DNA from: Pirellulales bacterium
Lineage (GTDB): Bacteria; Planctomycetota; Planctomycetia; Pirellulales; PALSA-1355
Reading direction: 5' to 3'
Length of the DNA: 64,000 nt
Assembly (NCBI GenBank): GCA_963733035.1
Contig: CAVTBU010000005.1
Span: 1,152,001 to 1,216,000, forward strand
Shown here: piece by piece, positions 1-64,000 of the stretch
How positions within the stretch are numbered: position 1 is the first letter of the stretch
How the letters are laid out: each line of letters starts with the position of its first letter
The notes under the pieces: model-generated
Seen by the model: only the letters and a program-made list of their open reading frames with translations
Databases searched by the model: none
Told to the model about the DNA's origin: nothing
Program-made: the position numbers and the translations under genes

Positions 1-2
1 TC

Positions 3-828
3 ATCATTTCAGTTGGAGATACAGACCAATTGATTCTACGTGTTGATCCGCCGGAATCTGCAACCGAGCTCGAAGCTTCCGTCGCCGGCGGTGATAGCGG
101 CGGTCCGGCGCTGCTGCCAGTTAACGGCAAAATGTACCTAGCGGGGGTAATATCCTCGATGGCGGACCACCGCCCGGCGTCCGAAGATCGAGCCGGAGTT
201 TATGGCGCTCGCTTCGAGGTAAAGCGCGTGTCGAGTTTTGCGCGCTGGATCGAGGACACAACTGGCGAGCGCTTCGGCGCGGTAAGGTACGATCGAAACG
301 CCGCGGCAGTTGGGCTCGTTTTGCTCGTGGCCGTCTCAGGGTATTTCTGGTTAGCGCGGCGGTTGGGTCCTTTATTGCGCGTGCATAAAGGGGGGAAAGT
401 GTTGTTAAAAGCGGCCTTACCGCTGACCATGGCCGGAGGCGTCGTCGCTACGGGCTACGTGGCGTGGTTCGACGTGACTTCGCCGGCTGTACTGGCCTTT
501 GTGCCGATGGTCATGCTGTTCGCGGCCATTGGCATCCGATACGCAGCCGGCACGTTTCGTGATAAGTCGAGTAGACAAAGCTTCTTATTTGTCGGTGCGC
601 GTACTCTTCACCATTCCGGTAACGGCGGCGGTAGGTCTCGTTGCCTTGCTTGCCACTCAGCCTGTTCAAGTGGCCGATTTGCTCGGCCTTTGGCCAGCCG
701 CGTTCGCCCTTGGGATTGTCATCACAGCTACTGTGGAGGCGACACCATTCATCGCAAGGTGGGCTGGTTTAGTCCTCGTCACCCTGCGGAAGAGGTTCCT
801 CCGGGCCTACCAATCTTCGGCCATGTAA
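3..828 (+). CDS. Trypsin-like (S1) serine peptidase with C-terminal multi-pass membrane region; 5'-truncated by the window, apparent frameshift near 590-600
   Basis: Frame is open from base 3 and contains the GDSGGP catalytic-Ser motif followed by YLAGVIS. Hydrophobic helices follow and continue in the 499..828 frame (VLFTIPVTAAVGLVALLA...). Confidence 0.7.
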
Positions 829-1115
829 CTCGTAACGCAGCGATTCTCGGAACTGGCGGTGCGCTTTGTCCGCCGAGCCATGCTGCCGCACAGCATCGAA
901 GCCGCGAGAGCATCAAACCAGCAGACCCGCATCGAATCATAGCACCAACGATCACAGCACACCGGATCGTTGCGGGTGAGAAGCACGACGGCATGATGGC
1001 GAACCGCCGCGTCACCCGGTTTGTAAAACATCCCATCGCGTGTCGATAGGGGTAAGCAGGGTGCGCCGGCACAAGGCTTGGTTCGGATCGAAGATTTGAC
1101 CCCACCCCCATCCGG

Positions 1116-1319
1116 TCAACGACGCGGAGCCAGGTCCAGGTCGAGATACTGGCACAGCTTCGCGGCGGTGTCCAAGCTGATGCCACGTTCGCCGTTGATG
1201 AAGCGGTTCAAGACCGACTGGCTGATGCCGGTTGCCTGGGCGATGGCGTACTGAGTCTCGCCAGTGCGCTTTATGGTTTGTTGCAATTGCTCGACGACAG
1301 ATCGTGCTTTGGGCGTGAT
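1116..1319 (-). CDS. Small XRE/Cro-type helix-turn-helix protein, absent from the ORF track; start is ATC or a mutated ATG
   Basis: Manual translation gives ITPKARSVVEQLQQTIKRTGETQYAIAQATGISQSVLNRFINGERGISLDTAAKLCQYLDLDLAPRR*, a classic XRE HTH pattern. A purine-rich GGAAGA lies upstream of the ATC. Confidence 0.75.
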   Translation of the reverse strand: MTPKARSVVEQLQQTIKRTGETQYAIAQATGISQSVLNRFINGERGISLDTAAKLCQYLDLDLAPRR

Positions 1320-1412
1320 GCTGCGATCTTCCGTTGGAGAATGCGAGCAACAACCTCTTGAAATTCAAAAAGTTGGCATTGGTTGTCATGATGCATCGGA
1401 CGATGACGCGAA

Positions 1413-1486
<74 letters not shown>

Positions 1487-1612
1487 GAAGGCGTTTTCAA
1501 ATATAGCGGTTGGCGATGTGCGCGGACAGATGGTGTCGAGTTCTACTGGCGAAACGTAATCGCTGCACAGCGTTCTGAAACGAACCGCGACGAAGCAATC
1601 TCGCGCTGGCCG

Positions 1613-3514
1613 CTACTCGACCGTTACGCTCTTGGCCAGATTGCGGGGTTTGTCGACGTCGCAGCCTCGGAGGACGGCGATGTGGTAGGCGAGCAATTGC
1701 AGCGGGATGATCGACACGATCGGCTGCAGGAAGTCGTCGACGGGGGGCACTTCGATCACGTCGTCGGCCAGATCGGCCACGCGCGTGTCTCCCTCGCCTA
1801 CGATGGCGATCACCGGGCCGCCGCGGGCCTTGATCTCCTCGAGGTTCGACATCACTTTGTCGTAGACGAACCCTTGCGGAATGATGATTACGCTGGGTGT
1901 GTGCTGGTCGACCAATGCGATCGGGCCATGCTTCATTTCGGCCGCCGGATAGCCTTCGGCGTGGATGTAACTGATTTCCTTGAGCTTCAGGGCCCCTTCC
2001 AGCGCGGTGGGAAAGTTGAATTGACGTCCCAGGTAGAGAAAGTTCGTGCAGTGGCAATACTTGCCGGCGATCTGCCGCACGGCGTCGCTGGTTTGCAAGG
2101 CGCGGGCCACCATTTCCGGCAGTTGCTGCAAGCGCTCGATGATTCGCATGCCGGCGTCAAAGCCAACGTTCCGCATGCGGCCAAAATAGAGCGCAAGCAT
2201 CGCCAGCACGACGCATTGCGAAGTGAACGCCTTGGTGGAAGCCACGCCAATTTCCGGCCCCGCGTGCAGGTAGATGCCGCCGTCTGCCGCCTGGGCAATT
2301 GAACTACCTACGACGTTACAAATGGCCAGGGTCGGATGTCCCTTGCGTTTCATTTCGCGCAGGGCTGCCAAGGTGTCGGCGGTTTCGCCGCTCTGCGTAA
2401 TGGCGAACAACAGCGTGTTGCTGTCGAGCGGCGGGTTGCGATAGCGCAGCTCGCTGGCGTATTCCACCTCGACCGGAATCTGGGCGATCTCTTCGATCAT
2501 ATATTCGCCCACCAGCGCCGCGTGCCAGCTCGTGCCGCAGGCCGTGAGCAGAATGCGATTGACGGACCGCAGTTGTTGCGGCGACAGGTTCAGGCCGCCG
2601 AATACGGCCGTGGCCTCGTCGAGGCTCAAACGACCTCGCATCGAATTGCGGATGGTCTCGGGCTGCTCGAAGATTTCCTTGAGCATGTAATGCGGATAGC
2701 CGTCGAGCGACACGGCGTCGGCCGTCATTTCGAGCACGCTCACCTGATGTTGGATGTGTCCCTGGTCGCGATCGATGACCCGCAGCGCGTCGGCCGTGAT
2801 TACGGCGATCTGATGATCTGCGAGGTAGACGATTTGCTCGGTATGACCGGCCAGCGGCGATGCGTCGCTGGCGATGATGTGCTCGTCATCTCCCACACCG
2901 ACCACCAACGGACTGCCAAGCCGCGCGGCGATTACCACGTCGGGATAGTCGCGAAAGACGACCGCCAGTCCGTAGGTGCCCTGCAATTGGGCCACGGCCT
3001 GTCGAACGGCTTCGGCCAGGGGCCGATGGCGCGGTTCGATCCAACCATCGTCGTCGGATTCGAGCGTTTCTTGTTGTTCGGCGGCCAGCGCAAGTTGCTC
3101 TTCCAGGCAAGTGGCGATCAGATGAGCAATCACCTCGGTGTCGGTGGCCGATTGGAATACGCAACCCTCGTCTTCCAACCGCTGCTTGATCTGCCGGAAA
3201 TTCTCAATCACGCCGTTGTGAACCACGGCCACGGTCGCGGCGCGACCCAAATGCGGGTGAGCGTTGGCATCGGTAGCCGGGCCATGCGTCGCCCAGCGTG
3301 TGTGCCCAATGCCGATGTGCCCTGGCGAGGGGTGTTTGACAAGCTGCTGGACCAGATTGTCGAGTCGACCGGCCCGCTTGGTGACTAGCAGTTCGCCGTC
3401 GTTGATCGTGGCGATGCCGGCACTGTCGTAGCCGCGATATTCGAGCCGCCGGAGTCCTTCGATGAGATAGGGGACCGCGTCGCGCGGACCGATGTAACCG
3501 ACGATTCCACACAT
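1613..3514 (-). CDS. glmS: Glutamine--fructose-6-phosphate aminotransferase
   Basis: N-terminal MCGIVG, LEYRGYDSAG, GHTRWATHG, and C-terminal DKPRNLAKSVTVE. Confidence 0.98.
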   Translation of the reverse strand: MCGIVGYIGPRDAVPYLIEGLRRLEYRGYDSAGIATINDGELLVTKRAGRLDNLVQQLVKHPSPGHIGIGHTRWATHGPATDANAHPHLGRAATVAVVHNGVIENFRQIKQRLEDEGCVFQSATDTEVIAHLIATCLEEQLALAAEQQETLESDDDGWIEPRHRPLAEAVRQAVAQLQGTYGLAVVFRDYPDVVIAARLGSPLVVGVGDDEHIIASDASPLAGHTEQIVYLADHQIAVITADALRVIDRDQGHIQHQVSVLEMTADAVSLDGYPHYMLKEIFEQPETIRNSMRGRLSLDEATAVFGGLNLSPQQLRSVNRILLTACGTSWHAALVGEYMIEEIAQIPVEVEYASELRYRNPPLDSNTLLFAITQSGETADTLAALREMKRKGHPTLAICNVVGSSIAQAADGGIYLHAGPEIGVASTKAFTSQCVVLAMLALYFGRMRNVGFDAGMRIIERLQQLPEMVARALQTSDAVRQIAGKYCHCTNFLYLGRQFNFPTALEGALKLKEISYIHAEGYPAAEMKHGPIALVDQHTPSVIIIPQGFVYDKVMSNLEEIKARGGPVIAIVGEGDTRVADLADDVIEVPPVDDFLQPIVSIIPLQLLAYHIAVLRGCDVDKPRNLAKSVTVE

Positions 3515-3816
3515 GACGAGCGGACTCCTTAACTGGGCGAAGTGCCGACCGGCTATCTGAGCTTGCAGGGAAGCCGTTGTGCCGACGCGACCAGGTACAC
3601 CTAAGTCGAACGCCAGTTGGGCATTATTGGGGCATTGAGTAACGCCCAATCCTAGCATACGCAGACGATCGTTCCGCAGCCAGAGCGATGGCGCGGCCCG
3701 AGCCGTGGTCGAGGCACCTGCTCACCCCCCGCCAAACCGGTCTTTCAAGAAGCCTTGTTGATCGGCTACAAGCAAGCCCCAAATAATCCGCACGACCAGC
3801 ACTGGGCCCTGCCAGC

Positions 3817-4599
3817 ATGTCGCAAGCGTCACCGCAACTACGCGTTCATTCGACCAGTTACGTGGTTATTCCGGCCCGACTGGCCTCCACGCGGCTCCCT
3901 CGCAAGTTGCTGCTGGCCGAAACGGGCAAGCCGCTGGTGCAACACACCTATGAAGCGGCCGCGCGGGCCACGAAACCGACGGGGCTGATCGTGGCGGCCG
4001 ATCACGAAGAGATTGCCGCGGCCGTGCGCCGATTCGGGGGCGAGGTGCAAATGACCAGCCCCGACTGCGCCAGCGGCACGGACCGAGTTGCCGAAGTCGC
4101 TCGCCAGTTAGACGACGTCGATATTCTGGTCAACGTGCAAGGCGACGAGCCGGAACTTCCAGGCACGTCGATCGATCTGGCCGTTGAACTGCTGGAAGCC
4201 AATCCGGACATGGTCATGTCGACGCTCGCCACGCCGATTCGCGACCGCCGCGTTCTCGAGGACCCGTCGTGCGTCAAGGTGGTGTTCGACAGTCGCGGCA
4301 AGGCCCTTTACTTCAGCCGCAGCCCGATTCCGCACGCCCGCGACTGGCACGACGAACTGCTCGACGCCGAACCTCCGCATTTCCATCTTCACATTGGACT
4401 TTACGCCTACCGCCGCGATTTTCTGCTCCAACTGGCCGGCCTGGCCCGCACGCCACTGGAAAAGCTCGAAAACCTCGAACAGCTTCGAGTGCTGGAAAAC
4501 GGTTACTCGATTGGCGTGGGCGTCGTTGAAGAACGGACCGTGGGCATCGATACGCCCGAGGATTATCGGGCGTTTGTCAATCGAGCCCGGCTGCGTTAA
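3817..4599 (+). CDS. kdsB: 3-deoxy-manno-octulosonate cytidylyltransferase
   Basis: VIPARLASTRLPRK, SGTDR, VNVQGDEP, ALYFSRSPIP, HIGLYAY and LEQLRVLENG motifs. Confidence 0.96.
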   Translation: MSQASPQLRVHSTSYVVIPARLASTRLPRKLLLAETGKPLVQHTYEAAARATKPTGLIVAADHEEIAAAVRRFGGEVQMTSPDCASGTDRVAEVARQLDDVDILVNVQGDEPELPGTSIDLAVELLEANPDMVMSTLATPIRDRRVLEDPSCVKVVFDSRGKALYFSRSPIPHARDWHDELLDAEPPHFHLHIGLYAYRRDFLLQLAGLARTPLEKLENLEQLRVLENGYSIGVGVVEERTVGIDTPEDYRAFVNRARLR

Positions 4600-4749
4600 G
4601 ATACGGTCCCAGGGACAAGTGCGGCCCTGGCCCCGCCTCAAGCGTCTGGCGAGTCCTTTGCCGGCGTTTTCCTTGAGTTTTTGCCGTCGCAGCTTTTCGT
4701 GTCGTAGCGCGCCCGAGGGACAATATTTTCTCAGCAGGATGGAATTTGC

Positions 4750-6378
4750 ATGACCAAACACATCTTCGTTACCGGGGGCGTCGTCAGTTCGCTGGGCAAG
4801 GGACTGACGAGCGCTTCGATCGGCATGTTGCTCGAGCAACGTGGCCTGCGGGTACGGATGCAAAAGCTCGACCCCTACATCAACGTCGACCCCGGGACGA
4901 TGAGCCCCTATCAACACGGCGAAGTGTATGTGCTCGACGACGGCAGCGAGACCGACCTCGACCTGGGACACTACGAGCGTTTCACGCACAGCCCGCTCAC
5001 GCGCGATTCGAATTTTACGACGGGCCAGATCTACCTGTCGGTGATCAACAAGGAGCGGCGTGGCGAGTTCCTGGGAAAGACCGTGCAGGTGATTCCGCAC
5101 ATCACCAACGAGATCAAGAATTGCATCCGCAAGCTGGCCGACGACGACGTGGACGTGGTGATTACCGAGATTGGCGGTACGGTGGGCGACATCGAAAGCC
5201 AGCCGTTCTTGGAAGCGATTCGGCAATTCTCACTGGACGTGGGCAAGCGTAATTGCCTTTACATTCATCTCACGCTGGTGCCGTATCTGAAGGCGGCGGG
5301 CGAATTGAAGACCAAGCCCACGCAGCACTCGGTCGGCCAGCTGCGCGAAATTGGTATCCAGCCCGATGTGTTGGTTTGCCGCACGGAACGTTCGTTGCGC
5401 GCGAAGACCGCGAAAAGATTGCCTTGTTCTGCAATGTGCCGATTGCTGCCGTGATCGAAGAAAAGGACAAGGACTTCTCGATCTACGAAGTGCCTCTGAG
5501 CTTGACGGAAAACAAGCTCGATGAATTGATCGTCGAGCAGTTGAACCTCCCGGCCGAAAACCTCGACCTGGACCGCTGGCGCGACTTGATTCATACGATG
5601 CGCAATCCCGAGCATGAGATCTCGATCGCCGTGGTAGGCAAGTATGCCGAGCACCGCGACGCCTACAAGTCGATCTACGAAGCCCTGGACCACGCCGGCA
5701 TCGACCACCGCTGCCAAGTCCGCGTGCAACGCATCCAGAGCGAAGCGATCGAGCAGGAAGGGCCCGAGCGACTGCTATCCGGATACGATGGTTTGCTGGT
5801 GCCGGGCGGCTTCGGCGAGCGTGGGATCGAGGGCAAGGTTGAAGCAATTCGGTTTGCCCGCGAGCGGGATATCCCATTTTTTGGGATCTGCCTAGGGATG
5901 CAGTGCGCGGCGATCGAGTTTGCCCGGCACGTTGTCGGCCTGGACGGAGCGCATTCGACCGAATTCAGCAAAGACACACCGCACCCGATAATCTGCTTGT
6001 TGGACGAACAAAAGACGATCACCGATAAAGGGGGCACGATGCGGTTGGGAGCACAACCGGCGACACCTCGAGGCAGGCAGCAAAGCGGCCTCGGCCTACG
6101 GAAGGCAAGTCATCAGCGAGCGACATCGGCATCGTTACGAGTTCAACAATCTTTACCGCCAGCAGTTTTCGGCCAATGGCCTGCGATTCTCCGGCACGAG
6201 CCCCGATGGTTCGTTGGTCGAGATCATCGAATTGGAACAGCACCCCTGGTTCGTTGCCGTGCAGTTCCATCCCGAGTTCAAGTCGAAGCCCACCAGTGCC
6301 CATCCCTTGTTCGCCGGCTTCATTGGGGCCGCCCTCGAGAGGCATCTTTCAAGGGGCTCGGTGACACAGCGGGCGTGA
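4750..6378 (+). CDS. pyrG: CTP synthase, with two apparent frameshifts at about 5398 and 6066
   Basis: [18 protein letters not shown]...KTKPTQHSV in frame 1; [10 protein letters not shown]...VPGGFG...GICLGMQ...GGTMRLG in frame 3; [10 protein letters not shown]...[10 protein letters not shown]...HPLF back in frame 1 to TGA at 6378. Confidence 0.95.
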
Positions 6379-6584
6379 CTCGTTCGGCCGGCGAGGGAGC
6401 CTTCGCCGGCCACTTCACGATCATTCGATTGAAAAACGCCATGCCCGGCAGTTGGTGTGTTTGGGCTTCCGTGCCAAACATTGGCCCGTTCCCTGGGACT
6501 TGCATTTCCCACATCGGGTCACACGGGCAGGAAAATCTACACTGTGAATCCCTAACTGCCGGGCATGGTCGTTCTGTGCGGTGA

Positions 6585-7070
6585 TTAGCTCGACAGCTTG
6601 TCAAAGAGCTGCCGAAAATCGGGCATGCGTGCTTCCAGGTAGGCTAGCCAGGCCGGCGGATGCCAAATCTCCACGCATACGCCAGCGCCGACCACGATCA
6701 CATCAGCTCCTTGTTCAGCTCCCAAGAACTCGCGAAATCCTTCTGGTATCGACAGCCGGCCGCGGCCCGCCAGCTGGACGATTCGATGCCTCGTGGAAAG
6801 CAATCGCCCCAGAAGCTGCACTTCCTCGAGCCGCCCTTCGAGTCGCCCGGCCTGCATCTTGCTCTGCACCAGCGTCACACCAGCATCGAGTCGCTGCTGC
6901 CAATGCGATGCATTCCACAGACTCAAACAGCCCGGACGTTCCTTGGCCAGAATGCAATCGGCGCCGCCCGTCAGCAGCGGGTCGACCAACTCGGCTGGAA
7001 TCGAGAGGCGATGCCGTTCGTCGAGCGTTCGCGGAAACTCGCCGAGGATGAAGTCCTGCGATGCGGGCAT
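6585..7070 (-). CDS. mraZ: MraZ-family transcriptional regulator (SpoVT/AbrB fold), not followed by a dcw cluster
   Basis: Two MraZ-like repeats: GEFPRTLDERHRLSIP and LAGRGRLSIPEGFR...VIVVGAGVCVEIW. Confidence 0.85.
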   Translation of the reverse strand: MPASQDFILGEFPRTLDERHRLSIPAELVDPLLTGGADCILAKERPGCLSLWNASHWQQRLDAGVTLVQSKMQAGRLEGRLEEVQLLGRLLSTRHRIVQLAGRGRLSIPEGFREFLGAEQGADVIVVGAGVCVEIWHPPAWLAYLEARMPDFRQLFDKLSS

Positions 7071-7097
7071 GCTGGGGCGGGTTCCGAAATAATGTCG

Positions 7098-7153
7098 TGG
7101 GCAAATTTCCCATGTTTTAGTTCAGCTAGAGCCATCCTTGGGCATGATTCCCA
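7098..7153. promoter_or_regulatory. Two copies of a 15-bp near-palindrome TGGGCA-NNN-TTCCCA upstream of mraZ (putative operator)
   Basis: TGGGCAAATTTCCCA at 7098-7112 and TGGGCATGATTCCCA at 7139-7153. Confidence 0.5.
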
Positions 7154-7460
7154 CGGAATCGGAGTTTATCAATCTTCATTGCCTTTGCAAGCGCCTGCCG
7201 GAGATTTTTTCGCTCGATCGAGGCAGTCCGTCGCGGGGCACAGGAAACGGAAAATCCGCAATGGCGCTGGAGATTGCTAGCAAACGGCGCGTGGGTTGGC
7301 AAATTTCCTCGCCAACTTGGCGTTGGCGAGGTTCACGGGCTTGCGTTAAAGTTCGCCGCCCCGGGCCGGCGTCCTATTGGGAGTAAACTCGCACGCGCTT
7401 CGACGGGACCATTAAGCAAAAACTCAACGCAACAACCAATCACGTCTTCCGAGGCCGCGT

Positions 7461-8720
7461 GTGCCGCAAGACCAACGAATCTCCGACCGCGTTGTCATCA
7501 CCGGAATCGGCCTTACGGCCTCGGTTGGCGATGATCGCGAAAGCGTTTGGCGGGCCGTGCGCAACGGCCAAAGTGCGATGCGCCGCCTGAGCGGGCTGAC
7601 CGGAATTCCAGACGGCTTGTTGATCGGTGCGCCGGTGGACATCGCGTTGTCGAGCCCCGACAAGTTGAAGGTCTTGGCGTTGTGCGAACGGGTGTCCGAT
7701 GAAGCGATGGCCGATGCGCGAATCGAAACCGGGGCGGTTGATCCGGCATGCTTTGGCTGTGCCGTGAGCGCGCACATGGGTGACATGCGGGGCCTGGTCG
7801 AGCAATTTGGTTGCGCGCACCTGAACCCGCCAACCACGATTCCGTGGCGGAACCAGTGGTTGCCCAACACGGCCTGCTCGGAAACGGGCAATCGACACAA
7901 CCTCATGGGGCCACGTCTGAGCCACTCGACGGCGTGTGCCAGCGGATTGATCGCCGTGTTGACGGCCGTGCGCGCGATTCAAGACGGGCAATGCGACCTG
8001 GCGCTGGCCGGCAGCGCCGAGGCGATTACACCGTTGTTCGCCGCTGGCTTTCACCAGATGAAGGTCCTCGCCGATCATGACGATCCCGGCCAGGCTTGCC
8101 GGCCGTTCGATCTCGATCGGCATGGCTTCGTGATGGGTGAAGGGGCGGCGATGTTTGTGCTCGAGCGGCTCAGTCATGCCGTTGCCCGCGGAGCGAAAAT
8201 CTATGCCGAGGTCGCCGGCGGTCGCCTGCTGGCGATGGCCCACCACGTCACCGGACTTGACTCGGAAAGCGACGCGCTTGCGCATCTCATCCGCGAAACC
8301 TTGCGGGTCTCGCGGCTGAGCCCACACGACATCGGCTACATCAACGTGCATGGCACGGCGACCCAGCAAAACGACGTCGCCGAAGCGAAAGCGATTCGCC
8401 GGGCCATGGGCCGGGCCGCCGACTCGCTCTGCGCGAGCGCGACGAAGTCGATCCTGGGGCATCTGATCAACGCGGCCGGAAGCGTGGAACTGGCTATCAC
8501 GGCGTTGGCGATGCGAGACGGCTTCGTCCCGCCGACGCTCAACCTGACCCGGCCCGATCCGCAGTGCGACCTGGACTGCATCCCCCTGGTGGGTCGCAAG
8601 AACCAATTCGTCTCCGCACTGAAGCTCTCGGTCGCGTTCGGTGGGACGCTGGCCGCGGTGGCACTGACTCGGCCGGACGATGCGAGTGCGGTTCGCCGAC
8701 CGATGTCCCTGGCGGCCTAA
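7461..8720 (+). CDS. Beta-ketoacyl-ACP synthase (FabF/KAS II family)
   Basis: RVVITGIG, STACASG (catalytic Cys), CRPFD..RHGFVMGEGA, HGTAT, KSILGH and AFGG. Confidence 0.92.
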   Translation: MPQDQRISDRVVITGIGLTASVGDDRESVWRAVRNGQSAMRRLSGLTGIPDGLLIGAPVDIALSSPDKLKVLALCERVSDEAMADARIETGAVDPACFGCAVSAHMGDMRGLVEQFGCAHLNPPTTIPWRNQWLPNTACSETGNRHNLMGPRLSHSTACASGLIAVLTAVRAIQDGQCDLALAGSAEAITPLFAAGFHQMKVLADHDDPGQACRPFDLDRHGFVMGEGAAMFVLERLSHAVARGAKIYAEVAGGRLLAMAHHVTGLDSESDALAHLIRETLRVSRLSPHDIGYINVHGTATQQNDVAEAKAIRRAMGRAADSLCASATKSILGHLINAAGSVELAITALAMRDGFVPPTLNLTRPDPQCDLDCIPLVGRKNQFVSALKLSVAFGGTLAAVALTRPDDASAVRRPMSLAA

Positions 8721-8819
8721 ACGGGGCGTTTAGTCGCTTGGCCCGCATTGCCGCGAGACCGTACAATGTGTGTCGAGCTAGTATCCGGCACTTTGTCCAC
8801 ACTCGGCGAGTTTAGAACG

Positions 8820-9230
8820 ATGAAACACTTGATTTACCTCGCGGTTGGCGCCGTCCTGCTGCTGTCGACCGCCGCCAACGCGGCAAATCACACGGACGAT
8901 ACGCTCGACGACGTACGGAAAAATCTGGCGGAAAAAAAGGCCGTGCTGATTGACGTGCGAGAGCCGTCGGAATGGAAACGCGGCCATTTGCAGGACGCAA
9001 CACTCGTTCCGTTAAGCGAGATACGTAAAGCCTCGAAGGACGCTAGCGTACAGAAGAAACTCGAGACAAGCCTTCCCAAGGATCGGATCATCTACTGCCA
9101 CTGTGGGAGCGGCGTTCGGGTGCTGACGGCCGCGGCCATTTTGGGCAAGCAAGGCTACGACATTCGCCCGCTGGCGTCCGGGTTCGACGATCTGGTGAAT
9201 GAGGGATTTCCAGCGGCAAAAAAACCGTGA
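8820..9230 (+). CDS. Secreted single-domain rhodanese-like protein
   Basis: Signal peptide MKHLIYLAVGAVLLLSTAANA, LIDVREPSEW..GHL and active loop HCGSGVR. Confidence 0.88.
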   Translation: MKHLIYLAVGAVLLLSTAANAANHTDDTLDDVRKNLAEKKAVLIDVREPSEWKRGHLQDATLVPLSEIRKASKDASVQKKLETSLPKDRIIYCHCGSGVRVLTAAAILGKQGYDIRPLASGFDDLVNEGFPAAKKP

Positions 9231-9383
9231 AAGACAAGCCGCCGCCTTTTGCCAAACTGCCCGAATTACCCGAGCGACATTGACCCGTTCGTGACCGGCC
9301 GATAGTATCTCGGCCCGTGTCGGACTCCGCGGTCCATTCGACGCGCAAGTGAGTCACATCGCGCCAGGGAAGGTGCTCTTGTC

Positions 9384-10656
9384 ATGGAATGGTTAACCAC
9401 GGCCTACTGGGCGGTTGTCGTGGGCGCTTCGGTTTTTTCGCTGCTGCTCACGTGGCAAGCGTTCGAACATCGGCGCGACGCTGCGCAGCCGCTCGAAGCA
9501 GCTCCCCGGAAACCATCGCAAGCACATTCGCATGTTTGTGCCTTGCAAGGATCTCGACGGCGACTTGGATGCGAACCTGAAGCCGCTCTTCGAGCAGGAT
9601 CAGGGGGATTACGATATCGTCTTTGTCGTGGAAAGCGAAAGCGATTCCGCCGCCCCGGTCGTTCGCCGCCTGATGCGGCAATATCCGGGGATTCCATCAC
9701 GACTCGTGGTGGCAGGAATCTCCACCGATAGCGGTCAAAAGGTTCACAACCTGATGGTCGCCACGGAGGACCTGCCCGCGAACGTCGAGATTCTGGTGTT
9801 TGTGGACGCCGACGTGCGGCCACCACGCAACTGGTTGCAACGGCTCACAGGGCGGCTGAACAACGTCGCGGTTTGTACCGGCTACCGCTGCTTCGTGCCG
9901 AAACGCAACACGTTCGCCAATCTCGCGCTCTCGAGTATCAACAGCGCCGTCGTGCCCATCATGTTCCCGGGCAAGCACCATCTGATCTGGGGAGGTTCCT
10001 GGGCGATCACGCGTGAGCTGTTTCAAGTCAGCGGCCTGCGGGAAGAATGGCGTGGAACGCTGAGCGACGACCTGATTGCCACCCGCGTGATGGCGCGCGT
10101 CGGGCAACGGGTAGCGGCCGAACCGATGTGTATTCTGCCGTCGCCGCTGGACGTCAATCTGTTTGGCATGTTGAGCTTCATTCGCAGACAGCTGATCATC
10201 GGAAGGTGCTATACGGCGGTCCATTGGTACGCGTTGCTGTTTGGCTGCGGGATGATGCAGTTCATTTTTTGGGGGAGCCTGGCGGCCGCGATGTGGGGCG
10301 GCATTTCGGCGGCTGCCTGGACCTGGCAACCGGCCACTGCGGTTGGAATTCTGTATGCGCTGCATATCGGCCGCGCTCAACTCCGTCATGCCGCGGCGCG
10401 GTGCTACCTGCGTGATCGCCGGGACGATTTGCGCAGCGTCCATCAGTTCGATACCTGGTTCGGCCCGCTGGCGGGCGCCCTCGGATGGCTGGGCCTGCTG
10501 GCCTCGGCCTTCAGTCGGCGAATCGTCTGGAAGGGGATTACTTATCAGATGCGTCCCGGGGGAGAGATCGTGAGCATTGTGCGGCCGGATGGCAATCGGA
10601 CGGTCGCCGCGATCTGTCGGCCGGCGGCGTCGCTTGGGACTCGCAAAGCTGCTTGA
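9384..10656 (+). CDS. Membrane glycosyltransferase, ceramide glucosyltransferase/HpnI-like; apparent frameshift near 9480
   Basis: N-terminal TM in the 9384 frame. PCKD, GQKVHNL, FVDAD, WGGSWAI, LSDD, FIRRQ and C-terminal IVWKGITY in the 9415 frame. Confidence 0.85.
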
Positions 10657-10694
10657 ACAATTTTTCAGACCTGCACGGCGGAAAGGACTCCCCG

Positions 10695-12141
10695 ATGCGC
10701 ATCGTTTTGTGGGATACGCGAAAGCTGGATGTGGCCAAAGATTTCGCCGGGGGCTACGGCGTCGGCCAATTTCCCGGTGGGGGCGGAGTGGGCGGTCGCC
10801 TCGTTCGTCACTTTTTCAAGCGCGACTACCGACCCACGGCGTTGATCTTCGCCTATCTCGCGGCGATCTTCCGCAAGCTTGGACACAAGGTCGAGTACTG
10901 CGCTCGACGACGTGCCGGCCGGCGCCGACGTGTACGTTTTCAACCCGTCGCTCATCACGGTACCGCTCGAACGTCAGGCAATGGCCCAGGCGCTAGCGCA
11001 AAACCCCGGATGCAAGGTGCTGGTCACCGGGGCGGTCGCGCATTCGATGAGCGAAGCCTTTGAAGGGCTGGACGTGACCATCGTTCGCGGCGAAGGCGAA
11101 CAGCTGATGTGGAAACTGGACGACGTGCTCAATGCCCCCACTCGTACGGTCGACGTCGGGAAAGTGGACGACCTCGATCGCCTGCCGTTCCCCGACTGGT
11201 CTCTGTTTGCACATAAGAAGTTCCGCATCGGGTTTGACTTCACGCAGTTCCCCACCGCGTTGATTCAACAGAGTCGAGGTTGCACCCTGAAGTGCAATTA
11301 TTGCCCGTACATAATCATTGAGAATTCAACCCGCGTTCGCTCGCCCGAAATGGTAGCCGCGGAAATGCGGGCCGGCGTGCAGATCTACGGGTTCCGCTCG
11401 TTCAAGTTTCGCGACCCGTTGTTTGGCGTGGACCGCAAGAAGATCTTCCGGTTGGCCGAATTGATCGGGGCGCTCCCCAAGAAGATCGAGTTTTCGATTG
11501 AAAGCCGCATCGACTTGTTGCGCCCCGACGTGCTCAAGGTATTGCGCGAAGTAGGCCTGACGAGCATCACGGTCGGCATCGAAACGCCTTCGGAAGAGAC
11601 TCTCAAACGTTATCACCGGGCACCGATTCGCGACGACAAACAGCGCGATTTCGTGCTCCTGTGCCGCTCCTTGGGCATTCGCACCGTGGCCGGCTTCATG
11701 ATCGGTTTTCCGGAGGACACGGAGAAGACCATCCTCAACGTTCTCCGCTATGCGAAGGCGGTGAATCCGACATTCGCCAACTTCAACGTCGTGACCCCCT
11801 ACCCCGGCACGGAGTTCTACGAGGAAATCAAGTCGCAAATCGCGACCTTTGATCCATCGCAATACACCGTCTATACGCCGGTGCTGAAGTACCGCAACTT
11901 GACCTCAGAACAAGTGGCCGAACTGCACGCCAAGTGTTTTCTCAGTTACTTCTTCCGTGGACGCTGGTTCTGGGCCAATGGTCCCGTCGTGTGGCCCTGG
12001 TTGCAGAAGTTCGGCCTGAAACTGCCACCGATTCCGGAAACCGCCACGCACGCGCACGTGGGTCCGCCAAAACCGCACACGGGACTGAACGTCCTCGACG
12101 GCGGAGATGTTCCGTCGTCCGACCAGCGTAACGTGGCCTAA
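10695..12141 (+). CDS. Radical SAM protein with B12-binding-like N-terminus (HpnJ/BchE-like); apparent frameshift near 10899
   Basis: MRIVLWDTR start after GAAAGGA; SRGCTLKCNYC (CX3CX2C); VGIET, FMIGFPEDT and TPYPGTEFY. Confidence 0.88.
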
Positions 12142-12153
12142 CCCCGCAGGCTT

Positions 12154-12504
12154 TCAATAGAAGAATGTCGTGCCGATCACGACCAATGCCGCAACCACGG
12201 CAAACCAGGTGATCGACACAGGTGGCGGCTGCTGGCGGAACTTCAGCACGCAGCCCAGCAGCACGAGCGAGAGTACCGCCGCCACGAAACCGCTGAAGTG
12301 CAGCAGCCGCGCGAACAGGCGTGGTGCGTCGGCACCCGGGCGACCGCCGAGGGCCAGGAAAATCAGGCCAGCCATCGCGCCGCAGAGTACGGTCGTGATC
12401 ACCGACATCGTCCAGGCCACCGTTAGCGCATCGGCTGCCCTGGTTTCAGCGCCAATGGCTCGCGATCTTTCCAGCGGCTTTTGCCGCGACTTCTTTCTGG
12501 CCAC
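12154..12504 (-). CDS. Small membrane protein with about 3 TM helices
   Basis: AAGGA RBS and GTG start, a basic N-terminus, then three hydrophobic segments. Confidence 0.65.
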   Translation of the reverse strand: MARKKSRQKPLERSRAIGAETRAADALTVAWTMSVITTVLCGAMAGLIFLALGGRPGADAPRLFARLLHFSGFVAAVLSLVLLGCVLKFRQQPPPVSITWFAVVAALVVIGTTFFY

Positions 12505-12655
12505 AACCGCAGTTTCCTTTGAGAGCGCTCGGTCCCGCCGACTGTCATCATAGGCGCGACGGCGCAAGCTCGCCAAGCGGCACGAAAATGGCCCGCGAAA
12601 CTCAAGTAGCTTCGCGGGCCAGATTGGTACGGGCGACGTGTCGAGGGACGATTGA

Positions 12656-13123
12656 TTAACGTCCCCAGGTGGTGACGATCAGGTCGCCGCAGTGTTTGAA
12701 TGCCACGCGAACGCTGAAACCGCAGCACCATTCGTATTCCACGACGTCGCGGCCCAGAAATCCCGACCCGCAGCAGATTTTCGGCTCGCCCTCGCAGCAG
12801 GCGGGCAAGCAAACCGGCACGTCCGTTTCGCATCCGGTGCAGGGGTCCTTGACCTTGAGCGTGATTTCCGTTGGCGGTTTGCAACAGCCGCAGCAGAGCT
12901 TCGGTCCGCGGTGGCGATAGGTAATGCAAGGTTTCGGGCAGCACGCCGGTTCGGGCGTGCAGCAGCTCGGTTCCGGCTGGCCGCAATCGCTGGTTGCCTT
13001 TGACAGGCTGGTCAACTGGGCATCCGCGCGGCGCAGGGTGCGGGCATGGGCATCGTCAGCAGCGGCCCAGGCGAGCGTGGCACCTACGGCGACGGCGATC
13101 AACAAACTTCGTTTCAGCAACAT
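12656..13123 (-). CDS. Secreted cysteine-rich protein (20 Cys, 7 CC pairs)
   Basis: AGGAG RBS; signal peptide MLLKRSLLIAVAVGATLAWAAA; mature region includes CCTPEPACCPKPC...CCGCC...VPVCLPACC...EWCCGF. Confidence 0.8.
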   Translation of the reverse strand: MLLKRSLLIAVAVGATLAWAAADDAHARTLRRADAQLTSLSKATSDCGQPEPSCCTPEPACCPKPCITYRHRGPKLCCGCCKPPTEITLKVKDPCTGCETDVPVCLPACCEGEPKICCGSGFLGRDVVEYEWCCGFSVRVAFKHCGDLIVTTWGR

Positions 13124-13513
13124 CGATGTCTCCTAAGTCTTTCTCTCTCTTGGCAAGATCCGTTTACCGCCTCAATCGGTTACCCACAAAGTTCCCACAT
13201 TTTCTGTTTTCCGCAAGGTCCTCCCAAGTCCCGCAATCGACTCATCAAGCACAACGTCTTTCTAGAAAATAGCTTACTGCCGTCGTTGGGCGTTAATTTT
13301 GTCCTTGCTGGAACTTGCAAGTCCGGCTTGTTAGGGGGCAGTGAGGACGACTTTTGCCGAGTTCTGGGATGTGACCTAGATTTCCCAAGGCGGCGCCACG
13401 CTCCGCGCACGTCTGGACGGGGGCCGCCGTGCGCCAGGTCTCATTTCCCCGTGGGCGGATGCTATGGCGGCAAAACTCGCGTTGTCGCCCTTGATGAAGC
13501 ATTGGGTTTGAAT

Positions 13514-16039
13514 GTGTCGGTCGACCTCTCAATACCGCTGAAAGCCTTTGGACGCCCGTTGGAGGAGTCGATCCGCGAGTTGCGCCGCGGCTACCAGTCG
13601 GTGACGGATTGCCTGGAGCAGGCCCTGACCGACTGCGAGCTCCGAGGCAGCGAATTGGCCGATTGCCGACGGCAGCTGGCCGAGGCACGTCGCAGTCTGT
13701 CGGAATGCGAACGGCAAATTGCCGAGCGAACGCGCGCGGAAAACGAATTGACCAACCGTTGCAACGCGATCAAGAAGCAACTTGACGAGAAGTGCGCGCA
13801 ACTGGCCCAGGCGAACGAGCGAATCATCCACATTCAGGGCGAGTGCACGCAAGGGAAACAGCGGCTGGAAATGGCCGCCGAACAAAGCGAACACCTGCGG
13901 GCACAGATTGCTCGCCTGGAAGCCGACCACCGCGAGAGTCGCGAAGAGCTTTCACAACTTCGAGGTCAGTTTGCCCCGTTGGCCGAAGCCGCCGCAGAAG
14001 CAGCCCAGTTGCGCGGCCAGCTAGCCGCCGCGCAGGCCGACTTGGAGCGACTCCGCGAACAATCGGCCAATGCCAGCGACAACGGCGAACTCCAGACGCA
14101 ACTCGCGGCGGCTCAATCCGAACGCCAGGATCTTCACCAGGAGCTCGAATCACTGCGGCGCCGCGCCGCCGAATTGAACGAAACGCTTGCCGAACAGAAA
14201 CGCCAGTCCGACGCCGAACGGGACCGTTGGAGCGAGGAACTGCGGCACATGCGGCAAGTTCTGGAACGGCAAACCGACGCCTGGACACAGCGCGCCACAC
14301 AGGCCGCCGACGACGCGGCAGCGTTGGCCGCAACCCGCGAGCGACTCGCACAAGCCGAAGCGGAAATTGCTCAAGGCAAAGAACGCCTGCAAGTCCAGTC
14401 GGAACAGGGCGACGAGTTCCGCCAGGAAATCACACGGCTCGAGTCGCAACGTGAGTCCGCCAGAGAAGAACTCGCGCAATTGCGGGCGCAATTCGGTCCC
14501 CTTTCGGAAAACGCGGCTGAAGCGGCGCGGTTGCGTGGCGAACTGGCGGCGGCACAGACCGAAATCGCGCGGCTCCGCGACGAATTGACCAGTCCGGCCG
14601 AGGCGGCGGAGCTGCAAGAAAAGCTGTTCTCGATGCAGAACGAGCGGCAGCAATTGCAAGGCGAGTTGGAATCGCTGCGCCGCCGGGCCGGCGACCTCTC
14701 GGACGCCCTGGACGAACAAAAGCGGCTGACCACGACGGAACGTGAGCAATGGAGCGACGAGCTGCGACACGTCCGTGAATCGCTCGACCGGCAGTCGGCG
14801 GCGTGGGCCGAAAGGGGCGATCAGACGGCTCACGACGCGCAGGCCCTGGCCGCGGCCCGCGAACGTGCGATCCAACTCGAGGCCGATATCGCCCAGGCGC
14901 ACGACCGGCTGCAACTCCAGACGGAACAAAACTCGCAACTTCGCGAAGAGATTGCCCGACTCGAATCGCATCGTGAAGCGGCTCGTGAAGAGCTGTCGCA
15001 GCTCCGCGGTCAGTTTGCGCCGCTCGCGGAAAACGCCGCCGAGGCCGCCCGGTTGCGCGGCGAACTGTCGGCAGCGCAGGGAGAAATCGAGCGGTTGCGG
15101 GCGCAGGTCAGCAGCCCGGCGGAAGCGGCGGAAATCGAACAGCAACTCGCGGCCAGCCAAACCGAACGTCAGCACTTGCAGGGCGAACTGGAAGCCTTGC
15201 GCCAGCGTGCCGGCGACCTGGCGGAGCAATTGGCCGAACAGCAACGGCAGGCGGCCGCCGAACGAGACGCCTGGGGGGAAGAGCTGCGGCATCTTCGCGA
15301 AACGCTGGAGCGGCAGTCGGAAACCTGGGCGGCTCGATCGGGCCAGGCCGACGACACGGCCGCCGTCGTCGAATTGGCAGCGACCGCCGCCCGGCTCAAC
15401 GAGGCTCAATCCGAGTTGGCCCGAAGCCGCCAACAGTTGCAGGAGCAAATTGCCGCCAACGACCAACTACGCAGCGAAATCGAGGCGTTACGGGCCAACG
15501 GACAGGCCGCGCAACAGGAGCTTGACCAACTGCGCGGGCAAGCAGCGCCGCTGGCCGAAGACGGCGCGGACAGCGAAACAGTGCGCGGCCAGTTGGCTGC
15601 CGCGCAGGCGGAAATTGCGAGACTCAACGAGCAGCTTGTCGACCTGCCGGACAGGGACTCGCTAGAAGAACGCATCGAGGCAGCCGAAAACGAACGCCAA
15701 CAACTCGAGAACGAGCTCGATCTGCTGCGACATCGCGGCGCGGAATTGGTTGAGCAGTTGGCCGAGCAAAAACGGACGGCGGCATCCGAGCGGGAGAGTT
15801 GGAGCGAGGAATTGCGCCAATTGCGGAAGGCCGTGGAAATGCAGTCCGAGGCGCTTGCCCATCGCGGCAGCGCGTCGCCGGCCGCGCCCGCTGCCCCAGT
15901 CGGAAACGTAACGGAACGACCAAGTCCGCCGACCCCGGTCGGATCGCGTGCGGACGACAGCGTGCTTGGCTCGGTGATGGAGCAGTTTGAGTCGCTACAG
16001 AAAAACAAGGTTCGCAAGTTCGCGAATCCAAAACGATAA
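13514..16039 (+). CDS. Long coiled-coil protein with four ~174-aa internal repeats
   Basis: E/Q/R/A/L heptad composition with recurring QLRGQFAPLAE and W(S/G)(E/D)ELR(H/Q) motifs. The start (GTG at 13514) is uncertain. Confidence 0.85.
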   Translation: MSVDLSIPLKAFGRPLEESIRELRRGYQSVTDCLEQALTDCELRGSELADCRRQLAEARRSLSECERQIAERTRAENELTNRCNAIKKQLDEKCAQLAQANERIIHIQGECTQGKQRLEMAAEQSEHLRAQIARLEADHRESREELSQLRGQFAPLAEAAAEAAQLRGQLAAAQADLERLREQSANASDNGELQTQLAAAQSERQDLHQELESLRRRAAELNETLAEQKRQSDAERDRWSEELRHMRQVLERQTDAWTQRATQAADDAAALAATRERLAQAEAEIAQGKERLQVQSEQGDEFRQEITRLESQRESAREELAQLRAQFGPLSENAAEAARLRGELAAAQTEIARLRDELTSPAEAAELQEKLFSMQNERQQLQGELESLRRRAGDLSDALDEQKRLTTTEREQWSDELRHVRESLDRQSAAWAERGDQTAHDAQALAAARERAIQLEADIAQAHDRLQLQTEQNSQLREEIARLESHREAAREELSQLRGQFAPLAENAAEAARLRGELSAAQGEIERLRAQVSSPAEAAEIEQQLAASQTERQHLQGELEALRQRAGDLAEQLAEQQRQAAAERDAWGEELRHLRETLERQSETWAARSGQADDTAAVVELAATAARLNEAQSELARSRQQLQEQIAANDQLRSEIEALRANGQAAQQELDQLRGQAAPLAEDGADSETVRGQLAAAQAEIARLNEQLVDLPDRDSLEERIEAAENERQQLENELDLLRHRGAELVEQLAEQKRTAASERESWSEELRQLRKAVEMQSEALAHRGSASPAAPAAPVGNVTERPSPPTPVGSRADDSVLGSVMEQFESLQKNKVRKFANPKR
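13800..15860 (+). repeat. Four degenerate intragenic tandem repeats, period 522/522/528 bp
   Basis: The TGG codon of the W-x-(E/D)-ELR motif falls at 14228, 14750, 15272 and 15800. Confidence 0.9.
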
Positions 16040-16075
16040 GGCGCCGTCCCCAAATCAGGCGAGAGTGAGGCAACC

Positions 16076-17233
16076 ATGCGATCAAGCGACTCCACCAGTC
16101 ACACCAATCTTCTGTCGCGACTGCCGGAATGGTTCGGCGGTCTGCTGGCGACCGCCTCGGGAGCCACCCGGGCCAGGAAGCACGACGAGGCGGCGCTCGA
16201 AGCCGCGGTCGTGGCGGCGGTTGAACAGGATGACGAATCACCGATGACGATTGAAACCAGTCACGAAGTACAAAGCGTGGTCGACGAAATGCTCTCGCAA
16301 AGTCGCTACGCGCTGCTTCTGCGACCACAGTTGATCGGCAACCTTTCTCCGGAACAGTTGGCCCGCACGCGTGCCGCATTGGCCGACGGGATGTGCCTGG
16401 TTCCCGAGGGGGAGGTCGTGCTTCGTAAAACCTATCGGACCGAAGGCGACCAAGAGGCGCCTGACGGTCCCCTCTTGCGACTCAACGCCTACTATCTCGA
16501 CCGCTATCCCATCACCAACGCTCAGTACCACTGCTTTGTCGCCAGCGGCGGATATGAGCAGATGTCGATCTGGGATCCGGAGATTTGGGCCGCCCTGCTC
16601 GACTTCGTCGACAGCACGGGTCACCCGGGCCCGCGTTTTTGGCGCAACGGCCGCTTCTCCCGCGGCGAAGAACATCACCCCGTGGTGGGCGTGAGCTGGT
16701 ACGAGGCGGTCGCCTACGCTCGCTGGGTCGGCAAGCGACTGCCGAGCGACGCCGAATGGGTCAAAGCGAGCAGTTGGCCGGTCTTGATTCCCGGACATCC
16801 CCTGATGCTCAGGCGGTATCCGTGGGGCGAGGCCATGGACCGCTCGCGGGCGAATTTGTGGGGTTCGGGCCCGGGACGCACCGTAAGCGTTCACGAGTTT
16901 CCCAGTGGCGTTAGCGTCGGTGGCGTGCAGCAACTCATTGGCAACGTCTGGGAATGGACGGTCGACGCGTTTTCGTTCCCCGATAGCGACGCGGGCGCCA
17001 GCGTACAAACCAAAATGAAGAGTCTGCGGGGCGGGGCGTTCGATACGTATCTCGATTGCCAGGCAACGTGTCACTTTCAGAGTGCGGACGTCGCACTTTC
17101 GCGGAAACACAACATTGGTTTCCGCTGCGCGATTAATCTTAGCGACCTGGCTTCGCGGCGCGACGATGTCAATGAGGAGTCGAGCGCGGCGGAAGAACCG
17201 TCGCAAACCCCGATTGCGGAGAACCAGTCATGA
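16076..17233 (+). CDS. FGE-sulfatase (SUMF1/formylglycine-generating enzyme fold) domain protein
   Basis: YPITNAQY, HPVVGVSWYEAVAYARWVGKRLPSDAEW, RYPWG, GNVWEW, RGGAF and NIGFRC. Confidence 0.92.
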   Translation: MRSSDSTSHTNLLSRLPEWFGGLLATASGATRARKHDEAALEAAVVAAVEQDDESPMTIETSHEVQSVVDEMLSQSRYALLLRPQLIGNLSPEQLARTRAALADGMCLVPEGEVVLRKTYRTEGDQEAPDGPLLRLNAYYLDRYPITNAQYHCFVASGGYEQMSIWDPEIWAALLDFVDSTGHPGPRFWRNGRFSRGEEHHPVVGVSWYEAVAYARWVGKRLPSDAEWVKASSWPVLIPGHPLMLRRYPWGEAMDRSRANLWGSGPGRTVSVHEFPSGVSVGGVQQLIGNVWEWTVDAFSFPDSDAGASVQTKMKSLRGGAFDTYLDCQATCHFQSADVALSRKHNIGFRCAINLSDLASRRDDVNEESSAAEEPSQTPIAENQS

Positions 17234-18141
17234 ACCGCGGCGTTGCATTGGAATTGGATTCACTGCGTCTGGCGCATTATGGCAACCAGATTTCGTGCCT
17301 GATTTGTGGCGAGGGCAACACGCCCGACGCGGAGTCCTGCCGGAACTGCTATGCCCCGATGATTCTGGCTCACCAGGCGCAATCGAAGGCCACCAAGCCC
17401 ATCATGTTTGGTGCGCTGGGACCGAGCGGTGTCGGCAAGACCGTCTATTTAGGAATGTTGCTCGACATGCTCTCACGGCAGCCCAAGCACTTGCAATTGG
17501 CGGCCCGGGGCGGGTTTTCGGTAACGCTTCAGCACAGCACGCTGGCGGCGCTTTCCAAGTGCGAGTTTCCGACGAAGACGCCGAATGAACCGGACCGCTG
17601 GAATTGGGTGCATTGTCAACTGCGCAGCCCCAAACAGCGCCAGCCCATTGAAATGGTGCTTCCCGACATGGCCGGCGAGGCGTTGTTCGAGGAAGTCGAA
17701 CATCCGCATTCCTATCGGGTGATTCACGCGCTGCTCAGCCGCTGCGACGGCGTGATGATTTTGATCGACGGCACAAAACTGCAGTCGGGCTCGATCGATG
17801 AGGATTACTTCACCATGAAGCTCCTCAGCCATCTGACGGAGCTACAGACCGACATCCGAAATCCGTGGTCTTCGCGGCCGGTGGCACTGATCTTCAGCAA
17901 AGCAGATCAATGCGAATCGTGCTTCGAGGACCCGGCCGCCTACGCGAAGCGCCATGCACCCGGATTGTCGCGCATTTGCCAGCAGAAGTTTCAGCGTCAC
18001 CGCTTTTTTGCGGCGGGAGTTGCCGGAGCGTGCGCCACTCGCCCCGTGCGCGGAGGCGGACAGCAAAAGGTTCCGCTTCGCGTCGAGCCTCGAGGAATCA
18101 TCGAGCCGTTTGAATGGCTCGTCGACAGCTTGCGTTCGTAA
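17230..18141 (+). CDS. TRAFAC-class P-loop GTPase (double-GTPase-2-like) with N-terminal Zn ribbon
   Basis: CLIC...CRNC; G1 GPSGVGKT; G3 DMAGE; G4 SKAD; C-terminal PRGIIEPFEWL. ATGA overlap with the upstream gene. Confidence 0.85.
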   Translation: MNRGVALELDSLRLAHYGNQISCLICGEGNTPDAESCRNCYAPMILAHQAQSKATKPIMFGALGPSGVGKTVYLGMLLDMLSRQPKHLQLAARGGFSVTLQHSTLAALSKCEFPTKTPNEPDRWNWVHCQLRSPKQRQPIEMVLPDMAGEALFEEVEHPHSYRVIHALLSRCDGVMILIDGTKLQSGSIDEDYFTMKLLSHLTELQTDIRNPWSSRPVALIFSKADQCESCFEDPAAYAKRHAPGLSRICQQKFQRHRFFAAGVAGACATRPVRGGGQQKVPLRVEPRGIIEPFEWLVDSLRS

Positions 18142-18195
18142 CTTGCGTGGTCAGACCGATGCATACGTTTTTGACTCGCCGGGACTGGCCCGACG

Positions 18196-19566
18196 GTGAG
18201 CCGACGCCGAGACAGACCTTCAGCGAGACAGCCCGTGCTTATAGAACAAGCCGTTTTCACATCCGCCAAAACCGACCGGGCCGAAGGCTACCAACTGCTG
18301 AGTCGGAGCCCGAACCTCACCGAGGCCGACGCGCGCGAGATATCCTTGTGGGCCCCGTCGCACGGTTCGCTGCTCGAACTGCCGGGCGAACGCTCGAGCG
18401 CGAATTTCTTTCAATTGTCGAGCGGTTCGTTTTGCATCTCGCGGACGACCCGCGCCGGCGCGGAGTATAGCGGTCGCGGCGAATCGATCTACACGCAGTT
18501 CCTGGTCGTACCGCCGGACTTGATGACGAAGTTTGCGAACAATCCATTTGCAATTCTGCGAGCCGCGGCGGCCAGCGGCAGTCTCTGCGTCCACGAGAAC
18601 GTTCCTGAGACGCTCGATCCGCTGCACTTGGGCGGCCGAGCGCCGGTCGTCGACTTGGGGCTGATTGCGCAGCTGGCCCGCGATCCTGGTCCGGCCGCCA
18701 TGGCCACGCTCGTGCAAGCGGCGTTGGCCAGCGATCGCCTGGCGATCTATTCGAAAACGCCGTGTGAACAGCTGATCGCGGGACTGTTTGACGTGCTGCC
18801 GGTCGAATGTCGCCCCGGCTTTTCGTTCAGCACGGGTCTGAAATATTCGCCCAGCCGTCCGGTTCGATTGCTGGCCCTGCCGCCTGATGAATCAACGTGG
18901 CGCTTCGTGGGTCGCCAGGGCGTCACGCTGGTGCGTCTCGACGACGTGTTGTCGACAAATGTTGGTTGGGAAGGCTGGGCCGCCTGGATCGCGGGGGTTC
19001 TTCATTCGGGAAAACTCTCCGTGCTGGCCTCGGAGCTCGAGCAATCGCGCCCTGGGCTCAGTTGCGACGATTTGGATCAGCTAGGCGATGCATTGCAAAG
19101 GGCACTGGGGGCAGGCCACGCCCAGCCGAACCCTGGGTCCAAGCCAAAGCCTGCCAAACCGGCACGCAAAAAGCGTCGCACGGACACCCACTCGCAACAG
19201 CGCGCCGACCAGGCTCATCCGGCGCATCAGTCGAGCGTGATGGTCGAAGACGCGGGGCGAGCCAAGCAGCTGGATACGCTGGCGGACAAGTTGGCCGAAC
19301 AGCCGGCCGAAATCCTGGAGATGCTCGAACGAATCGACGACCTGGTATTCGCCGCCATCTCCGGAGACACCAGCGCATTGGCGGAACTGGAAGTGCTGTG
19401 GCCCCTGACCGCTTCGGAACTCGAGCCCGAGCTGGTTGAGCAAACCCGCGAACAGTACCTGCGTTGTACGCTGGCCATCTGCGGCGACTTCTCGGAAGGA
19501 GAATCGCGCAGCCCGGAACGAGCATTGGCGGCGGTCGACGTGCTGTGCGTACTGTTTGAGGAATGA
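18196..19566 (+). CDS. GAP1-N2-like domain protein (GTPase-associated protein) with C-terminal helical domain
   Basis: EQAVFTSA...GYQLLSRSP...SRTT..GAEYSGRG..IYTQ and later LPVECRPGFSFSTG, matching the GAP1-N2/GAP1-M pattern as recalled; adjacent to the GTPase. Confidence 0.75.
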   Translation: MSRRRDRPSARQPVLIEQAVFTSAKTDRAEGYQLLSRSPNLTEADAREISLWAPSHGSLLELPGERSSANFFQLSSGSFCISRTTRAGAEYSGRGESIYTQFLVVPPDLMTKFANNPFAILRAAAASGSLCVHENVPETLDPLHLGGRAPVVDLGLIAQLARDPGPAAMATLVQAALASDRLAIYSKTPCEQLIAGLFDVLPVECRPGFSFSTGLKYSPSRPVRLLALPPDESTWRFVGRQGVTLVRLDDVLSTNVGWEGWAAWIAGVLHSGKLSVLASELEQSRPGLSCDDLDQLGDALQRALGAGHAQPNPGSKPKPAKPARKKRRTDTHSQQRADQAHPAHQSSVMVEDAGRAKQLDTLADKLAEQPAEILEMLERIDDLVFAAISGDTSALAELEVLWPLTASELEPELVEQTREQYLRCTLAICGDFSEGESRSPERALAAVDVLCVLFEE

Positions 19567-19570
19567 GCCG

Positions 19571-20710
19571 CTAGCCGCAGGCGTCGATCAATTCCCAAAA
19601 GCTGTCGAACAGATAGTCGCTGTCGTGCGGGCCGGCCGACGCTTCGGGATGGTACTGCACGCTGAAGGCCGGCAACTCGCGGTGCCGCACCCCTTCGATC
19701 GTCTGATCGTTGAGATTGCGATGCGTTACTTCCAGGCAGGCCGGCAGGTTGTCCTCGCGAATGGCAAACCCGTGGTTTTGCGAGGTAATCTCCACGCGGC
19801 CGGTTTGCAGATTCTGCACCGGTTGGTTCGCTCCACGGTGACCAAACTTGAGCTTAAACGATTCGGCTCCGCACGCCAGGCTCAACAGCTGATGCCCCAG
19901 GCAGATGCCGAACACCGGGGTCTTACCCAACAAACTCTGAATCGTGGCAATCGCATACTCCAGCGGTTCAGGATCGCCGGGGCCGTTGGAAAGAAACACG
20001 CCGTCGGGCCGGAGCGCCAGCACCTCGCTGGCGGTGCTTGTGCCGGGTAGCACGGTTACCTGGCAGCCCTGATTACAAAGGTGGCGGGCAATGTTCCATT
20101 TCATCCCGTAGTCGAGTGCCACAATGTGCCGCTGTTGGCCAGATTCGGCACGTCCGGTCGGCTCGCCCGGCACGGGCAACTTCGACCACGCGCTGAGCTG
20201 CTCCGTCCAATGGATGGCCTGTGTTGGCACGACTTCACTCACCAGGTCGCGGCCCACCAAACCGGGGCTGCTCTTGGCCTTGGCCACCAGACTCGCATCG
20301 TCGAGATCCGTGGTCGACAGCACCCCCTTGAGGGCGCCGTGCTGGCGGATGCGGCGAACCAGGGCCCGGGTGTCAATGCCCGTCATACCGACGACCCCAA
20401 ACTTCGCCAAATACTCTTCGAGTCGGCCCGCCGAGCGAAAGTTGCTGGCAACGTTACTGCGGTTGCGGACCACGAAGCCGGCGAGGTGGGGGCGTGCGCT
20501 TTCGACATCCTCTTCGTTGACCCCGTAGTTACCGATTTCGGGATAGGTCATCGTGACGATTTGGCCGCGATAACTGGGGTCCGTGAGGATTTCCTGATAC
20601 CCGGTCATCGACGTATTGAAGCAAACTTCGCCGTCGACTTCTCCTTGGGCACCAAAAGATTGACCGGTGAAAACGGTTCCGTCTTCAAGGGCGAGTTTAG
20701 CGACTTTCAT
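19571..20710 (-). CDS. carA: Carbamoyl-phosphate synthase small subunit
   Basis: LALEDG, GEVCFNTSMTGYQEILTDPSY, LSNGPGDP, GICLGHQ and QYHPEASAGPHD. Confidence 0.98.
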   Translation of the reverse strand: MKVAKLALEDGTVFTGQSFGAQGEVDGEVCFNTSMTGYQEILTDPSYRGQIVTMTYPEIGNYGVNEEDVESARPHLAGFVVRNRSNVASNFRSAGRLEEYLAKFGVVGMTGIDTRALVRRIRQHGALKGVLSTTDLDDASLVAKAKSSPGLVGRDLVSEVVPTQAIHWTEQLSAWSKLPVPGEPTGRAESGQQRHIVALDYGMKWNIARHLCNQGCQVTVLPGTSTASEVLALRPDGVFLSNGPGDPEPLEYAIATIQSLLGKTPVFGICLGHQLLSLACGAESFKLKFGHRGANQPVQNLQTGRVEITSQNHGFAIREDNLPACLEVTHRNLNDQTIEGVRHRELPAFSVQYHPEASAGPHDSDYLFDSFWELIDACG

Positions 20711-20900
20711 AGACGTCTCAGCTGGTTCGATCCAGCGTGATGCTTCCTGCGAGGTAAAAAAAACGGTTTGAATCGATGGAGTGCGCGGGCGACAGTCGGC
20801 CTGCTAAAGTTTCTGTTGGTGCTAGCCCGATACGGTTCTTACGGCTGTGGGTCTCCGGTGCCGGCAAAACCTAAGTTGCCAACCCCGGACAGCCAATGCG

Positions 20901-20940
20901 GAGGGTTCTTGCCCCGGCGAGCAAGAGCCCTCTTTTTTTT
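20901..20940 (+). terminator. Intrinsic terminator with no directly upstream + strand CDS
   Basis: GAGGGTTCTTGC-8 nt loop-GCAAGAGCCCTC followed by T8. Confidence 0.8.
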
Positions 20941-21212
20941 GCGCCGAGCCACCCCAGTCCGGCCCGATCGGCGCAAATTTGCGCCATTATATCGGCCGTC
21001 CGCCTCGACGGATAGGATTGGACCCGTGCCGAATTTATGTCGTTTCCGACATCTCTCGGCCGCTTTTCGCCGGTGGCGGCTTTTCAGGGCATTTGCGGCG
21101 GTCTATCCTAAGGTCCCACGCGCCGCGGACGGCCCGGCAGCGCCCGTCCTCGGGTCGCCGACCCCGCTGCCTCGCGTTCACCCTCCTGAATCCACGCCCT
21201 GGAGTAGCCACC

Positions 21213-21941
21213 ATGCGATTCGCGTTACGTCTTCCATTGATGTTTGCCTGCGGACTCGTCCTTGCCACCCTGGTTGGCACCGCCGAAGCCGATGACCTGC
21301 CCACGACGCTTCAACCAGTTCCCCGCGAAGGTGGCTGGCTGGACCGCCACAACAGCTTCAACGAGCGAGTGAGCCAAGGGGACGTCGACCTGATTTTCAT
21401 CGGCGACTCGATTACCCAAGGCTGGGAAGGCAACGGCAAGGATGTATGGGCCAAGTACTACGGTCCCCGCAAAGCAGTCAACCTGGGCATTGGCGGCGAC
21501 CGCACGCAGCACGTGCTGTGGCGTCTCGACAACGGCAACATCGACGGCATCAAGCCGAAGCTGGCCGTCATCATGATCGGCACCAACAACTCCGGCGGCA
21601 ACGACAACACGGCTGAGGAAATTGGCGCCGGCATCGAGGCCATCGTCAAGAAACTGCGCAACAAGCTTCCCGATACCAAGATCCTGATTTTGGCCATCTT
21701 TCCCCGCAACGAGAAGCCGGGGCCGCAACGCGAAAAGAACGCCAAGGCGAGCGAGATCGCCTCGAAACTGGCCGACGACAAGATGGTGTACTACCTCGAC
21801 ATCGGCCCCAAGTTCCTCACGGAAGACGGCACGCTGACCCGCGAAATCATGCCCGACTTGCTGCACCTCAGCCCAAAGGGCTACGAGATTTGGGCAGAGT
21901 CGATTGAGCCCTCGGTTGCCAAGCTGATGGGCGAGAAGTAG
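21213..21941 (+). CDS. Secreted SGNH/GDSL hydrolase (PAF-acetylhydrolase IB-like)
   Basis: GGAG RBS, signal peptide, FIGDSITQGW, NLGIGGDRTQHVLWRL, IGTNN and PDLLHLS. Confidence 0.92.
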   Translation: MRFALRLPLMFACGLVLATLVGTAEADDLPTTLQPVPREGGWLDRHNSFNERVSQGDVDLIFIGDSITQGWEGNGKDVWAKYYGPRKAVNLGIGGDRTQHVLWRLDNGNIDGIKPKLAVIMIGTNNSGGNDNTAEEIGAGIEAIVKKLRNKLPDTKILILAIFPRNEKPGPQREKNAKASEIASKLADDKMVYYLDIGPKFLTEDGTLTREIMPDLLHLSPKGYEIWAESIEPSVAKLMGEK

Positions 21942-22020
21942 ACCCTGCCGGCATGAAAAACGGCAACGATCTTCAGGGGGCGTCACGGCCCACGTGGCGC
22001 CCCCTCACTTTGCGCTGGGG

Positions 22021-22974
22021 CTAGCGATTGCGAAACCAACGGACGAAGTCGCGAACCCCGTCGGCGATCGAAACGCCTGGCTGATATCCGAGCAAGCGTT
22101 GGGCCTTCGTCAAATCGGCACATGTCACCGGCATGTCTCCGGCGAAGGCCGGGTGAAAGTCAATTTTGGCCTTTTGACCAAGTTCCTCTTCGAGCAACCG
22201 CACCAGGTCGATGACGGCAATCGGTTCGTGATGCCCCAGATTGATGGCTTCGCCAGCGATGCCCGCGGATGTGAGCGCGGCCAGGAGTCCGGAGCAAACG
22301 TCGCTCACGTGCGTAAAATCGCGGCGATAGCTGCCGTCGCCAAATAGTGGAATCGGTTCCCCGCGATCGATGGCCGTGGCAAACACATGGATCGCCAGAT
22401 CGGGACGCATGCGCGGTCCGTAAACACTAAAGGGCCGCAGGCTGACCGTCGGCACTCCGTGCATCAGGTGAAAGTGCGAGGCCAACGTCTCGGCGGCTTG
22501 TTTCGTCACGCCATACGGGCTCAATGGAATTCCTAGTGGAACGTCTTCCTGGAAGGGAACTTCCGCCCCCGCGCCATAGACCGTCGACGAAGAGACCAAG
22601 ACGAAACGGTCGAGCGAACGATCTTTCGCGGCCTCGAGCAGCACTAACGTGCCGCGGATGTTCGCTTCCTCGAATTGGAGGGGCCGCGTTAGACTGGCGC
22701 GCACGCCGGCATATCCGCCCAGATGAACGATCTGGCGAAACCCGTGCCGCGGAAACAAGTCGTTGACGAGCTTCGGATCACAAAACGAACCCTCGACAAC
22801 CGTCACCCGACGGTCACCTGCGAACGCAGCCGCGTTGAGTCGTTTCAGCGCTGGATCGTAGTCGTCGTTGAAACTATCGAGACACACGATCCGCGCTTCT
22901 GGCTCGGATGCGAGCAGCCGCTGAATGAAATGGCTGCCGATAAAGCCGGCACCGCCGGTAACGAGAACGGACAT
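22021..22974 (-). CDS. NAD-dependent nucleotide-sugar epimerase (UDP-glucuronate 4-epimerase-like)
   Basis: VTGGAGFIGSH, AGVRASL, SSSTVYG, SPYGVTK, VYGPRMRPDLAI and RRDFTHV. Confidence 0.9.
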   Translation of the reverse strand: MSVLVTGGAGFIGSHFIQRLLASEPEARIVCLDSFNDDYDPALKRLNAAAFAGDRRVTVVEGSFCDPKLVNDLFPRHGFRQIVHLGGYAGVRASLTRPLQFEEANIRGTLVLLEAAKDRSLDRFVLVSSSTVYGAGAEVPFQEDVPLGIPLSPYGVTKQAAETLASHFHLMHGVPTVSLRPFSVYGPRMRPDLAIHVFATAIDRGEPIPLFGDGSYRRDFTHVSDVCSGLLAALTSAGIAGEAINLGHHEPIAVIDLVRLLEEELGQKAKIDFHPAFAGDMPVTCADLTKAQRLLGYQPGVSIADGVRDFVRWFRNR

Positions 22975-23077
22975 GCTGGCTCGCGTGAGACGTGTTGGTC
23001 GGTGCGACACCCAACCGGTTCGATGAAACTTCGCAATCCAAATTGTACCAGCCCGCGGGATCGGGTGTTTGGAAACC

Positions 23078-23842
23078 CTAGCCGGCGGAAGCTCGCGGCC
23101 GCGGCGCCAACCAGTTTTGGGCACCCAGCGCAAGGATAATCCCCATTGCGGAAAATGCCTCGCGCGAACTGATTTTTGACGTGCCGCGTTCGCGGTCGGC
23201 GAAGGTGATCGGTGTTTCGCCGATCGAGGCACCCAACCGCTTGAGTCGCCAGAGGATCTCTTCCTGGAACGAGTAGCCTCGCGAGCGAATGGCCGAGAAA
23301 TCGACGTGCCGCAGCAGCGAGGTGCGATAACAGCGAAATGCTCCACTGCAGTCCTTGGCCGGCAAGCCCAGCAAACAGCGCGCGTAGGCGTTGACGGTGC
23401 GGCTCATCAGGTGGCGCGTGAAGGGCCATCCCTGGATCGCCCCGCCGGCGACGTAGCGCGAACCGATCATCACATCCGCCGCCGGTGAACCGTCGGGATG
23501 CTGCATGCCGGCCAGCAGAGCTGGCAGATGACGCGGATGATGGCTGAAATCCGCGTCCATGTTCAGCACATAACGGTAGCCGTGTTCAATGGCATATTGC
23601 ATTCCCGCGATCGTCGCAGTGCCCAGCCCCAACTTGCCGGGCCGATGCAGACAATGCAGCCGCGAAACATTTGCCGCACGCTCGTCGCACCACTGGCCGG
23701 TGCCGTCCGGTGAGTTGTCGTCCACGACCAGAACGTCGACCTGGGGAGCCACCGCTAGGATCTCGTCGACCAGCCGCGGCAGATTCTCGATCTCGTTGTA
23801 GGTCGCCAGGGTGACCAGTGTGGCGGGGGGGTCGATAGCCAT
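23078..23842 (-). CDS. Polyprenol-phosphate mannose synthase-like GT2
   Basis: TYNEIENL, VVDDNSPDGTG, KLGLGTA, MDADFSH, GSRYVAGG and GYSFQEE. Confidence 0.9.
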   Translation of the reverse strand: MAIDPPATLVTLATYNEIENLPRLVDEILAVAPQVDVLVVDDNSPDGTGQWCDERAANVSRLHCLHRPGKLGLGTATIAGMQYAIEHGYRYVLNMDADFSHHPRHLPALLAGMQHPDGSPAADVMIGSRYVAGGAIQGWPFTRHLMSRTVNAYARCLLGLPAKDCSGAFRCYRTSLLRHVDFSAIRSRGYSFQEEILWRLKRLGASIGETPITFADRERGTSKISSREAFSAMGIILALGAQNWLAPRPRASAG

Positions 23843-24020
23843 TGCACCATTTCCAAATACTTCCAGCGTCGCGGCAAATCGGGCGTCGATTCCTCGAGTA
23901 CAAGCGCCTGTTTTGGCCCCGCCGAAGCTGCCAAATCGGGGGCATCCCTGTTCGCGGCATGGGCGGCCATCTACAATCTTAGGTTGCCCGCAGCACCGAT
24001 CCACGATTTTGCCCGCCTCC

Positions 24021-25268
24021 ATGAGCGTTTCCGCGGAAACCGTCGTGCCTTCTGTCACGACCGATCAGCGTCTCAAACCGTCGCGCTTGCGCGATGATTC
24101 GCCGATTTACGGGCGCACCTTCTGGCTCACTTACATCGGCAACTCGGCCTTCACTGTAGCGATGGCCTTGATGTATCGGTATGCCGATTTCGTGTTGTAT
24201 CTGGGCGGGACGGAATGGAACGTCGGCCTGATTGCCGGCGTGGGCATGGTCGGCAGTCTGCTGATGCGCTTTTTTCAAGGCTTCGGCATCGATCATTTTG
24301 GTCCGCGACGGATTTGGTTGTGGTCGAGCGCCGCATTTGTCGTGTCGCTGCTGGCGCACCTGTCGATCAACAACGTCCACGGTCCGGCGATCTTCCTATT
24401 GAGGGTCTGCTATGCCACAAGCATCGCGGGCGTGCTAGGGTCGTCCATCACTAGCATTTCTCGCAAACTGCCGCTGGCTCGTACGGCCGAGGTCATCGGC
24501 ATGCTGGGCACCTCAGGCTTCATCGGCATGGCAGTAGGTCCCCTGCTGGGCGACGTTTTCTGCGGTCATGAGCCGATCACGCGAAGCGACCTCAATACCC
24601 TGTTCCTGGTCGCGGCAGTGCTTGGTGTCATCTCGTTCGTCTGCGCTGAACTGGCGACGCGCAACGAACCGCGACCTCGCCGGCGCCGGCGCCCACCGCT
24701 CGTCTGGTTACTCGGGCGTTACCATCCGGGAAGCGTCATGGTGTTGGCAATCGTGATGGGCATCGGATTGGTGATTCCCACCACGTTTCTTCCCACGTTC
24801 ATCGAACAGTGCGGCATCGAGCATACGGGCACGTTCTTTTTGGCCTATGCCGGAACGGCATTTGTCGCCCGCATGCTCACCCGCAATTTGCCGCACACGG
24901 TGGGTGTGCGCCCCATGATCTACATCGGCCTCGCTTCGCTGGCGGTGAGCTTCCTGTTGTATCTGCCCGTCACGACCCAATGGGGCCTGGCAATTCCGGG
25001 CGTGTTTGCGGGAATATCGCACGCCGTGCTGTTCCCCAGTGTCACGGCTAAAGGAAGCACGTCGTTTCCCAGCCGTTACCGCGGTTTGGGCACGACCTTG
25101 ATGCTGGCGATGCTCGATACGGGGATGTTCGTGGGCAATCCGCTCATCGGCCGGATGGTGGAGTTCAGCAAGGCGATTGGCTGGCCCCCCTACACCACGA
25201 CTTTTGTCACCTTGGCAATCGGCGTCAGCCTGGTTGGCGTCTGGTATGCTATCTTCACCAGGAGATAG
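24021..25268 (+). CDS. MFS transporter
   Basis: About 12 hydrophobic helices and motif A-like GFGIDHFGPRR. Confidence 0.88.
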   Translation: MSVSAETVVPSVTTDQRLKPSRLRDDSPIYGRTFWLTYIGNSAFTVAMALMYRYADFVLYLGGTEWNVGLIAGVGMVGSLLMRFFQGFGIDHFGPRRIWLWSSAAFVVSLLAHLSINNVHGPAIFLLRVCYATSIAGVLGSSITSISRKLPLARTAEVIGMLGTSGFIGMAVGPLLGDVFCGHEPITRSDLNTLFLVAAVLGVISFVCAELATRNEPRPRRRRRPPLVWLLGRYHPGSVMVLAIVMGIGLVIPTTFLPTFIEQCGIEHTGTFFLAYAGTAFVARMLTRNLPHTVGVRPMIYIGLASLAVSFLLYLPVTTQWGLAIPGVFAGISHAVLFPSVTAKGSTSFPSRYRGLGTTLMLAMLDTGMFVGNPLIGRMVEFSKAIGWPPYTTTFVTLAIGVSLVGVWYAIFTRR

Positions 25269-25273
25269 CGCAC

Positions 25274-26035
25274 ATGCCCACACGCCGCGGGGCCGAGAAG
25301 GCCTATGACGCTGACTTGGCGTACGTTCACGACGCGGGGTTCGGCAGCTTTGCCGAAGCCGCGGCGCGGTTTCTCTGCCAGCAATTGGCGCGTCGTGGCA
25401 TTCGCAGCGGAAAGATTGTCGAACTGGGCTGTGGCAGCGGCATTCAGGCGGCGGCCATGAGCAACGCCGGCTACGAAATCGTCGGTTATGATATTTCGCC
25501 GGCAATGGTGCGGCTGGCAAAGACACGCGCGCCGGCCGGCGAATTTCACTGCCGGTCGTTTCTCGATGCCGCGATCCCAAATTGCCAGGTAGTCACGGCG
25601 GTCGGCGAAATCTTCAACTACCTGTTCGACGAACGCAACTCGCTGGCAGGACTGAAAAAAGTGTTTCGCCGCGTCTACTCGGCGCTCGACGGCGGTGGAG
25701 TCTTCCTGTTCGACGTGGCGCTCGTCGGCCGCATTCCCGGCGGTCATCACCGCGCCTACACGGACCAAAACAATTGGGCCTGTCTCTACGATGGCCGGGA
25801 GGACTCGCGGGGAAAGTCGCTCACCCGGCGAATCACAACTTTTCGCCGCGACGGACGGCACTATCGCCGCGATCAGGAAATCCACCGTTTGCGGCTGTAC
25901 GAGCGAAACGAACTACTCGAACCGCTACGAAGCATTGGGTTTCGCGTGCGAAGCTTGCGCAGCTACGACACGCTGAAGTTTCCTCCCGGCTATCTGGCCT
26001 TCCTGTGCCACAAGCCGCCGCTGGGGCGCCGCTAG
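25274..26035 (+). CDS. Class I SAM-dependent methyltransferase
   Basis: AGGAG RBS, IVELGCGSG, GYDISPAMV and GGVFLFD. Confidence 0.9.
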   Translation: MPTRRGAEKAYDADLAYVHDAGFGSFAEAAARFLCQQLARRGIRSGKIVELGCGSGIQAAAMSNAGYEIVGYDISPAMVRLAKTRAPAGEFHCRSFLDAAIPNCQVVTAVGEIFNYLFDERNSLAGLKKVFRRVYSALDGGGVFLFDVALVGRIPGGHHRAYTDQNNWACLYDGREDSRGKSLTRRITTFRRDGRHYRRDQEIHRLRLYERNELLEPLRSIGFRVRSLRSYDTLKFPPGYLAFLCHKPPLGRR

Positions 26036-26051
26036 GTGGCGGGAAAACTGC

Positions 26052-26999
26052 TTACCTGCCGGCGATGGTGCGGTAGTACTCGATCGATCGGCGAAGCCCC
26101 TCGGCGAAACTCACCTGCGGATCGTAGGCCAGGCACGCACGAGCCCGCGTGATATCGGCCAGGCTTTCGCGCACGTCGCCAACTCGCGGCGGCTGGTGAA
26201 CCGGTTTGATGCTGGTGCCCAGCAGCGAATTCAGATTATCGAGCAATTGCAGCAAGCTGGTTGTACGACCATTGGCCACGTTGAATACGCGTCCGGCGAC
26301 GAGTTTGGGGTCGGCGTCGGCGGCGAGCAAATTGCCGTGCACGACGTTGTCGACATACGTGAAGTCGCGCGATTGATGGCCGTCGCCATAGACGGTTGGC
26401 TGGCGTCCGGCGAGCATGGCGGTAATGAATAGCGGAATCACCGCCGAATACTGGCTATGGGGATCCTGTCGCGGCCCGAACACGTTGAAATACCGAATCG
26501 CGACCGTCTCGAAACCGTAGGTGGCGGTAAACGCGCCGCAATACGATTCCCCGGCGAACTTTGCCGCGCCATAGGGAGAAATCGGCGCCGGCAAATCCGA
26601 TTCGCGCTTGCTGGAAGTCGGCTGATCGCCATAGGCACTGCTTGAGGCGGCATAGACGAGGCGTCGTACGCCCGCCTTGCGTGCTTCATCCAGCACGATC
26701 AAGGTGCCCGTCACGCAAGCGGCGTGCGTTGCCAGCGGATGTTCAACGCTGCGCGGCACCGAAGCCAGCGCCGCCTCGTGAAAGACGCAATCGACTCCCT
26801 TGACGGCCTTGGCCACGGTCTGCGGGTCGGTAATGTCGCCTTCGATGAACTCGACGTCGCTGCCAAGGATTTCGACGTTGGCCCGGCTACCCGTCGACAG
26901 ATTATCGAGCACGCGCACACGGTCGCCACGGGCGAGAAGTCCCTGGGCAATATGAGACCCAACAAAGCCGGCACCGCCGGTAACCAAGAACGTGCGCAT
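26052..26999 (-). CDS. Extended SDR nucleotide-sugar epimerase (UDP-Glc/GlcNAc 4-epimerase, WbpP-like)
   Basis: VTGGAGFVGSH, AALASVPRSV, SPYGAAK, RYFNVFGPRQDP and SRDFTYV. Confidence 0.92.
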   Translation of the reverse strand: MRTFLVTGGAGFVGSHIAQGLLARGDRVRVLDNLSTGSRANVEILGSDVEFIEGDITDPQTVAKAVKGVDCVFHEAALASVPRSVEHPLATHAACVTGTLIVLDEARKAGVRRLVYAASSSAYGDQPTSSKRESDLPAPISPYGAAKFAGESYCGAFTATYGFETVAIRYFNVFGPRQDPHSQYSAVIPLFITAMLAGRQPTVYGDGHQSRDFTYVDNVVHGNLLAADADPKLVAGRVFNVANGRTTSLLQLLDNLNSLLGTSIKPVHQPPRVGDVRESLADITRARACLAYDPQVSFAEGLRRSIEYYRTIAGR

Positions 27000-27164
27000 C
27001 AAGATCCTCGTCAAACAGTCGTTGCGAAAGGTACTTCGAATGGGCTCTGAATTCTAGTTCACGGGGGCGGGTCGCACCACCGACGAGAATCTCGGGTGGT
27101 GTCCTAACAGTGAGGTGGTCGGATGGGAGGTCCGGTGAGGGCCGTGATTGGGGCTGTTTTTGCA

Positions 27165-27986
27165 TCAGTCCATGTAATTGTATTGGGGATGCATTCGGCA
27201 TTTTCCGGAATCGTACCCGTAGACAAAGCAGGTCCTGGTTTTATGGGGGCTCTTGGACGTGTCGAGATATTCGGCGTAGGCGATCACTATGATCACCCCG
27301 TTTTCAGACAGCACCCCGATATCTTCGTCGTTCAGCGGCATCGTATCGATGACGTTGTATGTCGTCGATGCGCCCGGTGCGAGAACGGCTTGATGCTGTG
27401 TTGCGTTGGCTGCTGTATGCAGCGCGGTAGAGATATTATCGATATCGATTCCGAGATCCGGGTAATGCGCCAGCACATCATCGTTCTGAAAGACTATCTG
27501 GCCGCCATCGCTGACTTTGATTTGTACGGCCACGGCATAACCAGTGACGATGGCCGGCGTCTTGCCTACATTTTTGAGCTGAATTGTCCCATGAATTGTA
27601 TCTGGAATTCCTGGTGGAGCGATTTCCGGCACATCAAAGCTCAGCCATGGCCGCTGGTCCAGCCGCATGACCTCCCATTGCTTGTCGGTGGCGTCCCATT
27701 GCCAATAGCCGACTATCACTTGGCCCAGCGTGAAAATCACCAAACTGGCGGAAAATATGAGCTGCCAGAACGCATAGCGACCAAATCGCCGTTTTGGCTG
27801 TTTCTTGGTTCTATCGGGCTTGGTTGTGTCATCATCGTCGCCGGGTTTCTCTGCATTGACAGACTTCTCTGGGGCCAGAGGCTCAGCGGGTGGCGCTGGT
27901 GGGGCCTCCTGATTGTTGGGTGCCTGCTTATTGCTCTGTCGCTTGCGCTCACGTCTGCGGGCCTTACGCTGGGCTTTCGTGGACAT
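27165..27986 (-). CDS. Hypothetical single-pass membrane protein (transposon cargo)
   Basis: Basic/Pro-rich N-terminus, TM segment WQLIFSASLVIFTLGQVIVGY, then a DQRPWL...KNVGKTPA beta-rich domain. GAAGGA lies upstream. Confidence 0.75.
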   Translation of the reverse strand: MSTKAQRKARRRERKRQSNKQAPNNQEAPPAPPAEPLAPEKSVNAEKPGDDDDTTKPDRTKKQPKRRFGRYAFWQLIFSASLVIFTLGQVIVGYWQWDATDKQWEVMRLDQRPWLSFDVPEIAPPGIPDTIHGTIQLKNVGKTPAIVTGYAVAVQIKVSDGGQIVFQNDDVLAHYPDLGIDIDNISTALHTAANATQHQAVLAPGASTTYNVIDTMPLNDEDIGVLSENGVIIVIAYAEYLDTSKSPHKTRTCFVYGYDSGKCRMHPQYNYMD

Positions 27987-28172
27987 TTCTCGTCGTCCTT
28001 CCGAACCTGACGCCTGAGTGTGATGTCAGTAGGGGCATGTAACCAATCTTTTCCGCCGTTTAATCGGTCGCTCAATGGGAGAGCGGCCCGCGTCTTGGCG
28101 GCGCAGGTGTTTTATAAACGCCCGTAGGGAGCGGCCTAATCCGCTGCCTGAGTTCGATTCTCACGCTCTCCG

Positions 28173-28346
28173 CTAGCGCTTTCTTCGCGCAGCCTTAAGC
28201 AGTATCTCCCGAGCCCACGTAGACGTGTTCGCACCGGCTGCGGCGTCTAGCTCAGCTCGCTCTTGCTCAGTAAGGCGGATGCGCAGTTCCGCGCTCTTTC
28301 GCTCGTCTGGCTCTTTGGGGGGCCTTCCCCTAGATGTAGTTTCCAT
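28173..28346 (-). CDS. Small ribbon-helix-helix (CopG/MobC-like) DNA-binding protein with N-terminal GRP motif
   Basis: METTSRGRPPKEPDERKSAELRIRLTEQERAELDAAAGANTSTWAREILLKAARRKR, divergent from the transposase. Confidence 0.75.
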   Translation of the reverse strand: METTSRGRPPKEPDERKSAELRIRLTEQERAELDAAAGANTSTWAREILLKAARRKR

Positions 28347-28353
28347 GCGATTT

Positions 28354-28414
28354 ATCATAGCAACAAAAAATATCCCCGCAAGGCTATTGCATCCTAATTA
28401 TTTGTTGCTACAAT
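28354..28414. promoter_or_regulatory. Mirrored divergent sigma70-type promoters sharing the inverted repeat TAGCAACAAA/TTTGTTGCTA
   Basis: Plus strand TTGCAT-16-TACAAT (28387-28414) and minus strand TTGCGG-16-TATGAT, both with a TGn extension. IR copies at 28358-28367 and 28401-28410. Confidence 0.65.
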
Positions 28415-28559
28415 AAATCGTAGTGATTGGGAGTAATGATCCCAATAAAAAACCCCGACTCGGCCCTGGCAGGCTGAATCGGGGGACAAACAACCAGGCT
28501 CTCGCTAGGCTGCTGTGACAAGCCAATTCTAGCGGAAGCCGCAACAAAGGCTACCCGCG

Positions 28560-29585
28560 ATGATGATTGCTTGTGCTCATGCGACGTTCCAGAAATACGG
28601 CAAAGACCGCAAGGGAATCCAGCGGTTTAAGTGTTCATTGTGCGGCAAGCGTTGGACGGAAGAACATGCCAAGCCGCTTGGCGAGATGCGCGTGCCCGTG
28701 GAAACCGCCAAGCTGACCTTACGTCTGCTGACGGAAGGCATGAGCATTCGAGCCACGGAGCGGACTACAGGCGTCCATCGTGATACGCTCTGCAAGCTGA
28801 TCGTATTCTTCGGCGATGCCTGCAAGCGGTTCCTAGACGATCGCATGCAGGGCCTACAACTGAGTCACCTGCAATTCGACGAACAGTGGACGTTCGTTGG
28901 CAAGAAACAGTCTCGCCTCACGATGACCGAACGTACTAGGTCGAGCGATATTGGCGACATTTATTTGTGGACCTGCATTGACCAGAAAACGAAGCTTCTG
29001 CCCGCGTTCCTGATTGGCAAACGTTCGGCGGACAATGCCCGTCGCTTCATGATGGACGTTGCGAGCCGCTTAACGTTTCCCAAGCCGCACCAGAGCGACG
29101 ACCAGAGCTATACGAAGCCCGGATATCGGCCAATCGTGCAAATCTCGACCGATGGATTCTCGGCCTACCCGGAAGCGGTGGACCTGGCGTTTGGACCTTA
29201 CGTGAAGTACGGCACGATAATCAAAGAGTACCGCAACGCCAGCATGATCTACACGCCGTCCGAAATGGTCGGCACGAAGCGGACTGGCGTTCGCGGGATA
29301 AGCGGCCGGAACCGGCGGACGATATGCACGAGCCACGTAGAGCGACTGAACGGTACCCAGCGGGTCTTCATGAAGCGGCTTAACCGATTGACACTGTGCT
29401 TCTCCAAGAAGCTTCGGAACCTGGAATGTGCTTTTGCAATGTTCGCGGCCTATTACAATTATTGCTGGCAGACTCGTAAGCCGGGCAAGAGCGGCCAGAA
29501 GCGGGGCACCGCTGCTATGATGGCTGGAATTGCTGGGCACGTGTGGAGCTTTGATGAGCTGTTTGAGGCAGTGCTATGCGGGTAA
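28560..29585 (+). CDS. IS1-family DDE transposase (single ORF, ISMhu11-like architecture)
   Basis: Zn ribbon (CAH...CSLC), HTH (GMSIRATERTTGVHRDT), catalytic QFDEQW / STDGF / HVERLN, RLTLCFSKK, and C-terminal AMMAGIAGHVWS. Confidence 0.92.
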   Translation: MMIACAHATFQKYGKDRKGIQRFKCSLCGKRWTEEHAKPLGEMRVPVETAKLTLRLLTEGMSIRATERTTGVHRDTLCKLIVFFGDACKRFLDDRMQGLQLSHLQFDEQWTFVGKKQSRLTMTERTRSSDIGDIYLWTCIDQKTKLLPAFLIGKRSADNARRFMMDVASRLTFPKPHQSDDQSYTKPGYRPIVQISTDGFSAYPEAVDLAFGPYVKYGTIIKEYRNASMIYTPSEMVGTKRTGVRGISGRNRRTICTSHVERLNGTQRVFMKRLNRLTLCFSKKLRNLECAFAMFAAYYNYCWQTRKPGKSGQKRGTAAMMAGIAGHVWSFDELFEAVLCG

Positions 29586-30073
29586 AAGCGGCATATGGGC
29601 AGCACTGGACATGGTTTGTATATTGTTGTATATTTCAGTTAAGCAGGAGCAACATGCCTTCCGATATTGAAGGGGGTACCAAGATGGTCGCGCCGAGGGA
29701 AGGGGACAGTCAGCGGATTCGGTTTGATGCCGCCGTTCCCATGCCCAAAAAGACCGTGCGCGTAATTGGCTACGCGCAAAAAGAAGGCCGAACGATTCTC
29801 AAAAACGATGGCAAATATCAGCATATCGTGGACATCGAGAAGCGTTTGGTTGATTTTGGAAATCTTGAAGAAACCTGCGATCTGGACATCCGCAGTTTTC
29901 ACGAATTTTTTGAATTGCGCGAGCGCGGAGGACTGTTGGGAAATATAAACCTCAGGGTGTTTTTTGCGCATCTCCCTGAGCGGAATGAAATCGTGATCTT
30001 AAAGACGTACAAAAAGGAGAGGAACGACCAAACGCCACTGAACCTACCCACGTTTGGTGGGCGCGCTGTGGGG

Positions 30074-31054
30074 TTATTTGTTGGACATTGGGTTTGAGTT
30101 TGGGGTATTGGGTTGGCGACCCGCGAGACCCTTCGCGGGTCTTGCGCGGTCGCGGTGCTCGTGGGCGGATGATGCTTGGAGAGCGGTATCTGCCAGAGTC
30201 CGCCGGAAGGCTGGGGCGCCGCTGGCGAGGCTTTCTTCGTACTCCACCGGGCTCAAGTGCCCCAGCGACGAATGACTCCGACGACGATTGTAGAACACTT
30301 CGATGTATTCAAACAGGCTTTGTCGAGCGACCTCTTGAGTCGTGTACTGTTCGTGATACACCAGCTCCGTCTTCAGCGTGCCGAAGAAGCTTTCCGCGAC
30401 GGCATTGTCGTAGCAGTTGCCACGGCGACTCATGCTGGCTTGCAGGCCATACCGCGTGAGCAAGCCCTGGTAGTCGTCGCAGGCGTACTGCACGCCCCGA
30501 TCGCTGTGATGCAACACCTCGTTCTGCGGCCGCCGCTGCTCGATCGCCAACCGCAGCGCCCGCAAGCACAAGTCCGCAGCCAGCGAATCGCTGGTGGCCC
30601 AGCCCACGATCTTCCGCGAACACAAGTCGATCACCACCGCCAAGTACAACCAGCCCTCGGCCGTGCGGACGTACGTGATGTCGGCCGCCCAGGCCCGATC
30701 GGGCTGCGGCTGGTAAAACGCCCGATTCAGCCGGTTCGGAGCGATCGGATGGGCGTGACGGCTTTCGGTCGTCCGGACGCGGAACCGGCGATGCATTTTC
30801 GAACGCAGACCGGCGGCACGCATCAGCTTGGCCACCGTGTTCTTCGAGCAGCGAACGTCTTCTGCGATCAGGTCGCGATGCACGCGCGGCGAGCCGTACA
30901 CCGCGCGGCTCCGCTCGTGCACGCGGCGGATCTGGTCGGTCAGCTTCGCCCGCCGCTCGGCGGTTACGCTCGGCGCACGCTTCCACCAGGCGTAGTAACC
31001 GCTCCTGGTTACCTGCAAAACTCGGCACATCACGTTCACCGGAAACTCCCGCAT
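30074..31054 (-). CDS. IS3 transposase OrfB (integrase core)
   Basis: YGSPR, WAADITY, WLYLAVVIDL, HSDRGVQY, CYDNAVAESFFGTLK and YNRRRSHSSLG. Confidence 0.96.
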   Translation of the reverse strand: MREFPVNVMCRVLQVTRSGYYAWWKRAPSVTAERRAKLTDQIRRVHERSRAVYGSPRVHRDLIAEDVRCSKNTVAKLMRAAGLRSKMHRRFRVRTTESRHAHPIAPNRLNRAFYQPQPDRAWAADITYVRTAEGWLYLAVVIDLCSRKIVGWATSDSLAADLCLRALRLAIEQRRPQNEVLHHSDRGVQYACDDYQGLLTRYGLQASMSRRGNCYDNAVAESFFGTLKTELVYHEQYTTQEVARQSLFEYIEVFYNRRRSHSSLGHLSPVEYEESLASGAPAFRRTLADTALQASSAHEHRDRARPAKGLAGRQPNTPNSNPMSNK

Positions 31055-31077
31055 GTGATCCTTGATGAACGCGAATC

Positions 31078-31359
31078 TCAGGGCTGGTGCTTGGCGAAGA
31101 AGGCCGTCGCTTTTTTTAAAATCTCACGCTCCATGAGGAGCCGCTTGTTCTCCTCCCGCAGCCGCCGCAGTTCCGCCCGCAAAGCCGAGTCACCGCTCGC
31201 GCTGACGCCCACTTCCGGCCCGAACTTCTTCAGCCAATTGCGGATCGAGGCGGCGTCCACGCCCAGGCTCTTGGCCGCCTCCACGACCGTATAGCCCTGC
31301 TGGTTCACCAACTTGACCGCCGACACCTTGAACTCACGCGAATACACTCGACGACCCAT
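31078..31359 (-). CDS. IS3 transposase OrfA; -1 frameshift site AAAAAAAG near 31110-31117
   Basis: YSREFK..AVKLV, HTH, leucine zipper ELRRLREEN...EREILKKATAFFAK; TTAAAAAAAGCG on the minus strand. Confidence 0.95.
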   Translation of the reverse strand: MGRRVYSREFKVSAVKLVNQQGYTVVEAAKSLGVDAASIRNWLKKFGPEVGVSASGDSALRAELRRLREENKRLLMEREILKKATAFFAKHQP

Positions 31360-31565
31360 GACACGCTCCTTTCACCGGCATTATGCCAGTTCTGTCGCGC
31401 GCCACGAATCGTGGGGAAGGTCACCACCATACATCGTGATCATCCTTCGCGATCGGCTCGCGAGGTATCTCGATGGCCAATTGCAGGAAGGAATTGCGAC
31501 TCACCCGAAGTCGAAACATCGCACTCGGTAAAGTTGCGACTCCACCAACGGAGATGGAATTAATC

Positions 31566-32018
31566 ATGTCAGTCACTACAGAGCGAAAGAGATTTGTGCA
31601 GAAAGGCGCCGAGCGTCTGATTAGTTTGCCTAGTGATAAGCTGGAACAACTTCAGCAGCTCCGCGACTATTTCGGTCGCGCCAGAACACAACGGGAGCGC
31701 CGCGAGATAATTGATGCTGTAGCCGAGCTGATTTGGCCACCCAATGACGGAACAAAGGCGGTAAATCTTGAATTAGGCATCGACAAGAGAGCCCGTGCCA
31801 AGGTAGACAATTACCGAGAGCAGGTTGGGAACGCAATTCGGCGGAGACGCGAGAAGCTGAATATGACCCAGGAAGAACTTGCGAAACTAGCCGGCATCCC
31901 ACAAAGCCATGTTTCGCGACTTGAGCAAGGGCGACATGCGCCGACTCACATTACTGTCAAGCGGCTGGCGAAGGCACTGAAAACTCGCCCCGCTAAGCTC
32001 GATCCAGGATTCGACTAA
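31566..32018 (+). CDS. XRE-family HTH protein, probable HigA-like antitoxin
   Basis: C-terminal IRRRREKLNMTQEELAKLAGIPQSHVSRLEQGRHAP; lies directly downstream of the toxin. Confidence 0.85.
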   Translation: MSVTTERKRFVQKGAERLISLPSDKLEQLQQLRDYFGRARTQRERREIIDAVAELIWPPNDGTKAVNLELGIDKRARAKVDNYREQVGNAIRRRREKLNMTQEELAKLAGIPQSHVSRLEQGRHAPTHITVKRLAKALKTRPAKLDPGFD

Positions 32019-32039
32019 ATCGTACGGATTATCTCACAC

Positions 32040-32065
32040 GCCCCGGCCCCCTGCCGGGGCTTTTT
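32040..32065 (+). terminator. Intrinsic terminator after the antitoxin
   Basis: GCCCCGGC-CCCCT-GCCGGGGC followed by TTTTT. Confidence 0.8.
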
Positions 32066-32086
32066 CATGCGCGGTAGAATCGCCAT

Positions 32087-32365
32087 ATGAGCCAATTCAC
32101 TCTCAAGCGGATTGCTTTTGCCGTGTTCTGGCTCGGTGTGTGGTTCGCAGCCTGGACGGTTCATGCCGCTTCATTCAAGCAAGGTCCATACCAAGGGATT
32201 CTGATGCCGCTATATTGCGTGCGGATAGCAGCTCCGTTCACTGCGATTGGCGCACTTTTCGGTCGCCCATGGCTTGGAACCTCAGTCGGGTGCAGCGTCT
32301 TCATCTTGATTGTCTTGGCGCTGTTGCTGGCAATATCGTTCGGAGGCGGCGGCTGGGCAATTTAA
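32087..32365 (+). CDS. Small 3-TM membrane protein (transposon cargo)
   Basis: TAGAAT -10-like element just upstream; three hydrophobic segments including AIGALFGRPWLG. Confidence 0.65.
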   Translation: MSQFTLKRIAFAVFWLGVWFAAWTVHAASFKQGPYQGILMPLYCVRIAAPFTAIGALFGRPWLGTSVGCSVFILIVLALLLAISFGGGGWAI

Positions 32366-32444
32366 ATGCGCAAATGTCGGTCCCAATTCGGAACCACCAC
32401 ACTATTAGGACACTACCGAATCTCGCCCATGCGGCGTTTCGCGT

Positions 32445-33260
32445 CTAGTCGTTTACGACAATGCAACCAGCTACGTTCGCGCCGCTGGCCCGCAGCGCGT
32501 TGATTGTCGCGCTGGCATTGGCGCGCCGCGTATGGGGGCGTGAAAGCACGTAGTAGACCGCGTCGCAGCGCGCCGCCAGCCAGCCGGTTTCGGGCTCGGC
32601 CTGGTTGGCCAAGCCGATCAGCACGGTGCGATACAAGGGACGGAGGGCCCCCCAACCGAACTGCGGCCGTTCGAACGTGGGGACCTGGCCGTTTCCCCGC
32701 GCCACGAAATCGATTTTCGCCACATTCGTCGGATGAATGATATCCGGCCAAGGCACCTCTCCGAGCATGGCCTCGATCATGCCGGGCCCGGGTCGCGAAA
32801 CGGTCTTCGAGAGACGTCCATTTCGCAAATCTCCGTCCACCAGCAGCACGTCGGCGGCGGAGTGCAGCGAGAAGCACTGGGCCAGTTGCGTCATCGAAAA
32901 GTTTGGCTCAACCCACCGATCGGCCGCCACGAACAACAGGACGTTGCTATAGTTCGCCGACAATTGATCGCCAATCCGGGTGGCCATCTCAAGGTAGTAG
33001 TCGGCCGGATTGGGCGAAATCGGCAGCACGCACCTTTCGAACGGGGCGGTTGGAAGCGCCGGACGCACCGGAGGTGAGGCGAGCGGCTCGCTCTCGCTTG
33101 GCGCGACCGTCTCCGCGGCCTGGTCGAGCAAGCCGGCCGTCTCGTCGAGTACGGCTTCCCACGATACCTGCGGCGCGGGCGGATCCGCGGGAGGCGACTC
33201 CATGGCCGGTTCGTGGGCGCGAGCGTCGAGCGTCTTGAGCGCGTCCAACATTCGTCCCAT
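32445..33260 (-). CDS. CpsD/CapB (BY-kinase/MinD-like) family protein, degenerate
   Basis: MGRMLDALK N-terminus, VLLVDGDLR, CDAVYYVL and C-terminal GANVAGCIV. No intact Walker A. Confidence 0.7.
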   Translation of the reverse strand: MGRMLDALKTLDARAHEPAMESPPADPPAPQVSWEAVLDETAGLLDQAAETVAPSESEPLASPPVRPALPTAPFERCVLPISPNPADYYLEMATRIGDQLSANYSNVLLFVAADRWVEPNFSMTQLAQCFSLHSAADVLLVDGDLRNGRLSKTVSRPGPGMIEAMLGEVPWPDIIHPTNVAKIDFVARGNGQVPTFERPQFGWGALRPLYRTVLIGLANQAEPETGWLAARCDAVYYVLSRPHTRRANASATINALRASGANVAGCIVVND

Positions 33261-33283
33261 CCGAGATACTCTCCGCGCAGGGC

Positions 33284-34903
33284 TTACCCGCGTCGCAACT
33301 TCGAAAACAACTGTCGAAACTCACTACGTCGAGGTTGCATCGGCACTGTGCGCGCGGGCGCGTCCTCTTCGACCACGATTGCGGGCCGTGCGGCGACGAT
33401 ACGCGAACGGTCGTCGACGGGACGCGGTGCCGGGGTTTCGACGGCGGATTCACGTGGCGGCGCGTCCGACGCGCTCGGTTCCGCTGTGTCGGTCACGCTC
33501 GGTTCGCTCAATGCGGCTTCCTCAGGCAGAACCGGATCCGCGGCGGGTGAAAACTCAACTTCGTTGGTGTCGACCACGTTGGCGGTCGTGACCGTCTCGG
33601 ACAGCACCCCGGCATCGGCGGGCTCGACTTCGGTCGAAAGGAAGATTGCGGCCGCGGCCTTGTCCTCGTTCCGCGACCACAGATTCGGCGTTTCGAGCGG
33701 TGGCAGCAGCGACCCGATTTGTCGCCCCTCAGAACTACTGACGCGCGGCACGTCAGCAAAGATCTCCGCGCCCGTGCGGTATCGGTCGAGCACGACTTCC
33801 TCCTCGGCGAACTCCTCGCTGAAAGGATCGCCAAACTCCGGAAAGTCGAGCTCAACTTCCGTCGCCGCGGAAACCATCCGGTCGTCTTCAATTTCGGAGA
33901 GTTGCTCTGCGATTGCGTCCAATTGTTCGTCAGGCGTGGCCAGGTGCAGGTTCCGACTTTGCAAATTCCGCTGTGGCTCGCACGCGCGAAACGGAATCGC
34001 CTCGGGCATGGCCTCAACATCGTCGGTTAGGTGGCCAAATTCGACGATCTGGCTGCTGGCGTCGTCGTGCGACGGCTCGCCAGACCAGGGTAAGGGCAGC
34101 TGTTGCAAGTCGGCCCACGCTTCATCGATCGCTTCGCTCGATAGTCGCGTGTGGCCGCCGAGCGCCGCCAACACCAGGGCGTGATCGCACACCTGATTGA
34201 TCAGGCGAGGAATTCCGTCGGTGGCGCGAAAAACACTCCGGAGCGTTTCGTCGTCGACCATTACGGCCGGATCGCCGCCGGCAGCCGCAATTTGCGCGCG
34301 GACGTAGGCGCTTGTCTCGGCGCGATCAAAATGCTCCAGGTAGCACCGCCCGGCGACGCGCTGGGCGAACGATGCCAGTTTTGGACTGGCAAACCGCTCT
34401 TCAAGCGAAGGACCGCCGGCCAGCACGGCTTGCACGCGCGGCCTTCCATCGCGGACCAAGTTTGTGATCAGACGAATTTCGTCAAGCAGCCGCCAGGGTA
34501 GGGTGTGCGCCTCGTCGACGAGCAACAGCAGACCCTCGGGACCATCCGGCGTCGGTTCGAGGTAGTCCACAAGGGAGAGTCGCAACTCTCCTTCGTCCAA
34601 GCCACGGTAGGGCAGTTTCAATTCATAATGGACAGCCTGCAGCAGCGCCTGGCACGATTTGAGTCGTCCACAGGAGAGCAGCACCACTTTAAACGGGCCG
34701 TTAAACTTTTCGGCCAGCAGCTGACACAGCAGAGTCTTCCCCGTTCCGGGCGGTCCGATCACCAGGCCCGGCCCTTCACTGCGCTCAATCACGCGTTCGA
34801 GTGTACGACGTGCGTTTTCGATGCTGGCCGCCGGGAAATAGTTTTTGGCCAGAGGAGCAATGGCGAACGGGCGGCTGTGAAATTCGAAAAACTCCTCGTA
34901 CAT
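33284..34903 (-). CDS. ExeA/GspA-like AAA ATPase with long acidic tail
   Basis: MYEEFFEFHSRPF, GPPGTGKT, LLVDEAH, YVRAQI and TDGIPRLINQVCDHAL. Confidence 0.92.
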   Translation of the reverse strand: MYEEFFEFHSRPFAIAPLAKNYFPAASIENARRTLERVIERSEGPGLVIGPPGTGKTLLCQLLAEKFNGPFKVVLLSCGRLKSCQALLQAVHYELKLPYRGLDEGELRLSLVDYLEPTPDGPEGLLLLVDEAHTLPWRLLDEIRLITNLVRDGRPRVQAVLAGGPSLEERFASPKLASFAQRVAGRCYLEHFDRAETSAYVRAQIAAAGGDPAVMVDDETLRSVFRATDGIPRLINQVCDHALVLAALGGHTRLSSEAIDEAWADLQQLPLPWSGEPSHDDASSQIVEFGHLTDDVEAMPEAIPFRACEPQRNLQSRNLHLATPDEQLDAIAEQLSEIEDDRMVSAATEVELDFPEFGDPFSEEFAEEEVVLDRYRTGAEIFADVPRVSSSEGRQIGSLLPPLETPNLWSRNEDKAAAAIFLSTEVEPADAGVLSETVTTANVVDTNEVEFSPAADPVLPEEAALSEPSVTDTAEPSASDAPPRESAVETPAPRPVDDRSRIVAARPAIVVEEDAPARTVPMQPRRSEFRQLFSKLRRG

Positions 34904-35081
34904 CTTCTGCGTCCCCTAAATTCCCTGGCCGCAATAGCTTTACACGTCGCCGACAACACGACTCTTAATGGTTCGGCATCCCGGCGGAACCCTCTGTACT
35001 GCGATGCGAACTGGCCGGAACTTTCCCCCGAACCGACGTGGGCCGGGGGTGCATAGGGTCGTCGCAGCATGCCGGCCCCGC

Positions 35082-36268
35082 TTAGAGGCCAAACAACGAG
35101 CGCAACGTTGTCACCGGATTGGTAGAGAAGCGGAACAAGTCATCCGCGTGTTCGATGGCGTATGCGACGGCCGAAAACACCAGTACGGCGAGCAGGACCT
35201 CGGCCAGCAAAACCAAGACTTTTCGTACCGGCACCGCGGCGCGATCGATCCTGCCAGTACTCAACGCTGGCACGATGCCCACGACGGGAATTGCGAGTGC
35301 CGCCGCCGCCTCGTCGGCGCTGGCAAAGAGTGGATCGGCCGACGAACGGGCCAACCGCACCGCGGCCAGTGCGGCCAGCGAGAGGGCCACGGCCAATGCG
35401 GCCAACACCAGCGTCTGGGTACCTGACGAGGGGGACGACGCCGCGGGAGTGGCGGCCAAAGCAGCGACCGGCGGCTGGTCAGGCCGCTGCTCGCTGGCTG
35501 GCGGTGTTTGCCTTGGTGTCGCGGGCAACGCCGGGTGCGGGTGTTGGCTCGCGGTCAACGGATCGCTGGCGGGCCGTGAAATCGGCGCGCCCAAGGGCAA
35601 GGCCGCCAGTCGCTCGACCGCCGCCAGTTCCGCCTCTTGCGCGGCTTGGAGGTCATTGCGGGCGGCCGCCCAACGGTCAAATAGCCGCTGGTACGTGGCC
35701 GCGTCGGCCGCGGACTGGCGCTTTTGGCGGTCGATGAATTCCGACCATTCTCCCATATCGAGCGCGCTTGAAGCGGCCTGCGCATCATCCAGCTTCAAGG
35801 CGTTTTGCGCGGCCAGCGATTTAAGGCGTGATTCGAGGGTCGCGATTTGGTCGTCGACCTCGACCACCTCGGGATGGACCTCGGTCAGAGTTTTCAGAAG
35901 TTGCCGGCGTTTGGCTTGCAACTCATCGAGTTCGCCCTCCAGTTGCTTCGCTTGCGGGTCGGGCGACAAGTGCGACTGGTCGCCAGCGCCGTTCGATTCA
36001 GGCAGCGGCGGATAGTCGGGGCGGCTCCGCGTGTCAAAGTGCTTGGACAAGAACGTCTCAAGCCTTGCATGGGCATACGCGGCGTCCGTTTTCGCCTTTT
36101 GGACTTCGTCGCGAGCCGCTTCCAGCGCCGCAACAGCCTCGGCGCGTTCGACGCTTCGACCCACAAGCGACGGCTCAATGGCCCCGAGGTTCGTCCCTGA
36201 GAAAAGTATGCAAACAAGCAACAGCGCAGCGCCCAGCCGCGCTTTCGGCCGGAGTCGGTGATTGACAT
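35082..36268 (-). CDS. Wzc/GumC-like coiled-coil membrane protein; probable frameshift near 36225
   Basis: LTEVHPEVVEV (GumC-type Y/T.xHP motif), coiled coil, TM helix, ALAIPVVGIVP and a final TM. The N-terminal MSITDSGRK is in another frame. Confidence 0.65.
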
Positions 36269-36440
36269 TACTCGGTCGGCGCTCGACATGCGGAAGCTGG
36301 CGACATATGCGCAGGGTGAAGGGTACACGGTCCCAGTTTCGTCGTCAACGCGCCGGTGGCGTGGACTTGAAGCCATCTAAACCAATCTTGAGGAAAAGCT
36401 ATAATTACGTTGCAAGTTTGTTGGGCTGTTGGGGTCGAAT

Positions 36441-37107
36441 ATGTTCCGAGTGAAAATCTGTGGCGTAACCAACCCCCACGACGCGCGCCTGGCGTGTGAA
36501 GCCGGTGCCGACGCGATCGGGATCAATTTCTACTCGTCCAGTCCACGATATTGCACGCCAGCGTCGGCGCGAGATTGTCGCAGCCGTGCCGCCGGGGATC
36601 TGCAGGGTGGGTGTGTTCGTCGACGCGCCGGTCGATGAGATTCGCGAGATGGCGGCCAACGTGCCGCTCGATTTGATTCAGTTGCACGGCTGCGAGACAC
36701 CGGAGTTTGTGCGTTCGATCCGTCCGTTGCCCGTCATGAAGGCGATGGGATGCGAAGATGATTTGCAGTCGATCGGCGAATACCTCGACGGCTGTCGTCG
36801 TCTGAACGCCATGCCCCGAATGCTGCTTTTGGATGCCGCGCGCGGAGGCCAACTGGGCGGCACCGGCCAAACGATTGATTGGGACCTGGTGCGACAACAT
36901 CGCCAAAAACTTGCTGGTGTGCCGCTCGTGCTGGCCGGCGGGCTGAAGCCCGATAACGTCGCACGCGCAATCGCGACCGTCCATCCGTGGGGGGTTGACG
37001 TGGCGAGCGGTGTTGAAACGGCACCGGGAAAAAAGTCTGAAGAATTGCTGCGCCAATTCGTCGCCGCGGCGAAGCAGGCGTTTGCCAGCGTCAATTCGCG
37101 CGGTTAG
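36441..37107 (+). CDS. trpF: Phosphoribosylanthranilate isomerase; apparent frameshift near 36570
   Basis: VKICGVT...[16 protein letters not shown], then [24 protein letters not shown] and GVDVASGVE. Confidence 0.93.
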
Positions 37108-37239
37108 CTTCAAAACGCCGCCAGCAAGTGCGGGTTGTCAGTGCCCAGCCGGCTGCCCTATGATAGGGTGACTCGAAGCCCAGGAGCGGACACGCTGCTA
37201 ACAACCGTGCACAACGTCTGAATGCCAAAGGAGATACAC

Positions 37240-38553
<1,314 letters not shown>

Positions 38554-38582
38554 TCGCGGGCGAGTCGACGATTTGACAATCT

Positions 38583-38621
38583 CACAGGGCTTCGGGATAA
38601 CAACCGAAGCCCTGTGTTTTT
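38583..38621 (+). terminator. Intrinsic terminator after ahcY
   Basis: CACAGGGCTTCGG-8 nt loop-CCGAAGCCCTGTG followed by TTTTT. Confidence 0.85.
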
Positions 38622-38693
38622 CGCTGGTCACCGGCTGCCGGTTCCTGCCAGGTCGCATTCCAGCCATCCCTTTTCCAAAAAGCCCAACCATCC

Positions 38694-39998
38694 ATGCCTG
38701 AAATCCAAGCCTTCCGCGGGCTCCGTTACGATCTGGGTCACGTCGGCTCGCTCTCTGACGTGGTTGCGCCGCCGTATGACGTGATTGGCCCGGCCCTGCA
38801 GGAAGAACTCTATAAGAAGCACCCCGCCAACGTCGTGCGCCTGATCCTCAACCGCGATGAACCCGGCGACAGCGACGTCAACAACCGCTACACGCGGGCG
38901 GCTCAATTCCTGCGAAACTGGCGGAGCGAGGGGTTGCTCTTCAGCGAGCCGCATCCAACGCTTTACGTGTATCACCAGACCTTCGAGACGGGCGGTCAGA
39001 CGATCACGCGGCGCGGCTTCATGGCCCGCTGCCGATTGGAACGATTCGGCGAAGGCAAGATCTATCCTCACGAAGAAACGATGTCCGGCCCCAAGCAGGA
39101 TCGCTTGATGCTCACGCGAGCCTGCCGGGCGAATCTGAGCCAGATCTTTGGCCTGTTTCCCGATCCGAATTCGCAAGTGCAGGAAATGCTCGAAAAGGCC
39201 GCCTCCGGCGTGCCCGCGTTAGAGGCAACGGATCATCTCGGGGTCATGCATCGGATGTGGCCCGTTACCGATGTCTCCACCATATCGGCCGTCACCGGAT
39301 TGATGGGCGGCAAGCCGATGTTCATCGCCGACGGTCACCACCGCTACGAAACCGCCTGCAATTACCGAGATGAGTTGGCCAGCCACCGCGGCCCGCTGGA
39401 AGCCCACGATCCGGCCAATTTCGTGTTGATGATGTGCATTGGCATGAGCGACCCGGGCCTGCTGGTGTTGCCGACGCACCGCCTGTTTCGCGGCACCGCT
39501 GGCCTGACCGCCGCGAAACTTGCCGCCGCGCTGGGCGATTGTTTTGAGGTCCGCACGGCGGGCAAAGGTCGAGACAGGGCTGCTGAAATCTGGGAGGAGA
39601 TCGAAACCACGGCCGACCAGGGAACGCTAGGCCTGTATACCCAGGCCGACGACACCTGGACGCTGGCCACGATCACGTCGGCCGGCAGGGCCAAGATGGC
39701 CGAGTTGGCCGACGAGCACAGCGAGGATTGGCGCAATCTGGGCGTTAGCATCCTGCACCGGCTAGTGGTGGAGAACCTGCTGGGCGGCGGCGAGTGGCCC
39801 AAACCCCGCTACGTGCACCTGGTGGAGGAAGTCGTCGACAACCTGGCCGGCGGAGAGTTTCCGTTGGCGGCGCTCGTCATGCCGGCGACCGTGGACGATA
39901 TTCGCACGATCAGCCAGCACCAGGAACGAATGCCGGCCAAGAGCACTTACTTTTATCCGAAGCTGCTCAGCGGCCTGGTTATCAACCCGCTCGAGTGA
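38694..39998 (+). CDS. DUF1015 family protein
   Basis: AFRGLRY, APPYDVI, IYPHEET, IADGHHRYETA, LPTHR and MPAKSTYFYPKLLSG. Confidence 0.92.
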   Translation: MPEIQAFRGLRYDLGHVGSLSDVVAPPYDVIGPALQEELYKKHPANVVRLILNRDEPGDSDVNNRYTRAAQFLRNWRSEGLLFSEPHPTLYVYHQTFETGGQTITRRGFMARCRLERFGEGKIYPHEETMSGPKQDRLMLTRACRANLSQIFGLFPDPNSQVQEMLEKAASGVPALEATDHLGVMHRMWPVTDVSTISAVTGLMGGKPMFIADGHHRYETACNYRDELASHRGPLEAHDPANFVLMMCIGMSDPGLLVLPTHRLFRGTAGLTAAKLAAALGDCFEVRTAGKGRDRAAEIWEEIETTADQGTLGLYTQADDTWTLATITSAGRAKMAELADEHSEDWRNLGVSILHRLVVENLLGGGEWPKPRYVHLVEEVVDNLAGGEFPLAALVMPATVDDIRTISQHQERMPAKSTYFYPKLLSGLVINPLE

Positions 39999-40004
39999 GC
40001 TTCT

Positions 40005-40020
40005 CGTTCCACGTGAAACT
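40005..40020. promoter_or_regulatory. parS site
   Basis: CGTTCCACGTGAAACT compared with the consensus TGTTTCACGTGAAACA; upstream of parA. Confidence 0.8.
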
Positions 40021-40110
40021 GCACCTGGCAGGTCGATCGTACGGCTTGTTGCCTGGCGGGCGGAAGCGCTGGCCGGAATTGCCGATCGCCAAACTCAACG
40101 CAGTAGCCAC

Positions 40111-40126
40111 AGTTTCACGTGAAACA
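40111..40126. promoter_or_regulatory. parS site
   Basis: AGTTTCACGTGAAACA matches the consensus at 15/16. Confidence 0.9.
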
Positions 40127-40256
40127 ACCGGCGGCACGGTCGGGCCGTGCTAGCAAGGCGTCGCGCCGCTGAACTGACATTTGGCCGACTTCGCGCGGAA
40201 GTTACAATCGCCCCGCTGCGTGTCGTTCACTTGCAATGGATTGCCGGGGTGCCAAG

Positions 40257-41000
40257 GTGGGGCGAATCCTGTGCGTTGCCAATCAGAAAGGTGGGGTCGG
40301 CAAGACGACCACCGCCGTCAACCTGGCGGCGGCGCTTGCGCACTCAGGGCGTCGTACCCTGTTGGTCGACCTGGATCCGCAGTGCAACGCCACCACCGGG
40401 CTGGGACAGCAGCCCACCAGCTGCCACCCGTTGGTCTCGCGACAATCGCTACGCGACTCGCTGCGCCAGACGGGGGTTGCGAATCTAGAGCTGCTTCCCG
40501 GCAGCCGTAGCTTTCAGGACGTCGAAGCGCTGAGCTCGCATGATGTCAGCCATTCGGCCACGCTGAGCCAGCATCTTGCGAGCGGTCTGAGCGCCTACGA
40601 CTTTGTGCTCATCGATTGCCCACCCTCGCTTGGCCAGCTCACGCAAACGGCGTTGGCCAGTTCGACCGAAGTGCTGATGCCGATCCAATGCGAGTACTTC
40701 GCGATGGAGGGGCTGGCCCAGATGATCGAAGTCATTCGCCGCGTGATGGACTCCAAACCCGAACGTCTACAGTTTGGGGGCATCGTGCTGACGATGTATG
40801 AAGAGCAGTTGGAACTCACCCGCGAGGTCGACGCGGAGGTGCGCGACTTCTTCGGTGAGATCGTCTTTAAAACCGTGATCCCGCGCGATGTCGCCGTTTC
40901 CGAGGCCCCCAGCCACGGCGTATCGGTCATTGACTATTCGCCCCGAGCCCGCGGCGCTCGGGCCTACGTTGAACTATGCCTGGAGGTGCTCAAAACATGA
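40257..41000 (+). CDS. parA: Chromosome partitioning ATPase ParA/Soj
   Basis: NQKGGVGKTTTAVNL, VDLDPQCNAT, IDCPPSLG, QCEYFAMEGL and EAPSHG. Confidence 0.96.
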   Translation: MGRILCVANQKGGVGKTTTAVNLAAALAHSGRRTLLVDLDPQCNATTGLGQQPTSCHPLVSRQSLRDSLRQTGVANLELLPGSRSFQDVEALSSHDVSHSATLSQHLASGLSAYDFVLIDCPPSLGQLTQTALASSTEVLMPIQCEYFAMEGLAQMIEVIRRVMDSKPERLQFGGIVLTMYEEQLELTREVDAEVRDFFGEIVFKTVIPRDVAVSEAPSHGVSVIDYSPRARGARAYVELCLEVLKT

Positions 41001-41953
41001 ACAACCAAAGAAGACTGGGCCGTGGGCTCGAAGCGTTGTTGGGACGACCGTTGGGAACCACCGAAACGGGCGACCTCGTTCAATCGCCGGTCGACAGCCA
41101 TTCGGCTCCCGCCAGTGGGCTGCTGCAACTACACGTCTACGATATTGAGAACAATCCGTTCCAACCGCGGCGCGAGTTCGAACCGACCGCCATCGACGAG
41201 TTGGCAGACAGCCTCGAACAGCACGGCATGATCCAGCCGATCGTCGTGCGACGGCACGGCGAGCGCTATCAACTCATCTCCGGCGAGCGGCGGTTGCGGG
41301 CTGCTATCAAAGCTGGCTGGCAGCAAGTGCCAGTCCAAGTCCGCGAAGCCGACGATCGCCAGATGTGCGAAGTGGCCATCGTCGAGAACCTGCAGCGCAA
41401 GGATCTCAATCCGCTGGAAAAGGCCCATTCGTTTCGCCAGTACCTGGAACGATACGGCTGTACGCAGGAGGAGCTTGCCGGGCGGCTGAACATCGACCGC
41501 TCGACCATCGCCAACCTGATTCGTCTGCTGGAACTGCCGGAGCCAATCCACCAGGCAATTCATACCGGCGCGATAACGCAAGGCCACGCCCGAGCCCTGC
41601 TGCCCCTGGGCGACGAACGCGAACAACTCGCATTCTGCCGACGGATCGAACAAGAAGGATTGAGCGTGCGAGCCACCGAGGAGCTCGTACAACTGACAAT
41701 CCATCAGGCCGACCATGAGCCACTCGCCGTGATTGGTGGCGAGTCGAGCCCAGCGCGCGGCAAAGGGCCGCGTCGAAGCCGCGACCAGGTCGCCGCACTT
41801 GAACAAGAGTTTCGGGTGGCGCTAGGCACCAAGGTCGACATCAAGCAGAAGGCGGGCGGCCGCGGACAGATCGTGGTGCACTTCAACAGCCACGACGAGT
41901 TCGAACGGCTTAGGGCCTATCTCGCAGCGGACGTGCACAGCCGAGCCGGCTAA
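40997..41953 (+). CDS. parB: Chromosome partitioning protein ParB/Spo0J
   Basis: LGRGLEALL, NPFQPR, GERRLRA, ENLQRKDLNPLE, HTH and GHARALL. ATGA overlap with parA. Confidence 0.96.
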   Translation: MNNQRRLGRGLEALLGRPLGTTETGDLVQSPVDSHSAPASGLLQLHVYDIENNPFQPRREFEPTAIDELADSLEQHGMIQPIVVRRHGERYQLISGERRLRAAIKAGWQQVPVQVREADDRQMCEVAIVENLQRKDLNPLEKAHSFRQYLERYGCTQEELAGRLNIDRSTIANLIRLLELPEPIHQAIHTGAITQGHARALLPLGDEREQLAFCRRIEQEGLSVRATEELVQLTIHQADHEPLAVIGGESSPARGKGPRRSRDQVAALEQEFRVALGTKVDIKQKAGGRGQIVVHFNSHDEFERLRAYLAADVHSRAG

Positions 41954-41961
41954 AACCGGCT

Positions 41962-43275
41962 CTAGATTGCCGGAAGTTCAAATCCGTTGCGGCGCGGACG
42001 CTCGAGTAAAGCGTTTGCCTCGTCGTCGCCTTCGAATTGCTCGCGCACCGGATCCCAGCGCAGGGGTCGCCCGACTGCGCGGGTGATGTTTGCCAAGTGG
42101 CAGACCGTCACGGAACGATGTCCGATTTCCACGTCGGCGACTGGCTTTTCGCGCGAGTGGATGCAGTCGAGCCAGTTTTGCATGTGCCACCGCGCTTGCC
42201 AAAGCGCAACGTCATCGCTCCACTTTCGTTCCTCTTCGGCCACGTCGACCTTTTTCTTTAGTTCTTCCGCGATGTCGAGCGGATTCGAAGTGAATTTGTT
42301 TCGATTGATTTCGATCTTCCCCTTTTCACAGGTGAAGACCGCGCCGCCCATCGGCCCATGACCATGCTCGCTGACGAAGTTCACGCGGACGCCGTTGGCA
42401 TACCGCATCGACACTTGACCGTTCGGCCCTTCGGAAAGCGGTTTCGTCTCGACCGGGCCGGTGCCGTCCATGCCGAGCGCCCATTGAATCTGATCGACGC
42501 CGTGCGCGCCCCAATTCGTCATCTCGCCGCCGGCGAAATCTCGCCACCGCATCCAACCCATCCAGTCCGGGTGGTACGGACGCTCCGCGGCTTGATTGAG
42601 CCACATGTTCCAATCGAAATTCGGGGGCACGGGCTGTCCGGCCGGATAGGGATTGGGCGACGCCTCGGCACCGCTGTAGTTGATCGCCCGAACTTCGAGC
42701 ACCTTACCGAGTCCGCCGCTGCGAACCAGCTCACACGCCACGCGATTCATGGCCATCGATCGCTGCTGCGTCCCAACCTGCAACACGCGGTCGTATTTTC
42801 GCGCCGCATCGACCAGCGCCCGCCCCTCATTCACGTAGAGCGTCAGCGGTTTTTCGGCATAGATGTCTTTGCCGGCCTGGCAGGCGTGGATACAGGGCAG
42901 CACGCGTTGAAACTCGCCCGTGGCCACAATCACGGCGTCCACGTCCTGGCGGTCCAGAATTTTGCGATAGTCTTGATAGACTGGCCAGTTGCCGCCGGCG
43001 GAAGCCTTAAATGCCTCGGCGCGAGGCAGATTGCAATCTGCCAGGGCCACGATCTCGGCGGCCTCCGGAAGTTGCTGTAAAAGCAACTTCGCACGGCCGC
43101 CAACGCCAATCGCGCCGACACGGATCCGCTCGTTGGCTCCCGGTTTTCCCGGCGCGGCCAAGGCCTTGCGCGAGACCCACAGCGGCAAGCCGAACGCACC
43201 CGCGGCCAGGGCGGCAGAGGACTTGAGGAACTGTCGGCGATCGGAACGCGGGGCGTGCACGGGCTGCAATGACAT
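41962..43275 (-). CDS. Tat-exported Gfo/Idh/MocA oxidoreductase
   Basis: DRRQFLK Tat motif, IGVGGR, YAEKP, QVGTQQRS and WGAHGVD. Confidence 0.93.
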   Translation of the reverse strand: MSLQPVHAPRSDRRQFLKSSAALAAGAFGLPLWVSRKALAAPGKPGANERIRVGAIGVGGRAKLLLQQLPEAAEIVALADCNLPRAEAFKASAGGNWPVYQDYRKILDRQDVDAVIVATGEFQRVLPCIHACQAGKDIYAEKPLTLYVNEGRALVDAARKYDRVLQVGTQQRSMAMNRVACELVRSGGLGKVLEVRAINYSGAEASPNPYPAGQPVPPNFDWNMWLNQAAERPYHPDWMGWMRWRDFAGGEMTNWGAHGVDQIQWALGMDGTGPVETKPLSEGPNGQVSMRYANGVRVNFVSEHGHGPMGGAVFTCEKGKIEINRNKFTSNPLDIAEELKKKVDVAEEERKWSDDVALWQARWHMQNWLDCIHSREKPVADVEIGHRSVTVCHLANITRAVGRPLRWDPVREQFEGDDEANALLERPRRNGFELPAI

Positions 43276-43516
43276 AATCGACCTCTGGTTCGTTTTGCGT
43301 ACTCGGCAACCCTTGCTGCCAGAGTGTTCGGTGGCTCAGTATAACACACCACCTAGCGTGGTTCGTAACCGCATCCGAAAGGGCAAATGACCGAAAAACG
43401 CGCGGTCCTCGCGCGGTAAAATGAATAGTCGTGGGTATGGACAAACGTACAGTAACTCGGTAATCTATGTGCCCGGTCAGAAATCCTTTGGTTACCCGAA
43501 TTTCAAGGAGTATTCC

Positions 43517-44020
43517 ATGAGCATCGCTGAAATGATCTTGCCTGAATTTGAACAGGAAATGGCTGGCACGCGCAAGACGCTGGAGCGCATTCCGGACGAT
43601 AAGCTCGACTGGAAGGCCCATCCGAAATCGAACACGATTGGCTGGGTCGGCGGTCACTTGGCCGAGATTCCCGGCTGGGTCGAAGGCACGCTGACGCAGG
43701 ACTCGTGGGACATCAACCCTCCGGGCGGAGAGCCGTACCGCACCCCTCAATTCAAGAGCCATCAGGAAATGCTCGACGTCTTTGACAAGAACGTTGCCGC
43801 GGCGAAAAAGGCGATTGCCGCCACCAGCGACGAAGCATTCATGAAACCCTGGTCGCTGCTCTCAGGCGGGGAAACCTTGATGACAATGCCCCGCCTCGCC
43901 GTGATCCGCGGGTTCGTGATCAGCCACACGATTCACCATCGCGCGTATCTGTGCTGCTACCTGCGGTTGAACGACATCCCGGTGCCTGCGCTTTACGGGC
44001 CGTCGGGCGACGAGAAGTAG
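43517..44020 (+). CDS. DinB family protein
   Basis: AAGGAG RBS, WKAHPKS...HLAEI, HTIHHRAYL..YLRL and PALYGPS. Confidence 0.9.
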   Translation: MSIAEMILPEFEQEMAGTRKTLERIPDDKLDWKAHPKSNTIGWVGGHLAEIPGWVEGTLTQDSWDINPPGGEPYRTPQFKSHQEMLDVFDKNVAAAKKAIAATSDEAFMKPWSLLSGGETLMTMPRLAVIRGFVISHTIHHRAYLCCYLRLNDIPVPALYGPSGDEK

Positions 44021-44047
44021 CCGCAGCGGACCACGAGCGGTGCGCGA

Positions 44048-45777
44048 TTAGAACCGCAGGTCGAGGCCCATGGTGACCCCTTGGAGCCAGATGCTGGTGT
44101 CGCTGACCGACGCATGTGGTACTGCCGGTCCGACTAGCGGCTGGCCGGCGATTTGCGTGGTATTCACGTTCGTGTCGATCTGACCACCGGGACGAATGAC
44201 GCTCGAGACGTACGTAAAGTTGTATCCCGCCGTGACTCGCAAGGCCGGCCGCAATTGATAGCCGAGCTTGAGGTCGACTTGCGGAATGATCGCGAACCGA
44301 TTCCGCGTGTAAGTGCCGATGTTGGTCGGCTGCGCGAGCAGTCCGCCCGCGTACGAGGCGACGTAAGCGTTGTAAATGGCGGACGTGGAACCGTTGATCG
44401 TAAGCTGCTGATTCATGTTGCCCAGTGCCAACCGCGTTTCGGCGCCGAGTGTCCAGCGAGCGCGGTTCAGTTCGGTGCCGATACCGATTTCACCGCCGTT
44501 GAAGATATTGCGCGTCGCGAAGCTGTCGACAACTTCGATACGGCCGGCGTCAGGGGGAAACGGGTCGAAACTTGAATACGACGTGGACTTGATGTTGAGC
44601 GACTCGTTGAGATCGAAGAACCGATAGGCACCCAGCAGGAACAGCCGAATCGGGCCGTTATAGGGGCCAATCGCATAGCGTGCTCCGCCGCCAGCGGATT
44701 GGACGCGGCTCGTTTCCTGGATGTTGATCGAGCCGTCGACGTTGACACTTGTTGGCCCCACGACGTAATTGGGAAATGCGACGATCATGGAGCTTTGTGC
44801 ATCGACCAGGGGATTGGCGTCGTAGTAGGGGCGGGCCAGAATCGGGTCGTTGAGCGATCCGCCGCTGAAAATTGACGTGCGCGAAAAGGTTGTGGTGGCC
44901 GAAGCCAGACCGTAGTAGTTCCCTTCCAGCGCGATGGTCTGGAAGTCGTCCAGCCAGACACCTCCCTGTACGCGGCCGCCCCAACGAATGCCGCTGTTGA
45001 CTCGCTGGTTGCCAAACAGGGTGCTCGTGGTCGGCTCGCCGATCACACCGGCATTGGCCTGCGGAGTGCCGATGGGGGCCGTGGTCACCAGCGGCGGCAA
45101 GTGATCCCCCTTGACCCACCAGCCAAGGGCGTCGAGATTCAAATAGTGCCGCGAGGGAGGCGGGGCGCATACGACCGCTGTCGGCATAGCCGAGGGCACG
45201 GCGCAAGTCGGTTCATCGGTGGCCGGTGCGCCATATTGCGCTAGTGCTGCCGCGGCGCGGGCCAGACGCTCAAGCCGCGGCGACGCAGGCGTTTCGGGGG
45301 AGACAAGTCGACTTGCCGGAGTCGACGTGACGACGCCGTCTTGATAAGACGCCTGGGCGACGTCGAATTGTCGATTTGTGTCTCCTGCGGCAATTTGCTT
45401 GACGCGCCGCAACACACGGCGGGCACGAATTCGCTCGCTGGCGGTTGTGGCACGGCCGAGTGCATTCTCGGCCGCGGCTTCAATTCTCGAAAGCCGGGCG
45501 CACCTGCACTGCCAGCTTCGAAAGCGACCAGTTGGCTCTCGACTTGATCGAGAGCGACGGCCACTGGCGCAAGTTCGGCCGCGTCAACCGCTGCCGCGGC
45601 CGGCTGCTCTTGAAGGCGGACCGCGTAGCGTTTTACTGGCTGTCCGGCCCGGGCGCTACCGACCGCGAACGCTGTTAGAAGAATCAGCTTCCAGCCAATG
45701 CGCACAGCGCGAGCCCTACCGAGCAAGCGGCTCCTCGGTGACCCGCGCAAGCCTGACTTCGAGGGACAACTGTCCAT
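44048..45777 (-). CDS. Planctomycete BBP7-type outer-membrane beta-barrel protein; apparent frameshift near 45415
   Basis: LGWWVKG...PPLVTT, ILARPY, DSFATRN.FNGGEIG, GGLLAQPTNIG and C-terminal WLQGVTMGLDLRF. A signal-like segment lies in the 45241..45777 frame. Confidence 0.82.
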
Positions 45778-46045
45778 GAAATTGAACGACGGCAGAAGCG
45801 AAACGGTTGCCGTTTGACGATGGTGCGAACTGCTAGCACGCCAGAAGGCCGTACTGTGAAGGGAAGCGAACGTTTAGCCGAATTGCGCCACGTGGGCAAG
45901 ATCATTTTGCGAATCGGCCTGGTAGGGCGGGCGAGGCCGTTTCTTCCCGACTCTGCATGTCAAACCATGGAGAACTGGGGAACAATCGGCCAATATAGGC
46001 TTCGCCGCGACGAATAGGCGACCAGCCCGATGATGAGGTGCTCGC

Positions 46046-46711
46046 GTGGTTTTGAGCCAAAAAGTAGTCGACTACCTTGCCGCCGCCTCGATTGTTGTTG
46101 CCTTTGGCGGACTGTTTTTCGGCCGTTTGATGATCTATCCGGTGTCGCGGGCGCCTGGCGACTTCCTCGAACGCGTGGCCGCGGAGTCGGCAGCTTGGGA
46201 TTTCGGGCATCGTTGGATGCTCGTCGGAATGATAAGCCTCATCCCGGCCGCGATTGCACTGCGTCGTGCGATGCACGAGCGGTCACCCTGGCTGACCGAC
46301 GCTGCCACGATTCTGACGATCTTGGGTGCCTCACTCGGAGTCGGCCAGTACGCGCTTGACTTTGCGATGCTGGCGGCGGCAGAGATTTCTTCACCTGAAG
46401 CGCGCTCGCAGTTTGGTAGTGCGCTTTCTACCAACGCGTTCGTGCAGTGGGCGTTCTACAAGCTGCCCGACCTGGCGCAGTTGGGGTTGATTCTGCTTAC
46501 CGTTGCGCTGTGGCGGCAAGGCTTCGGCTGGAGACTTCAGGCAACGTTGGTCACACTGGCCGCGATGGTCGCCTTGATTGGTCCGATCTTCCTCGGCTCC
46601 ACGGGAAGTCGCGTCGGACTCGGCCTGTTGTTTGTGGGATTCTCAACGGTCGCCTGGAGAATCGCCGGCGGCGGCGCGAAAGACAGCACGCCCGTGGATG
46701 CTGGATGTTGA
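46046..46711 (+). CDS. Hypothetical multi-pass membrane protein
   Basis: About six hydrophobic helices; GAGGT RBS upstream. Confidence 0.7.
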   Translation: MVLSQKVVDYLAAASIVVAFGGLFFGRLMIYPVSRAPGDFLERVAAESAAWDFGHRWMLVGMISLIPAAIALRRAMHERSPWLTDAATILTILGASLGVGQYALDFAMLAAAEISSPEARSQFGSALSTNAFVQWAFYKLPDLAQLGLILLTVALWRQGFGWRLQATLVTLAAMVALIGPIFLGSTGSRVGLGLLFVGFSTVAWRIAGGGAKDSTPVDAGC

Positions 46712-46783
46712 GGCGAATAAAGATGTCACGCAGTTCAGCAATCGCGCTGAACCAATGACGCGCCGCGGTATATTCCCATCCTA

Positions 46784-46859
<76 letters not shown>

Positions 46860-46980
46860 ATTTATTGTTTTGGCCAGGTCGACACGATTCATCGACCCGA
46901 ATCAGCAAAGTATCGTAGCACCCTGCCCCGTGCGCGGCAACACGGCCGGTTTGCCGACATCGTGTCGTCAGCGCGACTTG

Positions 46981-48405
46981 TTATTCCTGTTGCGCGTGGT
47001 CTTCATGCAACTCGCCCGATTCGGCGGCCGCCGGTTCGGCTTTGAGCCAGGTGTCGAAGAGCCCCGCTTGCCACAAGAGCACGAGCGAAACGAGTACGGG
47101 CGTGACGAACCGGATCAGGAATTGCCAGATTGCTCCCAACGGCGCACCGAGTTTCGCCATGTGGCTGAAACCGCTCAGGCCGTCCTTGGGCAACACGAAC
47201 CAGCCTGCGGCAATCGCAATCAAGAGTCCGCCGATTGGCAACAGATAGCGTGACACCAGGTCGTCGAGCCCGTCTTGCAAGGGTGTTTCGCCGACGGTCA
47301 TCCCCACCGCGCATGCCACGCCGAGCAGCCACACACACGCACCGATGCCGCCAGCCGCCAGCCAGCGCGGCATATTGAATTCGTCAACGGCGTAGGCCAC
47401 CACGACTTCCAGCAGCGAAATGGCCGAACTCCAGGCCGCAAAGACGACGAGCGCGAAGAAGACGCTGGCGACAAAGGGTCCGCCCGGCATTTTGACGAAC
47501 AGCGAAGGGAGCGTTTGAAATAACAAACCCGGCCCGGCAGAAGGTTCGAGATCTGCTTGAAAGACGACGGCAAAGATCACCGTACCCGCCAGCAGGGCGA
47601 CGATCGTATCGAGCGCTGCGATTGCCACGCTGTCGCGAATCACACGGCGCTCTTCCTTCAGGTACGATCCGTACGTGACCATGGCCCCCATGCCGAGCGA
47701 AAGAGTGAAGAATGCGTGCCCGAGCGCTTCTAAAACCGCGGAGGAAGTCAGTTTGCTGAAGTTCGGGCGAAACAAAAACGAAAGCGATTCGTCCAATCCG
47801 CCCGTATACGCGACGTAGCCCACCATGCCGATGAGGATCACGAACAAAAGGGGCATCAGTGTCTTGCAGAGGAACTCGATGCCGCCGTGCACGCCGAGCG
47901 TGACGACGCCAATCGTGAGAAGCATGAAGACGGTATGGCAAATTGTGGCCGTGCTCGGGGTCGAGGACATCGTTTTGAAGACTTCTGGATTGCCGAACTC
48001 GACGCCGGGGATGAATCCCACGGAGAGTGTGAAGAAGTAGACCGTCCAGCCGGCCACAACCGAATAGAAGGCCAGCATCAGGAACGCCGAGGTGATGGCC
48101 AAGAGGCCCGTCAGGTAGCTAAAAAGTCGACCAGGCATCCCTTTGCTTTGCGTGAGATTGGATAGCGCGCCGAGAATATCGCGGCCTCCACGGCGACCGA
48201 TGATCAGTTCGGCGTACATGAGCGGCAGGCCGACCATGGCAATGCAAACCAGGTAGACCAGCACGAAGGCTCCGCCGCCATACTCGCCGGTGATGTACGG
48301 AAACTTCCAGATGTTTCCCAGTCCCACCGCACTGCCCACGGCGGCCATCATAAAGCCGAAGTTGCTGGCAAATCCGCCGCGTTTGGCGGTGTTTTCCTCA
48401 CTCAT
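46981..48405 (-). CDS. Sodium-dependent transporter, neurotransmitter:sodium symporter (NSS) family
   Basis: GSAVGLGNIWKFPY, GGGAFVLVY, AFFTLSLGMG..TYGSY and GPGLLF. Confidence 0.95.
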   Translation of the reverse strand: MSEENTAKRGGFASNFGFMMAAVGSAVGLGNIWKFPYITGEYGGGAFVLVYLVCIAMVGLPLMYAELIIGRRGGRDILGALSNLTQSKGMPGRLFSYLTGLLAITSAFLMLAFYSVVAGWTVYFFTLSVGFIPGVEFGNPEVFKTMSSTPSTATICHTVFMLLTIGVVTLGVHGGIEFLCKTLMPLLFVILIGMVGYVAYTGGLDESLSFLFRPNFSKLTSSAVLEALGHAFFTLSLGMGAMVTYGSYLKEERRVIRDSVAIAALDTIVALLAGTVIFAVVFQADLEPSAGPGLLFQTLPSLFVKMPGGPFVASVFFALVVFAAWSSAISLLEVVVAYAVDEFNMPRWLAAGGIGACVWLLGVACAVGMTVGETPLQDGLDDLVSRYLLPIGGLLIAIAAGWFVLPKDGLSGFSHMAKLGAPLGAIWQFLIRFVTPVLVSLVLLWQAGLFDTWLKAEPAAAESGELHEDHAQQE

Positions 48406-48691
48406 GTCGGTCCTTCCTTCCGGTCGCACGGTTCGTTGCCATCTCGTCTCGTGAAGATCGCGGCCCGAGTCTGTTGTTCGACGACGCTTCATCGCTCAAC
48501 GAAACCGCGAGTGTTTTCCGCAGCGCAGCCCCGCATCGGGCGGTTGGTTAACCGGATCATAACGGCTCGCGGTCGCGCGAACCAATAAGTATTTGCGCCG
48601 CCGAGCCGCCGCGAACGAACTTACGTTCTGCGGGCCGCCAAGCTAGAATAAGCGGTCGCTGACACCTTGAGCCGTCCCCGCCTGCTCCACC

Positions 48692-49708
48692 ATGTTCCGC
48701 GCCACCCATGTCGAACCACCACTTCCCCTGTTGATCACCGGCGCCGCCGGTGTGGCGGGATACAATGCGTTGGCCTATTTCCAGGCGCGATATCCCGGTC
48801 GCGTGATGGCCATTCGCCAGCGGGACAATTGGAAACTTCAGGGGCCTGGGATTGTGGCCTGCAATGCCGAAGACCAATCCGCATTGGCGCGCCTGTTTGC
48901 GGAACATCGATTTGCCGCCGTGCTCGACTGCGCCGGCAATTGCGCACTCAAGGCGTGCGAACTCGATCCGGCAATGGCCTGGCGAATCAATGTCGACGGC
49001 GTACGGAATCTGATCGCGCTCGTACGACAATACGGTTCTCGGTTTGTCCACTTGTCGATCGATCTGGTTTTTTCCGGCAACGGCCCAGGTCAACACATTG
49101 AAGACGACCCGACCGACCCGGTGACCGTCTATGGCAAGACGATGGTCGCGGCCGAGGAATTGATTCGCTCGGAACTACCCGAGGCGTGCACGCTGCGAAT
49201 CTCGCTGCCGATGGGAGTGAGCTTCAACGGGCACGGCGGCGCGATCGACTGGATCCAATCGCGGTTTCGAAAATCGAAGCCCGCAACTCTCTACTTTGAC
49301 GAGGTGCGCACACCCACCTATACCGATTGCCTGAACCAACTTTGTGAAACCGTGCTGGCCGGTGATTTGGCCGGCCTGTTTCATGCGGGCGGCCCGAGGG
49401 CCCTCAGCCTGTATCAAATTGCGCAGATCATCAATCGCGTTGGCGGCTACAACCCGAGACACTTGCAGGGTTGTCCACGTATCGAGGCCGGTCCCATTCC
49501 GCCGCGCGCCGGCAACGTTTCGATGGATTCGAGCAAGCTCACAACGGCGCTCGGTTATCAGCCCTTTCACAGTTGGCCCTATGACGAGGGCTTGGTGCCA
49601 ACGCATCCAGATTGGCACTTCGAACGGCCCACGCACGAACGCGGCAGCCACGCGTGGCTCTCGGAAGTTCTCTACCGAAATCCGCTACGCATTCTCACCG
49701 ACAGCTAG
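48692..49708 (+). CDS. RmlD-like SDR (dTDP-4-dehydrorhamnose reductase-like)
   Basis: ITGAAGVAG, HLSIDLVFSG, PVTVYGKT and FDEVRTP. Confidence 0.85.
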   Translation: MFRATHVEPPLPLLITGAAGVAGYNALAYFQARYPGRVMAIRQRDNWKLQGPGIVACNAEDQSALARLFAEHRFAAVLDCAGNCALKACELDPAMAWRINVDGVRNLIALVRQYGSRFVHLSIDLVFSGNGPGQHIEDDPTDPVTVYGKTMVAAEELIRSELPEACTLRISLPMGVSFNGHGGAIDWIQSRFRKSKPATLYFDEVRTPTYTDCLNQLCETVLAGDLAGLFHAGGPRALSLYQIAQIINRVGGYNPRHLQGCPRIEAGPIPPRAGNVSMDSSKLTTALGYQPFHSWPYDEGLVPTHPDWHFERPTHERGSHAWLSEVLYRNPLRILTDS

Positions 49709-49834
49709 CACGCGAGCACATCGCGCTGATCTTGTGGTGGCCGACCCGTTTTGATAGCTAATCGCCCGCGGCGCGGCTGCGCGCCCAAATGACCGCTCGG
49801 TTCGCGCAATTCTCATACCCAGTGTGATGTTCCC

Positions 49835-52168
49835 ATGCCTCCGCAGGCTCCGGCCAACCTGGTGCAATTGCTTGGCCGTCTCCGACTGGGGACGCCGGCG
49901 CAAATCAGCACGGTGGGGCGACGGGCCGTGCGTTTGGCAGGAGACTTGCCAGATTTCGAATCGGTGTGGGTCGATGCGCTGGCACAAGAACGAATGCTCA
50001 CTCCCTGGCAAGCGGCCGAAATCAATGCCGGCCGTGGAGATGGCCTGCTGCACGGCCCTTTTCGAGTCAGCGACCGGATCGCGGGTCCGCACTTTGCCCA
50101 GTGCTTCGCGGCAACGCATCTGGATTCGGGCCGCACGGTCCGATTGTACTACGTGCGTCGCGCACAGCGGCCGCTGGCCGAAGTTTTGGAACGTCTTGGG
50201 GAGTTGCAGGAGCGAACGACCCCGCTGATCGACTGCGGCCGCGAAATCGAAGACTTTGGCACCACCGACGGAGCCGTCTGGATCGCCTGCCGCGCAGTGG
50301 ACGGTCAGGCCATTCGCGATTGGATGACCGAGCACGGACGGCTACCACCGCAGGCCGTTCTGCACATCGCCCGCGAGATTGCAGCGCGACTATGGGCGTT
50401 CGAGCAGCACGGAGTCGTGCACGGCGATTTGAACACGGCCGAACTATTCATCGAGCCATCCGGAGGAATCGCCTTGCCCGCCGTTGGGCTAAGGGGCATT
50501 GTACGCCCCCAGGAGGGATATAGCTTTAGTGAGCTGCTGCCCGAAGCCTACGACTACCTGGCGCCCGAAAGGATTTCCGCCGGAACACCGCCAAACATTT
50601 CCAGCGATCTCTATGCCTGCGGTTCGCTGTGGTGGCACCTGTTGGCGGGCCGGCCTCCGTTTCCGGGTGGCAATGCGATTGCCAAGCTGAAAGCCGTGCA
50701 CGCCGCTCGGGCAGTCGACATCCGACCCTTTTGTCCAACCGTCTCAAGTGAGCTCGCCGGCATTATCGGAGATTGCATGCAGCGAGATCCCGAACGACGC
50801 CCGAAGTCATTCGCCGAGGTCGTCGAGCGATTGGGCGAGCCCACATTGGCTGGAAAAATGCTGTTGGCTTCACTTTTCCGGGGCTCCGGCGGATCGTGGC
50901 AAGCGTTGCAGGGCAAGTCGACTCGCCGTCGTCGTGCCGCGAAGCGAAAGCGTGCGACGCTCACCGCCGCCGCGGCAGTCTGCATGCTGGTATCGTTGAT
51001 CCTGGGGCAGTGGGCGTGGCGCACGGCTCGCAACTTTGCTTTCAAGGACGTTGCCGAGTCCAATTCAGCCAAGCAGTTGGCTCCGCCTAAACCGGAAACA
51101 CAGCTTCAAGCTGCCGAGGCGCGAAGCGAGTCCGAGCCGGCGGCGCTCGAACGGCGACGAGATCCAATGCTGAAGCGGGCATCGGCCGTCGCGCCGCTGG
51201 CCGAACAAGTCGTCGAAGACATCGTACTCCCAACCGGCGCGGTCCTGAGAGTCGAACAACTCGACCTCAAGCCCCACGTCCGAGTTCGCGGACGTGGGGG
51301 TAAGCGACCGCAGTTGAGTGTGCCCAGGCGGGGACTCGTGATCGGCTTCGACGACGTGCGGTTCGACGGCATCGACTTCGTATGGGAGGCCGGCCCAAGC
51401 GAGCTTGCCGACGCGGACAATAGCGGCCTGAGCATGCTGGACCTGCAAAGTCAGACCGTGACGTTCCGGGGCTGCTCGTTTTCGAACCGCGCGGCCAACC
51501 CTCCGGTTGCCATCCGTTTCAGCGGTTCGGGCGAGACGCTGCCTGGACTGGGCGGCGAGTTGGTTTTGACCGATTGCGTTTTTGACGGCCTGGCCGCTGT
51601 GATCGACGACAAGGCTGCCGGTGGACTTTCGATTCAATTACGCAACTGCCTGTGTGTGGCCGCCGGACCGATCTTGCGAATGGCGCGGCCGCCTGAACCC
51701 GACGAGCCGGTGAATCTTTCGCTCGACCACGTCACGACTCGCGGCGACACGGCCGTGCTCCATTGTCAGTACGGTCGCCTGGCGCACGACCCCGGCCCAA
51801 TCACGATCATGGCGAATGGCAGCGCCCTGGCAGGCGGCGGTCGCGCCGGACTGGTAATCTTCTCAGGTAGTTCCCACCCGCAACGCTTGATTCGGGCCCT
51901 GACCTGGTCCGGACAAGGGTCGATCGTCGCGCCGCAAACGCCGGTGATGGTTTGGCATTCAACACGAAACCGGATCGAACCGTTGCCAGACGAGGAATTG
52001 GAAGTGGCCGGGCTCGTCCGAAGCAGCCTGGAATTCGCCGGCCGCCCCGATGGCCCACTCGAGGCATCGCGAGTCGTTCGTTGGCAGGTTCCGCTGCGGT
52101 CGCCGGAACCGCCCGGCGCGGACCCGGCCAAGCTGGCCTCGCCACGCGACTGGGAGCGAGCGCAGTAA
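49835..52168 (+). CDS. Membrane-anchored Ser/Thr kinase-like protein (likely pseudokinase) with C-terminal beta-helix-like domain
   Basis: LTPWQA, VHGDL, YLAPE, SDLYACG, GRPPF and PERRP; one TM; then VRFDGIDF/VTFRGCSF/LTDCVF strands. Confidence 0.85.
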   Translation: MPPQAPANLVQLLGRLRLGTPAQISTVGRRAVRLAGDLPDFESVWVDALAQERMLTPWQAAEINAGRGDGLLHGPFRVSDRIAGPHFAQCFAATHLDSGRTVRLYYVRRAQRPLAEVLERLGELQERTTPLIDCGREIEDFGTTDGAVWIACRAVDGQAIRDWMTEHGRLPPQAVLHIAREIAARLWAFEQHGVVHGDLNTAELFIEPSGGIALPAVGLRGIVRPQEGYSFSELLPEAYDYLAPERISAGTPPNISSDLYACGSLWWHLLAGRPPFPGGNAIAKLKAVHAARAVDIRPFCPTVSSELAGIIGDCMQRDPERRPKSFAEVVERLGEPTLAGKMLLASLFRGSGGSWQALQGKSTRRRRAAKRKRATLTAAAAVCMLVSLILGQWAWRTARNFAFKDVAESNSAKQLAPPKPETQLQAAEARSESEPAALERRRDPMLKRASAVAPLAEQVVEDIVLPTGAVLRVEQLDLKPHVRVRGRGGKRPQLSVPRRGLVIGFDDVRFDGIDFVWEAGPSELADADNSGLSMLDLQSQTVTFRGCSFSNRAANPPVAIRFSGSGETLPGLGGELVLTDCVFDGLAAVIDDKAAGGLSIQLRNCLCVAAGPILRMARPPEPDEPVNLSLDHVTTRGDTAVLHCQYGRLAHDPGPITIMANGSALAGGGRAGLVIFSGSSHPQRLIRALTWSGQGSIVAPQTPVMVWHSTRNRIEPLPDEELEVAGLVRSSLEFAGRPDGPLEASRVVRWQVPLRSPEPPGADPAKLASPRDWERAQ

Positions 52169-52172
52169 GCGA

Positions 52173-52697
52173 CTAGTGCCGATCCCGTAGCTGTTCGCAG
52201 TACAGCAAACCAACGAGGGTTTTGGCATCCTCAATGGTGCCATCGAAGATCATCCGCATGGCATCGCTCCAGCTGACGACAAACGTCTCGATCTGTTCGC
52301 CGGCCTCGAGGGCCATTTCGCCAGGGGTCAGCCCGGTGGCCCGAAATAGATGCATGCGTTCGTTGAGAATGCCGGGTGACATCGTGAATTCGCAAAGCTT
52401 TTCAATGTTGCCGGCGCGGTATCCGGTTTCTTCGATCAGCTCGCGACCGGCCGTGACCCTTGGATCCTCGCCCGGTTCCAAGGTGCCGGCCGGAAGCTCC
52501 ACCAGGGTTTTGCCGACGGCCACGCGGTAATTGTGGATCAGGCAAACGTGCTCGGCATCGACCATCGGCACAATGGCCACGGCACCGGGATGTTGAACGG
52601 TTTCCTTGGTGAGCATACGGCCGTCTCGCCCCACTTCGCGGTGTCGGACGACCCGAAAACGACGGGTTACCAACAGTTCCTCGGGCTGGTCAGTCAT
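52173..52697 (-). CDS. NUDIX hydrolase (ADP-ribose pyrophosphatase-like)
   Basis: HPGAVAIVP, ELPAGTLEPGE...RELIEETG and EDAKT. Confidence 0.93.
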   Translation of the reverse strand: MTDQPEELLVTRRFRVVRHREVGRDGRMLTKETVQHPGAVAIVPMVDAEHVCLIHNYRVAVGKTLVELPAGTLEPGEDPRVTAGRELIEETGYRAGNIEKLCEFTMSPGILNERMHLFRATGLTPGEMALEAGEQIETFVVSWSDAMRMIFDGTIEDAKTLVGLLYCEQLRDRH

Positions 52698-52819
52698 GTG
52701 CTATCTCGTGCGGGCGACGGCGATCGTTGATTCACTTTAAACCGGTTGGTAAGATAGCCTCGGCGGGCGATTTGGTCCAAGCCTTCACTACGCACTGGCC
52801 CGGAGCGGGTGCGATTCTT

Positions 52820-53851
52820 ATGAGCGATTTGCCCCATTTGAGTCTGTTTCTGGCCCGCTTGCGGCGCGTACATCTCCGGTTCCACCCCCTCTTCGCGGCG
52901 GTGGCAATCTTCATTGTCTTTCTGAGCACCAGTCAGGTGGGCCAGGAAGCCGCGGGTTACGGACTGCTAGCAATTGGTGTGCTGCTAGTGAGCGTGTTGG
53001 CGCACGAGATCGGGCATTTTCTCGCGGCGATCCGCGTGGGAGGCAGCACCGAACAAGTCATCGTTGGCCCGCTGGGCGGCTTGGCGCACGCCGAGATTCC
53101 GCGCGAACCGCAGGCCGAATTGTTCGTGGCCCTGGCCGGTCCGGTCGCCAATGTGATTCTGGTGCTGCTGAGTCTACCGGCCTTGCTGGCGACCAACCTG
53201 GGTGTCGTCGACCTGCTCATCCCCTGGGAACCCACCGGGCTGTTGCGCGGCGCGTGGTGGGTTGTCACGCTGAAACTTTTATTCTGGACGAATTGGGTGA
53301 TGCTGCTCGCGAACATGCTGCCGGCCTATCCGCTTGACGGCGCTCGCGTGTTGCGTGCGTTGTTGACGCCCGCGATTGATTATCGTTCGGCCGGTTTGGT
53401 GGCCGTGCGAGCTTCCAAATTGACGGCGATTGGCCTGGTCATCCTAGCCTGGGCGGTCACCGACTTGAACCAGGCACCGGTGTTGCCGGCGTGGGTGCCG
53501 TTGACATTGTTGGCCGTGTACTTGTTTACCAGTGCCACGGCCGAGTCGGCCAAGCTCGATGACCCGGAGTGGGAGGAGGAGTTGTTCAACTACGACTTCT
53601 CGCAGGGGTATACGAGCCTTGAACGGACCGCGGACCCGCCCCGCAAGGCCCGCCATTCGATGCGGCAATGGCTAGAAAACCGTCGCGAAATGCGACGTCG
53701 CAAGCGGCGGTGGCAGGAACAAGAAGAAGAACGCCAGGTCGACAGCATCCTGCTGCGACTTCATGAGGTTGGCCTGGACGGGTTGAGTGCCAAGGAGCGG
53801 GCGCTGCTGCACCGCGTGAGCGCGCGGTATCGAAATCGCCAGGGGAGCTGA
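52820..53851 (+). CDS. Site-2 (M50) intramembrane zinc protease with C-terminal helical extension
   Basis: HEIGH, PLGG, ALAGP and NMLPAYPLDG; C-terminal VDSILLRLHEVGLDGLSAKER. Confidence 0.9.
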   Translation: MSDLPHLSLFLARLRRVHLRFHPLFAAVAIFIVFLSTSQVGQEAAGYGLLAIGVLLVSVLAHEIGHFLAAIRVGGSTEQVIVGPLGGLAHAEIPREPQAELFVALAGPVANVILVLLSLPALLATNLGVVDLLIPWEPTGLLRGAWWVVTLKLLFWTNWVMLLANMLPAYPLDGARVLRALLTPAIDYRSAGLVAVRASKLTAIGLVILAWAVTDLNQAPVLPAWVPLTLLAVYLFTSATAESAKLDDPEWEEELFNYDFSQGYTSLERTADPPRKARHSMRQWLENRREMRRRKRRWQEQEEERQVDSILLRLHEVGLDGLSAKERALLHRVSARYRNRQGS

Positions 53852-54051
53852 CGCGCAGCGTCACTCGGGCCGCGGACAGCCTGGCCTCCGCGCCCCCATC
53901 TTTCCGTTGCGATGCGGATAGCCGTTACATTCGGGCTAATGGTGATCGATACGACGTCATTCGTGCCCCGAACCGAGTGCGCAAAGTTCACCATAGCCTA
54001 GTTTTGAATAGGGAGTTACCAAGTCGTTCCAATGTCGTGCGGAAGTTGCAT

Positions 54052-55726
54052 ATGGTACCCAAGTTTAGCGGCGCGACCATTCTGGCTGCCCCAGTTTCCG
54101 AGCCGTGCACACCGACAGTCGATGACCCGAAGTTGCTCGTGGATTTACAATCGCGGTTGAACGATTGGTTTGGGGTTGGTTTCGCGCTTTTCGACGGCGG
54201 CACCGGTGACTTGCTCACGTATGACGCCCGTGTCATGACGTCGGACATCTTGGCGCTTGGCGAAATGTGCCGCGCCGTCGCGGCCGGTGGCAAAGCGGAG
54301 TTCGTTGAAGACGTCGAGCCAATGACCACGTTGGCCATTCCCGTGCACTTAGACCATGAGCAAACGATCGTTGCCGTGGCGGCGTTTGTGACCCGCAAGG
54401 TTCCGACGACAAAGCAACTGAATCGAATCGCGGCGGAAATGAACGTCACGCTCGACGCCGCGCGCCGCGGACTGGCGGCTCAACAAGTTTGGCAGCCCGG
54501 CGTATTGCTGAACATGGGGCAATTGGCCACCGAGCGGTTGGCTGCCGACTGGCGTCTGAACGCGCTCGACCGCGACGTACGCGACCTGACGTTGAACCTT
54601 TCCACAACTTACGAAGAAATCGCCCTGATCTATCGCCTCACGCAGAACCTCAAACTAACCAGCAGGAGCGAGGATCTGGCAGGTTTGGCAATCGAGTGGT
54701 TGGCGGAAGTCGTGCCCGCCGAGTGTCTGGCCGTGCAGTTGATTCCCACCGAGGCAACGGCATCGGAAACCGGTTGTTCCGAGCCACGACTGTTGACGTT
54801 TGGAAAATGTCCGATTGACGAGGACGAGATGAGCGACATGCTCGACCATCTCGAGCTACAACCGGGAAAGCGTCCCCTCATTTTCAACGGTTCGCCGCGC
54901 GCCACATGCCTGGCCTTGGCCGCAGATTCGCGAACTTGTCGCCGTTTCGCTTTGTGAAGGGCCAAACTGCTTCGGCTGGCTGCTGGCGATCAACCATGCC
55001 CGCGGCGGAGAATTCGGGACGGTCGAGGCCAGCCTGTTGAGCTCCGTGGCGGCCATTCTCGGCATCCACGGCGGCAACGCCGACCTCTATCAGCAACAGA
55101 ACCAGTTGTTCAAGGGAATCGTGCGGGCACTCACCTCGGCCATTGACGCCAAGGACCCCTACACCTGTGGACACAGCGAACGCGTGGCGCGAATCTCGAT
55201 GCGGCTGGCCGAGGAAATGGAGTGCGACAGCCAGCAAGTTGAAACGATCTACCTGGCGGGGCTATTGCACGACATTGGCAAAATCGGCATCGACGATACC
55301 GTGCTGCGCAAGCCCGGCAAGCTGACGGATGCCGAGTATGAACATATCAAGCTGCACGCCGAAATCGGCTATCGGATCTTGAGCGACATCAAACAGCTCG
55401 GTGACGTGCTGCCGGTGGTGCTGCATCACCACGAGCAATGGAACGGCAAAGGCTATCCGCGCAACCTGGCCGGCGAAAGCATTCCGTTGCTGGCGAGGAT
55501 TGTGGCGGTGGCGGACTCGTTCGACGCCATGAGTAGCGACCGACCGTATCGCCCCGGCATGCCCGATGACAAACTGGACGCAATTCTCCGCGCCGGAGCG
55601 GGCCAGCAATGGGACTCGCAGGTGGTCGAAGTATTCTTTCGCATACGCGACGAGATGCGTGCAATCGCGAAGCGCAATTCGGCACCCGCTCCTACCGAGC
55701 CGGCGGACCGGCGCGAATACACGTAG
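54052..55726 (+). CDS. HD-GYP phosphodiesterase with N-terminal sensor/GAF-like region; apparent frameshift near 54900
   Basis: DAKDPYTCGHSERV, LHDIGK, HHEQWNGKGYP and ADSFDAM..DRPYR. The frame is bridged by WPWPQIRELVAV...FGWLLAIN. Confidence 0.9.
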
Positions 55727-55791
55727 TCGGCGCGGCCGCACGATCGACTAGCAGTCTGATAACGCCCGCCCGTTGAGTTTTTCAACGGCTG

Positions 55792-56571
55792 CTAGCCTGG
55801 AAACTGGCTGGCGAACATCGTCTTGAGGGCTTGCACACCCAGGCGCATGGCCATCACGTCGCTGCCGAAGGTAAGCATGCGACAGCCCTTCTCGACGCAG
55901 CGATCGGCATAGCTGGGGCTGGCCGGCACGATTCCCCAGCCCTTGCCGTGCTTGCGGCAGGCGGCCGCCACCCGATCGATGGCGTTCCACACTTTTTCGT
56001 CTTCCGGTTGGCCGAGCACGCCCAGTGCCTGCGAAAGGTCGGCCGGGCCGACAAATAGCAAGTCGACAGCGTCAATCGCCGCAATCGCATCGACTTCTTC
56101 CAGGGCGGAAAGGGTCTCGATTTGGATCGCCACGAAGTTGTCGCGATTGGCGTCCCGCGCCAGCTCTGCCTGGGTCTTATGCGTGAAATGAGCGTCGGCG
56201 CCCTGCGTATTCAGGCCGCGCTGGCCGCGAGGCGCATACTTGGCCCAGGTCACGAATGTCTCGGCTTCAGCGGCCGAACGGACTTGCGCCGCCATCACGC
56301 CGTCGACCCCCGACTCGAGGGCCTGCGTCACGGTGGCATAGTTCGTTACCGGGAGGCGCAAAAAGCTCCCCAGTCCGCATGCCCGGCCTACCAAGGCTCC
56401 CATCGTGATTTGTTCGGTGGAAATGCCAGCGTGTTCCGCGTCGAGCCAAAAGCCGTCGTAGCCGCCGGCGAGCCCAAACATTTGAAGCGTAACGGGATGG
56501 ACGAGCCGCCCGCAGCAAAACACGCGAATTACCTTGTCGCTTGCCAGCAAAGTCTTGAAAAATCCGGCCAT
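55792..56571 (-). CDS. HpcH/HpaI aldolase family protein
   Basis: WLDAEH, YAPRGQRG, IQIET and LFVGPADLS. Confidence 0.92.
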   Translation of the reverse strand: MAGFFKTLLASDKVIRVFCCGRLVHPVTLQMFGLAGGYDGFWLDAEHAGISTEQITMGALVGRACGLGSFLRLPVTNYATVTQALESGVDGVMAAQVRSAAEAETFVTWAKYAPRGQRGLNTQGADAHFTHKTQAELARDANRDNFVAIQIETLSALEEVDAIAAIDAVDLLFVGPADLSQALGVLGQPEDEKVWNAIDRVAAACRKHGKGWGIVPASPSYADRCVEKGCRMLTFGSDVMAMRLGVQALKTMFASQFPG

Positions 56572-56968
56572 GGCGGGTTCCCAATTTCCTGGAGGTTGTC
56601 AAATTCCTGGAGTCTTGTAGTTAAACGGTTTCAGCACTAGACGTTAGGACTTGGCGACTCGCGCGTCAAGCAACCCCCACCCGCGCTGGCGGTTGTATCA
56701 AATCAAGGCGCCTGGTTGGGGGATGGCTAGCAGGCCTGGAAATTCTTTGGATTTCGCGCGAACCCTGTGGTCGATAGGGTGTCTATCCGTGCGAAGGCCG
56801 CCAAAACGTCTCCGAGAGCCCCAAAAGGGAGTTCTCGTATTGACGCCGCGGCGGACCCATGCGAGTGTTATGTTTGGAGGGGTGGGCGAGGTCCGCTCAC
56901 CTTGTGACTTTTTTACGAACCCACCAGGGTTCACTTTCTCTCACCGCGTGCAGCGAAGGGAGCTTCCC

Positions 56969-57193
56969 ATGCGTACGAACATCAACGTCATCGTCGCGAA
57001 CGTCAACGTCTTTGGTTATGGCCAAGACCGCGTCGTCGTGTCGTCGTCGTTCGATACGTGCGCCACGCTGCGCAGCATCTGGAAACGCGGCACACCAGCA
57101 AATGTGCCCGCGGTTGGACCCAGCGCTCTAAGCGCCCGTGGTCCGTTACCGCGGCCATGGCTGGCGCGGCTGGTATGGCCAGACTCATTTTGA
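56969..57193 (+). CDS. Putative small leader protein upstream of the ECF sigma gene
   Basis: AAGGGAG RBS followed by ATG; 74 aa beginning MRTNINVIVANVNVFGYG. The 3' end may be frameshifted into the 57058..57261 frame. Confidence 0.4.
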   Translation: MRTNINVIVANVNVFGYGQDRVVVSSSFDTCATLRSIWKRGTPANVPAVGPSALSARGPLPRPWLARLVWPDSF

Positions 57194-57416
57194 GTTTGGC
57201 CATTACCGGGCCCCAGCGGTTGCCGGTGCGACGTATGTCGCCCGTGCTCGTCCTGGCCTGAGTTGCAAAGCAATTAGCTTCGCACTCCCGCGACGAAACC
57301 GTTCAGCCGGGCCCAAGAAGTCGGTCAGCACATGCTTTCCGCTTTGCTTCTTGAGCCACTACCGTTTACCCGCGACCTCGGTCGTCCTAGGTGCATTTCG
57401 AGCCGGAGAGAAAGTC

Positions 57417-57983
57417 ATGTTAGCAGAGATCGTCAGCGAGGAATCCGAAACAAGCCTGGTGCTCGCCGCTCAAGAAGGCGACCGAGAAGCCTTCGGCGAG
57501 CTGGCACGGCGATACGAGCGGGCAGTCTATGCAACTGCCCTGCGACGGCTGGGAAATCATGCCGAGGCGCAGGAAGTTTGCCAAGAAGTACTCGTTCGGG
57601 CAATGCAGAAGATCGGCCAACTTCGCGAGCCGGAGGCCTTCGGTTCGTGGCTGCGGTCGGTCACCAGCCGGATGGCAATCAACCGAGCCGTGCGCAAGCG
57701 GCATGCGATTGCCACCGAGCCCGAGACGTTGGCGGCCACCTGCGTCGAGCACGAAACCCCGCTGGCGGCCGTGCTTGCCAGCGAACGACGGTCGCAAGTG
57801 CGGGCCGGACTCGGTCGGCTGGGCGCGCTCGACCGCGACACACTGGTGGCTTTTTACGTGAAGGGGCAAAGCCTGGTGGAGATGAGCGAGGGTTTTCGAT
57901 CGCCCGTCGGTACCATCAAGCGGCGTCTGCACGTCGCCCGAAAGCGGCTGGCCAAGGAGCTCGAGGAGCTTGTGGCCGTCTAA
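57417..57983 (+). CDS. ECF-family RNA polymerase sigma factor
   Basis: GGAG RBS; AQEGDREAFGEL, FGSWL and region 4 PVGTIKRRLHVARKRL. Confidence 0.93.
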   Translation: MLAEIVSEESETSLVLAAQEGDREAFGELARRYERAVYATALRRLGNHAEAQEVCQEVLVRAMQKIGQLREPEAFGSWLRSVTSRMAINRAVRKRHAIATEPETLAATCVEHETPLAAVLASERRSQVRAGLGRLGALDRDTLVAFYVKGQSLVEMSEGFRSPVGTIKRRLHVARKRLAKELEELVAV

Positions 57984-57990
57984 AAAGCAC

Positions 57991-58038
57991 GGGGAAGGTC
58001 CGGTTGTCTTCGGATGACCGGACCTAATCCCCTTTTTT
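57991..58038 (+). terminator. Intrinsic terminator after the sigma gene
   Basis: AGGTCCGGTTGTC-TTCG-GATGACCGGACCT stem inside GGGGA/TCCCC, followed by T6. Confidence 0.85.
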
Positions 58039-58245
58039 GCCGCGCCGAACACGGTCATGGTGTGTCGCGCGGCCTCTTATCGCTTCTTTCCAACCGCTGG
58101 TCAAGGCGATCGGGGCGTGAATCGACGGCAGCCGGAGGCAAACGACGCGCCTCGAGATTATAATACTTCGCGGGTGGTCGTGTCGGCCTGCCCAAGGACC
58201 GGAATAGACGGAACGTATTCTTCAGGATTGTTAGAAGGGGCCGCC

Positions 58246-59448
58246 GTGCAATCAAAGCGGAGTTCTGTAGATCGAGATGTGCCATTCGCCGTACCGTTCA
58301 CTCACCGCCTCCGATTCACGGCGGATGTGTTAGGAGCCGACCAAGAGACTCTTGTCGATTTGCTTGAACCTGCAAGCGGGCGGCCGGCGCGCGTGCAGTT
58401 CTGGCTCGACAACGATTTGCTTAATGCATGTCCCGAGTTGCCTGCCGCCCTGAAAGCGATCACGGATTCCCGACCCGAACGGCTGAGCCGCGCCGGAAAC
58501 GTGCAAATTGTGCCGGGTGGCGAAGCCGTGAAGAACGACATTCACATCCTGGAGCGGATGCTCAAGGTGTTTCACGCTGCTTCACTCGATCGACACAGTT
58601 ATGTCGTCGTGGTCGGTGGTGGTGCCGTGCTCGATGCCGTGGGATTCGCCGCGGCGATTGCCCACCGAGGTCTCAGGCTTGTCCGTCTGCCCACGACTAC
58701 GCTGGCCCAGGCAGACTCCGGTCTGGGCGTCAAGAACGCCGTCAACCTGTTCGAGAAGAAGAACTGGATTGGTACGTTTGCCGTGCCGTGGGGCGTGGTG
58801 AACGACGCGCAGCTGTTGTCGACGCTGAGCCAACGGGACTTCATTTGTGGGTTTGCCGAGGCAGTGAAAGTTGCCTTGCTGAAAGACTCCCGGATGCTGG
58901 CCGAACTGTGTGAAAGCGCGCCGGGAATTGCAAGACGAGACCCGGCCGCCTGCCAACCGATGATTCGCCGATCGGCCGAACTGCATTTAGAGCACATTAC
59001 AGCCGGCGGCGACCCATTCGAGATGAACCAGGCCCGTCCACTGGACTTTGGACACTGGTCCGCCCACCGGCTGGAAACCCTCGCGAACTTTGCCGTCCGG
59101 CATGGCGAAGCGGTGGCGATAGGCGTGGCAATTGACACGATCTATTCGTCGCTTGTGCATGGCCTTCCGCCGGAAGACGCACGGCGAGTCCTATCGTGCC
59201 TTCGTCAGCTTGGCTTCGATCTGCAACACCCCATCCTGGCCGACACGCAGCGCTTGCTGCAAGGCCTGGAAGAGTTCCGCCAACACCTTGGCGGCGAATT
59301 AACCGTCACGATGCTGAGAGCCGTCGGTAAGCCGATCGACGTGCATCACATCGACGTCGAACGCATGCGGGAAGCGATTGAACGCGTGGTCCGCTTTGCC
59401 AGTGAGACTCCACGCTCGGTCGGGGCTCGCGTTTCGGCAATGCGCTAG
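58246..59448 (+). CDS. 3-dehydroquinate synthase-family sugar-phosphate cyclase (EboD-like clade)
   Basis: [58 protein letters not shown] and HGEAVAIG. Confidence 0.85.
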
Positions 59449-59499
59449 TTGCCAGTGCCTGACGGCATCATCCCGACTCATTTCGGCGACGTCGGCGGG

Positions 59500-59886
59500 C
59501 TATCCGCGTTTCGCCGCGCTGGCCAGCACGCCCGCGGCCAACAGCAACCAACCGAGAATCCAGGCGGATCCTCCGATTGGCACGACCATGACAAACGGCT
59601 TTCGGGACGTCGCCAGCCAAGCGTAGATGCCGCCCGAAAACAGCACGATGCCGAGAAAAAACGCCAGTCCGGCAACCGTCAACAGCCAATGCTGCTGACG
59701 CAAGATGATGACCCCGAGGATAATCAGCGCCAGTGCGTGATAGATTTGATATCGCACGGCCGTTTCGTAGGTCTGCAGCGCAGCCGGCTCGAGCTTCTCT
59801 TTGAGCACGTGCGAACCAATGGCGCCGGCCGCCACGGCGATTGCAGCCAAAACAGCCCCACCGGCGATCCAGAAGTTTCCTGACAT
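59500..59886 (-). CDS. DUF423 (YgdD/TMEM256) membrane protein
   Basis: GAIGSH, ETAVRYQIYHALAL, GIVLFSGGIY and PIGG. Confidence 0.93.
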   Translation of the reverse strand: MSGNFWIAGGAVLAAIAVAAGAIGSHVLKEKLEPAALQTYETAVRYQIYHALALIILGVIILRQQHWLLTVAGLAFFLGIVLFSGGIYAWLATSRKPFVMVVPIGGSAWILGWLLLAAGVLASAAKRG

Positions 59887-59989
59887 GGCTGGCATCCGTT
59901 CGAGGAAGTCGAATCAACCGGTGCATTCTAGGATGCTGGCCACGAGTTGTCAGCCGGCACCCAACGCTGCGGGCGGCACTGGGAGGCCC

Positions 59990-60032
59990 AAAAAAAAGGG
60001 ACGCCCACCGAGGGGGGCTTCGGCAGGCGTCC
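59990..60032 (-). terminator. Intrinsic terminator after the secretin gene
   Basis: Minus strand GGACGCCTGCCGA...TCGGTGGGCGTCC followed by CT8. Confidence 0.8.
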
Positions 60033-60070
60033 AGAACGAAATTGCAACACAAGCGGGCGACAATTCCAGA

Positions 60071-63000
60071 TCACGGGGTATACGGTATGCCTAGTCTCTC
60101 TTCCTCCTCTTCCTGAATGATGATTCGGGGAGTGACCATCATCATCAGGCTTTGGGTTTCGCGGCCAATACCAACGTTCTTGAAAAGTCGATTGATGTAG
60201 GGCAGCTTGCTCAAGATCGGCACGCCAAATTCGTTGCGGCCTTCGCTGAGACGTTTGATGCCGCCCAGTAATACGGTGCCACCATCTGGCACGCTAACCG
60301 TGGTGATGACGGAGACAATCGAGAGATTCGGTAGCTGTACGGTGACGCCATCGTTGACCGTTGAGGTCTGGTCCTGCGTCTGCGTCGAATCGCCGGTCGT
60401 ACCACCCGTGGTTTGGCTATCCTGCTGATTCGAGGTGGTCGTGGTTGAACCGGTAAAGCGGAACTCCGTGACATCGTCGATCGTCGTGAACAATGGCAAG
60501 ACGGTAAGTCGCACGAAGCGGCGGTCATGTGAAATCACGGCCTGAACGGTCAGAGAAGTACCCTCGGAGAGCACGGTAATCACCGGCTGGTAGGCTGCCG
60601 CGAAGTCTCCCACGACCGGAATTACGCTGATCACGAATGGTTGTTGCACTCGGTCGATCACGGACGCCTGTTGACCGTTGAAGAGCGTCACCTTCGGAGC
60701 CTGCATTACATTGCTACGGCGGTCTCCCTGGGCAGCCTGCACGAGCAAGAAGGCCTCCAGGTCGCTGAGAATTGCGAATCCAAAGCTCGCCACCGGTACC
60801 GGAGTGCCGAACTGGGGAACGGCCAGCGTGAAACTTTCCTGATTGAACGGAATGGCAAATCCCGTGTTAGGCTGCCCAGCTTGAGTCAAACCGATGACTT
60901 CGCGCTTGTTCTGGGGCGGCACCAACGGATCCGGATTGATGTTGGCACTCGTATTGATGATGTTGAAGTCGAAGTCCACGCCAATTCGTTCGAAGAATGA
61001 GTCCGACAACGTGATGAAGCGCACTTCGATCGTGACCTGCAAGTCCTGATTGCGGCGCAACTGCTCGAGCAGATCGACAATCTCCTCGTGGACGTCTTCT
61101 GTCTGGCTGATCACCAGGCTCAAATTGTTTTGGAACGGCGAGATTGAACCAGGGCCACCCACTTCATCCCAGGTTTGCGGTTTGACCGTCGTCGTGATCA
61201 GGTCGATCAGAGAGTCGAAATTGGCTTGCGATCCGCCGCCCATCCCGCCTGGCCCCATGCTGATTGGCTCACTCATGCCGTTCATCGAGCCTCCCGCACC
61301 GCCCGGCATGAGTTGATTGATCTGGGCCATGATGGCCGGATCAACCAGGGCGCTTGCGTTGGCGCCGTTCTGGCTGGCGACAAAAGCCGAGCCGGGACTG
61401 AGCCCCACGCCGGTGCCGGTCATGTTGTAGCCGTCGGCAATCGCCGCCGTTAGTCCCCAGCGTCCGCTGGGCGAGAAGTTCGGAATCGGGATTACCAGAT
61501 CGGCCACGTCGTACGTCTTGGTCTGCACGACCGTATCGCGCAGTTGCTCGCTGGTGATCTTCAGCACTTCGTTTTGAATGACGTAACTGAGACGCAAGGG
61601 CTCCAGAATCAGGTTCAAGGCGCTCTTAAGCGAGATATCCTGTGAAAGGTCGATCGTCACCGGGGTATCGCTCGAAACCCCCTCCTCTTCGAGACCCTTG
61701 GGATCGAGGTGCAAGTTGACGGCGGCCAGCTTGGCCAGGTGTTCCAGGACTTCGCTCAGCGGCCGATCGCGGAATTTCAAGGAAACGGGCGTCTTCAGCT
61801 TCTTTTCAATTTCCAGCTCCCGTTCATTGCGTCGAGCCTTCCGTTCCGCCATGAGCTGCTGGCGAGATTTTGTCAATTCTTCCCACTTGCGGGGGTTGCC
61901 AAACTGAAAGGGCTGCTGGTCGTCAAACGGGGTCGCGGCTTCCTCCGCCGAGGTCATCTGATCGTAGTAGCCTTCTTCTTTGGCCTCGCGGATGGCGTTG
62001 TTTCGCTGTACGCGGTTGACGAACTTCGTTTGCCATACGAGCTGTTTGACCACGGGATTGTCCGGATCGAGCTCCCGCGCCCGCTTGGCGAGCACTTCCG
62101 CCTCGGCAAATCGCTGTTCGTCCATCAGGCGATTGCAATCGTCCACAATTTTGGCCAGTTTGTCGTCGATGACCAGCTTGGTTTCGAGTCGACGATCGAC
62201 CTCGGCCAGGATCGCCTTATTCTTCTCGTCGAGTTCGATTTCTGCTCGATGCTCGATGATGTACTTGTCGAGTTCGGCGATCTTGCGGTCGACGCGTCGC
62301 AGCAGAATTCCTTTTTGTTCGGCATCGAGGCCCGAGGCGTCGACCGTGGACCGCGCCTCTTTCAGGATTTCCATGGCTTGCTTGGGCTGCTTTTCACGTA
62401 CCTTGTCGGCGGCGATTTCCTTTTTGGCCAGGTCGTTGGAAATTTGACGCGCCAGCAGCGCGTGTTCGGAACCCTGGGCATCGAGCAACATTTCCGGTTT
62501 GGTGCCGCGCGAAGCCGCGGGCGGCGCGGAAAGCAATTGCAAATGATCCTGCAGCCGCTGGGCAGTCGTGGGATCGAGTTGGTCTCGCAACTCGTACGCT
62601 TTGCGGAAGAAGCTCAGGGCTCGCTGCGTATCGCGGTCGCGGAGCGCCTGTTCTCCCGCTCCATAGAGGTGCATCGCCTCGGAAACGTCGCCGGCGACCG
62701 ATTCGGCATCCGCTGTCGAAGGCAATGGTTCGAGCACCTCGACCGATTCAACGTTCTCTTCCGCATCGGAAGGCAGCTCTTCTTGCGCCGCGGCCATTCG
62801 CTCGCGCGTCGCATCGCCACCTTGTTCGTAAACTGCCTGCGCCGTCGGGTAGGACTTGGGCGCTTCGGCGGCCAACGGCTGATCTGCTGACAAGCCGTTG
62901 TCGCCCGGCCGCGACGGCGCAACTCCGGCTTGCCGCCGCGCCGCGGCGATCCGCTCGGCCAGGATCTCTGGCTTGACGTCAAAGGGACTGTAGTTGACCT

Positions 63001-63916
63001 TCATATTTTTGGCATGCTGCACCAGGCGATCTGCCTCGTCGAATTCCTTCCAGCGCAATAGCTGTTGGGCCTCGTCCATTAGCAAATCGGCCATTTGCCT
63101 GCGGGCCGCTTCGTCGTCGCGACCCCGGATCGCAGTGGTAACTTGCTGATAACGACGAATCGCCGATTCCACTTTGTCCGGACTATCGTCGTGAAAGCCG
63201 AAGCTGACGCCCAAGCCGCGGGCAGCTTCCAGCGACTCAGTCGCACGCTGCACGTCGCCCACCGCCAGGGCACGCCGTGCCGAAAGCAAATGGAAATCCG
63301 CTTTTCGCCGTCCGCCGTCGACGCCGCTGACCGCGGGCTGCGTCGGCTTCGGCAGACGCGTCGCGGCGGGCGATTCCTGGTCCGGCGTCGTCGTCGCTCC
63401 CACCGGGGGCAGCAGCGGCTTGACTTGTCCCTGGCTTTGCGGCAATGCCAGCGGCGCTTCCTCACGAGGATCGATCACCTCGGTTGGTATCCGCGGCGTT
63501 GACGACTCGGGCCGCCCGGCGGCCTGCTGTTCGGCTGGCGGCAATTCCGGTGTGAACTTCTCACTCGGCCGCTGAGGATTCGCCGCGGCATTTCCCCGCG
63601 CCGCTTTCAAATCGGCACGCAACTTTCGCGGCGTATCGCCAAAGTGCAAGGGACCGAAATGCGGATCCAGCTTCTCGACGGCCGCCGTCAACGACTCGGC
63701 ATTCTCCCAATCGCCGTGCTTCATCGCGGCTCGGGCAGCGGCCATCATCTTCTCGGCCTGCTGCCGATTGGCCTTCGTTTGCGACTTGCCAAGTTGCGTC
63801 ATCGAGTCGCCGACAACGATGAGGTAGACGCCGTGGCCGGCCGCATGCGCCGTTGCTGGAGCCAGACATACCAAGGCGAAGGCGACGAAATGCCAGAGCG
63901 ATTTCGACGTGTTCAA
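60071..63916 (-). CDS. Large planctomycete secretin (GspD/PilQ family)
   Basis: AGGAG RBS, TTG start and signal peptide; YDVADLV; LIDLITTTVKPQTWDEVGGPG; QVTIEVRF; APKVTLFNGQ; VSVPDGGTVLLGG; GVPILSKLPYINRLFKN; MMVTPRII. Confidence 0.93.
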   Translation of the reverse strand: MNTSKSLWHFVAFALVCLAPATAHAAGHGVYLIVVGDSMTQLGKSQTKANRQQAEKMMAAARAAMKHGDWENAESLTAAVEKLDPHFGPLHFGDTPRKLRADLKAARGNAAANPQRPSEKFTPELPPAEQQAAGRPESSTPRIPTEVIDPREEAPLALPQSQGQVKPLLPPVGATTTPDQESPAATRLPKPTQPAVSGVDGGRRKADFHLLSARRALAVGDVQRATESLEAARGLGVSFGFHDDSPDKVESAIRRYQQVTTAIRGRDDEAARRQMADLLMDEAQQLLRWKEFDEADRLVQHAKNMKVNYSPFDVKPEILAERIAAARRQAGVAPSRPGDNGLSADQPLAAEAPKSYPTAQAVYEQGGDATRERMAAAQEELPSDAEENVESVEVLEPLPSTADAESVAGDVSEAMHLYGAGEQALRDRDTQRALSFFRKAYELRDQLDPTTAQRLQDHLQLLSAPPAASRGTKPEMLLDAQGSEHALLARQISNDLAKKEIAADKVREKQPKQAMEILKEARSTVDASGLDAEQKGILLRRVDRKIAELDKYIIEHRAEIELDEKNKAILAEVDRRLETKLVIDDKLAKIVDDCNRLMDEQRFAEAEVLAKRARELDPDNPVVKQLVWQTKFVNRVQRNNAIREAKEEGYYDQMTSAEEAATPFDDQQPFQFGNPRKWEELTKSRQQLMAERKARRNERELEIEKKLKTPVSLKFRDRPLSEVLEHLAKLAAVNLHLDPKGLEEEGVSSDTPVTIDLSQDISLKSALNLILEPLRLSYVIQNEVLKITSEQLRDTVVQTKTYDVADLVIPIPNFSPSGRWGLTAAIADGYNMTGTGVGLSPGSAFVASQNGANASALVDPAIMAQINQLMPGGAGGSMNGMSEPISMGPGGMGGGSQANFDSLIDLITTTVKPQTWDEVGGPGSISPFQNNLSLVISQTEDVHEEIVDLLEQLRRNQDLQVTIEVRFITLSDSFFERIGVDFDFNIINTSANINPDPLVPPQNKREVIGLTQAGQPNTGFAIPFNQESFTLAVPQFGTPVPVASFGFAILSDLEAFLLVQAAQGDRRSNVMQAPKVTLFNGQQASVIDRVQQPFVISVIPVVGDFAAAYQPVITVLSEGTSLTVQAVISHDRRFVRLTVLPLFTTIDDVTEFRFTGSTTTTSNQQDSQTTGGTTGDSTQTQDQTSTVNDGVTVQLPNLSIVSVITTVSVPDGGTVLLGGIKRLSEGRNEFGVPILSKLPYINRLFKNVGIGRETQSLMMMVTPRIIIQEEEEERLGIPYTP

Positions 63917-64000
63917 GACGATTCTCCTATTGAGACGCACGCCATCCAGGGACTGCTGGCCCGGCAACCCAGGTTTCCGATCATGCCGAACCAATGCGCG

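Follow-up and report, generated by a model that had tools for sequence, protein, structure and literature searches.

A syntenic four-gene operon of Pirellulales encodes a zinc-ribbon GTPase, a GAP1 protein of predicted longin-DENN-like fold, an FGE-fold protein and a coiled-coil protein

Does a GTPase operon set among core genes of a Pirellulales bacterium defend the cell, or does it organise it? The operon lies in a 64,000-nucleotide stretch of DNA (the window), for which the first-pass annotation had proposed a GTPase-switched, possibly domesticated system serving either defence or polarity and budding. The four co-oriented genes at 13514-19566 (+) are a real operon (Table 1), with the spacing that the annotation had described: a 36-bp gap (16040-16075), a 4-nt ATGA overlap (17230-17233) and a 54-bp gap (18142-18195). 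The open reading frame of the coiled-coil gene extends from 13046 to 16039; because ATG 13046 falls within a divergent gene (12656-13123, − strand), the annotated reading of about 840 aa is the sensible one, starting at a GTG or at a TTG codon lying either 6 or 12 nt before it.

Table 1. Position and basis of the genes and domains of the operon in the window.
Feature	Position	Strand	Evidence
Coiled-coil protein, ~841 aa, four repeats of 174-176 aa	13514..16039 (start GTG 13514 or TTG 13502/13508)	+	ORF; only compositional coiled-coil matches in Pfam, NCBIfam and PADLOC
Conserved C-terminal helix motif of the coiled-coil protein, DDSVLGSVMEQFESLQKNKVRK	15953..16018	+	57-sequence alignment; weak support for docking
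FGE-fold (C-type-lectin-like) protein, 385 aa, nearest to the EgtB C-terminal domain	16076..17233	+	Pfam, NCBIfam, profile and alignment comparison
DO-GTPase, 303 aa, single N-terminal zinc ribbon	17230..18141	+	Pfam, motifs, alignment
GAP1, 456 aa, GTG start	18196..19566	+	Pfam GAP1-N2, AF2 model
GAP1-N2, predicted longin-like	residues 12-150, nt 18229-18645	+	Pfam and predicted fold
GAP1-M, predicted DENN-core-like	residues 155-305, nt 18658-19110	+	Predicted fold
GAP1 linker, disordered, basic	residues 310-352	+	AF2 model
GAP1 five-helix C domain	residues 353-456, nt 19252-19563	+	AF2 model

The ten neighbours scanned include carA and genes for a radical SAM protein, a KAS and an epimerase, which adjoin the operon and bear out its placement among core genes. 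G+C is even around the locus, and no mobile-element genes occur among the examined neighbours. Nor did Pfam or PADLOC recognise a toxic effector, in keeping with the earlier claim: Pfam finds no FNIII, nuclease, protease or pore domain in the operon proteins, the FNIII family has no match in these four proteins or the ten neighbours, and no PADLOC family matched except by coiled-coil composition. No TM segment is found in the window's FGE-like protein, GTPase or GAP1, the three proteins checked (maximum 19-residue Kyte-Doolittle means 0.83, 1.18 and 1.31).

The GTPase matches Pfam DO-GTPase1 with 53.5 bits and DO-GTPase2 with 50 bits (cut-off 27), and at the sequence level it retains every nucleotide-binding motif. 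The motifs that had been listed (GPSGVGKT, DMAGE, SKAD and CLIC...CRNC) are all present, and their key residues are invariant in the alignment: P-loop G64, G69, K70 and T71, D146 and G149 of DMAGE, K224 and D226 of SKAD, and the zinc-ribbon cysteines C23, C26, C37 and C40. Of 79 sequences, at least 80% keep the Glu of the Walker B motif DMAGE. As annotated, there is a single GTPase of this kind, the genome holding one DO-GTPase locus and one GAP1-N2 locus. The product of the fourth gene scores 66.3 bits against GAP1-N2 (cut-off 24), as its GAP1-N2-like label had suggested, and all 48 aligned orthologues match this family. Thus both proteins match the DO-GTPase and GAP1-N2 families above the Pfam cut-offs, and the genes co-occur in other genomes; a failure on either count was what the first-pass annotation had named as evidence against its proposal.

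Judged by its domains, the operon is a planctomycete, FGS-bearing form of the GAP1-N2 "GTPase-centric" systems, a known kind catalogued computationally. The combination of parts is not new, because Kaur, Burroughs, Iyer and Aravind (2020; eLife 9:e52696; PMC7159879) give FGS domains for planctomycete GAP1-N2 systems in the searched parts of their paper. Shared with those systems, as they are described there, are the FGS/FGE-fold protein, a DO-GTPase whose Walker B DxxG is followed by Glu and whose N terminus bears a zinc ribbon, and an N2-type GAP1 directly downstream of the GTPase. The M and C-terminal domains of GAP1 in those systems have candidate counterparts here, a GAP1-M match below threshold and a helical C domain that no Pfam model matches. 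Differences are also apparent. The same parts of the paper describe usually two zinc ribbons, paired GTPases in 38% of systems (neither being obligatory) and a rapidly evolving FNIII-repeat protein in the neighbourhoods, whereas here we see one GTPase with one CxxC...CxxC zinc ribbon, no FNIII-repeat protein and, in this copy, no TM component. For planctomycete forms the paper describes FGS domains in place of FNIII repeats. A coiled-coil partner with a conserved, predicted docking helix goes unmentioned for this form in the searched parts of PMC7159879. Finally, our operon shows order-wide vertical syntenic inheritance rather than effectors that vary between close relatives, as described in those parts.

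What GAP1 might do to the GTPase is suggested by its predicted structure (AF2 pLDDT 87.5, pTM 0.70). GAP1-M falls below the Pfam cut-off in the window copy (17.5 bits against 24), and 38 of the 48 orthologues match it at E <=10 (best 8.9e-7). The top Foldseek matches of the model are FLCN/FNIP2, DENND1B, DENND1A, TagF and C9orf72/SMCR8 (E 9e-5 to 8e-4), and against GAP1 residues 12-305 the longin-DENN regulators reach Foldseek probabilities of 0.97-1.0 and VIA-align Z of 8.2-8.3 over about 240 residues. DENND1B aligns with Z 8.3 (rmsd 5.1, 240 residues, model residues 12-299) and DENND10 also with Z 8.3 (rmsd 8.1, 252 residues), a value in the middling range of VIA-align's own scale. Taken separately, residues 12-150 align to longin domains with Z 5-6.1, the highest being a Lokiarchaeota longin domain (Z 6.1, rmsd 3.9, 125 residues), and residues 155-293 align to the folliculin DENN (Z 5.0, rmsd 4.1, 130 residues). 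The secondary-structure order of the N2 domain in the model is b1-b2-a1-b3-b4-b5-a2-a3, which we take to be the canonical longin order. We conclude that N2 and M are predicted to form a longin-DENN-like two-domain module, at the level of fold only.

In this predicted two-domain fold GAP1 resembles eukaryotic longin-DENN regulators such as the Rab35 GEFs DENND1A/B and the GAPs FLCN-FNIP2 and C9orf72-SMCR8, and like them it carries an invariant Arg in a longin-domain loop (Arg94, between beta4 and beta5); its gene lies next to that of a small-GTPase-fold protein, its putative partner. Arg fingers in the longin domains of SMCR8, FLCN and Nprl2 are described in passages of a preprint (bioRxiv 10.1101/2021.04.13.439632). 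Unlike these regulators, GAP1 has no detectable sequence similarity to longin or DENN domains in a PDB profile search or a relaxed Pfam scan, and the GTPase encoded beside it belongs to none of the Rab, Arf and Rag families. No d-DENN domain is recognised; GAP1 has instead a different, helical C domain, which was seen from the sequence as a separate domain of about 100 aa and is predicted as five helices. It matches no Pfam model and is dispensable, 18 of 73 GAP1 ORFs being without it. The bacterial protein TagF, a type VI secretion repressor (PDB 9t0n, 6iz8), has the same predicted two-domain fold as GAP1 (Z 6.7, rmsd 5.1, 237 residues). Our literature search found no paper naming TagF together with DENN, and we know of no GTPase paired with it.

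The second gene had been called an FGE-fold protein, and its FGE-sulfatase score (146.1 bits, cut-off 23.3) agrees. It shares the C-type-lectin-like fold with the formylglycine-generating enzyme and with the sulfoxide synthases EgtB and OvoA, EgtB being its best solved relative (100.6 bits). However, only EgtB residues 129-365 align; of the DinB half, which carries the iron-binding histidines of EgtB, only the last helix does, and Pfam finds no DinB domain. NCBIfam scores fall below the equivalog cut-offs for EgtB (112 against 360), SenA (86 against 420) and OvoA (44 against 400). By alignment to human FGE (chain 1y1e_X), the protein lacks the FGE catalytic cysteine pair: the first Cys of GGSYMC...C corresponds to Thr324, at least 90% conserved, and the second to Cys328, a position that varies among the 63 orthologues aligned. 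The orthologue alignment has 43 invariant columns, and a conserved helix occupies roughly residues 66-100. The system had been described as cytoplasmic and free of TM segments; this stands for the window copy but not for 23 of the 63 aligned FGE-like proteins, about a third, which have a TM-grade hydrophobic stretch. In the orthologues inspected this stretch lies at the N terminus, with an Arg cluster behind it.

The long repeat coiled coil seen in the first pass is indeed built of four protein repeats (44-64% pairwise identity); no DNA tandem repeat was found. Its orthologues range from about 230 to 890 aa and mostly measure about 230-600 aa; by this comparison the window's protein is an expanded form. 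What is constant is the tail: after a Pro/Ala-rich linker comes a helix with the motif V..SV..QF..LQ, in which Q and F are invariant and V, S, V, L and Q at least 90% conserved among 57 sequences. The motif is retained in loci whose GAP1 has no C domain. In a four-chain complex prediction with the tail as partner, the score was 0.41 (runs 0.26, 0.41 and 0.44; best of three controls 0.00), a value that the tool itself rates as misleading more often than not, unless the interaction was already likely on other grounds. The runs share at least 54% of contacts, with partner pLDDT of at least 56. Since the control with the FGE-like chain replaced scored 0.00 (tail pLDDT 35), we place the tail on the FGE-like protein. 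In the calibration, made on pairs rather than four chains, 116 of 157 solved complexes attained the mark, as did 2 of 215 mismatched pairs; at scores of <=0.60 it was reached by 18 of the 157 and by both mismatches. This multimer check, which had been suggested at the outset, thus lends the predicted docking of the tail helix on the FGE-like protein weak support, with the reservation that goes with the score.

Of 201 Pirellulales genomes, 125 have a close orthologue of the GTPase (92 of the 147 high-quality ones), nearly always as one match per genome (two in 5 of the 125), and their presence follows families: f1 and f6 have it in 15/15 genomes each, f15 in 0/15 and f120 in 0/14. With 76 of the 201 genomes missing the module (55 of the 147), it is not essential. 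These absent families, together with f19, the sole other family of the class in our sample (0/15), make a general tie to FtsZ-less budding, one of the roles first considered, unlikely. Among the best 80 loci the synteny survey gave a constant picture, the order being FGE-GTPase-GAP1 wherever the contig allows. FGE was found in 77; in the three misses no more than 70 nt separate the GTPase from the contig start. GAP1 was found in 79, and in the one miss the contig breaks off shortly behind the GTPase. Of 72 loci, 62 retain the 4-nt overlap of FGE and GTPase, while the flanking genes (radical SAM, TM protein, Cys-rich protein and carA) are lost in distant relatives. Median identity to the window in 16 near loci is 80% for both carA and the GTPase, 65% for FGE and 56% for GAP1; in 16 distant loci it is 72% for carA, 59% for the GTPase, 53% for FGE and 40% for GAP1. 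Family coherence, single copies and a GTPase about as conserved as carA in near relatives favour the idea of a domesticated system.

Could the operon nevertheless be an NTP-gated conflict system, for immunity or programmed death, fixed in Pirellulales, as Kaur et al. proposed for the class? The FGE/C-type-lectin fold would then be the sensor for a molecule of the invader, with a threshold imposed by GAP1 and the GTPase and with the coiled coil as a superstructure-forming effector. The operon belongs to the DO-GTPase/GAP1-N2 class, which its discoverers define as a conflict system, and the searched parts of PMC7159879 count inactive enzyme domains and coiled coils that form superstructures among the typical effectors. 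Moreover, divergence is much faster in GAP1 and the coiled coil than in the GTPase, which, with the expansion and contraction of the coiled coil, fits an arms-race component too; whole families have lost the module, and GAP1-N2 is patchy elsewhere in the phylum (26 of 301 genomes sampled). Yet the locus is syntenic and family-coherent across the order, beside carA, and it is without the variable-effector swapping that defines the class; the absence of toxic domains, an FNIII sensor, PADLOC families and mobile-element genes in the searches above also speaks against this view. It is a serious contender, though less likely than not.

Two further readings concern the parts. The FGE-like protein could still be an enzyme, a sulfoxide synthase or FGE-type oxidase acting on a peptide, with the coiled-coil tail as its substrate and the GTPase and GAP1 controlling or chaperoning the modification. 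Its strong FGE-sulfatase and EgtB similarity, the many invariant columns and a weakly supported tail docking that is lost on replacing the FGE-like chain would suit this, but the cysteine pair and the DinB half with its iron site are missing, the equivalog scores are far under the cut-offs, and the tail motif contains no Cys or His to modify, which makes it highly improbable. Alternatively, the functional unit could be the FGE-GTPase-GAP1 trio, with the coiled-coil gene a mere syntenic neighbour: the window's coiled-coil protein has no tblastn match in 25 of 80 loci, and the distant module L169 has its coiled-coil gene on the opposite side, after GAP1. However, an ORF with the same tail motif stands directly upstream of FGE in 57 of the 72 loci with a complete FGE ORF, even where all other flanks differ, the L169 module also keeps a coiled-coil gene beside the other three parts, and the docking adds its weak support; we therefore think the trio alone quite improbable. 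The four genes are one conserved unit.

The explanation we prefer, with about an even chance of being right, is a form of the GAP1-N2/DO-GTPase system that is fixed in the Pirellulales chromosome and passed on vertically, in which a GTPase switch controls a coiled-coil scaffold. The zinc-ribbon GTPase would be the switch, and the predicted longin-DENN platform of GAP1 would bind it and set its nucleotide state, acting either as a GAP, with Arg94 as candidate finger, or as a GEF in the manner of DENND1 on Rab35. The FGE-like protein may serve as adaptor, in about a third of orthologues apparently held at the cytoplasmic membrane face by its N-terminal anchor, and would capture the C-terminal helix of the coiled-coil protein, so that GTP binding and hydrolysis would decide where or when the scaffold assembles. 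Its pattern of inheritance suits a role in organising the cell, be it envelope, polarity or surface structure, better than that of a mobile defence island.

A bacterial cell-organisation switch with some of these features is MglA-MglB, the polarity switch of Myxococcus xanthus, in which a small GTPase and a longin/roadblock-superfamily regulator are likewise encoded together; MglA is among the Foldseek matches of our GTPase model. MglB is a single roadblock domain, and the MglA-MglB operon is not known to contain an FGE-fold protein or dedicated coiled-coil gene, whereas ours encodes both along with a predicted longin-DENN-like module, and there is no sequence relationship.

It is tempting to carry the analogy to eukaryotes, where Rab/Arl GTPases and their GEFs and GAPs work with golgin-type tethers captured via a short C-terminal element, although we consider it unlikely that the operon is a bacterial counterpart of this logic. 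In the searched part of a 2012 survey (PMC3521125), the DENN module was known only within eukaryotic Rab regulators. If the counterpart reading were true, the operon would organise membrane invaginations or polar or surface structures in Pirellulales, and the DENN module would have prokaryotic relatives in the GAP1 proteins as a whole.

The operon is a conserved four-gene unit, inherited vertically within one order, in which GAP1 is joined by an intact GTPase, an FGE-sulfatase/EgtB-related protein whose fold lacks the catalytic residues of FGE and EgtB, and a coiled coil of variable length with a conserved tail. ORFs in the window bear out the layout described in the first-pass annotation, namely four co-oriented genes, the first two 36 bp apart, the middle pair sharing a 4-nt ATGA overlap and the last two separated by 54 bp. 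The coiled-coil protein likely starts at GTG 13514, or at a TTG 6 or 12 nt upstream. The longest version of its frame extends 468 nt further 5' (13046–13513, + strand), into the divergently transcribed gene for a Cys-rich protein and the intergenic region. This extension is most likely untranslated; a start at 13046 is disfavored because its ATG falls within the Cys-rich gene. An uninformative scan of 12900–19800 found no promoter-like sites and nine terminator-like sites, compared to 9.2 expected. Among the neighbors examined, the operon is surrounded by ordinary metabolic genes, and G+C content is even.

Features of the operon and its surroundings, with a distant module for comparison (window coordinates unless a locus is named).
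Feature	Coordinates	Strand	Basis or remark
Family-2/21 glycosyltransferase	9415-10656	+	Upstream of operon
Radical SAM protein	10879-12141	+	Upstream of operon
Predicted membrane protein, 140 aa	12154-12576	-	Adjoins Cys-rich gene; no Pfam family
Cys-rich protein, 155 aa	12656-13123	-	Signal-peptide-like N terminus, many Cys as CC/CxxC; no Pfam family
Coiled-coil protein	13046-16039 (open frame); likely start 13514	+	ORF scan
FGE-fold protein	16076-17233	+	ORF scan
GTPase	17230-18141	+	ORF scan
GAP1, 456 aa	18196-19566	+	ORF scan
L169 module (other family of the phylum)	L169:2244-11397		FGE-domain protein (585 aa), GTPase-like frame, GAP1 and coiled coil, in that order

Pfam scores agree with the DO-GTPase, GAP1-N2 and FGE-sulfatase calls that had been made from the sequence. 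The FGE-like protein matches FGE-sulfatase with 146.1 bits, the GTPase matches DO-GTPase1 (53.5 bits) and DO-GTPase2 (50 bits, cut-off 27), and GAP1 matches GAP1-N2 with 66.3 bits (cut-off 24) and, below threshold, GAP1-M with 17.5 bits. Across 48 aligned GAP1 orthologues, all match GAP1-N2 and 38 match GAP1-M. The window's genome holds a single GAP1-N2 locus and a single DO-GTPase locus, and both are this operon. PADLOC linked the coiled-coil protein to LmuB and JetC by composition only, gave the GTPase one weak DolB match (E 0.042) and returned no match for the FGE-like protein or GAP1; NCBIfam yielded composition matches for the coiled coil and far-sub-threshold similarity to EgtB, SenA and OvoA. 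DO-GTPases and GAP1 were defined by Kaur, Burroughs, Iyer and Aravind (eLife 2020, PMC7159879), whose catalog, in the text of that paper, already includes this combination of DO-GTPase, GAP1-N2 and FGS domains. The locus is thus a member of a known, computationally described class, in its planctomycete form with the fold labeled FGS there.

The closest loci are recorded as Pirellulales, Pirellulaceae and Thermoguttaceae. We compared 33 loci around GAP1 homologues. Much of the neighborhood recurs throughout the window's family, and portions of it are found outside that family. The order is radical SAM, transmembrane (TM) protein, Cys-rich protein, coiled coil-FGE-GTPase-GAP1 and, on the opposite strand, carA. 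Synteny of the radical SAM gene with the operon holds in this family and in some others, and flanking genes are lost in distant relatives. FGE-GTPase-GAP1 order is constant across the 80 best loci: the FGE gene is present in 77, the three misses having the GTPase less than 70 nt from the contig start, and GAP1 in 79, the single miss being a contig that stops right after the GTPase. Of 72 loci, 62 retain the 4-nt overlap of the ATGA type between FGE and GTPase, an argument that the two are translationally coupled. We considered the Cys-rich and TM neighbors as fifth and sixth parts and rejected them; of the 53 loci that extend far enough upstream, 26 have a homologue of the Cys-rich protein at the corresponding position and 19 have one of the TM protein, so we regard both as lineage synteny and not as core. 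Median identities to the window were 80 for carA, 80 for the GTPase, 65 for FGE and 56 for GAP1 in 16 near loci, and 72, 59, 53 and 40, respectively, in 16 distant ones.

Gene fusions were also sought. Nine further loci have long frames around the GTPase, eight of which are alternative-frame artefacts of G+C-rich DNA. One genome (G406, represented by both L103 and L134) carries FGE and GTPase in one frame (L103:6846-8909). A search for longer proteins gave four matches, an FGE-GTPase read-through (P0005) and three GTPase-GAP1 chains whose garbled linkers look like frameshift merges and which we rejected as fusions. The FGE-GTPase read-throughs in two relatives (687 and 723 aa, one on a 1.68-Mb contig) could be genuine fusions, or could result from single-base errors in the assembly. 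Neither the read-throughs nor the merged chains were counted as Rosetta-stone fusions.

Sampling the order evenly, we find a GTPase orthologue in 125 of 201 genomes (92 of the 147 of high quality), nearly always as one match per genome (two in 5 of the 125). Presence follows family: f1 (15/15), f6 (15/15), f122 (11/12) and f118 (11/13) carry it, and f15 (0/15), f120 (0/14) and f123 (0/3) do not. An even sample of the phylum gave GTPase matches at E ≤ 1e-10 in only 7 of 301 genomes, comprising the window's own, one of the same order and five of family f39 at 26–30% identity. The Pfam GAP1-N2 model hits 26 of the same 301 genomes, scattered over many families and often in frames of 800–1100 aa. 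From the family-wise presence and these counts, GAP1-N2 systems are patchy across the phylum, and this operon is a Pirellulales lineage trait with a few clade-level losses. The f39 loci are laid out differently: three of them (L160–L162, from genomes G254, G270 and G316) have two tandem DO-GTPase genes with 24–29% identity to the window's GTPase, and tblastn detected no FGE gene there. They represent the classical double-GTPase arrangement, found here in a different planctomycete family. Custom profiles run on six more GAP1-N2 loci of the phylum picked up the FGE, GTPase-like, GAP1 and coiled-coil set in L169 alone. Its second gene is a frame of 989 aa whose match to the DO-GTPase2 P-loop is faint, its GAP1-N2/GAP1-M protein has 413 aa and a 4-nt overlap, and its 1099-aa coiled coil lies downstream rather than upstream as in the window, with no QF tail (the conserved C-terminal helix described below) among the C-terminal residues inspected. 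The four kinds of part therefore recur in altered gene order in another family of the phylum.

The GTPase motifs reported at first pass (GPSGVGKT, DMAGE and SKAD, plus one CxxC...CxxC ribbon) are all seen in the window protein. In an alignment of 77 sequences, the four ribbon cysteines, P-loop residues G64, G69, K70 and T71, D146/G149 and K224/D226 are invariant, as is a long stretch, KTPNEPDRWNW, whose position suggests a switch region. The GTPase model (pLDDT 81.8, pTM 0.82) resembles small GTPases broadly, including Arl13B, Der, Rac1, MglA, Rab5 and Arf1, and no nearest family stands out.

Among solved structures, the FGE-like protein is closest to the C-terminal half of EgtB (100.6 bits), and the alignment starts with the final helix of the DinB domain there; Pfam detected no DinB family in the FGE-like protein itself. 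Compared to human FGE, the first Cys of the GGSYMC....C pair aligns to Thr324, conserved as Thr in at least 90%, and the second aligns to Cys328, where most orthologues have another residue. Because there is no DinB family and the Cys pair is not kept, we conclude from sequence that the FGE-like protein is devoid of the catalytic residues of either family, and its job is likely to be binding. A 19-residue window with mean hydropathy of at least 1.6 occurs in 23 of 63 aligned FGE-like proteins. In the six highest scorers and the N-termini inspected, this stretch is an N-terminal helix followed by an Arg cluster, an arrangement that would leave the FGE-like domain facing the cytoplasm. In the window's copy, only a weak remnant of the helix is left (maximum 0.83).

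The window's coiled-coil protein contains four repeats with a period of 174–176 aa and 44–64% identity; Tandem Repeats Finder found no DNA tandem repeat in 13000–16100, and the repeats are visible at the protein level only. The protein encoded upstream of FGE is rich in A, E, L, Q, R and K and ranges from about 230 to 890 aa, with the expanded form in the window's genus and closest relatives (L054–L057, L060). Its C-terminal end does not vary, consisting of a Pro/Ala-rich linker, the motif D-P-V-L-x-S-V-M-A-Q-F-E-x-L-Q-K-D and a basic cluster. Of 72 loci whose FGE ORF is complete, 57 show this motif, with Q and F unchanged throughout and V, S, V, L and Q conserved in at least 90%. The hydrophobic positions fall on one helix face, and because the motif holds several acidic residues, we infer that the tail is a protein-docking helix, not a membrane anchor.

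We folded a four-chain complex of GAP1 12–310, the whole GTPase, FGE 55–362 and the 48-residue tail, with our own alignments and the tail as scored partner. Tail docking scored 0.41 (runs 0.26, 0.41 and 0.44; best of three controls 0.00), which the tool's verdict calls weak support; the runs share 54% or more of their contacts, and the partner's pLDDT is 56 or higher. In the tool's calibration, which uses pairs of single chains and is here applied to four chains with custom alignments, 116 of the 157 solved complexes reach the mark, as do 2 of 215 mismatched pairs; 18 of those 157 complexes and both mismatches lie at or below 0.60, where, without a good prior case for the pairing, a pass is wrong more often than it is right. 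Swapping the FGE-like chain for an unrelated protein, with GAP1 and the GTPase still there, brought the score down to 0.00 and tail pLDDT to 35. We name the FGE-like protein as the candidate tail receptor solely because the score vanished on its replacement.

An AlphaFold2 model of GAP1, built with 48 orthologues in the alignment (mean pLDDT 87.5, pTM 0.70), has an alpha/beta domain at residues 12–150 (b1-b2-a1-b3-b4-b5-a2-a3), a second one at 155–305, a disordered basic linker and a five-helix domain at 353–456. In a Foldseek search of the PDB, longin-DENN GTPase regulators take nine of the ten top ranks (FLCN/FNIP2, DENND1B-Rab35, DENND1A and C9orf72/SMCR8; E 9e-5 to 1.3e-3, probability 0.57–1.0), and the tenth is bacterial TagF (E 3.7e-4). 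With VIA-align, where a Z near 8 is middling by the tool's own note, the model aligned with DENND1B (Z 8.3, rmsd 5.1, 240 aligned, model residues 12–299), DENND10 (Z 8.3, rmsd 8.1, 252 aligned), DENND1A (Z 8.2) and TagF (Z 6.7, 237 residues). Isolated longin domains gave Z 5–6.1 on residues 12–150, and the folliculin DENN domain Z 5.0 on 155–293. Because the best alignment rows are one family and cover both domains, GAP1 is predicted to be longin-DENN-like. A profile search of the PDB and a relaxed Pfam scan found no sequence-level link to DENN or longin. The loop between b4 and b5 carries an invariant E90-x-S92-x-R94-G95, in which R94 is a candidate Arg finger. The text of a preprint describes the Arg finger of the SMCR8 longin domain as established and those of FLCN and Nprl2 as proposals (bioRxiv 10.1101/2021.04.13.439632).

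The C-terminal helical domain is missing from 18 of 73 GAP1 ORFs, short forms of about 240–350 aa in a subset of Pirellulales (among them L087, L097, L100, L107, L113, L117, L118, L120, L122 and L129), and no match to it exists elsewhere in those loci. In several of them carA directly follows GAP1. Their coiled-coil tails carry the variant AQFAKLQKDVAQRR; since the tail persists where the C domain is gone, that domain is not an obligate tail receptor.

The words longin, DENN, roadblock and TagF are absent from the main text of PMC7159879, which uses "coiled-coil" twice, both times for other systems. We found no paper treating TagF and DENN together, and titles and abstracts listed for DENN domain, bacterial, longin and prokaryotic GTPase do not describe GAP1 as DENN-like. 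As presented in a 2012 survey (PMC3521125), DENN and d-DENN domains were then known only jointly, in a DENN module treated as a regulator of eukaryotic Rab GTPases. The searchable literature yielded no experiments on DO-GTPase/GAP1 systems, and passages of a 2026 preprint that contains the term "DO-GTPase" describe none on this operon.

How might the parts work together? The first-pass annotation had proposed a sensor, a GTPase/GAP1 switch and a scaffold, for defence or for polarity and budding; its observations stand, and its interpretation is supported in part. GAP1 would set the nucleotide state of the GTPase; the FGE-like protein, putatively anchored to the membrane in roughly one lineage in three, would hold the coiled coil by its tail; and the GTPase cycle would gate assembly or placement of the coiled-coil scaffold. 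The specific tie to budding in FtsZ-less cells is not supported, because a close GTPase orthologue is missing from the class's one other family in the phylum sample (0/15) and from several Pirellulales families.

A classical mobile defence or conflict system could account for the loss of the operon from whole families, the fast evolution of GAP1 and the elastic length of the coiled coil. However, the inheritance pattern favors a cell-organising role, to which we would give about an even chance, over mobile defence, which is less likely but stays a credible rival.

DO-GTPase/GAP1 systems have been predicted since 2020, and the Pirellulales form offers a practical entry point because the operon is small, is without obvious toxic parts and is kept across an order. 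The value of the locus lies in its predicted DENN-like regulator, its conserved putative docking tail and its suitability as a compact test case. If GAP1 is longin-DENN, three purified proteins, a single peptide and a single knockout would allow defence to be told from a cell-organising switch. If it is truly a regulator of this kind, bacteria would possess a type of GTPase-regulator architecture that has until now been linked with membrane traffic in eukaryotes.

Follow-up and report, generated by a model that had tools for sequence, protein, structure and literature searches.

Positions 27087..32425 of the window, by which we mean the whole 64,000-nucleotide stretch of Pirellulales DNA that was analyzed, contain a 5.3-kb unit that is confirmed as a real and recently inserted IS1-family jumping gene with cargo, although its transposition is deduced. 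In our view the unit is very probably a single, autonomous-looking IS1-family “transporter IS”, whose core consists of a transposase, a ribbon-helix-helix (RHH) protein and a tRNA-like RNA that may read or sense the codon AUA, and whose other genes are exchangeable cargo. Its features, from left to right, are as follows.

27087..27094, no strand: left copy of the target-site duplication GAATCTCG, from direct reading and the empty-site joint
27095..27122, plus strand: left terminal inverted repeat (TIR); 25 bp match the right end, and the family profile reaches about 28 bp
27165..27986, minus strand: cargo protein of 273 aa with one predicted membrane span, from its open reading frame (ORF)
28078..28173, plus strand: core tRNA-like gene of 96 nt, anticodon UAU, allo-tRNA(UAU) type, from ARAGORN, a covariance model (93.4 bits) and covariation
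28173..28358, minus strand: core RHH protein of 61 aa, from its conservation in the family
28560..29585, plus strand: core transposase of 341 aa in a single ORF, from Pfam and NCBIfam matches, invariant residues and codons
29684..30038, plus strand: 5' part of a cargo HigB/RelE-like toxin gene, cut by an IS3 element; putative start at 29684
30039..31423, minus strand: nested IS3-family insertion sequence of 1385 bp, with orfA at 31078-31359 and orfB at 30074-31054
31424..31531, plus strand: displaced 3' fragment of the toxin gene, whose frame-0 translation after the IS3 resembles by eye the C-terminus of the L030 homologue; end set by the ORF
31554..32018, plus strand: cargo HigA-like antitoxin with a C-terminal Xre-type HTH; ORF open from 31473, putative start at 31554
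32040..32086, plus strand: conserved, terminator-like motif, a GC hairpin and T-run, followed by TAGAAT some 8 nt ahead of the next ATG
32087..32365, plus strand: cargo small membrane protein of 92 aa, from its ORF
32393..32417, minus strand: right TIR, from comparison of the ends and the genome TIR scan
32418..32425, no strand: right copy of the target-site duplication GAATCTCG, from direct reading and the empty-site joint

The limits of the unit had been proposed in a first-pass annotation, together with 25-bp TIRs identical at 22 positions and a perfect 8-bp duplication, and all of these coordinates are right. The direct repeat GAATCTCG can be read at 27087-27094 and 32418-32425, and the TIRs (27095-27119 and 32393-32417) differ by three substitutions. 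The element is 5323 bp long, or 3934 bp minus the nested IS3, and its transposase ORF is separated from the left end by 1465 bp and from the right end by 2832 bp; the earlier estimates of about 3.9 kb, 1.5 kb and 2.8 kb agree with these measurements. An uninserted version of the locus, which had also been predicted, is present in a soil-metagenome contig. This contig runs from 27086 straight on to 32418, leaving out exactly 5331 bp, with 8 letters common to both sides of the joint, so that the uninserted site has a single GAATCTCG; the same metagenome run has contigs that are 100% identical to the element interior. Among the 30 relatives searched, the element is absent from the locus in 10 genomes, with transposase, passengers and TIRs absent together, and the genes that flank the element here lie 77-171 bp apart in nine relatives and 564 bp apart in one. 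Spacers from the same genus align across the insertion junction. The insertion separates an epimerase gene from the gene upstream of it, within a polysaccharide gene cluster, and the GC content of the element is 54.0%, versus 61-63% in the flanks.

The 5.3-kb unit might alternatively be described not as one transposon but as a shorter IS that lies beside chromosomal genes between two similar solo ends, or as a composite, and solo or clustered ends of the family are indeed present in the genome (C4:91643; C6:941704-944836). We give this description almost no credence, because the outer edges of the TIRs coincide exactly with the joint in the empty site, the relatives are without the entire unit, and GC is uniformly low along its whole length. 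Moreover, among 34 delimited elements of the family none with a full transposase is shorter than 2575 bp, and cargo modules recur within other delimited elements.

The agreement of the two ends exceeds chance. A scan of the whole genome for the TIR, allowing up to six substitutions, matches only these ends, one sibling element and a few remnants. The sibling (G000:C8:74032-77760) has its own duplication, CGAATTGC, and different cargo, as had been expected; together with the empty site and the relatives, it supports the earlier description of a recently inserted, non-composite IS1-family cargo transposon. The same family includes a transposase-less derivative of 673 bp with the duplication GGCATCCG. 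In the Pirellulales the family is large, with 36 relatives in other genomes that have ends on both sides of a transposase; 34 of these TIR pairs show an exact 8-bp duplication at the predicted boundaries, these 34 elements measure 1.8-7.0 kb, and the TIR consensus is GGTAGTGTCCTAAnAGTGnGkTGsT. The transposase is found in all 36 elements and the RHH gene in 29, and the core that travels together across the family comprises the transposase, the divergent RHH protein and the allo-tRNA(UAU)-class RNA, all else being exchangeable cargo. The first-pass annotation was thus right to list the membrane proteins and a toxin-antitoxin pair as passengers, but the RHH regulator, which it also listed, belongs to the core. 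None of the 34 delimited elements is a cargo-free form. Of the 26 cargo ORFs that match Pfam, 20 are of toxin-antitoxin or defence types, and these are spread over 16 of the 34 elements; family cargo is mostly of these two kinds, as the proposal of a family shuttling such genes would have it.

The IS1 family is defined in ISfinder by TIRs starting with GGT and a target duplication of 8-9 bp, and both hallmarks are present here, the duplication being 8 bp. The transposase has an N-terminal CHCC zinc-binding motif (C5, H7, C25 and C28, kept in 27-28 of 28 aligned members) and the DDE residues D141, D198 and E261. It matches Pfam PF03400 (DDE_Tnp_IS1) at 27.5 bits (cut-off 24.1), in a match limited to 32 residues (255-286); scores 78.7 bits with the NCBIfam IS1 model NF033558, under the cut-off of 100; and contains the IS1/IS1595 zinc domain NF050000 (32.3 bits, cut-off 28). 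In these Pfam and NCBIfam profile searches, no other transposase family outscores IS1. The classical IS1 group, with its InsA/InsB' -1 frameshift fusion, is ruled out because the uninterrupted 341-aa ORF spans both the zinc finger and the DDE domain, and so only single-ORF IS1 subgroups are possible. For the ISMhu11-type subgroup, ISfinder describes single-ORF, passenger-carrying forms and their size range. The suggestion of an undescribed family holds only in part: NCBI and JGI already label homologues of this protein “IS1 family transposase”, and therefore only the element architecture may be undescribed. Presumably, the DDE transposase binds both inverted ends, of 25-28 bp each, and joins them to target DNA whose two strands are cut 8 bp apart; the GAATCTCG duplication would result from this.

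The RHH gene points away from the transposase gene and towards the tRNA-like gene. Its product has profile matches to NikA (2ba3, E=0.0019) and CopG (E=0.23), as well as to a PHROGs “DNA binding protein” (E=1.6e-4), and this small protein may act as a repressor of the promoter region that it shares with the transposase.

The remaining core gene, a conserved gene that the earlier inventory missed, encodes the tRNA-like RNA. It is present as a single copy in this genome, approximately 390 bp upstream of the transposase and on the same strand. The RNA has five helices, with a 9/3-type acceptor/T branch, a long variable arm and an extra helix. The acceptor helix consists of 6+2 pairs around one unpaired position and is stacked on a 3-pair T stem (93-100% paired, with compensatory changes); all five pairs of the variable-arm helix show compensatory change; and the extra helix, formed by columns 10-12 and 53-55, is 99.2% paired, with two of its three pairs compensatory in an alignment that is fitted to the model. 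Overall, 94.3% of the alignment cells are paired, versus 48-57% with the partners slid and 79.5% after shuffling (none of 500 shuffles attains 94.3%), and 23 of 29 pairs show compensatory change, the alignment again being fitted to the model’s structure. Of the 84 sources, 46 yielded the RNA, 40 of them with a score of at least 68 bits, and it lies on the transposase strand in 45 of the 46. When loci were found through the RNA alone, 22 of 29 carried, at 135-547 bp downstream, a transposase of IS1 type in the same orientation. The UAU anticodon (TAT) and A37 occur in all 46 copies and U33 in 45. CCA is not encoded: GC comes directly after the acceptor stem, and the RHH stop codon comes next. 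By its described features, the fold, which covariation backs, matches the published orphan class allo-tRNA(UAU), a group described by Mukai et al. (Nucleic Acids Res 2017; PMC5389517), and we regard the RNA as tRNA-like, with a putative role in decoding or regulation. The part of that paper on layout gives allo-tRNAs a 12-bp acceptor branch, of the 8/4 or 9/3 rather than the 7/5 type.

The codon that would correspond to this anticodon is unusually conserved in the transposase, which has ATA at residues 220, 247 and 255. The latter two positions are fixed and lie just before the catalytic Glu. Among transposase relatives, ATA encodes 63 of the 65 Ile residues at position 247 and 68 of the 74 at position 255, the invariant residues neighbouring them use 4-6 synonymous codons, and ATA represents 4.4% of host Ile codons. 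Our preferred reading is that the RNA reads, or at least senses, the rare AUA codon at the two fixed positions, and that the element would in this way gate production of its own transposase. A simple link, in which the element provides its own tRNA for its own codons, is made less likely by the equally frequent retention of both ATA codons in elements without the RNA (20 of 26) and with it (27 of 38), and by the host’s own canonical tRNA-Ile(UAU). Outside the fixed codons, ATA use does not differ between the two sets of elements (7.2% against 9.9%). The serine-type features of the RNA, set beside the hydrophobic replacements at the two positions (both described below), also speak against a simple link.

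That ATA retention shows no association with the presence of the RNA in the same element is also what would be expected if the RNA had no translational use, being instead a processing or insulating signal, or acting as a decoy or target in connection with the toxin-antitoxin and defence genes of the cargo. We consider this second reading the less probable one, but a serious contender. Here the position of the RNA upstream of the transposase on the same strand would be explained by tRNA-end-processing cleavage, which would split the transposase message from transcripts entering from the cargo or from outside, and the conserved ATA would simply be slow codons that restrain the transposase level. 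A mere processing signal, however, does not need UAU, U33 and A37 to be near-invariant amid covarying stems, nor would it account for the preserved elbow contacts (the D-loop GG, the T-loop, and a T54:A58 to A54:T58 swap in 11 copies) or for the fact that the codon frozen in the transposase is the one read by a UAU anticodon. Weighing on the side of a non-translational role are the Rfam tRNA model, by which the window RNA is not reported at E<=0.1, and the E. coli experiments of Mukai et al., as given in the relevant sections of PMC5389517: six allo-tRNA(UAU) variants were inactive as amber suppressors, two proved lethal, and the authors propose that translation makes no use of such RNAs.

A further possibility, which we think unlikely, is that the RNA accepts serine and changes the meaning of AUA, producing a Ser version of the transposase at 247/255 beside the host-made Ile version, with one acting as the enzyme and the other being an inhibitor or inactive. 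The acceptor stem of the window RNA (GGAGAG/CTCTCC) and the G after it are those of host tRNA-Ser genes, that G is present in every one of the 46 copies, and a long variable arm is a class II feature; in addition, excerpts of PMC7609411 describe other allo-tRNAs that place Ser at non-Ser codons in E. coli. The residues found in relatives at 247/255 are hydrophobic (Met, Val, Leu, Ile), with Thr once and Ser never in the 28-member alignment, which argues against a serine version, as does the inactivity of the allo-tRNA(UAU) variants in E. coli noted above. Under the serine hypothesis, the element’s serine-type tRNA would compete with host tRNA-Ile for the two AUA codons, and the tRNA ratio would set the proportions of active (Ile) and altered (Ser) enzyme. 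Improbable as such competition seems, it would, if true, mean that a mobile element possesses a switch acting by translational recoding, and it would give the most abundant class of allo-tRNA its long-sought function.

The cargo lies on both sides of the core. Neither the 273-aa nor the 92-aa membrane protein has a family match in Pfam, NCBIfam, PADLOC or PHROGs, and a homologue of the former is cargo of another element, L020 (cluster 25). The gene of the 92-aa protein is predicted to have its own terminator-plus-promoter-like signal: the hairpin at 32040..32086, with 8 G-C pairs, is the best terminator-like site of the element, and the motif has seven copies in the genome, each near a right end. 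The other cargo is a HigB/HigA-like toxin-antitoxin pair with a presumed role in addiction or defence, the toxin fold being taken from a model of the L030 homologue. The first-pass annotation had recognized the pair, to which a correction applies: the IS3 interrupts the toxin gene some 30 codons before the 3' end of the gene, at a point that corresponds to about residue 116 of the 149-residue homologue. The 5' part is 43% identical to residues 13-118 of this intact L030 protein, whose model (mean pLDDT 85.2) has only HigB, RelE or YoeB-type toxins among its best 14 listed PDB matches in Foldseek (best E=3.7e-4, TM 0.47/0.56). The window toxin has no Pfam match, and weak Gp49 matches occur in 5 of 31 toxin homologues. 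The antitoxin matches Pfam HTH_3 (1.2e-16) and regulators in PADLOC and PHROGs, and is 43% identical to the L030 partner gene. The nested IS3 (NCBIfam IS3, 352.9 bits) is flanked by the 4-bp duplication CCAC at 30035-30038 and 31424-31427 and has five other full copies with 99.5-99.9% identity; it entered the toxin gene later.

The pair resembles HigB-HigA modules of the RelE superfamily in its gene order, toxin first and then the Xre-HTH antitoxin, and in the predicted fold of the intact L030 homologue, which matches HigB2, HigB1, RelE and YoeB. It differs in the extra C-terminal helix of the toxin, the long N-terminal extension of the antitoxin, and the truncation of the window toxin by the IS3. 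Toxin-antitoxin or other passenger genes can also be carried by Tn3-family and IS1595-family elements, where, as here, a single transposase and TIRs move accessory genes, often addiction modules. The window element has a transposase of a different family and no resolvase, and we know of no Tn3-family or IS1595-family passenger element with a tRNA-like core gene. With IS1 it shares a zinc-binding N-terminus, a DDE domain with a short match to the Pfam IS1 model, GGT ends and the 8-bp duplication; unlike IS1, it has a single long ORF rather than an InsA/InsB' pair, scores below the NCBIfam equivalog cut-off, and belongs to a family with a divergent RHH gene (29 of 36 elements) and usually an allo-tRNA-like gene. 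The transporter IS (tIS) concept, as outlined in portions of PMC9330008, is that of passenger genes within the IS’s own inverted repeats, moved as one unit. The window element likewise has its passengers inside its own ends, with an empty site exactly at the outer ends and siblings that have other cargo between the same ends.

The RNA shares with the published allo-tRNA(UAU) class, as far as the descriptive parts of PMC5389517 extend, a 12-layer 9/3 acceptor/T branch, a long variable arm, the G after the acceptor stem, UAU, and a possible five-stem junction. In the literature searched, no publication tying this class to IS1-type elements was found. The hosts named in those parts, and repeated in PMC7609411, are Clostridia, Proteobacteria and Acidobacteria, whereas the copies of the window type are in Pirellulales. 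Near the published RNAs, the same parts of PMC5389517 place toxin-antitoxin genes and a “transposon-related protein”; in the elements analyzed here, by contrast, the RNA is fixed within one transposon family, and the toxin-antitoxin genes are that transposon’s cargo.

The proposed transposon is genuine, was inserted recently and is a transporter IS (tIS), probably of the IS1 family. The first-pass annotation had proposed a single transposase between imperfect inverted ends and a perfect 8-bp target duplication, and each of these parts is present:

27087-27094 and 32418-32425: the two copies of the target duplication, GAATCTCG
27095-32417: the 5323-bp element, whose inverted ends just inside the duplication are alike at 22 of 25 positions (GGTGGTGTCCTAACAGTGAGGTGGT versus GGTAGTGTCCTAATAGTGTGGTGGT on the other strand)
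28078-28173, plus strand: tRNA-like gene, 96 nt
28173-28358, minus strand: ribbon-helix-helix (RHH) gene
28560-29585, plus strand: single transposase ORF, 341 aa, with 1465 bp separating it from the left end and 2832 bp from the right
30039-31423: nested IS3-family element, 1385 bp, with a 4-bp duplication, CCAC
32040-32060: hairpin of 8 G-C pairs followed by a T-run

The genes flanking the insertion encode an NAD-dependent epimerase and a 271-aa protein. Among 30 related genomes searched, they lie on one contig, 77-171 bp apart, in nine and 564 bp apart in one further genome, and the element is absent between them in all ten. Spacers from two same-genus genomes align over the junction, but at ∼72% identity their divergence is too great to reveal a single copy of GAATCTCG; the question of the single octamer was settled by metagenome sequence. 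We compared four soil-metagenome runs from one study with the insertion locus. In one run a contig joins position 27086 to 32418, as the first-pass annotation had predicted for an empty site; the 5331 bp that it skips equal the element plus one 8-bp copy, and the eight letters fit both sides with none between. The joint comes from one low-depth contig, at depth 2.1, whose shorter side has 61 letters. The same run also has contigs 100% identical to the element interior, and filled and empty alleles therefore coexist in that sample. No joint corresponding to an IS3-free form of the element occurs among the contigs listed for the four runs, and no RNA run is among the public runs listed as containing it.

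The IS3 is a late arrival in the element, since five further full copies in the genome (six in total) are 99.5-99.9% identical to it; there is also a 262-bp fragment on contig C6 (C6:843362-843623). It has been active very recently, and its copy at 30039-31423 knocked out a toxin gene. Subtracting the IS3 and its duplication leaves an element of 3934 bp; without the IS3, the element's GC content is 54.0%, versus 61-63% in the flanks. The transposon itself came to lie between the epimerase gene and the genes upstream of it in a polysaccharide-type cluster (26052-27014 and 32445-33260, all minus strand). One of the element's genes, encoding a 273-aa protein, points outward through the left end to the epimerase, so that read-out transcription may substitute for the lost upstream promoter.

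The transposase has 3455 homologues at E≤0.001. Among the best 120 of these (the window's own included), the other 119 are 72-84% identical, mostly from Pirellulales, and, where a source record names them, the name is “IS1 family transposase”. A profile built on nine ends was used to scan 79 loci from other genomes, and in 36 of these it found an end upstream of the transposase and an inverted end downstream. An exact 8-bp match lies outside both ends in 34 of the 36; of the two misses, locus L087 has an exact duplication after a 1-bp shift of one boundary, and for L051 the script took one of two left-end candidates. The 34 delimited elements range from 1805 to 6993 bp. The shortest two (L076 and L085) contain transposase fragments only, and none of those with a full transposase is under 2575 bp. 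In 12 of the 34 the transposase match stops ∼30 bp short of the right end, and the left arm is at least 1.3 kb in every delimited element with a full-length transposase.

Clustering of ORFs over 36 elements (the 34 plus two in the source genome) finds just two shared proteins, the transposase (36/36) and a small, divergently encoded upstream protein (29/36). The alignment of the latter has the strand-helix-helix pattern of RHH proteins; a profile made from it hits NikA (2ba3) at E=0.0019, with weaker matches to CopG and to TacA-type antitoxins. Everything else is variable, with modules swapped between elements: the window's toxin/HTH pair is seen again in L030, there upstream of the transposase, and its 273-aa membrane protein in L020. 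A Pfam scan covered 150 of 163 crude candidate cargo ORFs; those left out were four in L089 and nine in the window and sibling elements, of which seven were Pfam-scanned separately and two overlap the nested IS3. Twenty-six cargo ORFs match Pfam at E≤1e-4, and 20 of them, spread over 16 of the 34 elements, are of toxin-antitoxin (TA) or defence type, in line with the suggestion that such elements shuttle genes of this sort. The domains found include the following.

Domains in TA and defence cargo ORFs
SocA/Panacea antitoxin domain: 4
PIN: 3
MazF/PemK, ParE, Fic, NYN: 1 each
GmrSD: two halves, one gene
DNA methylase: 4, one with a fused Mrr domain
IrrE-type peptidase, Xre HTH: 1 each

Among the remaining matches are a Ser/Thr kinase and, in L013, a nested Mutator-family transposase; a minus-strand ORF of L044 clusters with the latter. 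The largest relatives, L029 (4775-10483) and L044 (4761-11753), carry small defence islands: L029 has a split GmrSD gene along with genes for an NYN protein and a DNA methylase, and L044 has a methylase. PADLOC and PHROGs, run on the cargo, returned only an HTH regulator, a weak “DNA binding protein” match for the RHH protein, and phrog_22031 as a match for the HEPN-like protein of the sibling element.

In the window copy, the transposase gene is followed by an ORF that shares 43% identity with residues 13-118 of a 149-aa protein, which is intact in L030. At that point the ORF is cut by the IS3, and its displaced 3' fragment is readable beyond the IS3. No library (Pfam, NCBIfam, PADLOC, PHROGs) names this toxin-like protein; Pfam Gp49 is touched weakly by 5 of 31 homologues, and a language-model atlas offers, as a lead only, “plasmid stabilization system” and Gp49 clusters. 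The AlphaFold model of the L030 protein (mean pLDDT 85.2) has, as its top 14 listed PDB matches in Foldseek, exclusively HigB, RelE or YoeB-type toxins (best E=3.7e-4, TM 0.47/0.56), and the adjacent gene encodes an Xre-type HTH at its end (Pfam). We read the two genes together as a putative HigB/HigA-like pair whose toxin is missing its C-terminal helix. The hairpin is the best terminator-like site in the element; TAGAAT follows it, and the ATG of a 92-aa membrane protein lies ∼8 nt further. This terminator/TAGAAT motif occurs in seven right-end modules in the genome. Because sigma-70-like promoter matches in the element are at chance level (3, versus 2.9 expected), we propose no promoter except the TAGAAT of the motif. 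Neither the 273-aa nor the 92-aa protein has a family match.

The genome does hold a sibling copy with different cargo, as the first reading had led us to look for. The window is C5:1152001-1216000 of this genome, and the sibling lies on contig C8 (C8:74032-77760, 3729 bp), where it shares the ends of the window element and is flanked by a duplication of its own, CGAATTGC. The sibling's transposase shows 89% identity to the window's and has an in-frame TGA at the invariant Cys139 (L001 3635-3637, in the coordinates of the sibling locus), and a related RHH gene is present without the tRNA-like gene. Its pair of 79-aa and 201-aa proteins is seen again in L061. The 201-aa protein contains an Rx4H motif, but Pfam gives it HEPN-type matches only below threshold (E=0.003-0.06), and we rejected a firm HEPN assignment in favour of HEPN-like only. 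The sibling's neighbours are genes for a 681-aa J-domain-like protein on one side and an Hsp70-like protein on the other. A 673-bp derivative without transposase (C5:1768206-1768878) lies between copies of GGCATCCG, an 8-bp duplication, and contains only the conserved terminator/TAGAAT motif and a 95-aa membrane-protein ORF; it is thus a MITE-like element still moving a gene. At C6:941704-944836 there are five right-end-like sequences in a single orientation, each adjoining a small membrane-protein ORF. Across this locus (L003 3705-7540; C6:941704-945540) they have no left ends and are interleaved with copies of the terminator/TAGAAT motif, and the small ORFs begin MSD..NPYR.P. The array could be a hot spot at which insertions were nested or one-ended, or else the product of decay. 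A solo end lies at C4:91643.

The features claimed in the first-pass annotation are thus all present, but its parts list was incomplete, having missed the tRNA-like gene at 28078-28173. ARAGORN calls this gene, on the transposase strand, as tRNA-Ile(UAU), and its end meets the stop codon of the RHH gene. Rfam models, the tRNA model included, gave no match at E≤0.1 over the element, its C8 sibling or the short derivative. Because ARAGORN recovers the RNA in just 4 of 36 elements, we built a covariance model from an alignment of the 20 (of 36) stretches found by BLAST. In 84 sources the model makes 46 matches, of which 40 reach at least 68 bits; 45 of the 46 are on the transposase strand, typically 350-540 bp ahead of its start. 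When these are aligned by fitting to the model, 94.3% of cells are paired, versus 48-57% for slid partners and 79.5% for shuffles (0/500 reach the observed value), and, with the same fitting, 23 of 29 pairs have a compensatory change.

In the fold, the acceptor stem has 6+2 pairs around one unpaired position and stacks on a T stem of just 3 pairs. The other helices are a 5-pair D hairpin, a 5-pair anticodon stem and a long variable arm, and an extra 3-pair helix gives a five-way junction. The UAU anticodon with A37, and a G after the acceptor stem, are found in 46/46 copies; U33 and the D-loop GG are each found in 45/46. In 24 copies the T loop reads TTCGATT; in 11 it reads ATCGTAA, with the 54:58 pair swapped. 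The acceptor stem and following G match those of host tRNA-Ser genes, unlike the host's canonical 74-nt tRNA-Ile(UAU) at C6:241988. The latter, the host's sole canonical Ile-UAU, lies in an ARAGORN tRNA cluster at C6:241737-263265 together with Ile-GAU, two Ser, Leu and Arg, and with a Cys call of 92 nt and an Ala call of 89 nt, both unusually long. This cluster may be a tRNA array on another mobile element, and the host AUA reader may therefore be accessory too.

Across the order, the covariance model matches 42 of 121 sampled genomes (33/98 of high quality; 32/81 genera), with 1-6 copies each and one in the source genome. When loci were retrieved by the RNA only, 22 of 29 were followed on the same strand, 135-547 bp downstream, by an IS1-type transposase, in some cases just 30-38% identical to the window's; in 14 of the 29 an RHH gene lies 6-27 bp past the RNA on the opposite strand, and in 7 there is no transposase within 1.5 kb of the RNA.

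The window transposase has ATA codons at residues 220, 247 and 255. Over 77 loci, ATA accounts for 63 of the 65 Ile codons at residue 247 and for 68 of the 74 at residue 255; the nearby invariant residues T257, S258, V260, R262 and T266 each use 4-6 synonymous codons, and residue 244 is Ile in 42 loci, with ATA in 23 of those. The two fixed codons lie 14 and 6 codons ahead of the catalytic E261. ATA makes up 4.4% of Ile codons in long host ORFs and 14 of 63 in the element's own genes. If the RNA decodes AUA and so gates transposase production, a private tRNA would let the transposon control the enzyme that it encodes. The host, however, also encodes an AUA reader, and a test for a cis link was negative: of 38 loci with the RNA, 27 retain both ATA codons, versus 20 of 26 without it, and ATA use elsewhere in the transposase gene is 9.9% versus 7.2%. 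The RHH alignment has no column with three or more ATA codons. Because these results oppose a simple private-tRNA model, we favour decoding or gating only tentatively, and a role for the RNA outside translation is a serious possibility beside it. Recoding of AUA as serine by the RNA is improbable, as the replacements at 247 and 255 are mostly Met, Val, Leu or Ile (Thr once, Ala twice, His once, Tyr once). At codons 254-256 (29319-29327), the Thr codon preceding ATA255 is ACG in 55 of 59 and never ACC, which is common at other Thr sites of the transposase; the ACG-ATA-TGC context may itself be under selection, via a codon-pair effect or a nucleotide motif.

In its fold and anticodon the RNA agrees with the allo-tRNA(UAU) group described by Mukai et al. 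(PMC5389517). According to that paper, these genes are often near TA genes and once overlap a “transposon-related protein”, and six variants gave no amber suppression in E. coli. A 2020 review (PMC7609411) repeats these points and lists Clostridia, Proteobacteria and Acidobacteria as hosts. We found no paper on an IS1 element with a tRNA, or on a link between allo-tRNA(UAU) and IS1, in the openly accessible literature that we searched. [quoted passage not shown] This family would then be a widespread carrier of TA, restriction-modification and other defence genes in Planctomycetota, and the invariant UAU anticodon, with two frozen AUA codons by a catalytic residue, would make a directly testable hypothesis. 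Routine annotation would reduce such elements to a lone “IS1 family transposase”.

As to the transposase itself, the Pfam IS1 model matches above its cut-off over residues 255-286 only, the NCBIfam IS1 equivalog scores 78.7 bits versus a cut-off of 100, and the IS1/IS1595 zinc-binding domain passes (32.3 bits versus 28). C5, H7, C25, C28, D141, D198 and E261 are kept in 27-28 of 28 full-length members. A sequence search against solved structures gave no match for the transposase or the toxin-like protein. Classical IS1 is encoded as a frameshift pair, whereas the window transposase is a single ORF; IS1 has single-ORF and ISMhu11 subgroups, and passenger genes occur in some of its members. Transposase, RHH protein and allo-tRNA(UAU) form a fixed trio, a variant that the papers searched do not describe, and the kind of element to which it belongs is known, being the tIS as stated in PMC9330008.
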